Under the pieces are notes generated by a model. That model did not search any database. It had not been told where the DNA came from and saw only the letters and a list, made by a program, of their open reading frames with translations. A DNA stretch of 62,086 nucleotides, the filler included, from an uncultured Thermoplasmatales archaeon (lineage in GTDB: Archaea; Thermoplasmatota; E2; DHVEG-1), in assembly GCA_964517155.1 (NCBI GenBank). It is 6 parts of 6 records of this genome, joined end to end, with 100 filler letters (N's around TTAATTAATTAA, not from the genome) between each part and the next. Parts side by side here need not be neighbours in the genome. Positions count along the whole stretch, not along the records: positions 46,108 to 57,935 come from CAZFAZ010000009.1; 5 more parts are not named here. The stretch is one strand, 5' to 3'. Numbering within the stretch: position 1 is the stretch's first letter; every line of letters begins with the position of its first letter. Both the position numbers and the translations under genes were made by a program. This document shows, one piece after another, positions 1-62,086 of the stretch.

Positions 1-4
1 TTTT

Positions 5-211
5 TTATCCACCTGATGAAACCTGCAGTATAGTTAATTCTTGCCCATCTTTTATTTTTGTATCAATTGGAACCGGTTTGTTTTTGCTCATCACGATTAT
101 TGTATCTGGTTTTAAATTAATTTTTTTAAGAATATTTTCTACTGTTAATCCTTCTTCAATTTGTAGTTTTTTTGTTTCTTTTGTTCTTGATAATGTAACA
201 GTTATATTCAC
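5..211 (-). CDS. MoaD/ThiS family ubiquitin-like small archaeal modifier / sulfur carrier protein (68 aa)
   Basis: Beta-grasp size, C-terminal VSSGG diglycine. Start moved to GTG at 211 because the longer ORF runs through the tRNA. Confidence 0.85.
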   Translation of the reverse strand: MNITVTLSRTKETKKLQIEEGLTVENILKKINLKPDTIIVMSKNKPVPIDTKIKDGQELTILQVSSGG

Positions 212-269
212 TTGAATCGATACCCATATAAAAAACTCTTTGATTAAGCTTTTGACAATCATCTCTGTT

Positions 270-356
270 GCTGGGGTAGCCAAGCCCGGACTACGGCGGC
301 GGTCTCGAAAACCGCTGGTACTTAGTGCCACGGGGGTTCAAATCCCTTCCCCAGCG
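270..356 (+). tRNA. tRNA-Ser(CGA)
   Basis: Acceptor stem GCTGGGG/CCCCAGC, anticodon arm GCGGT-CTCGAAA-ACCGC, long variable arm TGGTAC-TTA-GTGCCA, TTCAAAT T-loop, G discriminator, CCA not encoded. Confidence 0.95.
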
Positions 357-457
357 CTATTTTTTTTTGATAACAACCATACAATAAGTTTTATATACTA
401 TTTTAATAATAATTATATTATAAAAAATGATAATATTTAATTAAAGGTGTTAATAAA

Positions 458-1495
458 ATGAACAAAAAAGCATTATTTATCGCAATACAAATATTTATAC
501 TGATAGCTGCAGTAATATCTCCAAAAATCGTAGCTGAAAACCAAATATCTATTCTAGATCAATCAAACGGTTTTAGAATATATAACTTTAATACTACAAC
601 TGAAATTGGAGAAATATCTGATTTTAATGAACCTGTATCTTTAAATTCTTCGCATCCAGTTGATGTTTCTGTATCATTTAAATTTGAACTGCCACAATTT
701 TTCCCAAAACTATTACTTGGGACAAAAATAGGCAACTGGGTAATGTTTCGTGATAAAAATCACAATATGACAGTTGATATAGAATTAAAACTTGAAAACA
801 AACCAGAATGGTGTACTGCAGAGTTAGAAAATACGACAATTACTATAGATAACATTACAACAGATGCAAAAACAGTAAAAACAAAACTAAACATAAAAAT
901 AAAAGATGATGCACCAGCACTTGAAAAAGAAACAATAGAACTAGTTGCAAAATTTACACCAGAATCAAACTCTGGACTTAGAGCATCAGAAGACAAAATC
1001 AACTTTACACTAATGCCAGAATACAAAGGATCAATTACTGCTGAATTTGATTTACCCAAAAATACAACAGAAATAATACTTTCACCCAAAGAAAATAATA
1101 CACTAATACCTGTAGTTATTAAAAATACAGGAAACGGCGAAAGCATAATTACAGTAGAGCTGAAAAATCTAGAGGAAAACTGGAAGATAACTGTAGATAC
1201 GCCCGAGATAACATTGGCAAAAGGTCAAACTAATGAAGTTTATGTAAATATTACAACGCCGCAAACCAAAGAAAGAAAAACAATGAATTTAACATTAGAA
1301 ATAACTTCAAAATCAACATCAGAAACAACAGATAAACAGGAATACTTGCAAGGGCAAAAAATAGAAACCCTGCCAATTACAATTATAAAAGAAGAAATAG
1401 TTGAAGAGATGGATTTTACAACCATAATCTTAGGATTAATTGTAATACTAATATCTCTGATAATAATAGCATTCTTCTTCAAAAAGAAAAAATAA
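458..1495 (+). CDS. Membrane-anchored surface protein with Ig-like (NEW3/CARDB-like) domains
   Basis: N-terminal signal peptide, IKNTGNG Ig-fold motif, C-terminal TM helix followed by KKKK. Confidence 0.65.
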   Translation: MNKKALFIAIQIFILIAAVISPKIVAENQISILDQSNGFRIYNFNTTTEIGEISDFNEPVSLNSSHPVDVSVSFKFELPQFFPKLLLGTKIGNWVMFRDKNHNMTVDIELKLENKPEWCTAELENTTITIDNITTDAKTVKTKLNIKIKDDAPALEKETIELVAKFTPESNSGLRASEDKINFTLMPEYKGSITAEFDLPKNTTEIILSPKENNTLIPVVIKNTGNGESIITVELKNLEENWKITVDTPEITLAKGQTNEVYVNITTPQTKERKTMNLTLEITSKSTSETTDKQEYLQGQKIETLPITIIKEEIVEEMDFTTIILGLIVILISLIIIAFFFKKKK

Positions 1496-1551
1496 ACCTT
1501 TTTTTCTTTTAACAATTTTTTTAAACACTAACTTTATCTTTTAAAATTATT

Positions 1552-2220
1552 GTGAACAAAATAAAAGATATCGATGAAATATTTACAATACTTAAAAAAG
1601 AGCTTAAAAACTACAAAGCACCAGTGGTCTCAGGACAAAAATGGGAAAAAATCAAAAAAACACCATTTACAACATTAATATCTTGTATACTTAGTCTTAG
1701 AACCAAAGATGAAGTAACAGACAAAGCATCGATAAGACTTTTTGAAAAATATGATACACCTCAAAAACTTGCAAATGCAGATATAAAAGCTATCGAGGAA
1801 TTGATATATCCGGTAGGTTTTTATCATACAAAAGCAAAGACAATAAAAAAAATATCACAAACGTTACTTGATAAATATGCGGGAGAAGTACCAGATGATT
1901 TTGATGAGCTTTTAAAATTAAAAGGCGTGGGACGAAAAACTGCAAATATCGTGATGGTTTTTGGTTTTAACAAAAAAAATTATATCCCAGTTGATGTACA
2001 TTGCAATCGCATACCAAATAGACTTGGATGGATAAAAACAAAAACACCAGAGGAAACAGAAAAAAAACTAAAAGAAATACTTCCACAAAAATACTGGTAT
2101 GATTTTAATAATTTATTTGTACAATTCGGCCAGACAATATGTACGCCGATATCGCCTTTTTGCAGTAAATGCCCAATAAATAAATACTGCAAAAAGCAAG
2201 ATGTTAAGACACACAGATAA
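1552..2220 (+). CDS. nth: Endonuclease III (HhH-GPD, 4Fe-4S)
   Basis: LKGVGRKTAN HhH motif, IPVDVH catalytic Asp, C-x6-C-x2-C-x5-C cluster motif. Confidence 0.95.
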   Translation: MNKIKDIDEIFTILKKELKNYKAPVVSGQKWEKIKKTPFTTLISCILSLRTKDEVTDKASIRLFEKYDTPQKLANADIKAIEELIYPVGFYHTKAKTIKKISQTLLDKYAGEVPDDFDELLKLKGVGRKTANIVMVFGFNKKNYIPVDVHCNRIPNRLGWIKTKTPEETEKKLKEILPQKYWYDFNNLFVQFGQTICTPISPFCSKCPINKYCKKQDVKTHR

Positions 2221-2338
2221 AAAAATAACCATATTTTAATATAAAACAATTTTTTTCTCTTATCAATAAACTAATTTTTGAAATAACCGATTAATTTATA
2301 AATAAGACTAAACATACAAAATTTATTAGGCGGATGGG

Positions 2339-2668
2339 ATGCAGGATGACAAAAATAATACTTTTTCAAAGGATCAAATAAGACCTCTTGTTATACGATC
2401 TTTGCGGAGAAGTAGCATAAGAAAAAAAATTGCTGAATACCTTTTCGATATTAGTCCTAGTGGTAGTTATACTTCAGAGATAGCATATAATATTAAAACC
2501 ACGCCGACGAATGTGATAGGTGCGATAAGAGGGATGGGGGATAGATACAAAGAAGATGAATCGCTAATAGGTCTTAACATTGTAGAGCAAATTACTGGTG
2601 GTAAAGACGTAAAACTTTATAAATTAACAGAAATGGGTAAAGAAATAATAAGTGCAATTAAAAAATAA
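2339..2668 (+). CDS. earA: Archaellum operon transcriptional activator, EarA family (winged HTH)
   Basis: IRSLRRSSIRKKI..YL..I.P..SY.SEIA...PTNVIGAIRGMG.RY...SLI.L.IVE matches the Methanococcus EarA pattern; 2 kb upstream of the archaellins. Confidence 0.85.
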   Translation: MQDDKNNTFSKDQIRPLVIRSLRRSSIRKKIAEYLFDISPSGSYTSEIAYNIKTTPTNVIGAIRGMGDRYKEDESLIGLNIVEQITGGKDVKLYKLTEMGKEIISAIKK

Positions 2669-2732
2669 TAAAATTAATAAATAATTATATTTTTATAATA
2701 AAATCTAAGAGTTATATTTAACTATAAAATCA

Positions 2733-2948
2733 TTATAGTTCTCTACCGCGTCGATTAACTTCAAACATTGTAGTAACATATTTTTCTTCTATTTGAATCA
2801 TGTTTCCATCTTCAAATTGAACAACAAGCCAGTTACTTGGATGCGGATAAATGTTTACAACACGAGCTTTACGTGCATTTGCTGCTGAATCAACTGGATC
2901 TTTTACAAGAACTTCAATGCCTCTGCGAATACCACGTTCTTTAAGCAT
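2733..2948 (-). CDS. Small hypothetical protein, possible SH3/Tudor-like beta barrel
   Basis: 71-aa ORF with alternating beta-strand pattern and an AGGTTGA-like RBS upstream. Confidence 0.55.
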   Translation of the reverse strand: MLKERGIRRGIEVLVKDPVDSAANARKARVVNIYPHPSNWLVVQFEDGNMIQIEEKYVTTMFEVNRRGREL

Positions 2949-3069
2949 GTATTATCATCAACCTTTTCAATTTTCAAATAAAAAAGAACTATTTTATTTT
3001 TTTTGTAAGAAAAATACAGCCAGATTTAAATAATAAATAACGCATTATCATAAAAATATAATGTAGAGG

Positions 3070-3603
3070 GTGGTATGCATTAAAAATTATATAAAGATAT
3101 TAATTATATTTTTAGTAATTGGGATATTAACAAACATATGTGTATCTGCAAAAAATCAAGAAGAATTAAAATTTTTAGAAGAACCAAGCTATACACTTAT
3201 TCAAGAAGTAAAAAGTGGTGAAAAAATAATAGGTTGGGTTTATCAAATAGATATAAAAATACAAAATAAAGGTGATATAACATCAAAAGAAACAATTGTA
3301 AATCTAACCGATGAAGAAGGTTTCACTTTACAAAATATTACTAGATTTGCACCAGGTGAAACAAAAACAATATCTTTTACATGGTCAACGATTTCTAGTT
3401 ATGATCAAACAATACGCGTAAACTATTTTCCACTTGATCTTTCAGTTAATCATAATCAATATAATAGTGGAGTTACAAGCTTTAAAATGTTGATAGGTGG
3501 AAAAGATGAAATTCCTGCAGCAAGTACACCAGGTTTTGAAATTATTGCGGTTATAACTGCAATAGCTGTAGCTTTAATTTTAATAAATAAAAAGAGAAAA
3601 TAA
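3070..3603 (+). CDS. CARDB-like surface protein with PGF-CTERM sorting signal
   Basis: Signal peptide, IQNKG...PGETKTISFTW Ig motif, C-terminal TPGFE + TM + KKRK. Confidence 0.85.
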   Translation: MVCIKNYIKILIIFLVIGILTNICVSAKNQEELKFLEEPSYTLIQEVKSGEKIIGWVYQIDIKIQNKGDITSKETIVNLTDEEGFTLQNITRFAPGETKTISFTWSTISSYDQTIRVNYFPLDLSVNHNQYNSGVTSFKMLIGGKDEIPAASTPGFEIIAVITAIAVALILINKKRK

Positions 3604-3622
3604 TTTTTTTTCTTTTTTAAAT

Positions 3623-4045
3623 TCAAGTTTCTGTAATTACTATTTTTACATGATCGACTTTGTATGCATTTAAATCATTATAAGATATAATATTGGTGCC
3701 TGGTGATACAACTGTTTCAGCATAATCTTTTACAATTCCTTTAAAATTTTTTGGGCCACCTGTATAAAGTAAATTGTTTTCTTTATCATAAAACTCTGCA
3801 GTTAAACTAAAATCTATTTGTCGACCTGCAATATTTTTTAAAAGATATTCGACATCAGCGCTTACTATGGTTCCACTTTGATTTTTATATTTTAAATCTG
3901 CATAAATAAGGCCGACTATATCTGAATCAATCTCTACATGTTCATTGATATTTGTATTTTGTGTTTCTGCTTGTTCTTGGCATCCGCATAAAAACAATGC
4001 TGTTAAAATAATGCAAACAATCATTATACAATTTTTTTTCTTCAT
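3623..4045 (-). CDS. Predicted lipoprotein (FxLYD-like domain)
   Basis: Start reassigned to ATG 4045 after GAGGGG RBS; lipobox LCGC; AEFYDKENNLL motif. Confidence 0.7.
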   Translation of the reverse strand: MKKKNCIMIVCIILTALFLCGCQEQAETQNTNINEHVEIDSDIVGLIYADLKYKNQSGTIVSADVEYLLKNIAGRQIDFSLTAEFYDKENNLLYTGGPKNFKGIVKDYAETVVSPGTNIISYNDLNAYKVDHVKIVITET

Positions 4046-4215
4046 ATTTTTTCCCCTCATAATCACCTTTAATTTTAGTTGATACAATATTAGAGTTGTA
4101 ATATTTATATTTTTATAGTAAAACTTTTAATTTCTTGTAACAAATTTTAATATAGTATATAAATGATTCATTATTAGGATATTATCAAATAGTAGTTATT
4201 GGAGGGATATATATA

Positions 4216-4650
4216 TTGTCTGAAGTTGAGAATTCTCAAGTAGTTAAACGTGTTTTGCAGACTTTAATTGATATATCTAGTAGAAAAACAACAAAAGGTT
4301 TAGCAGTTATTAAAATGGCAGATCTTATGAAAAAATTGCAAAACAAATATGATTTTTTAAAACACGTGGAAATTAAAGATACGAGGTTTATAGAGTTTCA
4401 AGAGCCCATATCTGTTATGTCAGATATTAATAATATTGAGTCTAATGCTTTAGGTAAAGCTTTACATGATATAATAAAAGATATGAATAATTCATTAGGT
4501 GAAGACGCAGGTCATTTTTTTATAAAAGAACTAAGAAGAAATATAGGTGAAGATTTTAGTACAATAATTGGGGATATGGGTGTAGATTTAGGATTAATGC
4601 AGCTTGAATTTGAAGTAAGTCAAATGACAAAAAAATTAGATAAATTTTGA
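4216..4650 (+). CDS. Hypothetical cytoplasmic alpha-helical protein upstream of the archaellins
   Basis: 144-aa ORF, TTG start after GGAGG RBS; no family recognised. Confidence 0.7.
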   Translation: MSEVENSQVVKRVLQTLIDISSRKTTKGLAVIKMADLMKKLQNKYDFLKHVEIKDTRFIEFQEPISVMSDINNIESNALGKALHDIIKDMNNSLGEDAGHFFIKELRRNIGEDFSTIIGDMGVDLGLMQLEFEVSQMTKKLDKF

Positions 4651-4725
4651 TTTAAACTATATTTTTTTTAACTTTGTATTTTTTACAGATATATGTGTAT
4701 AAATGCTTTTTGTTATAGTAATATA

Positions 4726-4780
4726 TGCATACATACCTGCATATGCATTTGAACATCCACCTGCAAACAAAGTATATAAG
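4726..4780 (+). promoter_or_regulatory. Archaellin operon promoter with phased TGCATA-like boxes (candidate EarA sites) and TATA box
   Basis: TGCATA 4726, TGCATA 4738, TGAACA 4750, TGCAAA 4762; exact TACATA at 4730; TATATAA at 4773-4779. Confidence 0.6.
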
Positions 4781-4844
4781 CTTTTCAGATATTAGTCGCT
4801 GTAGCACTCTAAAAGTTGTTTAATATACAACTAATAGGAGGGAT

Positions 4845-5504
4845 GTGAAAAAGATGGGAAAATATGCAAAAAAATTAAAAGAAAAAGATGTTGGAAGCAT
4901 TGGAATTGGCGCGATGATAGTGTTTATCGCCATGGTTCTTGTAGCAGGAATAGCTGCTTCAGTTTTGATTCAAACTAGTACAAAACTTGAATCACAAGCA
5001 ATGAAAACTGGTCAAGAAACCACGGCAGAAGTAGCAAGTGGTCTGCAGGTTATAAATATTGAAGGATATCAAACAAGTAGCAGTATTAGCCTACTCGCAG
5101 TAACTGTTAGGGCTAGAGCAGGAAGCAAAGATATTGATTTGGCTGAAACAGTTATTGAGATATCAGATTCTTCGACGAAGAACTTTTTAAGGTTTGATAG
5201 CAGTAAGTATACGGCTGCAGATAGTATCGATGGGGATTTATTTACTAGTAGTTTTTATACAACTGGTGCCGTGAATTTTAGCGTTATAGTTCTTGAAGAT
5301 GCAGATGGCTCTTGTTCAAGTGGTAACCCGGTAATTAATTCTGGAGACTATATTATTTTGGGAATAAACACAACCGCATGTTTTAGTGGTCTTTCGCCAA
5401 GAGATGATATATGGGGACTTATATTGCCAGAAGAAGGTGCTCCTGGTGTTATTAATTTTAAGTGTCCCGCATCGTTTACTACTGCGGTTTTGGAGTTACA
5501 GTGA
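4845..5504 (+). CDS. flaB: Archaellin 1
   Basis: SIGIGAMIVFIAMVLVAGIAASVLIQT class III N-terminus and archaellin C-terminal pattern. Confidence 0.95.
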   Translation: MKKMGKYAKKLKEKDVGSIGIGAMIVFIAMVLVAGIAASVLIQTSTKLESQAMKTGQETTAEVASGLQVINIEGYQTSSSISLLAVTVRARAGSKDIDLAETVIEISDSSTKNFLRFDSSKYTAADSIDGDLFTSSFYTTGAVNFSVIVLEDADGSCSSGNPVINSGDYIILGINTTACFSGLSPRDDIWGLILPEEGAPGVINFKCPASFTTAVLELQ

Positions 5505-5515
5505 GGTGAAAAAAA

Positions 5516-6166
5516 ATGATAAAATTATTTAAGAAAAATGAAACCGCATCAATTGGTATTGGTGCTATGATTGTGTTTATTGCAATGGTTTTGGTTGCAG
5601 GTATTGCAGCATCTGTATTGATACAAACAAGTACAACCCTTGAATCTCAAGCGATGGCGACTGGTACTCAAACCACTCAAGAAGTCGCTGGTGGTATAGC
5701 AGTATTTAATGTTGAAGGTAGAGTTGCTGGTGATACAATTGAAGCTTTGGCTATAACTGTTAGGGCACGTGCAGGCTCTCCAAATATCGATCTTAATCAA
5801 ACAGTAATACTGCTTAGTGATGGATCAACAAAAGTATTGTTAAGCTATGATTACGTCGATACTAATCACTTTAATGCAAGTATTGGAGCTGATGGAAATA
5901 TCTTTGGTGTAACATATAGTGATCTTTCAAATGAAGAATTTGGAATACTAGTATTAAATGATCCAGATACTTCAGTTTCAAGGTACAATCCTGTTATAAA
6001 CCGTGGAGATAAAGTAATACTATTTGTTGATACAAACGAATGTTTTAGCGGAATATCTGAAAGGACAGATGTCTTTGGATTTATATATCCAGAACATGGA
6101 TCGCCTGGTGTAATAGCATTTAGAACGCCCGCTTCTTATAGCGATACTATATATGCTTTACAATGA
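5516..6166 (+). CDS. flaB: Archaellin 2
   Basis: Same conserved N-terminal helix; GAGGTGA RBS. Confidence 0.95.
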   Translation: MIKLFKKNETASIGIGAMIVFIAMVLVAGIAASVLIQTSTTLESQAMATGTQTTQEVAGGIAVFNVEGRVAGDTIEALAITVRARAGSPNIDLNQTVILLSDGSTKVLLSYDYVDTNHFNASIGADGNIFGVTYSDLSNEEFGILVLNDPDTSVSRYNPVINRGDKVILFVDTNECFSGISERTDVFGFIYPEHGSPGVIAFRTPASYSDTIYALQ

Positions 6167-6181
6167 GGAGGTGACTGAAGA

Positions 6182-6853
6182 ATGAAAAATTTATCTAAAA
6201 TAATGAAAAAGGACGTTGGTTCAATCGGTATTGGTGCTATGATTGTGTTTATTGCAATGGTTTTGGTTGCAGGTATTGCAGCATCTGTATTGATACAAAC
6301 AAGTACAAAACTTGAAACACAAGCGATGGCAACTGGTTCAGAAACTACTGCTGAAGTAGCAAGTGGCATAGCAGTATTTGATGTATTAGGATATGCTGCA
6401 AGTGGTAGTGATATCTCAAAAATATTAATTGGTGTAAGACCCAGAGCAGGATCAGATGGAATCGATCTTTCGACTGCGTTTGTTGAGATATCTGATAGCA
6501 CTACAAAAGTACTACTTACTTACAATTCAAGTTACTACCTTGATCCTGGTACAGATGGACTAAATGACATGTTTGGCGATGATACCTTATTTCCAACAGG
6601 AGATACTTCACTTTCAGCTACTGACTTTGGCATACTAGTAGTTGAAGATGCAGATGACTCTTTGTCATCAAGTGCACCGGTTATGAACCGTGGAGATAAA
6701 GTATACCTTTGCATTAACACAACTGCTACACACAGTGATTTTGAAGAGAGAGTTGATATTTGGGGTATAGTTGTCCCTGAAGAAGGTGCTCAAGGTATGA
6801 TAACATTTACAACACCTGCTTCATACACAAATAACGTAATGGATCTACAATAA
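6182..6853 (+). CDS. flaB: Archaellin 3
   Basis: Same conserved N-terminal helix; GGAGGTGA RBS. Confidence 0.95.
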   Translation: MKNLSKIMKKDVGSIGIGAMIVFIAMVLVAGIAASVLIQTSTKLETQAMATGSETTAEVASGIAVFDVLGYAASGSDISKILIGVRPRAGSDGIDLSTAFVEISDSTTKVLLTYNSSYYLDPGTDGLNDMFGDDTLFPTGDTSLSATDFGILVVEDADDSLSSSAPVMNRGDKVYLCINTTATHSDFEERVDIWGIVVPEEGAQGMITFTTPASYTNNVMDLQ

Positions 6854-6867
6854 ACCTAAAAAATTTA

Positions 6868-6905
6868 GTGGGTTTTTTTAACCCACAAAAACCTATTTTT
6901 TTTTT
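6868..6905 (+). terminator. Hairpin plus T-tract after archaellin 3
   Basis: GTGGGTT-TTTTT-AACCCAC stem-loop (6868-6886) followed by a T run. Confidence 0.55.
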
Positions 6906-6995
6906 GTCTTTTAAACCATAGTTTTTTATTCTAATAACTGTTACATTTTTTTGGATGGGCTGTCTATTTTAGGCGCCTTAGACATATGCTGGGAG

Positions 6996-7658
6996 GTGAA
7001 AAGGGTTAAGCGTTTAACTCTGAGGGGAGTAAATGATTCTAATACTGCATCAATTGGTATAGGTTCACTTATTGTTTTTATCGCCATGGTTCTTGTAGCA
7101 GGTATCGCAGCATCAGTTATTCTTCAAACAATGAACAGTCTTGAAGAACAGGCTCTTAGTACAGGCAGGGAGACAACTAGGGATATTTCTAGTGGTCTAA
7201 GAGTTACTCAAGTTACAGGCTATAAAAATGGCTCTAGTATCGATCTGCTTGCAATTTTTATTAGAACTACCGCTGGCTCCATGGATGTTGATCTTAATTA
7301 TACGTTTATTTCTATTTCTGATACTTCTACACAAATCATATTAAGTTACAATAGTAATGTTTTTAGCAGTAGTGTCAGCAATGGTCTTTTTGGAACGGTA
7401 AACAGCAGTAATCTTTCAGCTACAACTTATGGCATTATGGTTATAAGAGATATTGATGGGTCTTGTACGTCTTCTAATCCTGTTATAAATAATGATGATT
7501 TAGTGGTTTTAATAATTAATACCTCAAAATGTTTTTCAGGAATTGGTACCAGAACTAAGGTTAGTGGAAAAGTTATGCCTGAGTATGGTATAAGTGGTGT
7601 TATTAGTTTTACAACACCTAGTACATATATTAATACAATAATTGAGCTTCAAACATAA
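6996..7658 (+). CDS. flaB: Archaellin 4 (start codon uncertain)
   Basis: SIGIGSLIVFIAMVLVAGIAA N-terminus; GTG at 6996 chosen, but it lies inside the GGAGGTGA RBS. Confidence 0.9.
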   Translation: MKRVKRLTLRGVNDSNTASIGIGSLIVFIAMVLVAGIAASVILQTMNSLEEQALSTGRETTRDISSGLRVTQVTGYKNGSSIDLLAIFIRTTAGSMDVDLNYTFISISDTSTQIILSYNSNVFSSSVSNGLFGTVNSSNLSATTYGIMVIRDIDGSCTSSNPVINNDDLVVLIINTSKCFSGIGTRTKVSGKVMPEYGISGVISFTTPSTYINTIIELQT

Positions 7659-7710
7659 GAAAAATTAGTTTTTTTTGCTTAATTTTATTGCTCATATATT
7701 GTAGTTTTTA

Positions 7711-9486
7711 TTATGGGTTTAACATTCCACCAAATGCTACCTGCACTATATAACTAGTAATTGCTACAGTCCATACAAAAGGTACAAAATAAAGTAATGT
7801 TAGATATTTATGACTTCCTCTTAAAACTTTAAGTGTTAAAGCCATCATGAAACAATGTATAACCATTACAAAAAATATTATATAATAATTTTGAGCATAC
7901 GCTTCAGCCGGCACAGAATATAAAATCTGACCCATATTTAAGTTTGTATCAGGATTTGTAAGCACACTTCCTTCTTCAAGCATAATGCTATTTAAATGAT
8001 CGCCTATTATAAGAGAGATATAAATACAAAAAGCAATACCAAATGTGATACCTGCAAATAACGCGATACTTGTATTTACAATAGTTAATTTTTTAACGCG
8101 CAAATCCCTAATTTTACGAATATTTTCAGAAATCATGCGTGAAACACGACGAGGATTTGCAGCAGCATAGGTTGCTTCACGAAACATTTCACTAGAACGC
8201 TGAATAAAATTACTACCTGTTTCAACACCAAACCATTCCCATGCGGCATCATCATCGATACGTGTTCTTAAACGGCGATAAAGATCACGAACATGTCCTG
8301 TTAAAACACCGTAATCTTTTTCACTAAGATAATAAACAGAATCATTAATTCTTCCACCACGCATTGTAGAAATGGAGCCAAGTGCTGGTAAAAAACCAAG
8401 AAAGTTTTTTTCTTTACGAGAAATATTTTGCTCTTCAATAAAAACCTTTATTCCAACAATTAATAAAGGTGTGCAAGCAGATGCAAATAATAATTCAAAT
8501 GTTAAAAAGTCAAATACAGGTAAGGCTAACTGATACTTGATAAAATAAAGCCCTAATCCAACAACGACACATAGCGCTATTGATAGTTTTAAAAACTTGC
8601 CTAGTTTTTCCTCGTTTTCTCCTTTTTCACCTGTAACATGCCATATTTCATCCTGAGGAATCATTGCTTTTAAAAGATACATAAGCAGTCCTTCACTGAT
8701 AATCATAAGAAAACAAGATAAAAAAATAAAAGTGTTCATATCCTCAGTACCCATAACAATAGGTAAAACAATTCCAAGGCTCATCACAAAAATAATTGCA
8801 ATAAGCATTGAAACATATACTTCGTTTAAAATAACCACGTTTTCATTACTTGATTCATAAACGGTTTTGTATTCCTGTATAACTGCTTCTTGCTCTGTTT
8901 CAATAAACTCACGATGCTCAACACCACTGTCAAGACTCTGGGAGAATCTATCTAAAAAATCTTTGAAGATTTTACTAGGCGTTCTTGCAGATATAAAACG
9001 AAATGTTTTAGAAAGTGGTAGTTTCCATTGACTAGAAAGTACACTTATTTTTTTAAGTTCTTCACCAAGTGCACCATATGCTTTTTTACCACCCAGCATA
9101 TCAATGATGTCCTTAAGTGCTAAATCAGATATTGCAAGAACACGCAGATGCGTTATAAAAAAATGCATTTTTGCATTAATATCATTTTCACGGTTTTTCC
9201 AGGATATATACGGATAAAAAACACCTAGAAAAATAGGCACAATGCCTCCAATTATAAATGCAGTAAAATTAAAACTAATAGGATAAGGAAGTACTATATT
9301 TAATATGAAAGGTGTTACAAAAATCAAAACGCTAAGCATTATCAAAGGCATAAGAGTTTTTTTATAAAATTTAGAAGGATCTTCTAGTGCACGATACGCT
9401 ATTTTAAGCTGAGTACTAAAGCTTTCTTTTTTTGTATCTTTCTTTTTTTTATCTTTTTTAGATTTTTTTTGTTTTTTATCTGCCAT
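7711..9486 (-). CDS. flaJ: Archaellar membrane platform protein FlaJ/ArlJ
   Basis: Polytopic 591-aa protein, ARTPSKIFKDFLDRF T2SSF-like motif, follows flaI. Confidence 0.92.
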   Translation of the reverse strand: MADKKQKKSKKDKKKKDTKKESFSTQLKIAYRALEDPSKFYKKTLMPLIMLSVLIFVTPFILNIVLPYPISFNFTAFIIGGIVPIFLGVFYPYISWKNRENDINAKMHFFITHLRVLAISDLALKDIIDMLGGKKAYGALGEELKKISVLSSQWKLPLSKTFRFISARTPSKIFKDFLDRFSQSLDSGVEHREFIETEQEAVIQEYKTVYESSNENVVILNEVYVSMLIAIIFVMSLGIVLPIVMGTEDMNTFIFLSCFLMIISEGLLMYLLKAMIPQDEIWHVTGEKGENEEKLGKFLKLSIALCVVVGLGLYFIKYQLALPVFDFLTFELLFASACTPLLIVGIKVFIEEQNISRKEKNFLGFLPALGSISTMRGGRINDSVYYLSEKDYGVLTGHVRDLYRRLRTRIDDDAAWEWFGVETGSNFIQRSSEMFREATYAAANPRRVSRMISENIRKIRDLRVKKLTIVNTSIALFAGITFGIAFCIYISLIIGDHLNSIMLEEGSVLTNPDTNLNMGQILYSVPAEAYAQNYYIIFFVMVIHCFMMALTLKVLRGSHKYLTLLYFVPFVWTVAITSYIVQVAFGGMLNP

Positions 9487-9500
9487 CTTCTTTTTACCTT

Positions 9501-11153
9501 TTATAATGAAATTGGTAGACCTTTTAGCCCTTCTCTATAATAACTCCAGATAAACTGGACTACCTCATAATAATCCATTATTTCTTCTTCAACCATTCTT
9601 TCTAAAATCCTTTTTCGTTCATCATACAAATTATATATCTCTGCAAGATTTTGATATCCTGCGGTTTTTGCAATTCTCTCCTCAAGAATATAGCTATTTC
9701 GATTCGCAGTAAATTTATGCTCATCTTTTAGCGCATCCCATTCAAATGCTTTACGAGACATTATGCCGTCTACAGCTCTGTTGTAACCCTCTATTTCATC
9801 TATGTTTGTAACCCGTCTCATAAGTTTTCCATCACGCTCAATTGCAAGCTGTATTACTACAAAATCAAGATTATCCATGAATGTCTTTGGAACATTTATT
9901 GGATCACTAGTAAAACGCTGTATAACTTTTGTAACAGTACCTGCGTGAAACGTAGTCATAACTGGATGACCTGTTTGCATAGCACCAAAAACAATGTTTC
10001 CCTCTGCACCTCTAACCTCACCAGGTATTATATATTCAGGTCTTGAACGCAAAGCAGCTCTTAGAAGGTCAAACATTGTAACCCGTCCTTCTTCAGGGCC
10101 TGATTCTTTTGTCAAAAGCTGTTGCCATACTTTATGAGGAACCTGCATTTCAGGTGTTCCTTCTGCTGTATAAATTTTTCTATTAGGTGGGATAAATGGA
10201 ACTATTGCATTCATAGTTGTTGTTTTACCACAGGCGGTACCACCGCATATGAAAAAGTTACGGCCGTATTCACAGCATATCCAAAGATATGCACCAATTC
10301 CTGCACTCAGCGTTCCCCATTTTATAAGTTGTGTAACACTAATTGGTGTTTCAGTAAAACGGCGTATTGTCATACTTGGTCCTTTTATACTTATAGCATT
10401 ACTATAAACAAGATTACCACGACTTCCATCTGGGAGCACTCCATCGACTATGGGCTGTCCCTCACTTACAGGAGTGCCCATTTTTTCACTTAGTTTTCTA
10501 GTAAAAAGATCTGCTTTTTCTTTACTAATCTCTATATTTGTTTTAATCATGCCAAATATTTTATGTATTAAATGAATTTTTTCACCAGTAACAATATGGA
10601 TATCTTCAAGCCAAGGATCACGCATAAAGCATTCTATTTCACTGGTTCCAACAATATTTTTTAAAACATAATACTCAATTACTCTTTTTTGTATAGAAGT
10701 TGCTTTTATTGTATCAATTTTTTTTTTAAACAAACTTTTTTTACTATCGTCTTGTGTTTTTTCTGCTCTTTCATCGACTTGTATGGTTTCATCAATTAAT
10801 TCTTGTAGAATTTTTTTAAGATCTTCATCGGTTTTTACACTTTCTTTTTGTGGTGCTTTTTTAACAATTATTTTTAGTAAAAGATCATATTTTTTTTGCT
10901 CATCAGGACTAAGTCGCGGTTCAATTGAATAATATTCTTTTTCATCCATATCTGCTGTTTTAAAAATATTAACAAAGACAAGACCTTGTGCAGGATATAT
11001 TAAATTAGGGGATTTTTCATCTCTTACTTCAAAGGGTAGATGAGAATAAAAATCAGGTTTTCCTATTTTTTTCTCGATTTTTTCGACGTATTCTTTTAAA
11101 TGAGGATTTTTAGCAAGTAACTCATTTGTTTCTTCTTCTGTCATCTTTCCCAT
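9501..11153 (-). CDS. flaI: Archaellar motor ATPase FlaI/ArlI, downstream copy
   Basis: Walker A GGTACGKTT, RSRPEYIIPGEVRG, MQTGH..TTFHA His box. Confidence 0.92.
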   Translation of the reverse strand: MGKMTEEETNELLAKNPHLKEYVEKIEKKIGKPDFYSHLPFEVRDEKSPNLIYPAQGLVFVNIFKTADMDEKEYYSIEPRLSPDEQKKYDLLLKIIVKKAPQKESVKTDEDLKKILQELIDETIQVDERAEKTQDDSKKSLFKKKIDTIKATSIQKRVIEYYVLKNIVGTSEIECFMRDPWLEDIHIVTGEKIHLIHKIFGMIKTNIEISKEKADLFTRKLSEKMGTPVSEGQPIVDGVLPDGSRGNLVYSNAISIKGPSMTIRRFTETPISVTQLIKWGTLSAGIGAYLWICCEYGRNFFICGGTACGKTTTMNAIVPFIPPNRKIYTAEGTPEMQVPHKVWQQLLTKESGPEEGRVTMFDLLRAALRSRPEYIIPGEVRGAEGNIVFGAMQTGHPVMTTFHAGTVTKVIQRFTSDPINVPKTFMDNLDFVVIQLAIERDGKLMRRVTNIDEIEGYNRAVDGIMSRKAFEWDALKDEHKFTANRNSYILEERIAKTAGYQNLAEIYNLYDERKRILERMVEEEIMDYYEVVQFIWSYYREGLKGLPISL

Positions 11154-11183
11154 TTTTTGTTTTTTCTCCCATTATACTTAATA

Positions 11184-12818
11184 TCATATAGAAATTGGTA
11201 GACCTTTTACGCCTTCTCTATAATATGTCCAGATAAACTGGACTACCTCATAATAATCAAATATTTTTTCTTCAAGCATCCTTTCAAGAATATGTTTTCT
11301 TTTATCAAACTCTTCATAGATATCCATAGGATTTTGAAAACCAGCCATTGGTGCAATTTTTTGCTCTAAGATATAACTATTTCTATTTGATTTAAATTGA
11401 TGAGTGTCACTTGCAGCATCCCATTCAAATGCTTTACGAGACATTATACCATCAACAGTTTTATTGTAACCTTCAATTTCATCAACTGACATTACACGTC
11501 TGAGTCGTTTACCTTTTCTTTGAACGGCAAGTTGAATTAAAACAATGTCAAGGTTGTCCATAAATGGTTTTGGAACATTTATTGGATGACCTGTAAAACG
11601 CTGTATAACCTTTGTTACACTACCTGCATGAAAAGTTGTAACAACAGGGTGACCTGTTTGCATAGCTTGAAAAACGACTCTTCCTTCTTCACCTCTAGTC
11701 TCACCAGGTATAATATAATCGGGTCTTGAACGAAGAGCTGCTTTTAGAAGATCAGATTCATCTACATGGCTTTCTTTAGGCCCTGTTGATCGAGTAAGCA
11801 TCTGCTGCCATACCTTGTGAGGGACTTGTACTTCAGGTGTGTTTTCGACAGAGTAAATCTTTTTTTCAGGAGGGATAAATACAAACATGGCATTTGATGT
11901 AGTTGTTTTACCACTTGCGGTTTCGCCACATACAAATATACTGCAGCCGTATTGCAGAGCAAGCCAGAGATAGGCACCTACGCTAGTGTCAAAAGTCCCC
12001 CAATTCATAAGTTGTGTGACACTAATTGGTGTTTCACTAAATTTACGAACAGTCATGCTAGGTCCTTTAAGGCTTACATCACGACTATGAATAATGTTGA
12101 CACGACTGCCATCTGGGAGAGTTCCATCTGCAATTGGCTGACCTTCACTTACAGGACTGCCTATTTTTTCTGCAAACTCCTGAGAAAAGGTATCAGCCCA
12201 TTTAGTATCTATATAAACATTTGTTTTAACAAGTTCAAACACTTTATGGATAAGATGCACGTTTTCTCCAGTTATAATATGAATATCTTCAATATATGGG
12301 TCTCTCATAAAAGGTTCAAGAGGTCCGCCACCAACTATATCTTTTATTATATCGTATTCTATATTCATTTTTTCTATAGAGCTGACTTTTATCTTTCCGC
12401 CTTTTGATTTACTGATTTTTCCTTCTGATTTTTCATCTACAACTGTAATTTTATCGATTACTTCTTTTATTGCTTTACGTAGCTCATCCTGAGTTTTAAT
12501 GAATTTATCATAATTTGGAGCTTTTTCATACATCATTTCCAAAATTATATCTTTTTTTTGTGTTTCAGAATTATTAAGAACAGGTGCTACAGCATGATAT
12601 TCTCTATGTTCCATATTTTTAGTTTTATAAACATGTATAAAAACTATGCCTTTTGTTGTATAGACTATATTTGGGTTTTCTTGTTCTTTTACATCCCGCG
12701 GAACTTTGCTATAAAAAACAGGCATACCCATTTTTTTTTCTATTTCTTGAATATATTTGTTTAAATGGGGGTTATCCCTCAGTAATTTTTGAACTTCTGC
12801 TTCTTCTATAACAGTCAT
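11184..12818 (-). CDS. flaI: Archaellar motor ATPase FlaI/ArlI, upstream copy
   Basis: Walker A GETASGKTT, RSRPDYIIPGETRG, MQTGH..TTFHA His box. Confidence 0.92.
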   Translation of the reverse strand: MTVIEEAEVQKLLRDNPHLNKYIQEIEKKMGMPVFYSKVPRDVKEQENPNIVYTTKGIVFIHVYKTKNMEHREYHAVAPVLNNSETQKKDIILEMMYEKAPNYDKFIKTQDELRKAIKEVIDKITVVDEKSEGKISKSKGGKIKVSSIEKMNIEYDIIKDIVGGGPLEPFMRDPYIEDIHIITGENVHLIHKVFELVKTNVYIDTKWADTFSQEFAEKIGSPVSEGQPIADGTLPDGSRVNIIHSRDVSLKGPSMTVRKFSETPISVTQLMNWGTFDTSVGAYLWLALQYGCSIFVCGETASGKTTTSNAMFVFIPPEKKIYSVENTPEVQVPHKVWQQMLTRSTGPKESHVDESDLLKAALRSRPDYIIPGETRGEEGRVVFQAMQTGHPVVTTFHAGSVTKVIQRFTGHPINVPKPFMDNLDIVLIQLAVQRKGKRLRRVMSVDEIEGYNKTVDGIMSRKAFEWDAASDTHQFKSNRNSYILEQKIAPMAGFQNPMDIYEEFDKRKHILERMLEEKIFDYYEVVQFIWTYYREGVKGLPISI

Positions 12819-12843
12819 ATTTCATCATTTTTTTATATTTTTT

Positions 12844-13554
12844 TTAGAATGCAACACCACTTGTTTCAATTGTAAGACCAACTCCGGGCCTGACTGAAAA
12901 AGTTGTCAGAGGTTCATATTTATATTTTGCACCATTGAATTTTTCCAGGTATATATTATGAACTATGCCAATACCTGGCATAGATTCACGAGTAATTTTA
13001 AAATGAACATCGCAAATCATGCGAAACGCATTATGAATTTTTTCAGACCATTCATTAGGATTACCTGTAATAATAATTATCTTTCCAGAGCCTTTGAGAC
13101 GATTAAAGAAATTAGTAAGATCAACAAGATTTGCTTCAGTTAAACTCTCAATTAATAATGTTGAAAGCGAATCAATAAAAATGATATCTGGATCAAAAAG
13201 CTTTTTACAAGTGGTTAAACCTTCTAAAAAAGTATTTTTTGGTTTTGTCTCTGCAAGAGTAACTTCAGTTGATATAAAAAGTAATTTTCCACCCATAAGA
13301 TATTTTCTTGTATCATAGCCAACTGATGCAGTTTGTCTAAGAAAACTTTTAATTGTATATTGTGTTGAAACATATGAGCAAGTAAAACCATTTTTTAAAA
13401 AACTATAACAGAAACGCTGGCAAAAAATACTTTTACCCGCACCTTCCTTTCCCTCCATAAATATCAGGGTGCCATCTGGTACTTCTTGTCCAAAACGCTG
13501 GGCAAAACCATCTGATTCACCTTTTCTTTCAAGTATTAACGATTTTATTCCCAT
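12844..13554 (-). CDS. flaH: KaiC/RecA-like archaellar protein FlaH/ArlH
   Basis: EGKEGAGKSIFCQRF Walker A, FIDSLS Walker B, FSVRPGVGL C-terminal motif. Confidence 0.92.
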   Translation of the reverse strand: MGIKSLILERKGESDGFAQRFGQEVPDGTLIFMEGKEGAGKSIFCQRFCYSFLKNGFTCSYVSTQYTIKSFLRQTASVGYDTRKYLMGGKLLFISTEVTLAETKPKNTFLEGLTTCKKLFDPDIIFIDSLSTLLIESLTEANLVDLTNFFNRLKGSGKIIIITGNPNEWSEKIHNAFRMICDVHFKITRESMPGIGIVHNIYLEKFNGAKYKYEPLTTFSVRPGVGLTIETSGVAF

Positions 13555-13580
13555 ATATTTTTATCCCATCCATTATTTTT

Positions 13581-14024
13581 TTATATTTTAAATGCAAATT
13601 CATCAGAAATTGCTTGAGGGCCAACAACTCGTAGATTATGATCTCCTGCAGAAATAGCACTTGTAGAAATATAAAGAGTTGTAACCTGCTCTGTCTGTAT
13701 TGATGTATCTGCGAAACTATAATCTGCGATAACTACAAATTCACCATCTACAAATAAATTAAATGTTTCGTTTGTTGTAGGTATTTTTACTGCACCAATG
13801 TTTTTAATATAAAATAAATAATTGCCACCTGAACTTGGTATGTTATTTGGATCATTTATAATTGTAAATTCTATGTCAAGTTGCTCTTTTACCCTTTCAC
13901 CTTTTTGTGAAAAACTACTTGTTATATCTTGAGTCACAGCGATGAATACTCCAGATACAGCGCCTGCTACTATTACAGATGCTATAAAAAATATTACTTG
14001 TGTGCTTGTTAAACTAAACCCCAT
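13581..14024 (-). CDS. flaG: Archaellar stator protein FlaG/ArlG
   Basis: IFFIASVIVAGAVSG N-terminal helix, IINDP and YIKNIG motifs. Confidence 0.88.
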   Translation of the reverse strand: MGFSLTSTQVIFFIASVIVAGAVSGVFIAVTQDITSSFSQKGERVKEQLDIEFTIINDPNNIPSSGGNYLFYIKNIGAVKIPTTNETFNLFVDGEFVVIADYSFADTSIQTEQVTTLYISTSAISAGDHNLRVVGPQAISDEFAFKI

Positions 14025-14037
14025 TATTTTTTTCTCC

Positions 14038-14466
14038 TTAATTTATTGTATATTCATAATATTTTGATATCCCTTTACTAGTAATCATTTTGAGTGTTCT
14101 AGTTCCATTTCCTTGTAGGTTTCTAACATTGAAATAAACTTGCGAAGTAGGATAAAGATATTCTTTATTGCATTCATAGTTGTATTTTGTGCCGTTTATA
14201 AGTATGTCAAAGTTTTGTGTTTTAAGTGTTATACTACCTGTGTTTTCAACGGTTATATTTAAATCATAGTTTGAAGCATTTGCAGAGATAGATGCATCTG
14301 CAATGCTTATTTCGGTTTGCAATTGATCGATTGCTCTATTTCTCATTTCATCATAAGAATTATGAATCTCTGTTATAGTTGGAATAGTGGTTCCTACTAT
14401 GAGTTCTAAGGATATAAGCACTGCTACACCTATAATTGCAGTTGTAGCAGCAAGTGAGAACCCCAT
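14038..14466 (-). CDS. flaF: Archaellar stator protein FlaF/ArlF
   Basis: MGFS start plus TM helix, VENTGSITL...ILING...YLYP motifs. Confidence 0.88.
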   Translation of the reverse strand: MGFSLAATTAIIGVAVLISLELIVGTTIPTITEIHNSYDEMRNRAIDQLQTEISIADASISANASNYDLNITVENTGSITLKTQNFDILINGTKYNYECNKEYLYPTSQVYFNVRNLQGNGTRTLKMITSKGISKYYEYTIN

Positions 14467-14566
14467 CTATATACCACCTCAAACTAGTGAGTGAATTAGA
14501 TTAAATTTATCCCCTCAAATATTACTTATTTATAAATTATATAAGAAAACAAGTAAATAAATATTT

Positions 14567-15358
14567 TTATTTGAAATTATAGTTTTCAAGCTTTTTAGTA
14601 ATACTTGAAATATCACCATCTATTCTATCTACAAAATGCTTGTCAAGAGCTACTCCTTTTAGCTTTTGTATAAAAATAAACGACTGAATATGATCTTTTG
14701 AAGGCAACTCAGTAATGTTTTTCTTTATTTCTGATTTTTCTCTGTTCTCATCGGCTATTCCATGTGAATAATCAATAAGATTTATTTTTGCATCTTGTGA
14801 AATCCAACCTATATCAACATAATAATCAAGAATATTTGAAAGATTATCTCTTCCGCATCTATCTATTAAATATTGAAGCCATTTCATCAAAACAATGATA
14901 CTTTCAGGATCGATTGGAACATTTTTTAAAGGCTGCCAATCCCAATCATTACCCTTTGGGACTTTTATATCATCTGTTGTAACAACTTTGGTATTTTCAG
15001 CCTCAGAACCGCCTAATCCAGAATATTCATCTATTTTACTTTCTTCCAAGCTTGCAATTCTTTCTTCAAGCTTCTCCAAAGTTTCTAAAAGGGTCTGCAT
15101 GTTAGAATTGTCTGCAATGTTTTTAGAGGCTGCGTAATTTGGCTTTTCAATGTTGTTATAACCGTTAAGAAAACCTGTTATTTTATCAATCAGAAGATAA
15201 AATTGTTCTTTTGAAAGTTTAATGTTTTTTTCTTTTAATTTACTATCTAGTTTTAATGCTATTTTTCTAGGTAAAATATTTTTAGAAACAAGGGTAGATA
15301 GCTCTTTGCTAACATCAAAAATTGAATTATTTTTATTTTGAATTGTACTATCTCCCAT
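14567..15358 (-). CDS. flaD: Archaellar accessory protein FlaD/E
   Basis: MKWLQYLIDRCG..NL..ILDYYVDIGWIS and DHIQSFIFIQKL FlaD/E C-terminal motifs. Confidence 0.85.
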   Translation of the reverse strand: MGDSTIQNKNNSIFDVSKELSTLVSKNILPRKIALKLDSKLKEKNIKLSKEQFYLLIDKITGFLNGYNNIEKPNYAASKNIADNSNMQTLLETLEKLEERIASLEESKIDEYSGLGGSEAENTKVVTTDDIKVPKGNDWDWQPLKNVPIDPESIIVLMKWLQYLIDRCGRDNLSNILDYYVDIGWISQDAKINLIDYSHGIADENREKSEIKKNITELPSKDHIQSFIFIQKLKGVALDKHFVDRIDGDISSITKKLENYNFK

Positions 15359-15378
15359 ACTTACACCTAATTTATTTT

Positions 15379-15845
15379 CTAAGCTTTTAAACTTTCTATA
15401 AATTCATCTAATACTCTATCTATTTTATAGTCAAGAGACAAAGCATTTAGTGATTTTTCAAGTATTAAATCTATGTAATCTTCATTCAGGTTATTATTGT
15501 TTGTCTGAGAAAAGCTGTTTTCAGGATATGCTATGTTGTTATTTACAGGTATTGTAACTGTTTGGCTTTCTTGAATTGGCGTAGGTTCAACTATATTTTT
15601 TGGTTGGACTGTTTCTTCTACTTTTAATTCTTTTTCACCAGTTTGTTCTTCATTTACTGTTGTTACATTTTCATCTAAAGGTATTTCTTCAGATGATTCT
15701 TGTTTTATCTCAGTCTTAGCTATTTTATCATTATTTTTATTTTCTTGCATAGTATTTAAATCTGCACCAGCCCTTACAGCAAATGATTCTATATCCCCAA
15801 GTCTATCTTTTAAATCTTCTATTTCTTTTGTAAAATTTTCAAGTG
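15379..15845 (-). CDS. Probable FlaC-type accessory protein, 5' end cut by the contig edge
   Basis: Frame stays open upstream of the listed ATG to the gap (LENFTKEIEDLKDRLGDIESF coiled coil); position before flaD/E. Confidence 0.5.
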
Positions 15846-15945
15846 NNNNNNNNNNNNNNNNNNNNNNNNNNNNNNNNNNNNNNNNNNNNTTAATTAATTA
15901 ANNNNNNNNNNNNNNNNNNNNNNNNNNNNNNNNNNNNNNNNNNNN
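15846..15945. other. Artificial contig linker (N44-TTAATTAATTAA-N44)
   Basis: Six-frame stop linker inside N runs. Confidence 0.98.
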
Positions 15946-15946
15946 A

Positions 15947-16183
15947 TACATCATTAAATCTGGAATCCGGCAAACACAAGAAGGAATTATTCAAAAATAT
16001 TACTGTAAACACTGCAAAAAATATTTTACCGATAAAACCCAGCCTTACACCCAATATCCACTACATGTCATCCTTTACACCTTGGAACAGTACAATAAAG
16101 GACATCCGGTTAAAAAAGCAAAAACTCTTACTGGAAAAATACCGGTATTCACCACAAAAATAACCATTTATCTCAAGAATTAA
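15947..16183 (+). pseudogene. Fragment of an IS1-like Zn-ribbon/HTH protein, related to the N-terminus of 19935-20891
   Basis: Translates as YIIKSGIRQTQEGIIQKYYCKHCKKYFTD...YPLHVILYTLEQYNKGH, then loses homology and stops. Confidence 0.6.
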
Positions 16184-17067
16184 ACGATAAATGGATCAGG
16201 TACCCCATAGGGGATATAAGAGATAAAGACCGATTAATCAGAGCTGTTGAAAACGTTGATATAATTTTTCATGCCGTTGCATTAAAACATGTTCCATTAT
16301 GTGAATACAACCCATTTGAAGCAGTTAAGACAAACATTCTTGGAACTGAAAATATTATAAATGCGGCTTTACAAGAAGAAATTGACAAACTAGTTTTTAT
16401 TAGTACAGATAAAGCAGTAAATTCTACTAATGTGATGGGTGCTAGTAAACTGTTGGCAGAAAAATTAACAGTCTCTTCAAACTATTTCAAGGGGCAGAAA
16501 AAAACCTCATTTTGCAGTGTACGTTTCGGCAATGTGTTAAATTCCAATGGTTCAGTTATACCGCTTTTCAAAAAACAAATAAAAAATGGCGGACCCGTGA
16601 CAGTAACTGAACCAGATATGACCCGGTTTTTTATGAATATACCCCGTGCAGTAGACTTAGTCTTAAAAGCAGGTTTACTATCTAAAGGAGGAGAAAATTT
16701 TATTTTTAAAATGCCAACAATAAGAATTGGTGATCTAGCTGAAGCTGTAATAGAAAAATATGCACCAAAATTTGGATATGAACCAACTGAAATTAAAATA
16801 AAAAAAATTGGTAAAAGAGCCGGAGAAAAAATGCATGAAGAACTCATGAACGAGATTGATGCAGAAAACACTTATGAAAATAATGAAATGTTTATAACCA
16901 TACCTCCCTCACCAAAAATTATAGAAGTAGAGGGTATTACAACATTAGATTTAAGATCTAACAAAAAACTGCAGAAATTAGCTAAAACTAAAAAAACATC
17001 GTATTCATCGAAAGATAAAAAACCTTTAAACAAAAAAGAAATAATTAAACTCCTACAATATTATTAG
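16165..17067 (+). pseudogene. 5'-truncated UDP-GlcNAc 4,6-dehydratase (CapD/PseB-like)
   Basis: IGDIRD, ALKHVPLCEYNP, ISTDKAV, VRFGNVL and GEKMHEEL motifs; the Rossmann Gly-rich N-terminus and a start codon for the homologous region are missing. Confidence 0.75.
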
Positions 17068-17194
17068 AATAAATTCGGTATAAAACAAAGGAGAATTACC
17101 AGATTATTGATGTTGGAGAGACTGCTGAAGAAAACAAGTTTACTGATTATCCAAAGCAAGTGTATAGCAATTACTCGTTTTCTAAAAAACATAC

Positions 17195-17690
17195 CAATCA
17201 TTAACGTTTCAATAAACAAACATTAATGTTTCTATTTTAAAACAATCTTTAACGTTTCTAAACAATAATTATCAACTTTTTTTAAAAACAATACCAATCA
17301 TTAACTTTTCTTTTTTTAGTTACTTCCTCACCAAAACAAAACAAACCAATCAACATTTACGCGCTTTACGCGCAAAATCTGCCAAGCATCAGCCATCCTT
17401 CATAATTATCAACCCCAGCATCTACCAGCCATCTTTCATATATTAAACATAGCAGCCACCTTCATCAACCTAACAGAAGAAAAAACAAAAAAAAACCAAC
17501 AAACCCAAAAGAAAAGACACCGCTTGCATCCACCTCAATAAAAACCATTATCAACAACAGCAGCCAAACCCCACTTTTTTATCAAAGACGGCAGGTGAAT
17601 CATATATGAAAGATGGCAGGTAAGCATTATGAAGGACAGCAGTTCGTATTTATCAAACCCTGCCAGATTAAGATTTATCAAAACAACACA
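17195..17690. repeat. Degenerate ~22-30-bp-period motif arrays with nested inverted repeats
   Basis: CAATCATTAACGTTTC-like units x5 and TTATSAA-N3-YRGCAG-like units; perfect 16-bp inverted repeat 17428-17443 / 17602-17617. Confidence 0.6.
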
Positions 17691-17917
17691 CGCTTTTTAT
17701 ATTAATACATAATTTTTTCTTTTATTTTTAAACCTGTTTAACGAATAGATAAATATACGCAGGGATTGTATCCTTTTCAAAAACATTTTTAGATAACAAA
17801 ACAAATTTTTCAAAAATCGTTTATTTACAAAGTCTTCTCTTGAAACAGTATTCTGATATTAACTTCAACACTTTTTTTCATGTTCTTGAAGGTTAAGCAC
17901 AAAATCAGTTTCTTTTT

Positions 17918-19444
17918 TTATTTTTGCTTGAATTCCTCTTTTATATATTGACCCATTTTTCTAATGTTAAGAGTATCCATGTAAAATAAGAGGTCTTCTT
18001 TAGTAAATTCCTTGAATAATGCTAAGATGCCCAGGTATATAGCTAGACCCATTGCTGCAAAAACAAGTAGATGATACCAGCGAGTAATCCAACTGATGAA
18101 ATCATAATTGTATAAAAGAACATACATGATTGTGGCCATGATACCTGCTGCAAAAGCATGCAAAAGGATTCGTATATTTCCTTTTGATCCTGTTAGTTTA
18201 TACGACATGATGCGAGTATACACAAGGGAAACAGCAAATGATACAACGGTAGCAATAGCAGCTCCAGTAGCTCCTAACCCAAAGAGTTTAACGCCACCTA
18301 ACAACTGTATATCCTTTGGGATTAATAAAACATTTAATGTTAGATTAAACACAAGCATGATAATAATCCTATTTTTATTGATCCCTGGTTTATTCATGCC
18401 ATTGAATTGTGCTTCATAAGATGTTGATAGGCTTTTGAAAAGAACCGCAAATGGTAAGATTTGTAACATGGGAACTGCTTGCATCCAACCTGAAAGAAGG
18501 ATAAAAGCGGTGGGTTCAGCTAGAATCATCAGGCCAAACACCATAGGAAAGACAATGAGGCTGAGGTGACGTTCTGAGTCAACAGTTAATTTCTTTATTT
18601 GTGTTATGTTTCCCAACTTATGAAGCGCTGAATAGGTTGGAAAGATAAGCACACCAATTGCACTGGTAAAAAGGGTGATGAAATTAGATAATCTGTATGC
18701 CGCAAAATAATAGCCAACATCCGCTGAAGCCCAAAACAATTGAATCATCACTTTATCAATATTATGCATGATAACACTACTAGTTGTCACTAGCATTAAG
18801 GGAAGAGCGAAAACAGCATAACTTTTGATATATTCTTTTGTTGGTTTTTCTATTGGATAGTGTCTAAAAAACAAAAATACCATTATTAGATTTACTAGTT
18901 CACCAGCTACATACGTCCAGGCTAGAGCTAGTGGGCCCATTTCTGATATTGCTACATATACTATTGCAGCAGTGCGGACAACACCGTTTAATAAAAAGGG
19001 TATTTGAATTCTTGCTATTTCTTTTCGAGCTTTAAATGTACCTATGAATGTACTTACAATTTGTTGAGCTATCCAAAAAATAATAATGATGTAAATTGCT
19101 GCTAAGTGATCTGGGCTTTCAAAGCCTCTACCTAATACATTTGTCCAAATGTATAAGCTTGCTAAAAGAATGCCTATTGCAGATAGGAGAAGAACTGTTT
19201 TAAGGCTTAGATGTGTGCCAATGCATCTGCCTAGATTTTTTCCTTCTGAGACTCGCTTGACATGAGCTGAAGTAACGCCTAAATTACAAAAAACAGTAAA
19301 CAAGGTGACAAAGCCCATGGCAAAGGATACAAGACCGTAATCTGTAGGGCTCATGAATCTAGCGATGAAGAACAATCCTAGATAGCCGAGTCCACCATCT
19401 ATGATCTTTGTACTCATGATGAGAACGCTTTTTCTAGCAATCAC
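17918..19444 (-). CDS. Oligosaccharide flippase (Wzx-like, MOP superfamily)
   Basis: Many TM helices; ARFMSPTDYG, IDKVMI...VGYYFAA and GATGAAIAT motifs. Confidence 0.9.
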   Translation of the reverse strand: MIARKSVLIMSTKIIDGGLGYLGLFFIARFMSPTDYGLVSFAMGFVTLFTVFCNLGVTSAHVKRVSEGKNLGRCIGTHLSLKTVLLLSAIGILLASLYIWTNVLGRGFESPDHLAAIYIIIIFWIAQQIVSTFIGTFKARKEIARIQIPFLLNGVVRTAAIVYVAISEMGPLALAWTYVAGELVNLIMVFLFFRHYPIEKPTKEYIKSYAVFALPLMLVTTSSVIMHNIDKVMIQLFWASADVGYYFAAYRLSNFITLFTSAIGVLIFPTYSALHKLGNITQIKKLTVDSERHLSLIVFPMVFGLMILAEPTAFILLSGWMQAVPMLQILPFAVLFKSLSTSYEAQFNGMNKPGINKNRIIIMLVFNLTLNVLLIPKDIQLLGGVKLFGLGATGAAIATVVSFAVSLVYTRIMSYKLTGSKGNIRILLHAFAAGIMATIMYVLLYNYDFISWITRWYHLLVFAAMGLAIYLGILALFKEFTKEDLLFYMDTLNIRKMGQYIKEEFKQK

Positions 19445-19525
19445 AGGACTTTGTCACCTTCTATTTACTTAATTAAATTTAATCTTTCATTTCACAATCT
19501 TCTGCTTTATCTGTTGTGTAACAAT

Positions 19526-19625
19526 NNNNNNNNNNNNNNNNNNNNNNNNNNNNNNNNNNNNNNNNNNNNTTAATTAATTAANNNNNNNNNNNNNNNNNNN
19601 NNNNNNNNNNNNNNNNNNNNNNNNN
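19526..19625. other. Artificial contig linker
   Basis: N run containing TTAATTAATTAA. Confidence 0.98.
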
Positions 19626-19632
19626 AATCTTG

Positions 19633-19768
19633 TCCAATATTCAGGTCATACACAACATAACCCTCATCCAATATTCAGGTCATACACAACATAACCCTCA
19701 TCCAATATTCAGGTCATAAACGACATAACACTAACCCAATATTCAAGGCATACACAGCATAAACTTTG
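19633..19768. repeat. 34-bp tandem repeat, 4 units, at the contig edge
   Basis: TCCAATATTCAGGTCATACACAACATAACCCTCA at 19633 and 19667 (identical); diverged units at 19701 and 19735. Confidence 0.92.
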
Positions 19769-19934
19769 TTAGATGTGCAGGGCATATTAATACAGATTTT
19801 TTTAAAATCGCATCATATTTTTTATTTAATACTCGCAGCATGACTCTTAAAAAACTCAAGGTGGTCGATCCTTTCCAATGTCTAATAGCATACTATCCAA
19901 GTTTTACCTCGATATTTCTTCATATTTTTCTGCT

Positions 19935-20891
19935 TTAATATCTATTTATCTGTTTTTTTATAATTGCATCAAGTGGAGCATACTCATAATATGATTCTTC
20001 GTCAAACCATGCGCATCTAATTTTTCTTAGCGGTGTTTTTGTTCTAAAAGATAATGCTAAAGCATAATGATATAGTTGACTTGCTGCTTTTTTGTCTTTG
20101 CCTGCATTTGGTTTATAATCAACTATGTAGACCAGATTATTTCTAACTTGAATCATATCAATATGGCCCGTGACTCCTGAATCAATTTTTTTATCCCAAT
20201 ACCATACAGGAACCTCGCAGGCTATCGTTGCAGTATCATTTATCAGCATAAATCTTTCAACGATTTTGTGTCTGTCAAGATTTTTTTCTGCAGCATTTAC
20301 TGCAAAACCTGCCATTTTACAGGCTAGATTAACCTGCTTTTTCAACTCAATTTTTACATTAAACATAGGTTTTGAGCATCGCTTGCCAACTTCAAAAAAT
20401 ACATCGGGACATCCTTTTTCAAAACTAGAAATATATTTTACTAAACCCAAAAAAACTTCTTTTTCATTTTCAAGAGCAGATAATTTATATTTATGATACA
20501 TAAACAAGTAATCAAGGTTTTCATGTTCAAAACGCTTTGTAAATAATACATCTTCATAATCTGTAAAATTCTTTCTTTTACAAGAAATCGCGCAGAATTT
20601 TTGATATTTTGTTATCCAAGAATAAACAGTGCTTTTACTTGTTTTAATCTTAAATTTTTTGTTAACTTGTTTGCAGGTATCGTCAAGATTATGCCCAATA
20701 TTATAACAGTTAATAGCATAATAGATGACCTGTGGAGAATACATTATATTTTTAAGATAGAAATCAGTAAATCTTTTTTTACAGTCTTTGCATTGGTAAA
20801 GTATTGTGTTTCTAAACTTATTTTTTCTTATTCCTCTTTTAACAATATTTTCACTGTTGCAATTTGAGCATCTAATAGTTATTTTATCTAT
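19935..20891 (-). CDS. IS1-like Zn-ribbon + HTH + PD-(D/E)XK (RecB/Cas4-like) nuclease
   Basis: Frame extends above the listed ATG: CSNC..IVKRGIRK..YQCKDCKKRF; SKSTVYSW HTH; EVPVW..TGHID..IVDYKP..QLYHYALAL nuclease motifs. Apparent ATA start at 20891. Confidence 0.8.
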   Translation of the reverse strand: MDKITIRCSNCNSENIVKRGIRKNKFRNTILYQCKDCKKRFTDFYLKNIMYSPQVIYYAINCYNIGHNLDDTCKQVNKKFKIKTSKSTVYSWITKYQKFCAISCKRKNFTDYEDVLFTKRFEHENLDYLFMYHKYKLSALENEKEVFLGLVKYISSFEKGCPDVFFEVGKRCSKPMFNVKIELKKQVNLACKMAGFAVNAAEKNLDRHKIVERFMLINDTATIACEVPVWYWDKKIDSGVTGHIDMIQVRNNLVYIVDYKPNAGKDKKAASQLYHYALALSFRTKTPLRKIRCAWFDEESYYEYAPLDAIIKKQINRY

Positions 20892-21235
20892 AAAGTATCA
20901 CCTCATAATAAATTATCAACTAATAAAATCAATTAATTTTAAGTTAGGTAAAATCCTTTTTTTATTATGAGTAATATTTTCATAGTTAGGTGATAGCATC
21001 TTTTTTATTTTCATATAGTAAAATTTAATTTTTTAAAAATTAATATTTTATGTATCATTTTGTAACAAAATTATCTAAAAAATGGTATTTATTTAAAAAA
21101 TAAAAGATATGAAGCATTCTTATTTGGGATTGTGATATTAATATTTTTTTTCAATATCAATTTAAGTTTATCTGTAAAACTTAGACAAACTCATAGAATG
21201 CTTGTCAATATCTTATAGTGTACAACTTTTTTTAT

Positions 21236-24200
21236 TTATGATGTTCTGTATGCTTGGAAGTCGTATACTCTTGGTTGGTATACTCCGTATCCGAATCCTG
21301 AGCCTAGTGTGAATGTTATTTGTATTTTGTCTATTTGTGTGGTTGTGAATGTTTTGTATGCATAGCTGTTATCTGGCCATGTTGTGAAGTAGCATGTTTG
21401 TTTTAGTGTGTTTCCTTGGTATAGTTTGACTGTCATTTGTGTTAGTTGGCTTATTTTTCTAGCGTTTATTTTTATTTGGTTGCATGATATTGGTTGGTTG
21501 TATGTTAGTGTGAGTGCGGTGTCTGTTTCTGTGTAGTCTCCTACTTTGTAGTAGTGTGAGTATGTTGATGTTGATGTATCGCGTGCGTTGTTTGGGTTTT
21601 GCCATCCTGTGGTGGTTATGTATCCTGTTGGTCTGGTCCATCCTTGTATAGATGTAGTTGTGAATGTTTTTTGAGTTCCGTAGCTTGTTCCGGCGCTGTT
21701 GCTTGCTACTGCTCTGTAGTAGTAGGTTGTACCGCTGGTTAGTCCTGTTAGGGTTTTAGTAAATATTCCTGTATTTGTTTGTGTGGTGGGTGTTGTTGTG
21801 TATCCGTAGCTTGGTGTTGTTCCGTATTGGAAGTATACGTTGCAGCTGCTGGCTCCTCCAAGGTTGGTTAAATCACCGCGAACTACAGCGCTATTGGTTC
21901 CAACTGAGCTGGTGGTTAGTGTTGTTACGGTTGGGGGTGTAATTGATCCGCTGCTTGCGGTAGTAAAGGTGTATTGGTTGCCGTAACTTGTTCCGGCATT
22001 GTTGCTTGCTACTGCTCGGTAGTAGTAGGTTGTACCTGGGTTTAAGCCGCTGATGCTTCTGCTGAAGCTTCCTGTTGAGGACATTGTTATTTGTGTTGTG
22101 GTGTATCCGTAGTTTGTTGTTGTTCCGTATTGGAAGTATACTGTGCAGCTGGTTGCTCCTCCCATGTTTGTTAGGGTTCCTTGTAGTGTGGCTGATGTTG
22201 GCCCTATATTGTTAGCGGTGTTTGTTGTTACTGTTGGTTGGGTTGTTGTGCTGCCTGTAGTTGTAAAGCTTTTTAGTATGGTTTTTCCTCCTTGGCTGTT
22301 CCACACGTGGGCGTAGGCGACGTAGTTTGTATTTGGTGATAATCCTGTGAATGTGTTTGTGTATGTATATGGGCTGTTGTATGTGCCTGGTTTTGTCCAG
22401 TCTGCTACCGTAGTAGTGCCTTGTTTTATGTAAAATCTTAGTGTGCATGGTTCTCCTCCGTCATCCGTTAGTGTCGCACTTAGTGTTACTGAGTTGGTGC
22501 CTATGTTTGTGGTTTCAAGGCAGCAGACATTTGGTATTGTTATTTCGTCTAGTGTTGTGAATGTTTTATCTGTTCCATATACAGTTCCTGCATTGTTGGC
22601 TGCGACTGCTCTGTAGTGGTATAATGTGTTGCTTTGTAGGTTGTTTATGTTTGTAGTAAATATTCCTGTGGTTGTTTGTGTGGTGGGCGTTGTTGTGTAA
22701 CCATAGCTTGGTGTTGTCCCATATTCGAACCATACGTTGCAGCTGGTTGCTCCACCCATGTTTGTTAATTCTCCTCTTATTGTTGCAGCATTAGTACCAA
22801 TTGTACCTGCAGATAGGGTGGTTACTGTTGGTTCGGTGTTTGTGCCGCCTGCGGTTGTGAATGTTTTTTGAGTACCGTAGCTTGTTCCGGCGCTGTTGCT
22901 TGCTACTGCTCTGTAGTAGTAGGTTGTACTGCTGGTTAGACCTATTATGCTTGTAATGAATTTTCCGGTGGTTGTTTTTGTAATGGGTGTTGTTGTGTAT
23001 CCGTAGCTTGGTGTTGTTCCATATTCGAACCATACGTTGCAGCTGCTGGCTCCTCCAAGGTTTGTTAGTTCTCCTTGTACTGCTGCAGCGTTGGAGCTGA
23101 TTCTACCTGCAGATAGGGTTGTTACTGTTGGTTCGGTGTTTGTGCTGCCGGTGGTTGTGAATGTTTTGTCTTCTCCATATGTGGTTCCTGCTGTGTTTTT
23201 TGCTACTGCTCTGTAGTGGTAGGTTGTTTCTTGATTTAGATTATTTATAATTTGGTTGAATTCTCCTGTGGACGATTTGGTAACCCAGTTTGTTTGTAGT
23301 CCGTAGGTTGTGGTGGTTCCGTATTCGAATTTGACATCGCAGTTGTTGTCTCCTCCTAAATCGGTTAAATCACCATGAAGTGTAGCACTGTTACTATCGA
23401 TATTGTCAGCATCTAAAGTACTAACACAAGGATATAGTATTGTTCCTCCATTTATTGTTACTATTGTGTTATTAATTTCACTAACCTGTAAAAGATTGTT
23501 TCTAACTTGTAATCCCATATTGTATGTACCCATTGTATTATATGTATAACTTGGGTTTGGATTCCAATCAACCCAATAATTAGTTAAAATTGTTCCTGTA
23601 TCCCAGTTTCCATCGCCATCCCAGTCAATGCGCATTTTATTTATTGAGTTGCCAGGTCCCGGACTGCTTTGTGAGAAATCAAATGAAATAGGATTGCCCA
23701 TAGTGCCAGTATATGGTCCACCAGCATTTGCTGTTGGTCCAGTTGGTGGTTCGTCATCTGTAAATAATACTACTGTAATGTATAGCTTTTTGTATTCACT
23801 AAAAGCCCAATGTATATCTCTTGCTATTGCTTCTATTGTATAATCACCGGTATTGCTCCAAGAATGGCTAGCAGTATAAGCCTCTCCTGAGCTAAACGGC
23901 CCTATCCAGTCCGTAGCTGAGTAATCACCCCAATAAATCTTATAGTATAAGTCATCGCCATCAGGATCTGTTGCGCTAACTGTATATGAATAACTTTTAC
24001 CACGTTTAACTTTAGTAGGGCCTGTAAGAGAGGGCGTTGAGGGTGGATTATTTAGGGGCTCCTCAATTATGATAGTATGCGTTCCATAAGTTAAAGATTC
24101 AAGTCCATGCATATCTCTTGAATATATTTTAATTGTAAAGTCTCCAGTTTTTGTATAAGTATGCGAAAAAGGTCGAGGAACATTACCGGGCTGTAAAATG

Positions 24201-25963
24201 CTCCAATCTGAAACTGTTCCGTCTCCCCAATCAACTTTGAATTGAATCTTATCCCCATGAGGGTCATCACCTATAGCAGAAAAGATATTTTCCTTATTTT
24301 TTATACCTGAAGTAGGTCCTGAAATAGATGGAGTATATGGTGGAAAATTTTGAGTTACATCAATTATTCTTTGATGATAAAATAAAATCCATGTTTTAGA
24401 TTCAAAACCATATCTATTAACCCAACAATCCCAAAATTCAAGTATATCATTGGGGTTATCGTTTTCTATTATTGTCCAGATTTTACTAAACTCGCCTGAT
24501 ACATAATCTCCATATTTATAATTACTCCAAGTTGGATAGTCCATAACAAATGTTCCATCAAATAAATCCCATAGAACCCCTGCAACGGCACCTTCTACAA
24601 GATGTCCATCCCAATCACCTGAGGTTACATAGTCTGCATAATAGCCGTATTCAAAATCATGTCCGCCAAAATTACAATTGTTTTTTACTGCACAAGGTAA
24701 AAATTCTGCCCAACCCTCGCTTAGAGCAGCCCCGGGATTTGATACAGTATATACATAATGAGGCTTAATTACCTCTCCTTCAGGTAGATTATCTCCATAT
24801 GCCTTATACATTATTGCATGTGAGTATTCATGAATATGGACATTATCCAACCATTCATGTCCACCTTCAATTTCTATAAAATCAAATTTAAAACCGGCGA
24901 TATTAATCATACGAAATTGACTTTCATCTCGGGGCCAGTTGACAGCTGCTCTATCTCTATTCCAATTCACTTTATTTTTTAACCAAATATATGTATCAAC
25001 AATATTATTAAGAATTTTTAAAGATCCCCTAGTGTTTGTTCCAATTGTGCCTTGAATCTCGGTATCTGAATCTATATCATACCAATCAGGACTGATCCAA
25101 GCATATACCGACCAAATAGGACTTGGGTATATTCTATCTGTAACCTCACAGATGTTATATTCAGGATCAAGGTTAGAATTTTCTGAATATATTATAATTT
25201 TAAATTTACCGTCCGGAAGACCTGTAAATTTAAAGTTCCCCTGGTCATCTGTTCTATACCTAGCAACACAGTCAGAATATCCTTCTTGGAATAATTCAAT
25301 TCTTACATATTTTGGGTAAAAATAACCTGTTTCATATTCATCCTTAACACGAAAGTTGCCTGATAGTGTATGGCCATCTTTGTTGTTTGTAGATTTCTCA
25401 TTTTTAATTATCTGCACGTCTTCGAATTCTGAGATTATCTCGCCGTTATCATTATCAACTGTGCTGTACAAAGAAATAGGGTTCTCACTTGCATCTATAA
25501 CACCATTTAAAGCTGAAAAATAATATGCTGTTTGCTCTTCTTTGAAAACTTTATCTTCATCGGTTATTTTTGCATAAATTGCGTAGTCCTTTTCTTGATT
25601 TAGTTTTATTTTGAGAGGTATTTTTATAGTTGAATCTTCTGTTATTTCTCCTTTCCATTGGAGTTCTCCTTCTGATAAAATCATACTTGAAGGAATCACA
25701 AAATCTATACGTGCATTTGGAACGTAATGTTGGGATGATACTTGTAGTATCAGGGATATATCTTTACCCAAGGTTAAGTCGCTATTTGTTTTAAAGTTTA
25801 AAGAAAATATTGATTCAGAAGATATGTATTTTATAGTATCTTCATTTACTATAGTTTGTTCATCGTTTGTTTTGTCTATTGTATATACTGAGTTTGCGGT
25901 TGTTAGACTTGTTGTTAAAAACATGCTTATTATTAAAATTGTTATTATGTTCTTTTTGTTCAT
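21236..25963 (-). CDS. Secreted zinc metallopeptidase (gluzincin-type) with PKD and six FN3-like repeats
   Basis: Signal peptide, HEYSH + ALSEGWAEF, DWGDG PKD modules, repeats of PTVTT..VWFEYGTT.SYG..YYRAVA. Confidence 0.8.
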   Translation of the reverse strand: MNKKNIITILIISMFLTTSLTTANSVYTIDKTNDEQTIVNEDTIKYISSESIFSLNFKTNSDLTLGKDISLILQVSSQHYVPNARIDFVIPSSMILSEGELQWKGEITEDSTIKIPLKIKLNQEKDYAIYAKITDEDKVFKEEQTAYYFSALNGVIDASENPISLYSTVDNDNGEIISEFEDVQIIKNEKSTNNKDGHTLSGNFRVKDEYETGYFYPKYVRIELFQEGYSDCVARYRTDDQGNFKFTGLPDGKFKIIIYSENSNLDPEYNICEVTDRIYPSPIWSVYAWISPDWYDIDSDTEIQGTIGTNTRGSLKILNNIVDTYIWLKNKVNWNRDRAAVNWPRDESQFRMINIAGFKFDFIEIEGGHEWLDNVHIHEYSHAIMYKAYGDNLPEGEVIKPHYVYTVSNPGAALSEGWAEFLPCAVKNNCNFGGHDFEYGYYADYVTSGDWDGHLVEGAVAGVLWDLFDGTFVMDYPTWSNYKYGDYVSGEFSKIWTIIENDNPNDILEFWDCWVNRYGFESKTWILFYHQRIIDVTQNFPPYTPSISGPTSGIKNKENIFSAIGDDPHGDKIQFKVDWGDGTVSDWSILQPGNVPRPFSHTYTKTGDFTIKIYSRDMHGLESLTYGTHTIIIEEPLNNPPSTPSLTGPTKVKRGKSYSYTVSATDPDGDDLYYKIYWGDYSATDWIGPFSSGEAYTASHSWSNTGDYTIEAIARDIHWAFSEYKKLYITVVLFTDDEPPTGPTANAGGPYTGTMGNPISFDFSQSSPGPGNSINKMRIDWDGDGNWDTGTILTNYWVDWNPNPSYTYNTMGTYNMGLQVRNNLLQVSEINNTIVTINGGTILYPCVSTLDADNIDSNSATLHGDLTDLGGDNNCDVKFEYGTTTTYGLQTNWVTKSSTGEFNQIINNLNQETTYHYRAVAKNTAGTTYGEDKTFTTTGSTNTEPTVTTLSAGRISSNAAAVQGELTNLGGASSCNVWFEYGTTPSYGYTTTPITKTTTGKFITSIIGLTSSTTYYYRAVASNSAGTSYGTQKTFTTAGGTNTEPTVTTLSAGTIGTNAATIRGELTNMGGATSCNVWFEYGTTPSYGYTTTPTTQTTTGIFTTNINNLQSNTLYHYRAVAANNAGTVYGTDKTFTTLDEITIPNVCCLETTNIGTNSVTLSATLTDDGGEPCTLRFYIKQGTTTVADWTKPGTYNSPYTYTNTFTGLSPNTNYVAYAHVWNSQGGKTILKSFTTTGSTTTQPTVTTNTANNIGPTSATLQGTLTNMGGATSCTVYFQYGTTTNYGYTTTQITMSSTGSFSRSISGLNPGTTYYYRAVASNNAGTSYGNQYTFTTASSGSITPPTVTTLTTSSVGTNSAVVRGDLTNLGGASSCNVYFQYGTTPSYGYTTTPTTQTNTGIFTKTLTGLTSGTTYYYRAVASNSAGTSYGTQKTFTTTSIQGWTRPTGYITTTGWQNPNNARDTSTSTYSHYYKVGDYTETDTALTLTYNQPISCNQIKINARKISQLTQMTVKLYQGNTLKQTCYFTTWPDNSYAYKTFTTTQIDKIQITFTLGSGFGYGVYQPRVYDFQAYRTS

Positions 25964-26088
25964 TTTTTTCCCTCTTTTTTTGATTAATATAAAAATGGAT
26001 TATTTAATATTTTCTATAAATATAAATTGATTTTTATATAAATAATATCAAAAATATTTAATTATATGTGAAAAATATAGAAATTATT

Positions 26089-29000
26089 TTAGTTTACCTT
26101 CCAAAATTGAAACTCAAATAATTCTGCGGTTATTCCATTTCCCCAGTTCCATTCACCGTTAACCCAGAACTTTATTCTGGCCTTTGAAACAGTATGCGCT
26201 CCACCGCTAAGTGTTTTTTCCTGCCAGTTCTGATTTGTAAAAGCACCTTCATAAACATAATGATATGCACCATCATAATAAACTTCGATTCTAATAGTTG
26301 GGATATATGTTGAAGAATACATAGCCCAGTAACGTATTTTACTGCATTGAATGGAGGGAGTTATTGTTAATTCTAACCAATCTGTCCAACCATTTTGATT
26401 GTTTAAAAACTTCACACTTTCTGCACTAGTACTTATATCATTATCACGAGCATCTGCTCCTCTGTTCCATCCACTGCTTGGATAATGTCCATTAGGTGTA
26501 ACCCATTCAGGGTTAGGTGTACTAGAAATTATAATAGTTTTTACAGGTGAAAATGGGCTTTGATAACCATTTGAATCTTCTGCTTTAACTTTTATGTTAT
26601 AGGTGCCTGCTGAATACCATGTATGACTTTTCCAGACTCTCGTACCTGAACTCCAGTAATCTGTCCATTCATCAACAATATTATCTCCATTCCAGTCCCA
26701 TCCATAACGAATGTTATCGCCATCAGGATCTGTTGCTCTTGTATTAAATTCATAAGAAGTACCAACATTACCAGTTGAAGGACCACTTGGTTGTTCGGGT
26801 GTGTTAGGTGGGTTGCCCTGAGGGGATAGAGTAAAATCTACATTATTTATTGTTTGACCTGCGATAATGGTAACTGTCTGGCTTTGAGAATTATAACCTG
26901 ATTTACTTGCTGTAACTACATGAGTACCTGGAGATATTACAAGCTCATAACCACCCAATATACCAGTTGTTGTTGATTTACCATCAGCTGAAACAGTTGC
27001 ACCAGAAAGTCTTCCACCGCCTTGTTTGTAAACAATTCCTGTTATTGTTGCAGTTGAAGGGTTTACAGTTGGACCCGTTAATGTGCCGCCTTGAGGGAAT
27101 TGTTGATCTGAATGATTGCTTACATCATCATTAAATAAGAAATAATATCCGTGCTCATATAGTTCGCCTGCTGATAATGTAGTTTGATATTCATAAATTG
27201 CAGAGTAACCATTTGACCATGTTTCAGATCCAGGTTTAACTGACATTTCATGAAAGGCACCTGATGTTACATCATAGATGTATACTAATTTTTTTTCAGG
27301 TAAATCTCCATCTGGATCGTAATAATTAATTTGATATTTGAATAATGTATCAGTGTTTCCGCTATTTGGAGTTACATATCCATTTTGGATTTGACATGGT
27401 TGATTTATGCCTTGATTGACTGTTATTGCTGCTGTAGCAATATTACTTGTTTGCAGATGATTATCTCTAACTTGTAATTTCATATTATATGTGCCAATTG
27501 TATTATATGTATAACTTAGGTTTGGATTCCAATCAACCCAATAATTATTTACAATTGTCCCAGTATCCCAATTTCCATCACCATCCCAATCGACACGCAT
27601 TTTATTTATTGTTTTGCCAGCGGGTGCACTGCTTTGTGAAAAGTCAAAGTTAATAGGGCTTCCTTTAGTGCCACTATATGGCCCGCCAGCAACAGCTGTT
27701 GGTGTCTGTATACAATTTGGATAAATATTATACCAATTGTTTCCATCAAAGAAATTAACATCTGCTGAACCAGCAGTTATACTTCCCATTATAAACCAGT
27801 TATATGGTATGAGCGTTCCCCCTAAATTAAGAGGGTCCCATTGAACACTAAATCCATCTGCATCTATATAATCAAATGTTAAAGATTTTATACCATATCC
27901 ATTGTAGTATGCCTCTAAATTTATATTGCCACTTAAATAAGAGGAATCAATTGCAATAAAACCATCGCAATCTCCTTCAAGCGTCCAATCAATGCTTAGA
28001 TACCCGCCGTTGTTTATATCAGCATCAAGATACACTTCGTAGTTATTAATAATAATTCCAAGATCTAAATCAACACTATTATCGATATATACATCAATTC
28101 TATGGTGATTATATTCTGGCTGTATCTCTCTTAACCATACTTCCAAATCGCCTTGGATTTCAAGATCCAATGTGAATTCTATTTCAAAGAATTTAATAGT
28201 TGATGTTGATGCATAAAATGAAAAACCATCTTCACTATTTAAATAGAAATGCTTTTCACCAATTTTTTTAACATAAATATCTCCATTAACATCTATGTTA
28301 GTAACTGTTATCCTATCTATACCAACATTATCTCTATAAATCATTGATGCAATATGTATATCTCCATCAAAACTAAATGAGCTATCACTTACATTTATTG
28401 TAACTAATGTATTTGATACCGTCAGAGTTGTTAGTTTAATTTTTTCTACAAGAGTTTTATATATTTCTATTTCTGAAATCACTGATAACGAGATACAATC
28501 GACTATCATCTTTGTTTTAGAAAAACCAGACGATACATCAATTAATATTGAGCCTTCAAAATTGCCTGATTTTGTTTTAATTTTTTGTACAAGCCAACCT
28601 TCTATTTCAACATTGATATCAAATGATATTGTTGCAGAAAGTAAAACTGTTTTTGTATCTTTATTTACAACAAAGTTGATGGTGCCCTCAAAATCTAGAT
28701 CAATTCTTTTTATTTTCCCAGTCCATCTTAGATTTTCAAGATGCAAATCAGTTCCTGTCCCTGATAATTCAACACTACCATCCTCTAATATTTTTAAACT
28801 GCATATCACAGTTCCTGAACCTGTTGATGTTACTAGTGATAATTGATCCCAATTAAAAGGTCCTATTTGTATCCAGGGTCCATTATATTTAATATAACAG
28901 TTTGTAAGACTGAGCTGGGCTTTTCCTTGATATTTAACTTCGACTGTATTATCATTAAGCCTACCAATCTCAATTACACCGTCTGAAGAAGAAAAGGTTA

Positions 29001-32000
29001 TTGCTCCACCAAAGCTTAAACATCTATTATTAGGGCCGCATAGGTTTGTAACAGTTAAACTTGGAATATTTACAGATGAGCCACCATTAGTTATTTTTAT
29101 GTTACCCTCACTTGCAGTAATTTCTCCTGAAAACGAGCCATAAAAGATTAAAGACAAGTATTCAACACTTATTTTGTCAGGTTTGTTAATATTTTGAATC
29201 GTGAGACTTAATGCACCATTTATCTTGATGTTGTTATTTAGATAAAAATATCCATAACCATTTAAAGTCAATGAGCCAATTGATAATAATGTAGAGTAAT
29301 CTTTTTTATCTATCCAATTAAAGTTATTAATTGTTAAGCTACCATCAGGACTTAATTCTATATAATCTCCAAAGTAAAACGAATTTTTAAGATAAGCAGT
29401 AATTGAAGCGACTGATATTGTTTTATTTGGTCCTGAAATATACATGTTTTGAACGATTAATGTATGTGTCCCACTGCCGCTAGTGCCTTGTAAAGATATT
29501 TTACCTTCACCTAAATAAAAATTAATTGTTGGACCAGTATTTCCAATAAAATTAATATGATCAATGTTGCCTGAATAATTTACAAAGGCAAATGTTAAAA
29601 AATCAATATCAACAGTTCTAGAACCACTGCCAGTACCATATACCTCTATGTAATCACTAATTATTATATGTCCATTTGGACCAAGATTACCAGAAACCTT
29701 GGCATAATCAAGATCAACAAATATTTTCTGAACATTATCTTCTTTGTATATAACATAAAAATCAAGTATTTCCAAAAATGCATAGCCGTTCACATTAACA
29801 TTTATTTTAAATTTGTTCTGTAAAGTAAAATCAGCTCGAAGATTTAAATTACCATCAAGTATTATATCTCCTTGTACTGTTATTTCTTTGACTTTATCAT
29901 CATCGTCATCTCCATCACCGCCACCGTTATCACCATTTTCTTTGCCCCCAATTGGTATTTCTATATAATCAACACTTGCGCCTAAAGAAAGGCTTAAAGA
30001 GGGGATATGTGCAGTTATGTAAACAGTGTTTCCATTACTTTTATACCAGTACATATGGCCTGCTGTTATAAAACATGAAAAACCAGCTGAGCCGCCACCA
30101 CTTAAATGCATTTTTTCATCTTGAATTTTAAGTGTTGCTGAGACGCTTGCGCCAAGTGTGAACCCGATAGCCTTTGCCTCAAATTTAAATGTATTACCTT
30201 TCTCCAATATCATATTGCTAATAGTAAGCCCAAGGCCTCCACTAACAGTTAACTCAGCGTAATTATCAAAATTGGTACTAATGTAGAAGGTACCTCCAGC
30301 ATTTGCATTAATAACACCGGTGAATGTGAGGTTTTTACCATTAGCCGAAACATAGCAACTTGTTAAAGTTGCGCTGCTGATAGTTCCACTAATTGCTAAA
30401 TTTCCTCCTAAAGTAAAACTACCACCAATAAAAGGAATGTCAATGTATAAAAGTACACCTGAAGCAATCAACTGACCGTTATTTAAGTTAACATAAAAAT
30501 TTGTTATACTTAATGTTCCGCCACCATATGCCACAACTTCTAAAGTTTTAAAAGCAGGATCGGTTTTTATATAAATTGATCCTGTAGCATTTAAGTTAAG
30601 TGTTCCACTAATAGTCATTTCTTTACTGCTAAAATATCCATGAAGATAAGATACATCAAATTTAGTTATAGTTGCATCTAATATAATGTCATCTCCAATG
30701 ATAATACTACCATATCCAGATAACTCCGCATAGTTCCAAGAGATAACTACCTCATTGTTCAGATTTAAATAAAAGTTTGTAATTATAAGGCTTCCACTTA
30801 ATGAAAGAGCCAATTCTAAAGGTTTAAAATCATGATCGATTTTTATATATACTTCTGCAGAGGATATAAGATTTAAATCCCCACTTAAACTAACAGTTTT
30901 ACCGTATGCTTCAATATGTAAATTTTGAATAACCAAATTTTCTATCTCTGAATCTATTATTATGTCTTCTCCAATATTTATATGTCCATTTCCTGAAAAG
31001 TTTATTTTTTCAATAGACAGATAAAACATATCTTCAATTTCAAATAACAAATCCTCAATATTCAAATATCTAACAGCATCTCTGGTTAAATTACCATATA
31101 ATAAAACCGAGGGTGTATCTTCTGTGAAATTCCATTCGATGTATGCTTCACCTTGGATTTCTTTATAATTATCAGCATAAAAAGAACCTTGCAATGTTAC
31201 GTTTTTCAAATTATTTATACTGATTTGTCCACTTATGCTTCCAATTTTTATACTTCCGTTAAAAACAAGATTTCCTGTCTGGGCTTGGTTGTCTAATATA
31301 AGGCATCCTCCCCCATTCATGCTGACAAAGTTGAAATAAAATGTTATTTTGTTTTCAGGATTTACAGTAGGATCTCTTATTTCCAAGAAAAAATTTATTA
31401 GTTTTGTTTCTGCTGCAGTATCTGAATTAAAACTGCTGATATTTATCTTAAAAAACCCTGTTGTTAAATTCCACCAGATATGTAGTACCGTTTTATCTAG
31501 ATATACAGCCCCATTCAATATTACTAAAGTATCATTTATATTTAATGTTGTATTTATTTGCAAATAACCATTTCCCATTATCATGATATGTCCTGATTCA
31601 GGCAATATCGTAGCATCATCTTCTCCAGGGGTTGGTGTTGCTGATGCAGGGTTTGATTTTTCTCCTTCGTTATCTGATGTATCAACTGCAGATACTTGAT
31701 AACTGTAGCTTTGGTCATTTTTTAATCCTGAGTCTAAATATTCTAGGGTGTTTACTTGGGTAAGATATGTGTTGTCCCGGTATATTTTATAAAAATCTAT
31801 TGCTACGTTGTCGCTGGCAGGATCCCATGAAAGATAGATTTTTCCATCATATGCATTTGTGGCGGTAAGGCCTGTTACTTTACTAGGATTAACATTATCC
31901 TCTTCATGTATTGTTGTGAAACTAAAAATATCTGAGGTGTTCGTGCCACCGTTTTTATCATCTGCCACTGCATACCAACTATAACTTGTGTCGTGGCTAA

Positions 32001-33126
32001 GGCCGGGCCAGGTTACAGATGCACGTGTTCCACTTCCAACGTTTAGAGCAGTACCAATAATACTGTTATCACTTGCATTTTTAAATGAGATATCCATATC
32101 ATCTCCGTCAGTATCTTGAACATATACACTTAAAACCGGATTTAAGATGATGTCTGCTGAGTTATGCTCAGGTATAGGATTCATAGGTTTTTCAGGTGAG
32201 CTATTTGTTATAATACTAGAGGTTGGTATACCGCATCTTTCATCTGATTTTTCCCCTTCATTTGCACTTGTATCCACTGCACTTATCTCATAGCAATATT
32301 CTTGATTATTGTTAAGATCTGTATCTTGATATGTGGTTGATTCTTCTGTATTTAGGAGTGATCCATCTCTATATATATTGTAAAAATCTACTGCAACATT
32401 ATCTGTTGCCAGATTCCATTCAAGATTTAATTTTCCATCTTTTGCATCAGTAACAATAGGTCCTGTTACTTTACTAGGATTAACATCATCTATTCCTTCT
32501 GTTGGTGTTGCTGATGCTGGGTTTGATTTTTCTCCTTTGTTATCTGATGTATCAACAGCAGATATTTGATAGCTGTAGATTTGATCATTGTTTAACCCTG
32601 AATCTAAATAATCTAGGGTGTTTACTTGGGTAAGATATGTGTTATCTCGATAGATTCTATAAAAAGCAATTCCAACATTGTCTGTTGCTGGATTCCATGA
32701 TAAATATATTTTTCCGTTATAAGCATTTACAGCTGTTAAATTTGTTACTTGAGTGGGATTAATATTATCAACTTTTAGAAACTCTAACAATCTGGCAAAA
32801 AAAGTAATGTTATAAAGGAAAGGAAACGCATCTAAAAATGTTTTTAATATTTGATAAAACAATTCTTTTGTTGAATTGGCTATAGACCAAACTTTTTTAT
32901 TATTTATATTGATTTTTTTTGTATTTTCAAATTCTTTATTTTGATTTTCATCAGTTTGTGGCATGTCGCTTTTAGCATTTTCTATTTCTATTTTATTTGG
33001 TTTGACATCATTTATTTCTGTGGCAATTGATGAAGGGATATAAGTTAATAAAATAGCTATGGTTATTAATAAGCAGACAGCGCTTTTTTTAAATTTATTA
33101 TTGGAGTTTTTACGAATTTTTGACAT
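26089..33126 (-). CDS. Giant secreted surface protein (FN3 repeats, long beta-rich region, PKD, carboxypeptidase-regulatory-like domain)
   Basis: Signal peptide, W..ATDNV...YRIYRD...YQISAVD FN3 units, GATVSADG..T...GGY module, PKD modules. Confidence 0.8.
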   Translation of the reverse strand: MSKIRKNSNNKFKKSAVCLLITIAILLTYIPSSIATEINDVKPNKIEIENAKSDMPQTDENQNKEFENTKKININNKKVWSIANSTKELFYQILKTFLDAFPFLYNITFFARLLEFLKVDNINPTQVTNLTAVNAYNGKIYLSWNPATDNVGIAFYRIYRDNTYLTQVNTLDYLDSGLNNDQIYSYQISAVDTSDNKGEKSNPASATPTEGIDDVNPSKVTGPIVTDAKDGKLNLEWNLATDNVAVDFYNIYRDGSLLNTEESTTYQDTDLNNNQEYCYEISAVDTSANEGEKSDERCGIPTSSIITNSSPEKPMNPIPEHNSADIILNPVLSVYVQDTDGDDMDISFKNASDNSIIGTALNVGSGTRASVTWPGLSHDTSYSWYAVADDKNGGTNTSDIFSFTTIHEEDNVNPSKVTGLTATNAYDGKIYLSWDPASDNVAIDFYKIYRDNTYLTQVNTLEYLDSGLKNDQSYSYQVSAVDTSDNEGEKSNPASATPTPGEDDATILPESGHIMIMGNGYLQINTTLNINDTLVILNGAVYLDKTVLHIWWNLTTGFFKINISSFNSDTAAETKLINFFLEIRDPTVNPENKITFYFNFVSMNGGGCLILDNQAQTGNLVFNGSIKIGSISGQISINNLKNVTLQGSFYADNYKEIQGEAYIEWNFTEDTPSVLLYGNLTRDAVRYLNIEDLLFEIEDMFYLSIEKINFSGNGHINIGEDIIIDSEIENLVIQNLHIEAYGKTVSLSGDLNLISSAEVYIKIDHDFKPLELALSLSGSLIITNFYLNLNNEVVISWNYAELSGYGSIIIGDDIILDATITKFDVSYLHGYFSSKEMTISGTLNLNATGSIYIKTDPAFKTLEVVAYGGGTLSITNFYVNLNNGQLIASGVLLYIDIPFIGGSFTLGGNLAISGTISSATLTSCYVSANGKNLTFTGVINANAGGTFYISTNFDNYAELTVSGGLGLTISNMILEKGNTFKFEAKAIGFTLGASVSATLKIQDEKMHLSGGGSAGFSCFITAGHMYWYKSNGNTVYITAHIPSLSLSLGASVDYIEIPIGGKENGDNGGGDGDDDDDKVKEITVQGDIILDGNLNLRADFTLQNKFKINVNVNGYAFLEILDFYVIYKEDNVQKIFVDLDYAKVSGNLGPNGHIIISDYIEVYGTGSGSRTVDIDFLTFAFVNYSGNIDHINFIGNTGPTINFYLGEGKISLQGTSGSGTHTLIVQNMYISGPNKTISVASITAYLKNSFYFGDYIELSPDGSLTINNFNWIDKKDYSTLLSIGSLTLNGYGYFYLNNNIKINGALSLTIQNINKPDKISVEYLSLIFYGSFSGEITASEGNIKITNGGSSVNIPSLTVTNLCGPNNRCLSFGGAITFSSSDGVIEIGRLNDNTVEVKYQGKAQLSLTNCYIKYNGPWIQIGPFNWDQLSLVTSTGSGTVICSLKILEDGSVELSGTGTDLHLENLRWTGKIKRIDLDFEGTINFVVNKDTKTVLLSATISFDINVEIEGWLVQKIKTKSGNFEGSILIDVSSGFSKTKMIVDCISLSVISEIEIYKTLVEKIKLTTLTVSNTLVTINVSDSSFSFDGDIHIASMIYRDNVGIDRITVTNIDVNGDIYVKKIGEKHFYLNSEDGFSFYASTSTIKFFEIEFTLDLEIQGDLEVWLREIQPEYNHHRIDVYIDNSVDLDLGIIINNYEVYLDADINNGGYLSIDWTLEGDCDGFIAIDSSYLSGNINLEAYYNGYGIKSLTFDYIDADGFSVQWDPLNLGGTLIPYNWFIMGSITAGSADVNFFDGNNWYNIYPNCIQTPTAVAGGPYSGTKGSPINFDFSQSSAPAGKTINKMRVDWDGDGNWDTGTIVNNYWVDWNPNLSYTYNTIGTYNMKLQVRDNHLQTSNIATAAITVNQGINQPCQIQNGYVTPNSGNTDTLFKYQINYYDPDGDLPEKKLVYIYDVTSGAFHEMSVKPGSETWSNGYSAIYEYQTTLSAGELYEHGYYFLFNDDVSNHSDQQFPQGGTLTGPTVNPSTATITGIVYKQGGGRLSGATVSADGKSTTTGILGGYELVISPGTHVVTASKSGYNSQSQTVTIIAGQTINNVDFTLSPQGNPPNTPEQPSGPSTGNVGTSYEFNTRATDPDGDNIRYGWDWNGDNIVDEWTDYWSSGTRVWKSHTWYSAGTYNIKVKAEDSNGYQSPFSPVKTIIISSTPNPEWVTPNGHYPSSGWNRGADARDNDISTSAESVKFLNNQNGWTDWLELTITPSIQCSKIRYWAMYSSTYIPTIRIEVYYDGAYHYVYEGAFTNQNWQEKTLSGGAHTVSKARIKFWVNGEWNWGNGITAELFEFQFWKVN

Positions 33127-33311
33127 TTTAACTCCCCCAATTTTTTATATTTATTTTAAGACTTTTTAATTATATATATAAATATATTTACCATACTATA
33201 TAATACTTTCTTTAATTATATGTTGCTATGAAAAATATTTCAGAAAACATTCCACAAAAAATGATTATATTAATAACATAGTTTTTGTTTACGAATACTT
33301 GGTTTTTACAT

Positions 33312-34031
33312 ATGCAAGATACAATAATTATACTAGATGGTTTACGTTTACTTGTCGGAGCAATAATATTGTTATATGCATCATATACTGATAGTAAGAC
33401 TAGAAGAGCATCAAATCTAAACTGGCTTGTAATGGGCGGGATAGGAGCAATATTGTTAGTAATCCACTATCTGATAGTTGGCTTTGAGAATCTATGGGTG
33501 CTTATTTTTATACCAATAATGATAGGACTTGTATATCTTTTATTTCAAATGCGTTTACTTTTTGGAGGTGCAGATGCAAAAGCAATAATGGCGATAGCAA
33601 TACTTTTGCCTGTTCAGCCTTCTATGAATCAATTGCCGTTATGGGGGCAATCATATATGCCGGCATCCTGGATTGTTTTTTCAAATTCACTTATAATATT
33701 TTTGTTTATACCTATAGCATTACTAATTTATAACATCTTAAAAAGAAGCATAAAACTTCCGCATGCGCTTTTAGGATACAAAATGAAACTGGAAGATGCT
33801 CGAAAAAAATTTGTGTGGCCTTTGGAAAAAATACAAGATGGAAAAACAAAACTAATGATTAGGCCAAAAGAATTTGATTCGGAAGAAGAATTCAAAGAAT
33901 TTGAAAAACATAAAATTACAGAGATATGGGTCACACCAAAAATACCATTTATGATACCGCTGCTTATAGGTTTTATATGCACATTTATTTTTGGAGATAT
34001 ACTTTTTGCAATAATGAACATAGTTATCTAA
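33312..34031 (+). CDS. flaK: Prearchaellin/prepilin peptidase (A24, FlaK/PibD-type)
   Basis: YTDSKTRR and GGADAK catalytic aspartates; WVTPKIPFMIPL archaeal C-terminal domain. Confidence 0.88.
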   Translation: MQDTIIILDGLRLLVGAIILLYASYTDSKTRRASNLNWLVMGGIGAILLVIHYLIVGFENLWVLIFIPIMIGLVYLLFQMRLLFGGADAKAIMAIAILLPVQPSMNQLPLWGQSYMPASWIVFSNSLIIFLFIPIALLIYNILKRSIKLPHALLGYKMKLEDARKKFVWPLEKIQDGKTKLMIRPKEFDSEEEFKEFEKHKITEIWVTPKIPFMIPLLIGFICTFIFGDILFAIMNIVI

Positions 34032-34079
34032 AAAAACAAATACTAGTTTTTATTTAACGAATAAAATCCTGAGGTGTTT

Positions 34080-35177
34080 ATGACTAAAAAAGACTACTAT
34101 GAAATACTAGGTGTAGACAAAAATGCGTCTAAAACAGACATTAAAAAAGCATACAGAAAACTTGCACTTAAATATCATCCTGATAAAAACCCAAATAAGG
34201 ATGCAGAAGAAAAATTCAAAGAGATATCTGAAGCATACGCAGTATTATATGATGATGAAAAAAAGAAACTTTATGATATGTATGGTCATGCAGGAATAAA
34301 TCAGCAATTTAGCCAGGAAGATATCTTTAGAGGTGCAGATTTTGGAGATATCTTTAGTGGTTTTGATTTTAATATAAATGATATATTTGAAAGGTTTTTT
34401 GGGCATGGAATGGGTGGTTTTAATCAGAGAGGATATACAAATAGACGAGGCTCTGATTTAAGATATGATGTAGAAATAAGCCTTGAGCAAGCGTATCAAG
34501 GTTTAGAAACAATAATACGTGTACCGCGAACAGAGCCCTGTGAAAACTGCAATGGTTCTGGTGCAAAACCAGGGACCAGTAAAAAAACATGTCCTCAATG
34601 CAACGGCACAGGGCAAATAAGGCAGTCTAGAAGAACTGCTTTTGGAATGTTTACGCAAGTAGCTGTATGCAACCGCTGTCATGGGCAGGGAGTCGTAATA
34701 GATACACCATGTCCAGAATGCAGAGGTAAAGGACTTGTTCAAAAAACGCGTAGTATAGAGCTAAAAATACCTTCAGGTGTAGATGACGGCTCACAGTTAA
34801 GATTAGCAGGTGAAGGAGAAGCAGCAGCAGGTGGCGTGGGAGATTTATATATAGTTATTCATGTAAAGAAACATCAGCATTTTAAAAGACGAGGTTTAGA
34901 CTTATATAAAGTTGAAAATATAAGTTTTGTAGATGCTTCACTAGGTGCAAAAATAAACGTTGAGACACTTTTGGGAAAAACTGAAACATTAAAAATACCT
35001 GAGGGGACGCAAAACGGCGAAATATTTAAAATAAAAAATGCAGGTATGCCAAATTTGCATGGACGTGGTGTAGGGGATTTGTATGTTGAAGTAAGTGTAC
35101 AAATTCCGAGGAATTTATCTAGAAATGCAAAAAAACTTTTAGAAGAGTTAAAAGACGAAATTGAAAATAGGTCATAG
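34080..35177 (+). CDS. dnaJ: Chaperone DnaJ
   Basis: HPD J-domain, G/F-rich region, four CxxCxGxG repeats. Confidence 0.97.
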
Positions 35178-35246
35178 AAACTATTAAATACTATACTGTA
35201 TACAAAATAAAGATACAAAAAAACTAGATAATGGAGGTATAAACTT

Positions 35247-35819
35247 ATGGATGAATATGATGAAAACAGCAACCGGAGGCGAAGGAGAAGAAACCCATTT
35301 GACGCATTCGGCTTTGATGAAGATTTTATAAGTGATCTATTAAATGATGATAAAATAATGGATGATATAAGAAGAATGACTGAAGAAATGATGAAAATGT
35401 TTACAAATGCACAGCCTGGTAAATCAGTAGTACATGGTTTTAAGATAAACATAGGTCCAGATGGAAAACCAAGGATTGAGGATTTTGGAAATAAAAGAAC
35501 ACACTCTCCAACAGGCGAAGCTGTAATTTCTGATGAGCGAGAGCCTTTAACTGATATTATTGAAGGAGATGAAGACGTGGCAATAACAGTTGAGATACCT
35601 GGTGTTGAAAAAGAGGATATAGCTTTAGATGTAACAAGGGATAATATAGAAATAAAAGTAGATACGCCAAACAGGAAATATCATAAAAATCTAAATCTGC
35701 CCTGTGATGTAATACCAAAAACAACTAAGGCTACATATAAAAATGGAATACTTGATATAGTACTTAAAAGAAAAGAAAAAAAGAAAGCTGGTGAAGGATA
35801 CCACGTAAATATCGAATAA
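35247..35819 (+). CDS. hsp20: Small heat shock protein Hsp20 (archaeal type)
   Basis: GFKINIGPDGKP..EREPL.D...EIPGVEKEDI...ATYKNGILDI. Confidence 0.92.
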   Translation: MDEYDENSNRRRRRRNPFDAFGFDEDFISDLLNDDKIMDDIRRMTEEMMKMFTNAQPGKSVVHGFKINIGPDGKPRIEDFGNKRTHSPTGEAVISDEREPLTDIIEGDEDVAITVEIPGVEKEDIALDVTRDNIEIKVDTPNRKYHKNLNLPCDVIPKTTKATYKNGILDIVLKRKEKKKAGEGYHVNIE

Positions 35820-35848
35820 ATATTTCTTTATTTTTTTTTATTTAAAAT

Positions 35849-36334
35849 TTATTTAACTAAAGAGCCAAATGTTTTTTTCAAAATGTTTTTTGCTTCGTTA
35901 TGCGCAATACTTGTAAATCTAAATGATGTTTTTCCGTTACTCCATTTGATTACAATTTCATTTGGAGTGCTTCGTCCATCTTCATAGATCGTGCCAAATT
36001 TTACCTTAATTTTTTTTGTATCATTTATAGATATGCTATAGTTCCCAGGGTTTTCATTTAGTATATTTTGTATAGGCATATCATAATATTTGTTATACAA
36101 ATTAAGACCTGAGGTCATTGTTTTAGCCATTCTTTTAAAAACGCCTTCTCCTTGTTCTTTTGATTCTTCGGTTGCTTTTTTTGCTGCATCTTTTAGCATA
36201 TCTTTTGTAAGTTCTGCAACTATCATTCTGTAGTTTGTAACAATTAAGTTATATGCTTTTTGACCTAAAAAACCGCTGTTTACATTTGGTATAATCCCAA
36301 TAATTTGTTCATCAGTCATATATTTTTTCTCCAA
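35849..36334 (-). CDS. Hypothetical protein (possible PH-like fold); start may be ATG 36319
   Basis: YNLIVTNYRMIVA motif; intact ORF. Confidence 0.6.
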   Translation of the reverse strand: MEKKYMTDEQIIGIIPNVNSGFLGQKAYNLIVTNYRMIVAELTKDMLKDAAKKATEESKEQGEGVFKRMAKTMTSGLNLYNKYYDMPIQNILNENPGNYSISINDTKKIKVKFGTIYEDGRSTPNEIVIKWSNGKTSFRFTSIAHNEAKNILKKTFGSLVK

Positions 36335-36414
36335 TTTTATTTTTGTAGCTTAAAGTATAATAAAAGGATTTTCATTAAATTTTCGTTTTTAGATATGATA
36401 TATTACTAATTATG

Positions 36415-36462
36415 TGGGTCTGACTAATTAGTCAGGATTTTATGACCAACGAGTCAGACCCA
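36415..36462. promoter_or_regulatory. Double palindromic operator TGAC-N6-GTCA in a divergent intergenic region
   Basis: TGACTAATTAGTCA 36421-36434 and TGACCAACGAGTCA 36443-36456, enclosed by the 11-bp inverted repeat TGGGTCTGACT/AGTCAGACCCA. Confidence 0.6.
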
Positions 36463-36605
36463 TTATGTAATTAATTATTAAATGGAAAAATTTATATATT
36501 AAATTAATTATAATATTTTATATAAACGTGGTAACAATTGTAAAACAAAGTTTATAAGCAATTATAACAAAAACACTGTTTAAAACAAAAAAGGAGTAAA
36601 AAAAT

Positions 36606-37001
36606 ATGAAAAGCAAAAAAATATTCGCAGGTTTGGCATTAGCTGTTCTATTGCTTGCAATACCACAAGCATTAGCTACCGCCCAAGCAACAGAATATTC
36701 TGGAACCTATGTGACTATTAATCCCGGAATTTCTGGTGGCCTAGAATTCACGGTAACTGATGACAAGCTAGTTGGAACAATTGAGGTCAGAGGTGTAGAA
36801 TACCCTATAGATCTTGATTTGAAATGTCAGCGCGGGGATCTTAATTGGTATGTTGGTACATTGACAAGAGCTGGAAGAAATTACGAAATTCGTATGCTCT
36901 GCAAGATAATCGATGGAAACCCTATGATAACTGGAACTTTTGGATGCCCTGAATTAAGATTTGGGGGGTTCTTTCAAGTGTCCTTAGTACCATCTCAATA
37001 G
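36606..37001 (+). CDS. Secreted hypothetical beta-rich protein
   Basis: Signal peptide ending ALA, AGGAG RBS, upstream TTTATAA box. Confidence 0.75.
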   Translation: MKSKKIFAGLALAVLLLAIPQALATAQATEYSGTYVTINPGISGGLEFTVTDDKLVGTIEVRGVEYPIDLDLKCQRGDLNWYVGTLTRAGRNYEIRMLCKIIDGNPMITGTFGCPELRFGGFFQVSLVPSQ

Positions 37002-37101
37002 ACTCTGTAGTTGCGATAGATAAAAAAACTGTAAATAAACCCTAAAAATCTATCAACTATCTTTTTTTATTTTTTTTCTTTAACTTATAACTGATAATCT
37101 T

Positions 37102-37581
37102 TTATTTTTTAGCAGATCTTCTATCCAATTTATTAATTTCTCTATCAGTTAAAACAGCCTTGTTTGCCAGTTTCATCATAAGATATTCATTATGCTTGGA
37201 TAAATAATTGTTTTTTTCATTTATACTCTCGATTAATTTTCCTTGTTTTATTATTTCTTCTTCATATTTTTTCATTTTATTTAAAAAAATATCAATTTCC
37301 TTGGTTTTATTTTCTATTATTTCTTCTAGAGATTTTGGTATTTTATTTGAAATATTTTTTATCTCTTCAGAGATGATATTTTGATTTTCTTTTTTTACTT
37401 CTTTTAAAATATTTTCTTTAAAGCTATCTAAATCCTTAAGTTTTTTAATTAACTCCTTTAAACCGCCTATGTTTTGTTCAAGTAATTCAATTTTTGATTT
37501 TTCTAAAGAAAACATTTGATCAATTTTATTGAATTTATCATTTAACTCAGATATTTTAAGCTGAATATATCCTTCTTTCAT
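37102..37581 (-). CDS. Coiled-coil hypothetical protein
   Basis: Heptad-rich 159-aa ORF after GAGGG RBS. Confidence 0.7.
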   Translation of the reverse strand: MKEGYIQLKISELNDKFNKIDQMFSLEKSKIELLEQNIGGLKELIKKLKDLDSFKENILKEVKKENQNIISEEIKNISNKIPKSLEEIIENKTKEIDIFLNKMKKYEEEIIKQGKLIESINEKNNYLSKHNEYLMMKLANKAVLTDREINKLDRRSAKK

Positions 37582-37650
37582 TCTTTATCCCTCAAATTAT
37601 TATCTTAAAAACAGTTATTACTTTATAATTTTATTTCTTAGTAAAAAACA

Positions 37651-37673
37651 TTGGTTTAGCCGGATTTTAACCG
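37651..37673 (-). repeat. Degenerate duplicate of the tRNA-Val 3' end (att-like site)
   Basis: TTGGTTTAGCCGGATTTTAACCG matches 38474-38496 at 20 of 23 positions. Confidence 0.7.
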
Positions 37674-37720
37674 CAGATGTCCCTTTTATAAAGTCGTTTT
37701 TATAAAGACTGGAAAAAATT

Positions 37721-38166
37721 TTATAACTTACTTAATACAAACTTTTGTTTATCTTTTGGCTGTCCCATCCTAAAATGAACATCGAATTCTCTAAAAATAG
37801 TTTCACGTCCTAATGCAGGGATAGCAGGGCGTCCATATATTTTAGTTATTTGAACCGGTATTTCTTTTTCAAATTCATTTCGACTCCCCATCCCAAATTT
37901 TATCTTTATTTTTTCATCAATAACCGAGTATGACCTGTAACGCCATATACATCATCATCTGCTGCTTTATTGGTATTAATTCCTAAACTATCTGCAACAT
38001 CCTTTGAAAGAAGAGTTAAATCAGCACCGGAATCTAAAAGCATAGTATATATTATAGAATCATTATTTTTGTATCGAAGTTCTACAGGTATAATTGGGCG
38101 CAGAATTGTTTTTCCTTTTACAATATATTTGGTAAAATTATATGATAAATTATACGTATATGTCAT
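37721..38166 (-). pseudogene. Retropepsin-like aspartyl protease, frameshifted
   Basis: RPIIPV..LLDSGADLTLL in one frame; IPVQI..PALGRETIFREFDVHF in another; shift near 37925. Confidence 0.8.
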
Positions 38167-38182
38167 TTTAATCACATGTATT

Positions 38183-38383
38183 TTATACCGATATATAGCC
38201 TTCAATAGGAACTTTAATTAAAAATGGGGTTTCTTTTATCTGCTTTTTTGCTTTTTTTGCAACTTCATGAGCGTATTCCCCACTACTAATAATTTTTTTA
38301 TTAAAAACAGCAATCCATTGACCGCTAAATTGCTTTAAGTTTTGGTTACTAATCCATTCATATTCAGCATTAATATTTTCCAT
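38183..38383 (-). CDS. DUF5678-like small protein
   Basis: LKQFSGQWIAVFNKKIISSG...EV.KKA...PFLIKVP pattern; AGGAG RBS. Confidence 0.75.
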   Translation of the reverse strand: MENINAEYEWISNQNLKQFSGQWIAVFNKKIISSGEYAHEVAKKAKKQIKETPFLIKVPIEGYISV

Positions 38384-38473
38384 AGTTATTCTCCTATAAT
38401 AAGAAGATAAGATAATATAAAAAGCTTTTGCCCTTCAATTTTAATTAAATTATTTTATAATATTTTTTATAGA

Positions 38474-38546
38474 TGGGCTTAGCCGGATTTGAACCGGCGA
38501 CCTCCGCCGTGTGAAGGCGACGTCATAACCACTAGACCATAAGCCC
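38474..38546 (-). tRNA. tRNA-Val(CAC)
   Basis: Acceptor GGGCTTA/TAAGCCC, anticodon arm TCGCC-TTCACAC-GGCGG, T arm GCCGG-TTCAAAT-CCGGC. Confidence 0.95.
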
Positions 38547-38688
38547 GTATCTTCCCTTGAATAATTTATCTTTGTTAAATTCTTTTCTAAAACAAACGTA
38601 TTTCCCCATATTTTTAAGAAAAGATTTATCAATAAAGAACGATTAACATATATCTGTAAAAATAAAAATTTGGGGGATTATTAACTTT

Positions 38689-39237
38689 ATGTCTAAATGG
38701 AATTTGTTTAAAAAATCAAAATCAGAAAATGAAATCAATGCAACAGAAGAAACCAAAGAAACGATAACAGTTAAACAGGAACCTGAACAGGACGATAAAC
38801 CTCTTGCAGAATACACTGAAACACTTTATACAGGTACAAATTCATCTAAAAAAACAAGTAGCGAAGGCTCATCAAACGAGCAAAGGTACTGGAGAGACGT
38901 TGATTCAATTGAAAAAAAAGTTGACAAAATACATATTACACAGGCTCAAAAACCAAAAACATCTGTAGATAAAACTGTTGACAGTTTAATTGAGAAAAAT
39001 AAAGAAAAAAAGAATAGAAAACCATCAAATGTTATTTATGTTGTAAGCAAACCTCAACCAGGTGAAGTGAGAGGCGATTGGGCAGTTAGAAGTCATGGAA
39101 AAATCTTTAGTCATCATAAAACTAAAGAAAAAGCAATAGATGAAGCAAGAAAAATAGCAATAAAAAGAGACGCAACAGTAATGGTTCAAAACACTGACGG
39201 TACATTTAGTGAAGGCTTTAAACCAAGATCTAACTAA
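38689..39237 (+). CDS. Protein with a C-terminal DUF2188-like domain
   Basis: WAVRSHG...HKTKEKAIDEARKIA.....VMVQNTDGTF; low-complexity N-terminus. Confidence 0.7.
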   Translation: MSKWNLFKKSKSENEINATEETKETITVKQEPEQDDKPLAEYTETLYTGTNSSKKTSSEGSSNEQRYWRDVDSIEKKVDKIHITQAQKPKTSVDKTVDSLIEKNKEKKNRKPSNVIYVVSKPQPGEVRGDWAVRSHGKIFSHHKTKEKAIDEARKIAIKRDATVMVQNTDGTFSEGFKPRSN

Positions 39238-39253
39238 TTTTTTTTGAATTTTT

Positions 39254-39766
39254 ATGATAAATATCTTAAGAATCGGTCATCGAATTCAAAGAGATAAGCG
39301 AATTACTACGCATTGCGCTCTTGTAGCCCGTGCTTTTGGAGCCGATAAAATTTTAATTGATACAACTGATAAAAAAATTGAAGAAACAGTTCTTAGCACC
39401 TGTAAGCGTTTTGGTGGAAATTTTGAAATAAAAACAGGCGTAAAAACAAAAAAGATAATAGATGAATGGAGCGGATTAATCGTTCATTTAACAATGTATG
39501 GTGAAAAACTAGATGAAACAGTTAAAAAAATAGATGCAAAAAAAGATATTTTAGTAATAATTGGCGCTGAAAAAGTTCCTAGATACATCTATGAAATAGC
39601 AGATTTTAATATTTCAGTTGGAAATCAACCTCATTCAGAGGTTGCAGCATTAGCAGTTTTTCTTGATAGAATCACAAAAGGCAAATGGGCTGATAAAAAA
39701 TTTAATGGAAAACTAGAAATTCTGCCCTGTGATAAAGGCAAAAACGTGATATCAAAAGAAATATAG
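39254..39766 (+). CDS. trm56: tRNA (cytidine56-2'-O)-methyltransferase (SPOUT)
   Basis: LRIGHR..RDKRITTH.ALVARAFGA, VHLTMYG, GAEKVP, GNQPHSEVAALA. Confidence 0.95.
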   Translation: MINILRIGHRIQRDKRITTHCALVARAFGADKILIDTTDKKIEETVLSTCKRFGGNFEIKTGVKTKKIIDEWSGLIVHLTMYGEKLDETVKKIDAKKDILVIIGAEKVPRYIYEIADFNISVGNQPHSEVAALAVFLDRITKGKWADKKFNGKLEILPCDKGKNVISKEI

Positions 39767-39779
39767 GATGTTTTTCTAA

Positions 39780-40295
39780 ATGATTCCAAGTTATGATGAA
39801 TGTATTGAAATGCTTGAAAGTGAGGGTTGTTCTAAAGAAGTAATAGCTCACTGTATTGCAGTAAGAAACATCGCAGTAAAAATTGCTAAAAAAACAAATG
39901 CAGATATCAGACTCGTCGAAGCAGGAGCACTCTTGCATGACATAGGACGATCTAAAACACATGGAATCAGACATGCCGTAGAAGGAGTAAAAATCGCAAA
40001 AAAACTAGGTCTTTCTGATGAAATCATAAAAATTATTGAAAGACATATTGGGGCAGGGCTTTCAAAAGAAGAGGCAAAAAAATTAGGCCTGCCGGTAAAT
40101 GATTATATTCCTGAGACACTTGAAGAAAAAATAGTTTGTCATGCGGATAATTTAATACAAGATGGAAAGAAACAACCTATTGAAAAAGAAGTCGAAAAGG
40201 CACTTGAAGAAGGGCTGAATGATTACGCACTTAAACTTGTAAAACTTCATAAAGAGCTATCTGAGATATGCAGAATCGATCTTAACAAAATATAA
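39780..40295 (+). CDS. HD-domain phosphohydrolase (TIGR00295-like)
   Basis: H..AV, LLHDIGRS, ERHIGAG, EEKIVCHADN. Confidence 0.9.
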   Translation: MIPSYDECIEMLESEGCSKEVIAHCIAVRNIAVKIAKKTNADIRLVEAGALLHDIGRSKTHGIRHAVEGVKIAKKLGLSDEIIKIIERHIGAGLSKEEAKKLGLPVNDYIPETLEEKIVCHADNLIQDGKKQPIEKEVEKALEEGLNDYALKLVKLHKELSEICRIDLNKI

Positions 40296-40337
40296 ATAGG
40301 GTTTTTATTATTTTGACAAATCCTCTTTTAAGTATTT

Positions 40338-40422
40338 GCAGGGGTAGCCAAGCCTGGTTAACGGCGCAAGGTTGAGGGCCTTGTCCTGTAGAGGTCCGCG
40401 AGTTCAAATCTCGTCCCCTGCA
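40338..40422 (+). tRNA. tRNA-Leu(GAG)
   Basis: Acceptor GCAGGGG/CCCCTGC, anticodon arm CAAGG-TTGAGGG-CCTTG, variable arm, TTCAAAT loop. Confidence 0.95.
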
Positions 40423-40458
40423 CTTTTTGTATTCAAATTTTTTTATAAAACTACCAAT

Positions 40459-40558
40459 NNNNNNNNNNNNNNNNNNNNNNNNNNNNNNNNNNNNNNNNNN
40501 NNTTAATTAATTAANNNNNNNNNNNNNNNNNNNNNNNNNNNNNNNNNNNNNNNNNNNN
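40459..40558. other. Artificial contig linker
   Basis: N run containing TTAATTAATTAA. Confidence 0.98.
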
Positions 40559-43002
40559 ACGGGGATAATTTTTGTTATTTTTTCTTCGATTTTTGGCTTA
40601 CCCTGTATAAATTCATGATAATCTGGATATTTTAAAGTAGAAATTATCAGTTCTTTGCTTGATTTGATTGATTCGATATATTCTTTTTTTGCATATGTTG
40701 CAACAGCAGATAATGGTGCGTTTAGTGCTATTCCTTGTTCGCTTTTCCAGGCTCTTATCTGAGATATGTATGTTTTGACTAGTTCTCCAGCTTTTTCTTT
40801 TGCATCATCAATTATTATTGGCTCTGGCCATTTTGATATATGTATACTTTTATCATCTTCGAACTTTTTATAGAAGCCTTGATATATCTCTTCTGTTAAA
40901 TGCGGTAAAAACACTGCGAATAGTTTAAGTGTTCCAAGCCCTAGTGTATAAAGTGTGTATTTAATGCTATCTGTGTTTTTGTCTTCATATATACTTGTTT
41001 TTATCATCTCTAAATAGTGATCTGCTAGTTCATGCCATAAAAAATATTCTGTTTCTTTCATTGCTTGGCTGTAATCAAAATTATCCATTTGTTTTGTACA
41101 TTTTTTTACAAGTTTGCTGTATTTTGTAAGAATCCATTTATCTATATCTATTAATTCTGTTTTTTGTGGTTTTTCATCTTTTAGAATATTTATAATAAAT
41201 TGTTGTACATTGTATATTTTTCTAAGTAGTTTTGTACCACGTACCACGTCCTTTCTTCTGAAAGGGTTGTCTTCTCCTAGTGCACAGCTTGCTGCATAAC
41301 ATCTGAACGCATCTGCTCCGTATTCTGCTATTATTTCAAGTGGGTCTATAACATTGCCTTGGCTTGCGTGCATTGGTGTTCCATCTTCTGAGAGTATAAA
41401 TCCACCCATCATTATGTTTTCAAAAGGTTTTTCATTAGTTAGTAGTGTGCATCTAAGAATTGTATAAAACGCCCAGGTTCTAATTATATCATGTGCTTGT
41501 GGTCTTAAACTCATAGGGTATAGTTTTGAAAATTTTTCTTTATCTCTATACCAGAATGTGTTATATAATGGCGAAATACTTGAATCCATCCATGTGTCAA
41601 ATACATCTTGGCATCCTATTAGTTTTCCACCGCATTTTGGACATTTTTCAACTGGCGGTTTATCTATTGTTGGATCGATGTAGCAATCCTCTTTTTTTGC
41701 AAGAATAACTTCTTTGCATTTTTCACATTCCCAAAGAGGTATTGGTGTTGCAAAATAACGTTGACGAGAAATAACCCAGTCCCATTCAAGGCTGTTTACC
41801 CATTCCTCTAGTCTTATCTTCATAAACTTTGGGTACCAGTTCATCTCATCAGATTTATCAAGTACTAGTTTTTTAAAATCAGTAGTTTTTAGAAACCATT
41901 GCTCTGCATTTACAAATTCAACTGGTGTTTTACAGCGCCAGCATACTCCTACGCTTTGATCTAGTGGATCTGATTTTATTAGTAAACCCTCGTTTTTCAT
42001 ATCTGAAATTATTTGTTCTCGTGCGTCTTTTATTTTTAATCCTTTGTATTTACCGCATATATCTGTCATAAAGCCTGATTCATCGATACTCATCTCTATT
42101 GGTAGTTTGTATTTAAAAACCCAGTTTAAATCTTCTTTGTCACCAATTGTACATATCATTACTAGTCCTGTTCCAAAATCTGGGTCTACAACATCATCTT
42201 GAACAATTTTTACTTCTTTTTTAAAAATAGGAACAATTAATGTTTGATCGACAAGCCATGATGCTCGCTCATCAGTTGGATGTACTGCTACTATTTGACA
42301 AGATGGAAGCATCTCGGGTCTTGTTGTCGCAATTTCTACGTAAAAACCTTTTTTGTCTTTTCCAATTCCATGATATTTTAGGATTTGTTCTGCAGGTTTT
42401 TCTTTGAAATAAAATTTAATTGTGTTTAGTTTTGTTTGTCTATCTGAATATGTTACTTCTGCATCTGCCATTGCAGTCATGCATCGTGGACACCAGTTAA
42501 CTGGGAATTTGCCTTTATAGATTAGGCCTTTGTCAAAAAGCTCAATAAAGCTTATTTGAGTAAGCCTACGGTAGTATTCAGCATCTGTTTGATAATAGAT
42601 GCTGGGATCCATGCTTTCTCCAAGAAGGATAAACTGATCAGTCATGGTTTTTATGTTTTTATTTGCAAAATCAGAACATAGTTTTGTAAACTCGTGTCTA
42701 TCTATATCTTTTCTAGTAATGCCTTTCTCACGCTCGACTCTTTCTTCTATTGGAATACCATTTACATCAAAACATAGTGGAAAAAATACTTCGTATCCCT
42801 GCATACGTTTGTATCGTGCTGAAAAATCTATATGTGTGTAGTGTACTGCATGACCTGCATGTAGTGGACCGCTTGCGTATCTTGGTGGTACATCGATACT
42901 ATAAGGTTTTTTATGTGACTCAAAGTTAAAATGATAGATTTTTGTATCAAGCCAGTTTTTTTGCCATTTTTTTTCAAATCCTATCTGATCATAATTACTC
43001 AT
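40559..43002 (-). CDS. valS: Valyl-tRNA synthetase (3' end cut by the gap)
   Basis: HAGH motif, ATTRPE and GTGLVMICT editing domain, DWVISRQR, DVFDTWMDS. Confidence 0.95.
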
Positions 43003-43069
43003 CTGATTGCTCCATCCTTGATCTTTGGAATAAAAAACGTCAAAGAATTACTACTTATAAATTATATGG

Positions 43070-44401
43070 TTAATTATTCTTATTTGACTCTTCAAAAAAC
43101 TTTGAAATAAGACAAACTGCAAAGGTTATGCCTAAGCTTAATAGCAAAATTTGAACTGCTACAAGTACATTTGATAAAATATTTGGATTGATGAGAAGTA
43201 TTTCGCCTAAAGAAAAAATCATGATTCCTGAAAATAACTTAAGAGTTCTGCCTTGAAATTCACTAAGTTTCTTTTTACCAAGGCTGATTATTACAATTGA
43301 TGTAATTACAATAAGTGGTATAACATATATTATATTATAGAATAATAGATATAGACAGTATTCAAAAAAGCTTAAATTGTATGATGTTAAAATTGCTGTG
43401 TATATCACAGGTAGATTTAGAGAGCATAAAAGCTCTACTGTATTTGCAGTTATTGCAAATATAATAGTTGCAACTATTAATGAAGGAATAGATGTTATTT
43501 TTACTAGTTTTCTTGCTTGTTTGTATATTTTTGATTTTTGACTGTCAGGAATACTTGCTGAAGGTCCTTTTTTGAAGAAAAAGAAATCTTTTATGTTTAA
43601 AATACCAAATATTATTCCAATTAATCCTGCAAGTATAGTAATAATTGTTTGTTCACTTGTTAGTTTGAATGTTTGTAAAAGTAAAAGCATTATCAAAAAA
43701 TAAATAAAGCCTGAAAAAAATATGAATATTGAGCCTATTAGAATCATTCTTTTTCTTGAATTTGTATATATAAGGATACTTAACAAGAATAATAATACAA
43801 AAAATGAGCATGGATTTATGCTGTCCATTGCCCCCAGTATAATAGTTAAAACTGGCAGCGATAAATCAGATAAATCTATTTTTCCAAAAGGTGTATCAAC
43901 TATATATTTATCAGATGAAAGATCAATTTCTTTTGAATAGTTGCCCTCTAAATGATATTTAACTGCGTTTTCTAAAAGTTTATCTTCTGTGTTTATTATA
44001 TCAAAATATGGCAGGATAGTTGTATAATTTTTAAGTTCTGGATGTGATGTATTTAAGATAACAATTCCTGGAACATTTGTAAACAGATAAGAATAAAATA
44101 ATTCAAGATTATTTTTTAATTCATCTGAAGTATCAACAGGATAAACCTCTATAAATAAAACACTTTCATTTCCTGGGAATATGTCATTAAATAATCTAGC
44201 TTTTCCCTCTTCGCAGGATGGGCAAACACCCGCAGATACAAAGATTTTTATTGTAATGTCTGCATCTTTATTTCCATATACTGTTTTTTGATATTCTAAA
44301 GTTAAATCTGCAGTTTCAGGCATTATAAAAAAAGCTAATAAACTTAAATAAATTGCAACAATGCAAATTGATATAATTATTTTTTTATCCATTTGGTGCA
44401 A
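43070..44401 (-). CDS. Thioredoxin-like CxxC domain fused to a CcdA/DsbD-type membrane domain
   Basis: CPSC in the soluble domain; DSINPCSFFVL and ELLCS membrane cysteines; multiple TM helices. Confidence 0.8.
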   Translation of the reverse strand: MHQMDKKIIISICIVAIYLSLLAFFIMPETADLTLEYQKTVYGNKDADITIKIFVSAGVCPSCEEGKARLFNDIFPGNESVLFIEVYPVDTSDELKNNLELFYSYLFTNVPGIVILNTSHPELKNYTTILPYFDIINTEDKLLENAVKYHLEGNYSKEIDLSSDKYIVDTPFGKIDLSDLSLPVLTIILGAMDSINPCSFFVLLFLLSILIYTNSRKRMILIGSIFIFFSGFIYFLIMLLLLQTFKLTSEQTIITILAGLIGIIFGILNIKDFFFFKKGPSASIPDSQKSKIYKQARKLVKITSIPSLIVATIIFAITANTVELLCSLNLPVIYTAILTSYNLSFFEYCLYLLFYNIIYVIPLIVITSIVIISLGKKKLSEFQGRTLKLFSGIMIFSLGEILLINPNILSNVLVAVQILLLSLGITFAVCLISKFFEESNKNN

Positions 44402-44528
44402 CCAATCCTAAACTAATTAATAACAATCGTGAATTTTTATGTGATATATATTTTTTTGTTATAAAAGAGTAACTATTTTTAAAAAAAATGTAAAGGTTTT
44501 TTGCCAAAAAAAGATGGATTTAAGTTTT

Positions 44529-44921
44529 TTATTTGTTTTCTATTAAATCCTTAAGTTCATTTAAATCTTTTTTTATTATTTCTATTTCTTTGATTTTTTC
44601 TTGTTCAAATCTTTTTATTATATTAGTTATATCACTGGTTAAGCTATATAAGTGAACTGGTCTACCTTTACCTTTCTTTTTAAGATCACGTTTGTTTATC
44701 CATCCCTTTTTTTGTAGTTCCTGCATTGCAACCGATACTTCGGGTTGGCGTAGTTTTGTTTGCCTTTCTATCTCTGCACTTCTACACTCGTCTGTTTTAG
44801 ATATATACATAAGTGTTTTTGCAAGATTTTTTGGCATACCAAGTTCTGCAAATACTTTTATTATTTTTTCGTCTTGTGAATCAAAGTTATAAGTTTTATT
44901 TTGTTTCATATTATCAACCAT
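44529..44921 (-). CDS. Winged-HTH transcriptional regulator (COG4738-like)
   Basis: SAEIERQTKLRQPEVSVAMQEL...KGRPVHLY. Confidence 0.85.
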   Translation of the reverse strand: MVDNMKQNKTYNFDSQDEKIIKVFAELGMPKNLAKTLMYISKTDECRSAEIERQTKLRQPEVSVAMQELQKKGWINKRDLKKKGKGRPVHLYSLTSDITNIIKRFEQEKIKEIEIIKKDLNELKDLIENK

Positions 44922-44993
44922 ATTATTATAATTACTAATCTTATAATATCCTAATCATTTATAAATCTTTTCATTTAAATAATAATATATTTA

Positions 44994-45680
44994 TTATTCT
45001 AAGAAGCCTAACGCCTCCTCAATACGGCCCATTTCAATACCTGTCGTATATTTGCCGATTAAAGCACCCTTAGTATTTGCAACAAGACCACTTCCTATAA
45101 CAGGACTACCGTGATTAACAGTTCCAATCATCAAAGGTACATGAAAAACCTTTTCCAAAACACTTTTCTCTTCATCAGTTACTTTTGGATGACACAACAG
45201 GCCTTTATTTGTAACTACTGCCGCCATCCCAACAGTATCCAACCCTGCAATTGTACCGCGATGAACAGGTACACCAAAAGTATTTTTAATTTTATCAATT
45301 GAAGTCTGCTTCATATCAGGATGAACAAGACAACCAAAATCATTTACAAGTACATCATTACCTGCAGCATTTAGTTTATCATCGATTATGCAGACTTTAA
45401 AACCTTCATTTTTAATAATTTTAATAGCCCCTATATCTGCAAAATCAGTAACCACCGCACCAGTACTATTAAAAGCCATAAGAGAGCCTACTATAGTTGC
45501 ATCTGCTATGCCTAATTCTACTAGTTTTACATCAAGGGCTTCAACAATTTTACTTTTAATTTTTTTGGAAAGAGCTTTGCGAACAAAAACTACATTATCA
45601 TTTGCACGGCAGAATACTCCAACATTTGGATTTTCATTGAAATCAAGCAACTCAAGACGAGATATTTTTACACACTCCAT
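44994..45680 (-). CDS. eif6: Translation initiation factor 6 (aIF6)
   Basis: NPNVGVF, LVHPD, GLLCHP, GTVNHG..IGSG.VAN..G..TTGIEMGRIEEALG. Confidence 0.95.
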   Translation of the reverse strand: MECVKISRLELLDFNENPNVGVFCRANDNVVFVRKALSKKIKSKIVEALDVKLVELGIADATIVGSLMAFNSTGAVVTDFADIGAIKIIKNEGFKVCIIDDKLNAAGNDVLVNDFGCLVHPDMKQTSIDKIKNTFGVPVHRGTIAGLDTVGMAAVVTNKGLLCHPKVTDEEKSVLEKVFHVPLMIGTVNHGSPVIGSGLVANTKGALIGKYTTGIEMGRIEEALGFLE

Positions 45681-45863
45681 TTATGCAATTATTTTGAAAC
45701 AGTTAAATCTACTTAAAAACCCATATCTTTTTAATTATGGATTTTTTCTAAAGATAACAGTTTTAGTCTGTAACAATAACACCTATTTAATCTTTTTAGC
45801 AATATTTTTTAATAAATCTAAGTAGTAGAATATAAAAAAATGTATATGATTTGAGATAAAAAA

Positions 45864-46007
45864 TTATTTTTTATTCTCAGCAGTTTTTTTCTTAGCCTTA
45901 GTTTTAGAAGATGATTTTTTTGTATCTTTCTTTTTTTCTGTTTTTTCTTTTTTATCATCTTCCTTTTTCTCTTTTTTAGGCGTTTTATCTTCTTTTTTCT
46001 CAGTAGT
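45864..46007 (-). CDS. Lys/Glu-rich C-terminal fragment, possibly the tail of ribosomal protein eL31 (context only)
   Basis: Open frame from the gap: TTEKKEDKTPKKEKK...TAENKK*. rpl31e usually precedes eif6. Confidence 0.4.
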   Translation of the reverse strand, partial: TTEKKEDKTPKKEKKEDDKKEKTEKKKDTKKSSSKTKAKKKTAENKK

Positions 46008-46107
46008 NNNNNNNNNNNNNNNNNNNNNNNNNNNNNNNNNNNNNNNNNNNNTTAATTAATTAANNNNNNNNNNNNNNNNNNNNNNNNNNNNNNNNNNNNN
46101 NNNNNNN
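46008..46107. other. Artificial contig linker
   Basis: N run containing TTAATTAATTAA. Confidence 0.98.
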
Positions 46108-46109
46108 TT

Positions 46110-46319
46110 GTAAACGCAACAGATAATCAGTCAGGTATTTCTCATGTAACGCTTTCAATTAAAGGCAAATGGCAGAATATAACACAGAATTTAACCACAA
46201 GCCCATATACATATGAATGGAGTAGTTTTGGATTTAAAACATACAATATTACTGCAACAGCATATGATAACGCAGGCAACAGCGCTAGTACAAGTATCCT
46301 AGTAAAAAAGTTTCTTTAA
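46110..46319 (+). CDS. C-terminal Ig-like (Big) domain of a secreted protein, 5' end cut by the gap
   Basis: VNATDNQSGISHV...PYTYEW...ITATAYDNAGNSAS. Confidence 0.75.
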   Translation, partial: VNATDNQSGISHVTLSIKGKWQNITQNLTTSPYTYEWSSFGFKTYNITATAYDNAGNSASTSILVKKFL

Positions 46320-46442
46320 ACTTTTATCTAATCTTTTAATATATTTTATGTTACTTAGTCTAATTTTATACTATTCTAGATTCAATTTATATTGTTAGTA
46401 AAAAGAAAAATATTTAAATAGTTATCACATTAGTAACTTACT

Positions 46443-47801
46443 ATGAAGATAACAAATTTTGTTAATAGGCTTGAAGAAATTAAACTACTAAATGACAAAT
46501 GGAACAGTAACCAAGCTCAATTTGTTGTTATATACGGTAGAAGAAGAATTGGAAAAACAGAAATTATAAAACAATTCATAAAAGACAAAAAAGGCATTTA
46601 TTTTCTCGGAAGATTAGAAACAAAAAAAGAACAACTTGAAAGAATATCTAAACTACTCTCCGAATTCTTTTCCGATTCAGTAATTAACATCTCACCGTTA
46701 AATTCATGGGATGCTGTATTTGAATATATTCACAACAAAAAAGAAAAATTTATATTTGCAATAGATGAATTCCCTTACGTTGTAAAAACGTCACCAGAGA
46801 TCCTTTCGATTTTACAAGAATATTGGGATGAAAAAATTAAAAATTCTAAAAAATTCTTAATTATATGTGGCTCTTCTTTATCTATGATGGAAAAATATGT
46901 TTTTGATTATTCCACACCAATCTACGGCAGAAGAACTCTAGATATAAAAATCCCTTCTTTATCATTTCATGATTTAAAAGAATTTTTTCCAAAAAACAAT
47001 TTAGATGAAAACATAAAAATATACAGCATTTTAGGAGGTACACCCGCATATCAACTAGAATATGAGACAAATATTCATCTAACAATTAAAAAAATAATAT
47101 CAAAACAATCGTTTCTACTTAGAGAACCTGAATTCATTTTAAGAGAAGAGGTAACAGAACCAAGATTTTTTGTTTCAATATTGCATGCAATTTCAATTGG
47201 AAAAACAAGTGTAGGAGAAATAACCAATCAAACGGGCCTGGACCGCGGCGTTGTTGGAAAATATTTAAGCGTACTGATAGACCTTGATATGATTAGACGA
47301 GAAATACCTATTACAGAATCGTGGAAATCTCGAAAAGGTAATTATTACATTAAAGATAATTTTTTCAACTTCTGGTTTAGATTCATTTATCCAAATCTTC
47401 AACACATAGAGATCAACCCAAATGTAGTTGAAAATATAATTAAAAAAGAGATGAATGATTACATAGGAAGAATATTTGAAGATATATGCAAACAATTTTT
47501 AATTAAAAAGAAAATTGTTATTTCTTCAAAGATTGGAAGATGGTGGCACAAAGAACATGAAATCGATATAGTCGCCCTTGATGAAAAAAACAAAAATATT
47601 ATGTTTTTTGAATGTAAATACAAAGAGTTGAGTATGAATCAATCTTTGAAAATATTAAACGATTTAAAAACTAAAAAAGATAATGTAAAATGGTTTAATA
47701 ACAAAAGAAAAGAGCAATATGGTCTTATAGCAAAAAAAATCGAAAATAAAATTGAATTAAGAACAAAAGGTTTTCTAGTTTATGACTTAGATGATTGGTA
47801 A
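46443..47801 (+). CDS. Archaeal ATPase with wHTH and DUF234 PD-(D/E)XK domain (COG1672)
   Basis: FVNR..E, YGRRRIGKT, IDEFPY, FWFRF, RWW...EIDIVA...FFECKY. Confidence 0.92.
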   Translation: MKITNFVNRLEEIKLLNDKWNSNQAQFVVIYGRRRIGKTEIIKQFIKDKKGIYFLGRLETKKEQLERISKLLSEFFSDSVINISPLNSWDAVFEYIHNKKEKFIFAIDEFPYVVKTSPEILSILQEYWDEKIKNSKKFLIICGSSLSMMEKYVFDYSTPIYGRRTLDIKIPSLSFHDLKEFFPKNNLDENIKIYSILGGTPAYQLEYETNIHLTIKKIISKQSFLLREPEFILREEVTEPRFFVSILHAISIGKTSVGEITNQTGLDRGVVGKYLSVLIDLDMIRREIPITESWKSRKGNYYIKDNFFNFWFRFIYPNLQHIEINPNVVENIIKKEMNDYIGRIFEDICKQFLIKKKIVISSKIGRWWHKEHEIDIVALDEKNKNIMFFECKYKELSMNQSLKILNDLKTKKDNVKWFNNKRKEQYGLIAKKIENKIELRTKGFLVYDLDDW

Positions 47802-47827
47802 TATTTTTCAGTCATAAAAGAGTATAT

Positions 47828-48220
47828 TTATACACTAAATCTTGTGACACGCCCTGCTACAAACACCAAACCAAACTGATTTGGCTCACTCATATAAAAT
47901 AGATTACCCTCAACAAACTGTATCTTTTTATATAACGCAACACCCATATTTCTATTCATACGAAGAACACCTGGCTCATGATATGCAAGCACAACCGCTT
48001 TAGCCTCTATTCTTCTAAATATAGATATTCCAACTTCCTCAGGATTTAAAACAAATCCTACGATAAATGCTGTACCACCAATATTTAGACTTTCAATATC
48101 ATGATTTTCCTGAGTAGCAATCTTTTGCTCTGTGTTTTTTTGAGCATACACAGATTGCGCAGTTGCAATAAACAAAAGAACTATGAATATTGCTAGAATT
48201 TTTGTATTTTTTAACACCAT
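47828..48220 (-). CDS. Secreted hypothetical protein
   Basis: Signal peptide ending VYA; AGGTGA RBS. Confidence 0.7.
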   Translation of the reverse strand: MVLKNTKILAIFIVLLFIATAQSVYAQKNTEQKIATQENHDIESLNIGGTAFIVGFVLNPEEVGISIFRRIEAKAVVLAYHEPGVLRMNRNMGVALYKKIQFVEGNLFYMSEPNQFGLVFVAGRVTRFSV

Positions 48221-48394
48221 AAACTCACCTGCGGCAATATTTTTACTCTTTAATAATCTTTCATTTTTTTAATTTAATAATTAAAAGACTTAAAAATATT
48301 TTAGCATAAAATCATAAATTATTAAATAGAGATTTTTAAATAATGGAAACTGATTACGAATGTTAACAATTAACAATTAAGGGGAAGAATATTT

Positions 48395-48715
48395 ATGAAA
48401 AATGATAAAAGAGATAGATGTGTATTAACAAGTGTTATAGAAACAGAACTTGATATATTAAAACGTCATGTGCATATACTTAAAACACTTAAAGAAAATC
48501 AACCTATGGGAATAATTAAACTTTCAGAACTTACCGGATACCCTCAACATATGGTAAGATACTCACTGCGCATTCTAGAGCAAGACGGGCTTATTGAGCC
48601 TTCACCACAAGGAGCTGTAACCACCGAGGATGTCAATAAAACAATGCAACTGCTTAAAAAAACACTTGAAAATTTTAGCAATACTGCAAAAGAAATAATC
48701 AAAAACATTGAATAA
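48395..48715 (+). CDS. Winged-HTH regulator (COG3388-like)
   Basis: LKRH..IL......PMGIIKLSE.TG.P.H.VRYSLRILEQDGLIEPS.QGA. Confidence 0.85.
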   Translation: MKNDKRDRCVLTSVIETELDILKRHVHILKTLKENQPMGIIKLSELTGYPQHMVRYSLRILEQDGLIEPSPQGAVTTEDVNKTMQLLKKTLENFSNTAKEIIKNIE

Positions 48716-48743
48716 TAGAATCTGTATTACAAGTTTTTATTTT

Positions 48744-48816
48744 GCCGAGGTAACTCAGCTGGGAGAGTGCACGGCTGAAGACCGTGATGCCGTGGGTTCA
48801 AGTCCCACTCTCGGCA
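48744..48816 (+). tRNA. tRNA-Phe(GAA)
   Basis: Acceptor GCCGAGG/TCTCGGC, anticodon arm CACGG-CTGAAGA-CCGTG, T arm GTGGG-TTCAAGT-CCCAC. Confidence 0.96.
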
Positions 48817-49045
48817 TTTTTTGCTGCTTTTTTATCCTGTTTTACGGCCCAAAAAATGTAAATTTCTGTATGCGACTCTATGGGCATAGATTACATGTCC
48901 CTTTTGATAAAAAAACGTTCATGACCTTATAGGTCACTCACAAGGATGAAAATAAACACTATTTGCATAGCAAAATTCGAATTCATCTGAAATACCGTAT
49001 CGAATGCTATGAATATATAAAACACAAATCGATAATTTTAAATAG

Positions 49046-49067
49046 TATTAAATAATATTATTTAATA
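49046..49067. promoter_or_regulatory. Palindromic operator of the RelBE-like operon
   Basis: Perfect 22-bp palindrome TATTAAATAATATTATTTAATA between a TTTTAAATA box and the antitoxin start. AT-only, so some chance risk. Confidence 0.5.
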
Positions 49068-49088
49068 TTAGTTAATTGGTGAATACGT

Positions 49089-49310
49089 ATGGCATTAAAA
49101 ACTTTCAATATTGAAGAGGAGGTCTACAATAAATTTTCTGCGATATGCAAAAGACTTGGAATTAGCATGAGCAAACAAGTGGAAATGTTTATGAAATCTC
49201 AGGTCGAAGAAGATCCTGCTGCAAGAGCTGATTATTTAGAAAGACTTGATATAATCAGAAAAGGAAAATTCATCCGAGTCACAAATTTTAAAGAACGATA
49301 TAAGTTGTAA
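49089..49310 (+). CDS. Ribbon-helix-helix antitoxin
   Basis: KTFNIEEEVYNKF...GISMSKQVE RHH pattern; 2 bp upstream of a RelE toxin. Confidence 0.75.
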   Translation: MALKTFNIEEEVYNKFSAICKRLGISMSKQVEMFMKSQVEEDPAARADYLERLDIIRKGKFIRVTNFKERYKL

Positions 49311-49312
49311 TC

Positions 49313-49576
49313 ATGACCTATACATTAGATATCTCGGATCAGTTGGATAACCAATTTGCTAAAATACGTAAGAAAGATAGAAAACAACTTGATATCATTG
49401 ATAAAAAAGTTCAGGAGATACTTAAAAATCCTTATCATTTTAAACCTCTTCGAGGAGATATGCATGGTGCACGAAGAGTCCATATAAGTAAATCATTTGT
49501 TCTTATTTTTGAAATTGATGAAAAACAAAAGATTATACGCTTATTAGATTACAATCACCATGATTCAATCTACTAA
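49313..49576 (+). CDS. RelE/StbE family toxin
   Basis: NPYHFKPLRGDMHGARRVHI..SFVLIFEID...LLDYNHHD..Y. Confidence 0.88.
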   Translation: MTYTLDISDQLDNQFAKIRKKDRKQLDIIDKKVQEILKNPYHFKPLRGDMHGARRVHISKSFVLIFEIDEKQKIIRLLDYNHHDSIY

Positions 49577-49661
49577 TCCATCTCAGATGTTATTGACTGC
49601 TGGCATTTCGCTCTAGGTAAATATTCCCTCCCGCGGCATCTTTAATATTACTATTTTTAAA

Positions 49662-49740
49662 CACCTGCATATACTACTGCACATATTTTTGCATAAACTA
49701 GGTGCATATAAAATATAAATATCTTATAAAAGATTTAAAA
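49662..49740 (+). promoter_or_regulatory. Phased TGCATA array plus TATA upstream of the 94-aa gene
   Basis: TGCATA 49666, TGCACA 49678, TGCATA 49690, TGCATA 49703, then TATAAA-type boxes. Confidence 0.55.
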
Positions 49741-49769
49741 GAGGTTAGTAAAAAATAGGAGGATGTAGG

Positions 49770-50054
49770 ATGGGACTACTGACTACTCTAAAAGAATTTA
49801 ATATTAGGTTTAACCCTAAACCTTGGGCAAACTCCAAAGATTTTACAGCAGAACATACTGATACTGTTGTCAAACTACAAGATACAAACTTTATACAGCA
49901 GCACATAGAAGTTACAAAAAAAGTAGATAAACTTATTGAACAAATGCAACAAAACCCTCAAGTCGGCAAAACAGATATATTTTCAAAGGATGAAGCAAAT
50001 ATTGCCCCCAAAAAAACAACAAATGAATTAGAAAAAACAGTTCTTAGAAAATAA
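49770..50054 (+). CDS. Hypothetical protein (94 aa)
   Basis: AGGAGG RBS; intact ORF; no family recognised. Confidence 0.65.
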   Translation: MGLLTTLKEFNIRFNPKPWANSKDFTAEHTDTVVKLQDTNFIQQHIEVTKKVDKLIEQMQQNPQVGKTDIFSKDEANIAPKKTTNELEKTVLRK

Positions 50055-50219
50055 AAAAATAAAAAGATAATATGCCTTTGCAGCATGCATTTGAATTGAA
50101 GAAAAAACATAAATATCTACAAAATTTTATATACTGAAAACCGTTTAAGAAATATAGGGATGCCGATAGAGTGATTTAGAGAGAGAATTGTTTGTGAAAA
50201 AAGCAGGAAGGGATGAGAT

Positions 50220-53200
50220 CTGTATCTTAAAGAAGTTAGAATGGAAAATTTTAAATCATTTGGTCAGAAACTGACAGTTCCTTTTTTCCCAGGTTTTACA
50301 GCAATCACCGGACCAAACGGCTCTGGTAAAAGCAACATTGCAGATGCTATTTTATTTGTTTTAGGCCCAAAAAGCAGTAAAGTTGTACGTGCCGGCAGGC
50401 TTACAGATTTAATTTTTAATGGTGGTAAAAAACATAAAAACCCTGCAAAATACTGCAGGGTATCACTTGTCTTTGACAATAAAGAACGCAAGATGCCTGT
50501 TGAGTCTGATGAAGTTATTCTCACACGCATGATAAAAAGCGCTCCGCTTAAAAACGATCCTACTAATTATTATAGCAAATTTTACATAAATGAAAAATCT
50601 GCTAATTTCTCTGATTTTATAAATGTTTTAAACCATGCCCGTATGAGCGGAGATGGCTATAATATCGTTAAACAAGGAGATGTTACAAACTTTATTGAGA
50701 TGGGTGGTGTAGACCGTCGCAGATTAATCGACGACATCGCAGGCATCAGCAACTTTGATTCAGATATCAAAAAAGCAGAAAAAGAAAAAGTAGAAGTTGA
50801 TGATAATCTTGAGCGGATTCATATTATTTTAAATGAAATAAATACCCAAATTCGCCAGCTGAAAAACGATCGCGATGCAGCATATAGATACAAAGAATTA
50901 AAAGATAAATTATATGAAACAAAAGCAAAAATTGCTTTAAAGAAAAAACAAGATGTAGAATCTCAAATAGCAGAGATACAAAAACAAATACAGTCTTACG
51001 ATTCAGAAAAAATAAAACTTGATGAAAAAAGCAACAAACTCAAAGAGGAGTATTCTGAAACTCAGAAAAAATTACAGGAAATAGAAAAACAAATTGCAGA
51101 TGTCGGCGGAGATGAAGTAAAAGAAATAAAAGAAAAAATAGACTCTATCAGAAGTGAAGAAATCAAAGTAGAAGAACGAATAAATTATTCAAATGATGAA
51201 ATACAAGAACTTCAAAATGAGCAAAACCAGCTTAATGTAACTCTAGAGAATTTACAAAAAGAACTAGATGAATATAGCTCTGAAAAAGAAAAACTAGAAA
51301 ATGAAATAAAAACAAAACAAGAAACATTAAAAGAAAAAGATGAAGAACTTACAGGTTTAAAAGAAAACATTGCTCAATCTGATGATAAATCAATGGATCT
51401 TACTCATGAACTTGTAAAAATGCGTGAGGAATACAACCAGAAAAACACAGAACTTCATGAGTTTAAACTTAAAAGAGATAGGTTAAATGACAAATTAGAA
51501 TCATTAAACCTTCAAATTGCAGAGCTTGAAGAAACAAAAAATACTTATGCGTTTGAATTAAAAGATATAGAATGGCAAGCAGAAGAATCAAAAAAAGAAG
51601 GAAAAGAAAAAAACAAACAGACACAAACATTTGAGAAAAAACTTTTTGATTATAAGAAAAAAGAAGCAGAGTTAACACAGCAGCTTACAGAAATTGAAAA
51701 TGCAATTAGAAGACTTGAGCGTGAGCAGGCTAAACTACAAGCAGAATTTGATGCAATGCAATCGGTAAGCAGTCAGTATAACCGTGCGGTTCACGAGGTT
51801 TTAAAAGCAAGAAATGAAAAGATTCTCACAGGCATTCATGGAACAATTGCTGAGCTTGCAAAAGTAGATGAAAAATATAAAACAGCACTTGAAATCGCAG
51901 CAGGCGCCCGCATGCAAAGCATTATTGTCAACGATGATGAAGTTGCAGCAAAAGCAATTAAATTTTTGCAGAAACAAAACCTTGGCCGTGCAACATTTTT
52001 ACCATTAAATAAAATGAGCACTGGTAAACCACGGGGTCAAGCACTACTTGTTAAAGATGATCCAACGGCACATGGTTTTGCAATCGATCTTGTCTCATTC
52101 AAACCTGAGTATCAAGGTGCATTTTGGTATGTATTTGGCGATACTCTTGTAGTAGATTCTCTTGAAGATGCTAGAAGGCTTATGGGCGGCGTAAGACTTG
52201 TTGATTTAAAGGGCAGCCTTATTGAGTCAAGCGGCGCTATGGTTGGAGGAAGTGTTTCAAAAGCACATTTATCTTTTAGTAAAGCAGATAGAACAAGATT
52301 AGATGAAATTACAAACGAGCTTAACGCAGCAGTTCAAAGCCAAGAAAAAGTAATACAAGAACTAACAAAAATTAGAAATGAAATAATTGAAACAGAAAAC
52401 AATCTTGGTGAAATGCGCATTAACAGTACAAGTGATATTCAGATTAAAGATTTAGATCTTAGACGAAAAGAATTTACCGGTAAAATTGATATTTTAAATA
52501 AAGATCTTGCAGAAAAAAATAATGAAAAAAATGAACTTTTACAAAAAATTCAAGAGCTTGTAAAAACAATTGATGAATATAAATTAAGACTCAGCGAAAT
52601 TGATAAAACCAAAGAGGAAAAAGGAAAACTTCTTTTGAAAGGAACAAAAAAAGAGTTTGCACAAAAAGCAAGAAGCCTTGAAGAAGAGGTTTCAAAACTG
52701 CAAGAATCAGTTTTAATTCAAAACTCTGATAAAGAAGCATTAATCAAAAAAATTGAGCTTTTAACAGAACGAAAAGACGAAATAAAAAACAATCTTGAAA
52801 ACAAGGAAAAACAGAGCAATACTCTTAAAAAAGGCATAACTGAGCTTAAAGAAAAACGTGCAGGTTTTAGAAACGAACTTGACGCATTAATGAAAGTAGA
52901 AGAACAGATGACTGGTAAAATCAAGGATTACACTCAGAAGCGTGACGGCATTTATCGAAAAACTGTAACCCTTGAAAATGAGCTTGATAAAATCAATACA
53001 CGTGTTGAATCATATTATGATTTAATATCTAGAGCAAAATATAGAATCCCTACCCTTGAGGATGCAATAAAGGAGCTTGAACAAGAGTTAAAACTTTATA
53101 ACGTTGAGTTAAAAGAAGATGAAAAACTTCCAAATGTAGAATCTTTAAAAGACTCTATGAAAGTAACCGAGGAATCAATGCGTGAGCTTGAACCAGTAAA

Positions 53201-53840
53201 TATGAGAGCACTTGAAGAATATGAACATCAAACTGAGCGTAAAAACAAGCTTGATGAAGATGTTAAACATTTAAAGGATCAGAAAAAAAACTTAATTAAA
53301 CTTGTAGATGAAATAACTGATAAGAAAAAAGAAAGATTCTTTGAAGTCTTTGATGCAGTAAATAAAAACTTCAAAGAGGTTTATGCCCAGCTTTCAGAAG
53401 GCGGAGAAGCAGAATTACAGCTTGAAAACACTGATGCAGTCTTTGAAGGCGGAATGACAATTAAGGCTCGTCCGCGTGGTAAAAAAGTACTTCTTTTAAA
53501 TGCTTTATCTGGTGGCGAGAAAAGTATTGCAAGCCTTGCTTTTATCTTTGCGATACAGCATTACGATCCAAGTCCATTTTATGTACTTGATGAAATTGAT
53601 ATGTTTTTAGATGGAATAAATGCTGAAACTGTCAGCCGCATGATTAAACAAAAAGCTCTAGATAGTCAGTTTATTATGGTATCACTGCGCAAAGTTACAC
53701 TCAAAGAAGCAAATCATGTATATGGTGTAACAATGCGCGATACTGGTGTTTCTGAGATGATTGGAAATATCGATCCATCAAATGTAAGTCAAGACGGAGA
53801 ATTCAAATTTGAAGGAGGAAAAATGATTGCAACAACTTAA
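50220..53840 (+). CDS. smc: Chromosome segregation protein SMC (probable CTG start)
   Basis: ENFKSF, GPNGSGKSN, hinge GRATFLPL, LSGGEK signature, YVLDEID; conserved xYLKEVR strand lies upstream of the listed ATG. Confidence 0.96.
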   Translation: MYLKEVRMENFKSFGQKLTVPFFPGFTAITGPNGSGKSNIADAILFVLGPKSSKVVRAGRLTDLIFNGGKKHKNPAKYCRVSLVFDNKERKMPVESDEVILTRMIKSAPLKNDPTNYYSKFYINEKSANFSDFINVLNHARMSGDGYNIVKQGDVTNFIEMGGVDRRRLIDDIAGISNFDSDIKKAEKEKVEVDDNLERIHIILNEINTQIRQLKNDRDAAYRYKELKDKLYETKAKIALKKKQDVESQIAEIQKQIQSYDSEKIKLDEKSNKLKEEYSETQKKLQEIEKQIADVGGDEVKEIKEKIDSIRSEEIKVEERINYSNDEIQELQNEQNQLNVTLENLQKELDEYSSEKEKLENEIKTKQETLKEKDEELTGLKENIAQSDDKSMDLTHELVKMREEYNQKNTELHEFKLKRDRLNDKLESLNLQIAELEETKNTYAFELKDIEWQAEESKKEGKEKNKQTQTFEKKLFDYKKKEAELTQQLTEIENAIRRLEREQAKLQAEFDAMQSVSSQYNRAVHEVLKARNEKILTGIHGTIAELAKVDEKYKTALEIAAGARMQSIIVNDDEVAAKAIKFLQKQNLGRATFLPLNKMSTGKPRGQALLVKDDPTAHGFAIDLVSFKPEYQGAFWYVFGDTLVVDSLEDARRLMGGVRLVDLKGSLIESSGAMVGGSVSKAHLSFSKADRTRLDEITNELNAAVQSQEKVIQELTKIRNEIIETENNLGEMRINSTSDIQIKDLDLRRKEFTGKIDILNKDLAEKNNEKNELLQKIQELVKTIDEYKLRLSEIDKTKEEKGKLLLKGTKKEFAQKARSLEEEVSKLQESVLIQNSDKEALIKKIELLTERKDEIKNNLENKEKQSNTLKKGITELKEKRAGFRNELDALMKVEEQMTGKIKDYTQKRDGIYRKTVTLENELDKINTRVESYYDLISRAKYRIPTLEDAIKELEQELKLYNVELKEDEKLPNVESLKDSMKVTEESMRELEPVNMRALEEYEHQTERKNKLDEDVKHLKDQKKNLIKLVDEITDKKKERFFEVFDAVNKNFKEVYAQLSEGGEAELQLENTDAVFEGGMTIKARPRGKKVLLLNALSGGEKSIASLAFIFAIQHYDPSPFYVLDEIDMFLDGINAETVSRMIKQKALDSQFIMVSLRKVTLKEANHVYGVTMRDTGVSEMIGNIDPSNVSQDGEFKFEGGKMIATT

Positions 53841-54699
53841 AATTGACAATGATGTCATAAACCATTTGCTTTTTCATAAAAGCTTAATCGATGAAAAAGA
53901 TGATGTAGCACGTATAAATCAATATGTTAACATGCTTCAGCAAACAGATTCAGGCGAGCATATATCAATTCAAGATCCTTTTCAAAGAAGCATTGCTATA
54001 GCCTTTGAACTTGTGATACAGCAGCATCTTAATCCTTGGGATTTAGACCTTGTTAGTTTTTCAACGATGTATCTTAAAAAAGCAAAAGAAGAAAAAATAG
54101 ATTTGATAACCGCAGGTAGAATAATTTATATGGCTTGGAAGGTGCTTAAACTGCAAAGCAATGATTTAGTAATTTCTATGGAAAATAAAACAGAATCCTA
54201 TGAGCCTTTTGACTGGGCAGATTTACCAAGTGAACTCTATCTTACAAGTGATGATGCTTATTCTTATACAAATCTAGTAATGAATATGCCTGAAGCACCA
54301 ATAGATGAGCCTCTGCGCCGTGATGCAAAAAGAAAAGTTACTTTAATGGAGCTTTTAACTGCATTTGAGCAGGCAAAAAAAGATGCAGAAGAGTATCAAC
54401 TAATTGATATGCAAAGAAAAAAGGAAAGAGAAAGGATATCTACTCTTGCTCGTAAAAGAATGAAAGGAACCGCCCATGAAGATCATTTAGAAGAAGATAT
54501 ACAGGCGATATGGGAAAGGATTAAAAAACAAAAAAAGAAGACTATGACTCTTACAGATATATGTGAAAAACAAAATCGCGAAGAAATAATAAAGGTTCTA
54601 ATGAGCATTTTGTTTCTCGCATATGATAATAAAGTAACTGTTTATCAGAAAAGTTTTCCATATGGAAAAATTTTTATTAAAAACAAGGGATATAGTTAA
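53827..54699 (+). CDS. scpA: Kleisin ScpA
   Basis: LNPWDLDL, RKVTLMELL..F, ILFLA...V..YQ..FPYG.I; follows smc. Confidence 0.88.
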   Translation: MQQLKIDNDVINHLLFHKSLIDEKDDVARINQYVNMLQQTDSGEHISIQDPFQRSIAIAFELVIQQHLNPWDLDLVSFSTMYLKKAKEEKIDLITAGRIIYMAWKVLKLQSNDLVISMENKTESYEPFDWADLPSELYLTSDDAYSYTNLVMNMPEAPIDEPLRRDAKRKVTLMELLTAFEQAKKDAEEYQLIDMQRKKERERISTLARKRMKGTAHEDHLEEDIQAIWERIKKQKKKTMTLTDICEKQNREEIIKVLMSILFLAYDNKVTVYQKSFPYGKIFIKNKGYS

Positions 54700-54718
54700 A
54701 AGATGTGGGGTAAAAGAT

Positions 54719-55249
54719 ATGGGTGTTAAAGAAAAACGCCTAGTTGAAAGTGTGCTGTTTTCTGCAAGTAAACCAGTTAGTGTAAACGAAATAAAAGAGG
54801 CAACAAGCCTCAGTCGCAACCAAATTAAAACTACTCTTGAAGAATTGATACAAGATTATAATGTTACTCGTAAAAATGAAACAAGCATGGAAGTTATAAA
54901 AGCAGGTGATAAATTTATAATGCAGGTGAAAAAACAGTATGCCGAGCAAAGTGTTATGATTTCAAAACCTGAAATTGAAAGTAATCTTTTAAAAACTCTT
55001 ACACTTATTGCTTTTCATCAACCTGTTAAACAGTCAAACCTGCGCCGTATGATTGGTCCAAAAGCATATGATCATGTCGACGAGCTTGTAGGACATAAGC
55101 TTATACATACAAAAAAACATGGTGCAACAGAGATGCTTACTACAACTAAACTTTTTCCTGAGTATTTTGGTATCAATTCAACCAATCCTAATGAAATTAA
55201 AACGTTTCTTATGAAAAAAGTAGCAAATAACGCAAGCAAAAAAGAATAA
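54719..55249 (+). CDS. scpB: SMC-Scp subunit ScpB
   Basis: VESVLFSA.KPV, LKTLTLIAFHQPVKQS, TT..F.EYFG. Confidence 0.92.
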   Translation: MGVKEKRLVESVLFSASKPVSVNEIKEATSLSRNQIKTTLEELIQDYNVTRKNETSMEVIKAGDKFIMQVKKQYAEQSVMISKPEIESNLLKTLTLIAFHQPVKQSNLRRMIGPKAYDHVDELVGHKLIHTKKHGATEMLTTTKLFPEYFGINSTNPNEIKTFLMKKVANNASKKE

Positions 55250-55346
55250 AAAAATATTGTTTTTTTAATTATTGATAATAGTTGTAAAGAAACTGGGATA
55301 GAATTGCACAATAAAGCCTTTTAAACCCTTTTTACAAAGTATAATT

Positions 55347-55460
55347 TAGAGTTGGAACCTCGGGGGAGAAAAAAAATAATTTTTTCTCATCCTTTCACCT
55401 CCTCTCCTTACCACCTCCTAAATTCTCCCCCCTAGTCCAACACTAAACAAGTTTTTTATT
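55347..55460 (+). ncRNA. Candidate ~100-nt small RNA with anti-Shine-Dalgarno loops
   Basis: TTTTAAA box ~28 nt upstream, closing stems GTTGGA/TCCAAC and GGGGGAGAA/TTCTCCCCC, internal TCACCTCCT and CACCTCCT, downstream T tract. Confidence 0.55.
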
Positions 55461-55524
55461 TAAAAACAATAATATTTTTTCAATAGATTTATACAATAAA
55501 AAAATATACACCTAAATAGGATGC

Positions 55525-56289
55525 ATGGTTGATAAAGAAAAACTTTATGATAAAATAAAAGACATACAAACAAAAGATGAGTTTGAAAAAAATATAAATC
55601 AGATTCAAAAAGAATATGATTTTCTTTTTGATGAAAACACAGCAGCATTTTTAATAGTCGACGAACTAGGTAGAAACAAAGAAAACATATATAAAATAGC
55701 AGATCTAAAAGATGGAATTGAATGTACATTAAAAGGAAAAGTAACAAAGATAAATAATACACGAAGTTTTAACAGGAAAAATGGTTCAAACGGTCGCGTT
55801 GTAAACATAGAACTATCTGATGAAACAGGAAAATGCACTCTTGTTTTATGGAATAAAGATGTGGAGCTTATCAAAAACAAAAAAATAAAAAAAGAAAGTA
55901 TCGTAAAAATTATAAATGGATATGTTAAAAACGGTTATACAGGTCTTGAAATAAATGTTGGAAGATATGGTTTAATAAATATCCTGCAAGAAGATGAAAT
56001 AGAAGTCAAAAAAATAAATAACTCTGAGAATCTAGTCAAGGGAGAAATAACAGATATTCAGCCAACACGTGCTTTTTTTAAAGATAATGGAGAGTTTGGT
56101 TTTGTATCAAATGTTACTATAAAATCTAAAGGAAAAGATTTAGAAATAACATTTTGGAATGAAAAAGTAAAAGAGATACAAAATTTTAAGATTGGTCAAA
56201 AAATTCAGATAGAAAACATAGATAAAAGACAAAAAAACGGAAATATAGAACTTCATTTAAATGGTGCTGGAAAAATCAAAAAAATTTAA
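55525..56289 (+). CDS. Replication protein A-like OB-fold ssDNA-binding protein
   Basis: AA.LIVDELG, F.RKNGSNGRV.NIELSDETG..LVLW, second OB fold. Confidence 0.85.
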   Translation: MVDKEKLYDKIKDIQTKDEFEKNINQIQKEYDFLFDENTAAFLIVDELGRNKENIYKIADLKDGIECTLKGKVTKINNTRSFNRKNGSNGRVVNIELSDETGKCTLVLWNKDVELIKNKKIKKESIVKIINGYVKNGYTGLEINVGRYGLINILQEDEIEVKKINNSENLVKGEITDIQPTRAFFKDNGEFGFVSNVTIKSKGKDLEITFWNEKVKEIQNFKIGQKIQIENIDKRQKNGNIELHLNGAGKIKKI

Positions 56290-56618
56290 CATCCACCTTG
56301 AACGTATTTTTTGTTTTTTTCAAGAGCACGTTGCGCTCTTTGAATTTCTCGTCCAATGTACATATAATGCTCCGGTAAAAGACTTGGCACATTTTTTGCA
56401 ATAGTATCACATAGTGCATCTGTTTTTTTGCCGATAAATACTTTTTTTAGAATACCTGATGCTATTTTTTTACCCTTATAAACATTTGAATAATATTCCA
56501 CCCTTATTTGCTCTTCTTTTCTATCTACTTCTATTACAAAAAAACCGTTTTTATCAAGTTTAACATCTTTTTCGGGTGTTTTTACTGCTTTTATCAAAGG
56601 TATTTTTTTTTCAACCAT
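56286..56618 (-). CDS. DUF4346 family protein
   Basis: LDKNGFFVIEVD...EHYMYIGREIQRA..AL.....YVQ. Confidence 0.8.
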   Translation of the reverse strand: MVEKKIPLIKAVKTPEKDVKLDKNGFFVIEVDRKEEQIRVEYYSNVYKGKKIASGILKKVFIGKKTDALCDTIAKNVPSLLPEHYMYIGREIQRAQRALEKNKKYVQGGC

Positions 56619-57504
56619 AAACTTCACGACATGCTTTTACAAGGTTTTTAAGTTTTTCAAAAGCAATATCTCTGGCAAGCATCCTAAGCCCGCAATCTGG
56701 AGATATCTGAACTATTTTACCATTAAATATTTCATTTCCCTTCTTTAGATGTTTTACTATTTCATCTACTGATTCAATTCTTGCATCATCTGATCTGACA
56801 GAACCTAAACATATTTTTTTAGAAAAAGCATATTTTTTAAAATGTTCAAAGAGCTGCGGCTTTGCTTTAAACTCATGAGATAATATATCAACTGGTATTT
56901 CAAGGACGTTGGGTATTATCTCTGATACATCCCCGCATACATGCAAACGAGTTGTAATATTTACATTTTTAAGCACTGTTTTCATGAGTTCTTTTGCATA
57001 ATCAGGCATCTCAACAGAATAAAAAGGCTCATCGACACTAATTATATCTACATGTTTTTGTAGATTTAATACTTCATGATTTAATGCTCGGGCTAAATCA
57101 AATGCAAGTTCTTTCTCATCATTATAAAATAAATTAACACTTGACTTCATCAACGTATAAGGACCTGCAACAAGGCCTACTACCCCATGTTTTTTTGGTA
57201 TAATGCTTTTAACATAAATCTGATCTTTAACAGTTATAGGCTCACGATATTCAACTTTATCAATTATTTCAGGCCTGTTTCTAATGCGACAGCCGTTTAG
57301 CCTTCGCAAAAAAATATTTACAAAAGGATCTCTCGTTTGTCCATCTGAAACAATGTCAATTCCTGCTTTTATCATATCTTCTAATGCAGAATTGATATAT
57401 TTATTCCATGAAACAGTTTCTTGAACATTATATTTTTTAAAAAACTCTAAATTATCAAAATCAACAGGATAACTACCAATTACTGTTGTTTTAACCTTGT
57501 TCAT
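56611..57504 (-). CDS. Core (single-barrel) methionine synthase, archaeal MesA/MetE C-terminal type
   Basis: TTVIGSYP, VSDGQ.R, GPYTL, DEP, Zn ligands HVCG, E and PDCG. Confidence 0.88.
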   Translation of the reverse strand: MNKVKTTVIGSYPVDFDNLEFFKKYNVQETVSWNKYINSALEDMIKAGIDIVSDGQTRDPFVNIFLRRLNGCRIRNRPEIIDKVEYREPITVKDQIYVKSIIPKKHGVVGLVAGPYTLMKSSVNLFYNDEKELAFDLARALNHEVLNLQKHVDIISVDEPFYSVEMPDYAKELMKTVLKNVNITTRLHVCGDVSEIIPNVLEIPVDILSHEFKAKPQLFEHFKKYAFSKKICLGSVRSDDARIESVDEIVKHLKKGNEIFNGKIVQISPDCGLRMLARDIAFEKLKNLVKACREVYG

Positions 57505-57935
57505 TTCAAAAATTTCCTCCGTGGATGATTGATATCTGGTGTTATTCCGAAATAGTTTTCAGTGTATTCTGAGACAAGTATATCTTGCCAAGCAATTATA
57601 GGAAACACTATATCTGAGTTTTCAACAGGGCCATATATTGCAAAATCTCCACCAAAAAGTGGTATATTGATATTGCTCGCTGCATCAACAATTCTTCGGG
57701 CGTCTTCAAAATCGTTTAACCATTTAGATTTTTCAACTACATTATGTATAGCACAGCCCACAGGTAGGCCATATTCTTCTTTTATCACAGGTATTGCAGA
57801 TATTGCAGCACCACTATTATCACCAGGTGCCATGGCAGCGGTATCTATCAAAATCTTTTTGATTCCCACCTGTTTTGTAAGCTTGAGTAATCCTATATCT
57901 AAAAGGTTTGCACCATTTTCTAAAACCTCTATTTT
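57501..57935 (-). CDS. mtrH: MtrH-family methyltransferase, 5' end cut by the gap
   Basis: KIEVLENG..GLL...GIKKILID.A..PG..SG....KEEYGLPVG.AIHN...GGDF..YGPVEN...HP. Confidence 0.85.
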   Translation of the reverse strand, partial: KIEVLENGANLLDIGLLKLTKQVGIKKILIDTAAMAPGDNSGAAISAIPVIKEEYGLPVGCAIHNVVEKSKWLNDFEDARRIVDAASNINIPLFGGDFAIYGPVENSDIVFPIIAWQDILVSEYTENYFGITPDINHPRRKFLK

Positions 57936-58035
57936 NNNNNNNNNNNNNNNNNNNNNNNNNNNNNNNNNNNNNNNNNNNNTTAATTAATTAANNNNNNNNN
58001 NNNNNNNNNNNNNNNNNNNNNNNNNNNNNNNNNNN
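57936..58035. other. Artificial contig linker
   Basis: N run containing TTAATTAATTAA. Confidence 0.98.
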
Positions 58036-59271
58036 GGACTTGTAAGCGGTGCATGTTTTGCATCACTTGGACATAATGTCATTTGTGTTGATGTTGACAG
58101 AAAAAAAGTTGATTTGATAAATAAAAGTATTTCACCTATATATGAAAAAGGATTAACAGAACTACTTAAAAAAAGTAAGGATAAACTCACTGCAACAACT
58201 GATTACCAATATGCAATACAAAATTCAGATGTTACATTTATCTGTGTAGGAACGCCTTCTAAAAAAACAGGTGAAATAGATTTAACATATATTAAAAAAT
58301 CATCTGAGGAGGTTGCCCGGGAAATTAAAAACAAGATGTCTTTTCACGTTGTTGTTGTAAAAAGTACAGTGGTTCCTGGTACAACTTCTGAGGTTGTACT
58401 TCCATTACTTGAAAAGTATTCTTTGAAAAAAGCAGGAATTGATTTTGGGCTTGGTATGAACCCTGAGTTCCTGCGAGAAGGTGTAGCAGTTGATGATTTT
58501 TTGCATCCTGATAGAGTTGTAAATGGTTTTTATGATACAAAAACCAAAGAAATACTTGGTGAACTGTATAAAGATTTTTCTTGTCCAATAGTTGAAACTT
58601 CGCTTTCAGCCGCTGAAATGATAAAATATGCAAGTAACTGCTTCTTAGCAACAAAGATTAGTTTTATCAATGAACTTGGTAATCTTTGTAAGAAACTTGG
58701 AATTGACACCTATGAAGTAGCAGATGGTATGGGACTTGATAAGCGTATTGAACGATCGTTTCTAAATGCAGGTATCGGCTGGGGCGGAAGTTGTTTTCCT
58801 AAAGATGTATATGCGTTGATAACATTGGGTGATAAAAAGAATGTATCATGTGAAATCATGAAAAGTGCAGTACTTGTAAACAGTCAGCAGCCGTTGCGGT
58901 TAATCGACTTATTAAAAAAACATATCCCTGTTTTAAAAGATAAAAAAATCGCAGTCCTGGGTCTTGCTTTTAAACCAGATACAGATGATATACGTGATAC
59001 CCGGGCAAAACCAATAATTGATAAATTATTAGAAGAAAAAGCAAAAGTACAAGCATATGATCCGCAGGCAATAGATAACTTTAGAAAAATACATCCCAGT
59101 ATAAACTATTGTAAAACTGCAGAAGATGCAATTAAAGACGCAGATGCGGTTCTTCTGACGACTGAATGGGCTGAATTTAGAAAACTTGATTTTTCTGGTA
59201 AAATTGTTATAGACGGTCGTAGAGTAAAAGAAGCAGAAAACGCTAAAGTTTATGAAGGTGTGTGTTGGTAG
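58036..59271 (+). CDS. ugd: UDP-glucose/GDP-mannose dehydrogenase family protein (5' end cut)
   Basis: Frame open from the gap (GLVSGACFA); CVGTP, KSTVVPGT, NPEFLREG, GWGGSCFPKD, AFKPDTDDIR. Confidence 0.92.
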   Translation, partial: GLVSGACFASLGHNVICVDVDRKKVDLINKSISPIYEKGLTELLKKSKDKLTATTDYQYAIQNSDVTFICVGTPSKKTGEIDLTYIKKSSEEVAREIKNKMSFHVVVVKSTVVPGTTSEVVLPLLEKYSLKKAGIDFGLGMNPEFLREGVAVDDFLHPDRVVNGFYDTKTKEILGELYKDFSCPIVETSLSAAEMIKYASNCFLATKISFINELGNLCKKLGIDTYEVADGMGLDKRIERSFLNAGIGWGGSCFPKDVYALITLGDKKNVSCEIMKSAVLVNSQQPLRLIDLLKKHIPVLKDKKIAVLGLAFKPDTDDIRDTRAKPIIDKLLEEKAKVQAYDPQAIDNFRKIHPSINYCKTAEDAIKDADAVLLTTEWAEFRKLDFSGKIVIDGRRVKEAENAKVYEGVCW

Positions 59272-59282
59272 AAAAAAGTTAA
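59251..59282 (+). repeat. 32-bp direct repeat, copy 1 (3' end of ugd)
   Basis: TATGAAGGTGTGTGTTGGTAGAAAAAAGTTAA; 29/32 identical to 60991-61022. Confidence 0.85.
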
Positions 59283-59601
59283 AGGCTTTTTAAGTTTATA
59301 ATTTTGAATTTATTTTAAAAATAATGGTAAAATTTATAACTTTTGTTGGTCATTGATATACCTCTTTTTCACTCAAATTAATTTTGGATTTTTATCTTAA
59401 CTTTATCTTTTAGAATTATATGCTTTTGTTTTACGTTAAGACAAAAAAAAACAGTTTCCGAGGGTAAATTGAAAACATTAAAAATTGTTTAATTTTATGG
59501 GGATGTATGTACATTAAGTCTTTTATATTAGAGTTATTTAACTATTTTTAGTCTAATATAACAGATATATTTATAAACAATTAGTATATTTACACTAATC
59601 A

Positions 59602-60963
59602 ATGATTAAAGACCTAAAGACGATTTTGAATTTGAAAAATCCTTGGTGGCAATCAAAAACAGCAATACCTGACATTCCTAAAACTGAAAGAGGTATCGTT
59701 GAAGACTTGCAAAAAATTTCTACAAATGAAGCAATGGTTTTGATAGGCCCTCGTCAATCTGGTAAAACAACAGCTATGTTACAAACAATAAAACATCTTC
59801 TAGAATCAATTGACCCTTTTAATATTACATATGCTCCAATGGATCTACTCAAAGATGCATCCATTAATGACATCATAACGACTCATCAAGAACTTACTGG
59901 AAAAACAAAAAAGAACTATTATTTTTTTGATGAAGTTCATTTTGATAAAAATTGGTCGGTTAACCTAAAAACCCTTATAGATAATAAAGATAAAAATTAT
60001 TATTATGCTACTGGCTCATCATCTACACTTTTGTTAAAAGACTCAACAGAATCAGGATTAGGTCGTTTTATATTCAAATCTATTTTTCCTTTGTCTTTTA
60101 AAGAATATTCTACATTTTTAGGAAATAAACCAAAACTTAATTTTACCTTTGATGAAACAATATATAAAACTATAAAAAATGAGATGCTTTTAATATCTGA
60201 ACAGCAAAAATTAGAACCAATATTTCAAAAATATCTCTTATGGGGTGGTTTTCCCCTGCAATTATCTCAAAGATATGACATACATTCTTGGCACAACACT
60301 CTAAGACAGAATTATGTTAGTTTAACTATCTATAAAGATATATTATCTAGATATGAAATTAGAGATCCAAGCATTTTAGAAGATATGATTTATCTTGTAG
60401 CAGAAAAGACCACTCTTCCCTTGAGTTATGATTCCATAGCTAAATCATTTCATCTTACTCTTGAAACCGCAAGAACGTATCTAAATTATCTAGAAGCGGC
60501 AGGTTTACTTATCACTTGTGAATATTTTACTAAAAATATACTTAAAAAAGCACGTCGAAATAAAAAATTTTATCTGATAGATCCTGGTTTTAACACAGCT
60601 CTTAATTATGAGACCACACTTAGCGACAGTCTTGCTTCAAAGAATGTGGAAACAGCTGTTTCAATATGTCTAATAAGGCATCTAAAAAAGCAAACAGGTC
60701 TTCTTAACCCACGTTTATTTTATTGGAAAGATGCGTACGAGGTGGATTTTGTAATAGAGCGCGCAGGAAAAATTGTTGCCATCGAAGTAAAATATAAAAA
60801 TGAATTAAAAGATAAAGATTTACAGGGAATCTTAAAGTTTTTAGATTTATTTAACTTAAAAAAAGGCATCGTCGTAACAAAAAATACTATAGAAATGCGA
60901 CAGATAAAAGATAAAACATTATTTCTTATTCCAGCTCCACTTTTCTTATCAGCTATAGAATAA
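59602..60963 (+). CDS. AAA_14 ATPase with DUF4143 PD-(D/E)XK domain (COG1373)
   Basis: NPWW, GPRQSGKTT, FFDEV, TGSS, GGFP, KFYLIDPG, YW...EVDFV...IEVK. Confidence 0.92.
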   Translation: MIKDLKTILNLKNPWWQSKTAIPDIPKTERGIVEDLQKISTNEAMVLIGPRQSGKTTAMLQTIKHLLESIDPFNITYAPMDLLKDASINDIITTHQELTGKTKKNYYFFDEVHFDKNWSVNLKTLIDNKDKNYYYATGSSSTLLLKDSTESGLGRFIFKSIFPLSFKEYSTFLGNKPKLNFTFDETIYKTIKNEMLLISEQQKLEPIFQKYLLWGGFPLQLSQRYDIHSWHNTLRQNYVSLTIYKDILSRYEIRDPSILEDMIYLVAEKTTLPLSYDSIAKSFHLTLETARTYLNYLEAAGLLITCEYFTKNILKKARRNKKFYLIDPGFNTALNYETTLSDSLASKNVETAVSICLIRHLKKQTGLLNPRLFYWKDAYEVDFVIERAGKIVAIEVKYKNELKDKDLQGILKFLDLFNLKKGIVVTKNTIEMRQIKDKTLFLIPAPLFLSAIE

Positions 60964-60990
60964 CAGCATTTTTTTCTAATAATAAAAATG

Positions 60991-61022
60991 TATGAAGGAG
61001 TTTGCTGGTAGAAAAAAGTTAA
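60991..61022 (+). repeat. 32-bp direct repeat, copy 2 (displaced ugd 3' end)
   Basis: TATGAAGGAGTTTGCTGGTAGAAAAAAGTTAA, still encoding YEGVCW*. Confidence 0.85.
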
Positions 61023-61103
61023 TCCATAAAGAGATAGTTAATGTCTATTTTTTAATGTTCTCGTTACTTGTTTTTTGTTGTGATTTTACTACGGCCACAT
61101 ATT

Positions 61104-61487
61104 TTAATCAAATAATGTTAGTTGTTTTATCTTTTGAAAATGTTTTTTGTTAAAAGTATAGATTTTTGCTTTTCTGTTTAGTGCAATTGCAGCAATCATT
61201 GTATCGGTTCTTGTAATTAGTTCTCCTTTTTTATCAAAATCATATTCTATTTTTGCTGAGAGCTCTGAATCATTTTTATTAAATTCTATTGTGTTTATTT
61301 GAAGTATATCTTTTACTTTTTTATTATGTTTGTAATGGCCGAATAATATTTCATGAAGAGTGATAGAAGTTATTGCAATATCTTCACCTGAGCTTTCAAG
61401 TTTTTTTAAAGCAAGGTTTCCTTTTTCTGAGTTTTTATCAAAAATTTCAATGAGGACATCTGTATCAACTATTATCATTTTTATCAC
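61104..61487 (-). CDS. vapC: VapC PIN-domain toxin
   Basis: IVDTDVLI, TLHEIL.G, D.MIAAIA, T.N.KHF. Confidence 0.92.
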   Translation of the reverse strand: MIKMIIVDTDVLIEIFDKNSEKGNLALKKLESSGEDIAITSITLHEILFGHYKHNKKVKDILQINTIEFNKNDSELSAKIEYDFDKKGELITRTDTMIAAIALNRKAKIYTFNKKHFQKIKQLTLFD

Positions 61488-61696
61488 CCGTATCTTTTTT
61501 CTTTTCTTTTATCATAGATTTCTTTTAACATTTCTTGCTTATTTTCGTAAGTGTTGCATCCGCGCATTTTCTTTAGTACTTCCAGGTTTGAATTGCTTAA
61601 TCTTTCAAATAGGTCGCTGAAGCTTTCATCTTTTCTTTTCATTAATAATAATTTTTTGTATATACTTTCTTTTATTGTCAAGGTTTTAAATGCCAT
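61484..61696 (-). CDS. vapB: VapB-type antitoxin (COG1753/DUF217-like)
   Basis: KTLTIKESIYKKL...KRKDESFSDLFERL; overlaps the vapC start. Confidence 0.88.
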   Translation of the reverse strand: MAFKTLTIKESIYKKLLLMKRKDESFSDLFERLSNSNLEVLKKMRGCNTYENKQEMLKEIYDKRKEKRYG

Positions 61697-61705
61697 AATT
61701 ATGTT

Positions 61706-61719
61706 TATGTTTAAACATA
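61706..61719. promoter_or_regulatory. Palindromic operator upstream of vapBC
   Basis: Perfect 14-bp palindrome TATGTTTAAACATA 10 bp upstream of the vapB ATG. Confidence 0.5.
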
Positions 61720-61803
61720 TATTTAATATTTTTGTAAAAAAATTACAATTCAGCTATTCTAATCACATGGCAAGAACTCAAAGGCAAGAAAAAGTTTTCC
61801 CAT

Positions 61804-61900
61804 ATGAATGCTTTGATTTTTAAAGGAGGAACACCCCTTACAAGAAACTATTTACTGTATCCTCGGATTAGTAAGGATCTGTTTTTACTTATGAGGATTC
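61804..61900 (+). pseudogene. Decayed AbiEii-family nucleotidyltransferase remnant
   Basis: LIFKGGTPLTRNYF then, after frameshifts, YPRISKDL and FTY, resembling FKGGT..RFSEDLDF. Confidence 0.45.
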
Positions 61901-61947
61901 ACAACATTTTAGAGCTATAGATAACAAAACAATCAAAGATAATAGAT

Positions 61948-62086
61948 TTACTTGATTATCTTCCAATAACCCCCTTTTGCAGGACCAACTCTCTTAAGCA
62001 ATCTTTTTTCTTTTAATTTAGCGATATTCTTTTCTACAGCAGTGGTGGACAAATCAAGTAATTTAGAAAGCTTAGAAATAGTTACA
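61948..62086 (-). CDS. C-terminal winged-HTH of a gene running off the window (tail typical of Fic or AlbA/RecG-C proteins)
   Basis: VTISKLSKLLDLSTTAVEKNIAKLKEKRLLKRVGPAKGGYWKIIK*. Confidence 0.7.
   Translation of the reverse strand, partial: VTISKLSKLLDLSTTAVEKNIAKLKEKRLLKRVGPAKGGYWKIIK

Follow-up and report, generated by a model that had tools for sequence, protein, structure and literature searches.

Small RNAs with C- or CU-rich seeds, such as RsaE/RoxS and LhrC, are found in Firmicutes, where pyrimidine-rich unpaired motifs target Shine-Dalgarno (SD) regions, some of these RNAs being multi-copy, and where the seeds themselves are short (UCCC or CCCC). To our knowledge, few archaeal regulatory RNAs have comparative support, almost none of those come from uncultured lineages, and sRNA41 and sRNA154 are confined to Methanosarcina. 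The streptococcal csRNAs are described as sibling small RNAs of one regulon, which display an unpaired anti-SD sequence together with CAU (present in 53 of 61), possess their own promoters with direct-repeat sites of the transcription-factor regulon, and are proposed to block translation initiation (PMC3091779). For Methanosarcina mazei, a review describes sRNA41 and sRNA154 (loop 2) as intergenic RNAs that mask ribosome-binding sites and repress translation (PMC5867862). The locus described here belongs to a small-RNA family that occurs in nearly every genome of a family-level archaeal clade with clear covariation, and that combines recognisable promoters, operator-like sites and a loop copying the mRNA-docking sequence of the ribosome. 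A search of the literature on small RNAs of this lineage and on archaeal pyrimidine-rich anti-SD small RNAs revealed no account of the family.

The window, that is, the whole stretch of 62,086 nt that was analysed, consists of separate contigs of an assembly of an uncultured Thermoplasmatales archaeon (91 contigs, 1.59 Mb, 32% G+C) joined by N (440 N in total), so that gene neighbourhoods are not readable across its contig joins; positions 19626-40458 are contig C7, and the element lies on contig C9, where window position 55346 equals C9:9239. The flanking genes encode ScpB (Pfam 7e-29) and an OB-fold, RPA-like protein. The first-pass annotation, made from the sequence alone, had described a GC-richer candidate stand-alone small RNA with multiple anti-SD motifs at this place, and sequence inspection found its boxes, stems and motifs all where it had put them, with a G+C content of 41% in the unit against 31.7% across the window. 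Table 1 sets the element out as a plus-strand gene for a small RNA of about 110 nt, the ends being deduced from the predicted promoter and terminator: it has an archaeal BRE/TATA promoter, a long closing helix, a G-free loop and an oligo-T tract, and the annotated stand-alone reading holds up. The annotation had also recognised no RNA family, and Rfam agreed, no family reaching its gathering threshold at the element: in the Rfam 15 scan of the whole window the gathering-level matches were three tRNAs elsewhere, the best matches of a permissive scan of 55200-55560 scored 26 bits (threshold 60) and 17.7 bits (threshold 73), and 20 loci including relatives and paralogs gave 0 matches.

Table 1. 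Features of the predicted small-RNA gene, its promoter block and related loci. Positions without a contig label are window positions.
Feature	Position	Strand	Basis
Predicted small-RNA transcript, about 110 nt	55348-55457	+	ends deduced from promoter and terminator
Promoter block at the element	55274-55345		
Two tandem operator-like sites, about 21 nt apart, G.TAA.A..TGTAAAGAA and GG.TA.A..TTG.ACAA.AA	55274-55314	+	
BRE-like A-rich AAAGCC, then TATA box TTTTAAA (55319-55325)	55313-55325	+	sequence
Outer closing helix P1, 5' arm AG-A-GTTGGA	55348-55356	+	RNAfold; covariation
Inner closing helix P2, 5' arm GGGGGAGAA	55362-55370	+	RNAfold; covariation
Weak A-run/U-run hairpin AAAAAA-TAA-TTTTTT	55371-55385	+	sequence
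G-free pyrimidine-rich single-stranded loop with conserved core	55386-55422	+	composition, predicted unpairedness
Variant loop motif CTCATCCT	55386-55393	+	sequence
Anti-start-codon CAT in loop	55388-55390	+	
Anti-SD copy 1, TCACCTCCT	55395-55403	+	
Anti-SD copy 2, CACCTCCT	55412-55419	+	
P2 3' arm TTCTCCCCC	55423-55431	+	RNAfold; covariation
P1 3' arm TCCAAC-A-CT	55436-55444	+	RNAfold; covariation
Oligo-T tract (six T), archaeal-type terminator	55452-55457	+	sequence
Promoter-block copy, own genome	C30:~2170-2260	+	
Promoter-block copy, own genome	C41:~24690-24800	-	
Promoter-block copy, own genome	C51:~9030-9130	+	
Promoter-block copy, own genome	C54:~8900-8980	+	
Promoter-block copy, own genome	C77:~17950-18050	+	
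Small-RNA paralog, own genome	C1:15086-15178	-	R2
Small-RNA paralog, own genome	C86:15144-15260	+	R2
Small-RNA paralog, own genome	C56:17244-17337	+	R2
Small-RNA paralog, own genome	C52:19892-19997	-	R2
Paralog / LSM pair, own genome (G000)	C56:17244-17337 / C56:19891-20079		
Paralog / LSM pair, own genome (G000)	C52:19892-19997 / C52:16445-16642		
Paralog / LSM at 2.5 kb, other genome	G023:C22:18734-18840 / 21388-21576		
Paralog / LSM at 2.5 kb, other genome	G064:C16:7705-7808 / 10289-10477		
Units with 3' C/U-rich stretch (L121, L127, L132, L141, L142, L151)	3' ends		

RNAfold returned exactly the two closing stems that had been proposed, 55345-55356/55436-55447 and 55362-55370/55423-55431, around an open loop, the outer one having been annotated as TAG-A-GTTGGA (55347-55356) with TCCAAC-A-CTA (55436-55445); the energy of -25.4 kcal/mol (z = -3.1) was equalled by 1 of 200 shuffles. 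Both stems covary in relatives, the comparison by which the first-pass annotation had wanted its stems to be judged. Covariance model R1, for which the window sequence was the sole source, was used to align 63 distinct sequences; in that alignment standard pairs fill 93.6% of the cells in the 17 modelled pairs, and changes on both sides were observed at all 17, in 292 cells, with a covariation score of 0.681 against 0.235 ± 0.012 after shuffling (0/500 as high) and at most 0.185 with the partners slid. When paralogs were included (99 sequences), 91.4% of cells were paired, 525 cells carried changes on both sides, and the score was 0.771 against 0.247 shuffled; both alignments were fitted to the structure, and the shuffle controls overstate significance since related genomes are not independent. 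Changes on both sides were likewise seen across relatives at 8/8 pairs of helices 1 and 2, and compensatory changes at 9/9 pairs of helix 3, with 93-95% of cells paired. MAFFT with RNAalifold on the unrefined sequences recovered the A/U hairpin only, with the outer arms misaligned, and was replaced by the model-based alignment. An alignment-free comparison, in which foreign arms were taken from units less than 70% similar, gave a mean of -27.4 kcal/mol for a unit's own two arms against -16.1 for foreign ones, and in 55 of 62 units the own pair ranked among the top 5%. The alternative hairpin GAGAAAAAA/TTTTTTCTC that had been annotated is present as well: the A/U hairpin, extended by GAG/CTC to 55366-55388, competes with 3 bp of P2, and in 64 of 105 distinct family units a run of A and then one of T stand between the loop and the 5' arm.

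By BLAST, 18 further loci with 71-91% identity were detected in related genera, and R1, whose match to the element itself spans 55346-55458 at 153 bits, found the unit in 60 of 108 family genomes (25 of 40 genera), once per genome save for one genome with two. Conservation with covariation in 60/108 related genomes indicates that the element is more than chance. A broader covariance model, R2, rebuilt from the R1 matches, was applied to a class-wide sample, where 66 of the 67 family genomes gave 2-5 matches apiece; outside the family it matched 2 of 4 sister-family genomes and 0 of 32 genomes in another family, and weak matches (E about 1e-4) appeared in 8/25 and 2/13 genomes of two further families. 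Five R2 matches, the window copy included, were observed in the own genome, so that the picture of a lone gene gives way to that of one member of a multi-paralog family. The own-genome paralogs each have a TATA box, a closing helix of their own and a C/U loop, and 40 further paralogs from relatives follow the same plan. Many paralogs also carry a second short C/U-rich stretch (e.g., CCCATCCC or CCTCC) between the closing helix and the T tract, and this extra stretch suggests that the 3' tail may be a second interaction site.

In 18 of 29 loci scpB is the immediate upstream neighbour of the type-1 gene, the kind found in the window, and the hairpin of that gene is followed by T's. Both would suit a reading in which the element is no RNA gene at all and instead a hairpin that terminates scpB or belongs to its 3' UTR, a dispersed repeat, or a palindrome in the DNA. 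This reading is extremely improbable in our judgement, for it leaves aside the conserved promoter of the element, the paralogs elsewhere with their own TATA boxes, the conservation of the loop rather than of the stem alone, and the 10 of 29 loci at which neither scpB nor an RPA-like gene is nearby. A match to a dispersed repeat, the outcome that the annotation had named as fatal to its reading, did not appear: BLAST found the whole type-1 unit once in the own assembly, where the other matches cover the promoter only (the upstream 40-75 nt recur elsewhere), and the four own-genome paralogs, each with a promoter of its own, have differing helix arms. A cis-acting leader of the RPA-like gene was considered and rejected; since that gene follows the type-1 gene in only 8 of 29 loci and neither neighbour is present at 10, the element is not a leader of the downstream gene. 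In addition, two of the five own-genome small-RNA paralogs lie 2.5-3.3 kb from the two Sm-like (LSM) genes of that genome, and a 2.5-kb arrangement recurs in two other genomes; paralog and LSM are unlinked in most other genomes where both are listed, and the proximity may be plain synteny.

The promoter was found to be shared beyond the small RNA. A block of about 75 nt, in which a pair of operator-like sites spaced by about 21 nt is joined by an A-rich BRE-like stretch, TTTTAAA and TTTTTACAAA, precedes five small ORFs in the own genome and is oriented towards the ORF every time; the ORFs on C30, C41, C51, C54 and C77 have 34, 116, 37, 44 and 33 codons, respectively, those of 37 and 44 codons being paralogs of each other. 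BLAST detected the block at extra loci in relatives too, and the tandem-site block is kept upstream of 34 of 63 type-1 units. What the block governs looks like a conserved regulon of small proteins together with this small RNA, and the tandem sites probably bind a transcription factor. As the recurrent block points into the unit, the predicted transcription start falls at about 55348-55350, which is the base of the outer stem and about 23-25 nt past the TATA box. A perfect palindrome, TTAACAATTGTTAA, was observed between the TATA box and the RNA start in the paralogs L124, L128, L129, L130, L133 and L155 (about 1-70); it lies farther upstream in L054 and L058-L062, and about 60 nt upstream in the type-1 genes of one genus. 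The palindrome looks like a repressor operator, on which ground different paralogs seem to answer to different regulators.

The element qualifies as an independent transcription unit by its predicted promoter and terminator, both of which are strand-asymmetric in the 100 family units with enough flank for counting. Among public sequencing runs, four DNA runs were listed as containing the stretch, two of them possibly its source, and no RNA run was listed. A TATA-like box starting 24-38 nt before the closing helix was observed on the plus strand of 56/100 units and on the minus strand of 12/100, and a run of at least five T within 30 nt after the helix in 63/100 and 19/100, respectively; among the type-1 units alone (n = 63), the T run follows the helix in 45 on the plus strand against 16 on the minus strand. 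This placement of promoter and terminator favours the plus strand and makes the minus-strand sponge that the annotation had offered as an alternative unlikely. A functional minus strand would yield a AGGAGGUG-repeat RNA soaking up 30S subunits, or an mRNA for a tiny peptide (MRK...), and it does read AGGAGGTGAAAGGATG, a textbook SD followed by ATG, and folds as well as the plus strand (z = -3.3). Base-pair strand tests, which are weaker than promoter and terminator placement, were mixed: in the strand-symmetric comparison of the two arms, 75 transitions correspond to G.U if the plus strand is read and 44 if the minus strand is; counts on model-fitted alignments, which lean plus, were 69 against 10 and 111 against 37 in favour of plus; helix energies showed no preference (29 vs 31 units); and the duplexfold G.U count was higher on the minus strand (267 vs 122), a comparison confounded by base composition, the excess being attributed to pairing of the G-rich complement with U runs. 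The peptide mRNA was rejected, as the 52 units with GGATG show shifting frames of 1-38 codons, five of them stopping right after M, and the other copies of the shared promoter likewise point plus-wards, so the minus-strand reading is regarded as very improbable. A coding function of the plus strand was also set aside: the unit in the window lacks an ATG, such a codon is present at some position in 30 of 63 type-1 units, and the lengths of the A and T runs differ between homologues.

The loop holds 0 G and 7 A in 37 nt, and partition-function folding of 57 units gave a mean unpaired probability of 0.92 in the loop core against 0.34 elsewhere in the molecule. All 12 family genomes with a complete 16S gene share the 16S 3' end GGATCACCTCCT (RNA GGAUCACCUCCU); the tail was taken from these relatives, the organism's own 16S gene lying outside the assembly. 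The first motif of the loop, UCACCUCCU, is a 9-nt identical copy of this tail, with CAU 5 nt upstream, and together with the predicted unpairedness this identity bears out the annotated display of anti-SD sequence in an unpaired loop. Two single-contig genomes from one genus show a match to the archaeal 16S model at positions 57-295 only (G009:C1:64382-64594 and G085:C1:1155513-1155723); the remainder of the gene may be interrupted, very divergent or absent from the assembly.

Differential conservation was observed within the loop. Among 105 distinct units, CCUCC occurs in 91 (being absent from 14), CACCUCC in 43, the full 9-mer in 30, CAUC in 95 and CUCUCC in 88. CACCTCC occurs five times in the window against 1.6 expected, a number reached in 2 of 100 shuffles, and two of the five copies stand 16 nt apart in the element. 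The annotated expectation that CACCTCC would be conserved thus held for 43 of 105 family units and failed in both same-genus relatives, where the motif is degenerate: the first copy there reads CCAUUCC or CCCUUCC, and the second is gone. The anti-SD copies are present, yet the most conserved stretch is a longer pyrimidine core, CATCCTTT..CCTCTCCT.ACC (RNA CAUCCUUU..CCUCUCCU.ACC), to which the motif-centred view has to be adjusted. About 25 nt of this core are nearly invariant across paralogs and genera, more than SD pairing requires, which hints at another partner.

SD usage itself is evident in the own genome, where among 1179 ORFs of at least 150 codons an SD/anti-SD duplex of at most -6 kcal/mol lies upstream of the first ATG in 33%, against 8% of in-ORF controls. 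The genomic mode of GGAGG is at -15, and the complement of the loop starts GGAGG at -12, within range and short of the optimum. When CAU is placed on the AUG, pairing at 16 or more of 24 positions is seen for 41 of 2492 gene starts (1.6%), compared with 105 of 35923 ATGs that are not starts (0.29%). This approximately 5-fold enrichment of in-register complementarity at gene starts is for the most part another way of saying that the loop complements a generic initiation region.

The reading that we favour, though we hold its truth to be evenly balanced, is that the RNA acts in trans, masking SD and start-codon regions and competing with the 30S subunit for a set of mRNAs, a function that we infer, along with transcription, the RNA ends, pairing with mRNAs, the targets and the effect on translation. 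The two-part long helix would close the RNA and hold out the G-free pyrimidine-rich strand of about 37 nt, presenting CAU and then one or two copies of the 16S tail; since both elements sit in the exposed strand, the loop could pair with mRNAs at the ribosome docking site (SD and AUG). The RNA would then compete with the 30S subunit for translation-initiation regions, and in consequence a group of SD-led mRNAs would be translated less and would perhaps also be less stable; a transcription factor acting on the tandem sites would set the level of the RNA. What the analysis shows computationally is the gene, with its structure and conservation, and the match of the loop motif to the 16S tail.

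Searches for individual targets gave negative results. RNAduplex ranking of the loop against 10702 candidate starts showed no enrichment (1.5% at -20 kcal/mol or below, against 1.2% of 1450 in-ORF controls), and the ranking is uninformative because purine-rich coding sequence pairs with a C/U loop regardless. No unique extended target was found in the own genome or four relatives: the complement of the 23-nt core, with at most three mismatches in the five genomes, matched the small-RNA genes themselves only, and elsewhere in the own genome no site matched more than 5 of the 25 overlapping 16-nt windows (at most two mismatches) of the 40-nt loop complement. These results weigh against the idea of a loop that serves as guide or antisense to a single structured RNA or mRNA rather than to initiation regions at large, an idea for which the long conserved core would speak, in that it suggests one conserved partner. 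A guide for 16S rRNA was tried and rejected, pairing with pre-16S being no better than that of shuffled loops (125 of 200 as good); overall, we regard a single-partner guide as quite unlikely.

The main rival to SD masking keeps the same gene and structure and sees in the loop a platform, or else a sponge, for some protein with affinity for C/U- or U-rich RNA (e.g., Sm-like or KH), acting without mRNA pairing. The near-invariance of the core beyond what SD pairing needs is in its favour, as are a run of at least five U within 12 nt upstream of the CAUC in 80 of 105 distinct units, the oligo-U tail after the helix, and the lack of a specific mRNA target in the searches of the own genome and relatives. 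Two Sm-like (LSM) genes are present in the own genome and LSM genes in 107 of 108 family genomes, which says little, as LSM genes are common in archaea generally. A protein platform does not account for the nine nucleotides shared with the 16S tail or for a CAU placed at a workable distance, and we hold it possible, if somewhat doubtful.

If SD masking is true, csRNA-like control of initiation by sibling small RNAs would have arisen independently in archaea, and the family would offer a handle on the regulons of organisms that cannot yet be grown, among them the tandem-site promoter, which small-protein genes also use, and the palindromic operator of other paralogs. A wider version, in which the mimics of the 16S tail act across the lineage and differently regulated paralogs jointly titrate SD sequences transcriptome-wide, appears unlikely to us; it would imply a shift between SD-led and leaderless or weak-SD mRNAs whenever particular transcription factors fire, and thus a global translation governor made of RNA. 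The covariance models R1 and R2 could seed a new RNA family entry.

In comparison with known systems, the family is filed as working like the csRNAs and sRNA41/sRNA154 and not as a member of either, since the logic is shared and the sequence, fold or domain of life is not. The bacterial small RNAs RsaE/RoxS and LhrC are unrelated in sequence, and their short seeds contrast with the 25-nt core observed here. For sRNA41 and sRNA154, going by their described mechanism, the likeness lies in archaeal intergenic small RNAs whose loops carry an anti-ribosome-binding-site sequence; they belong to another lineage, whereas 66 of 67 genomes carry 2-5 paralogs of the present family, and its loop contains a 9-nt copy of the 16S tail. 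The streptococcal csRNAs are the closest analogues: they share several similar genes per genome, own promoters, operator-like repeat sites and an unpaired anti-SD sequence with CAU. They differ in being bacterial and in placing the unpaired region between two stem-loops, whereas the archaeal RNA would close a loop of 40-60 nt with one long helix, depend on a BRE/TATA promoter and oligo-T-only termination, and exert a function that is here predicted.
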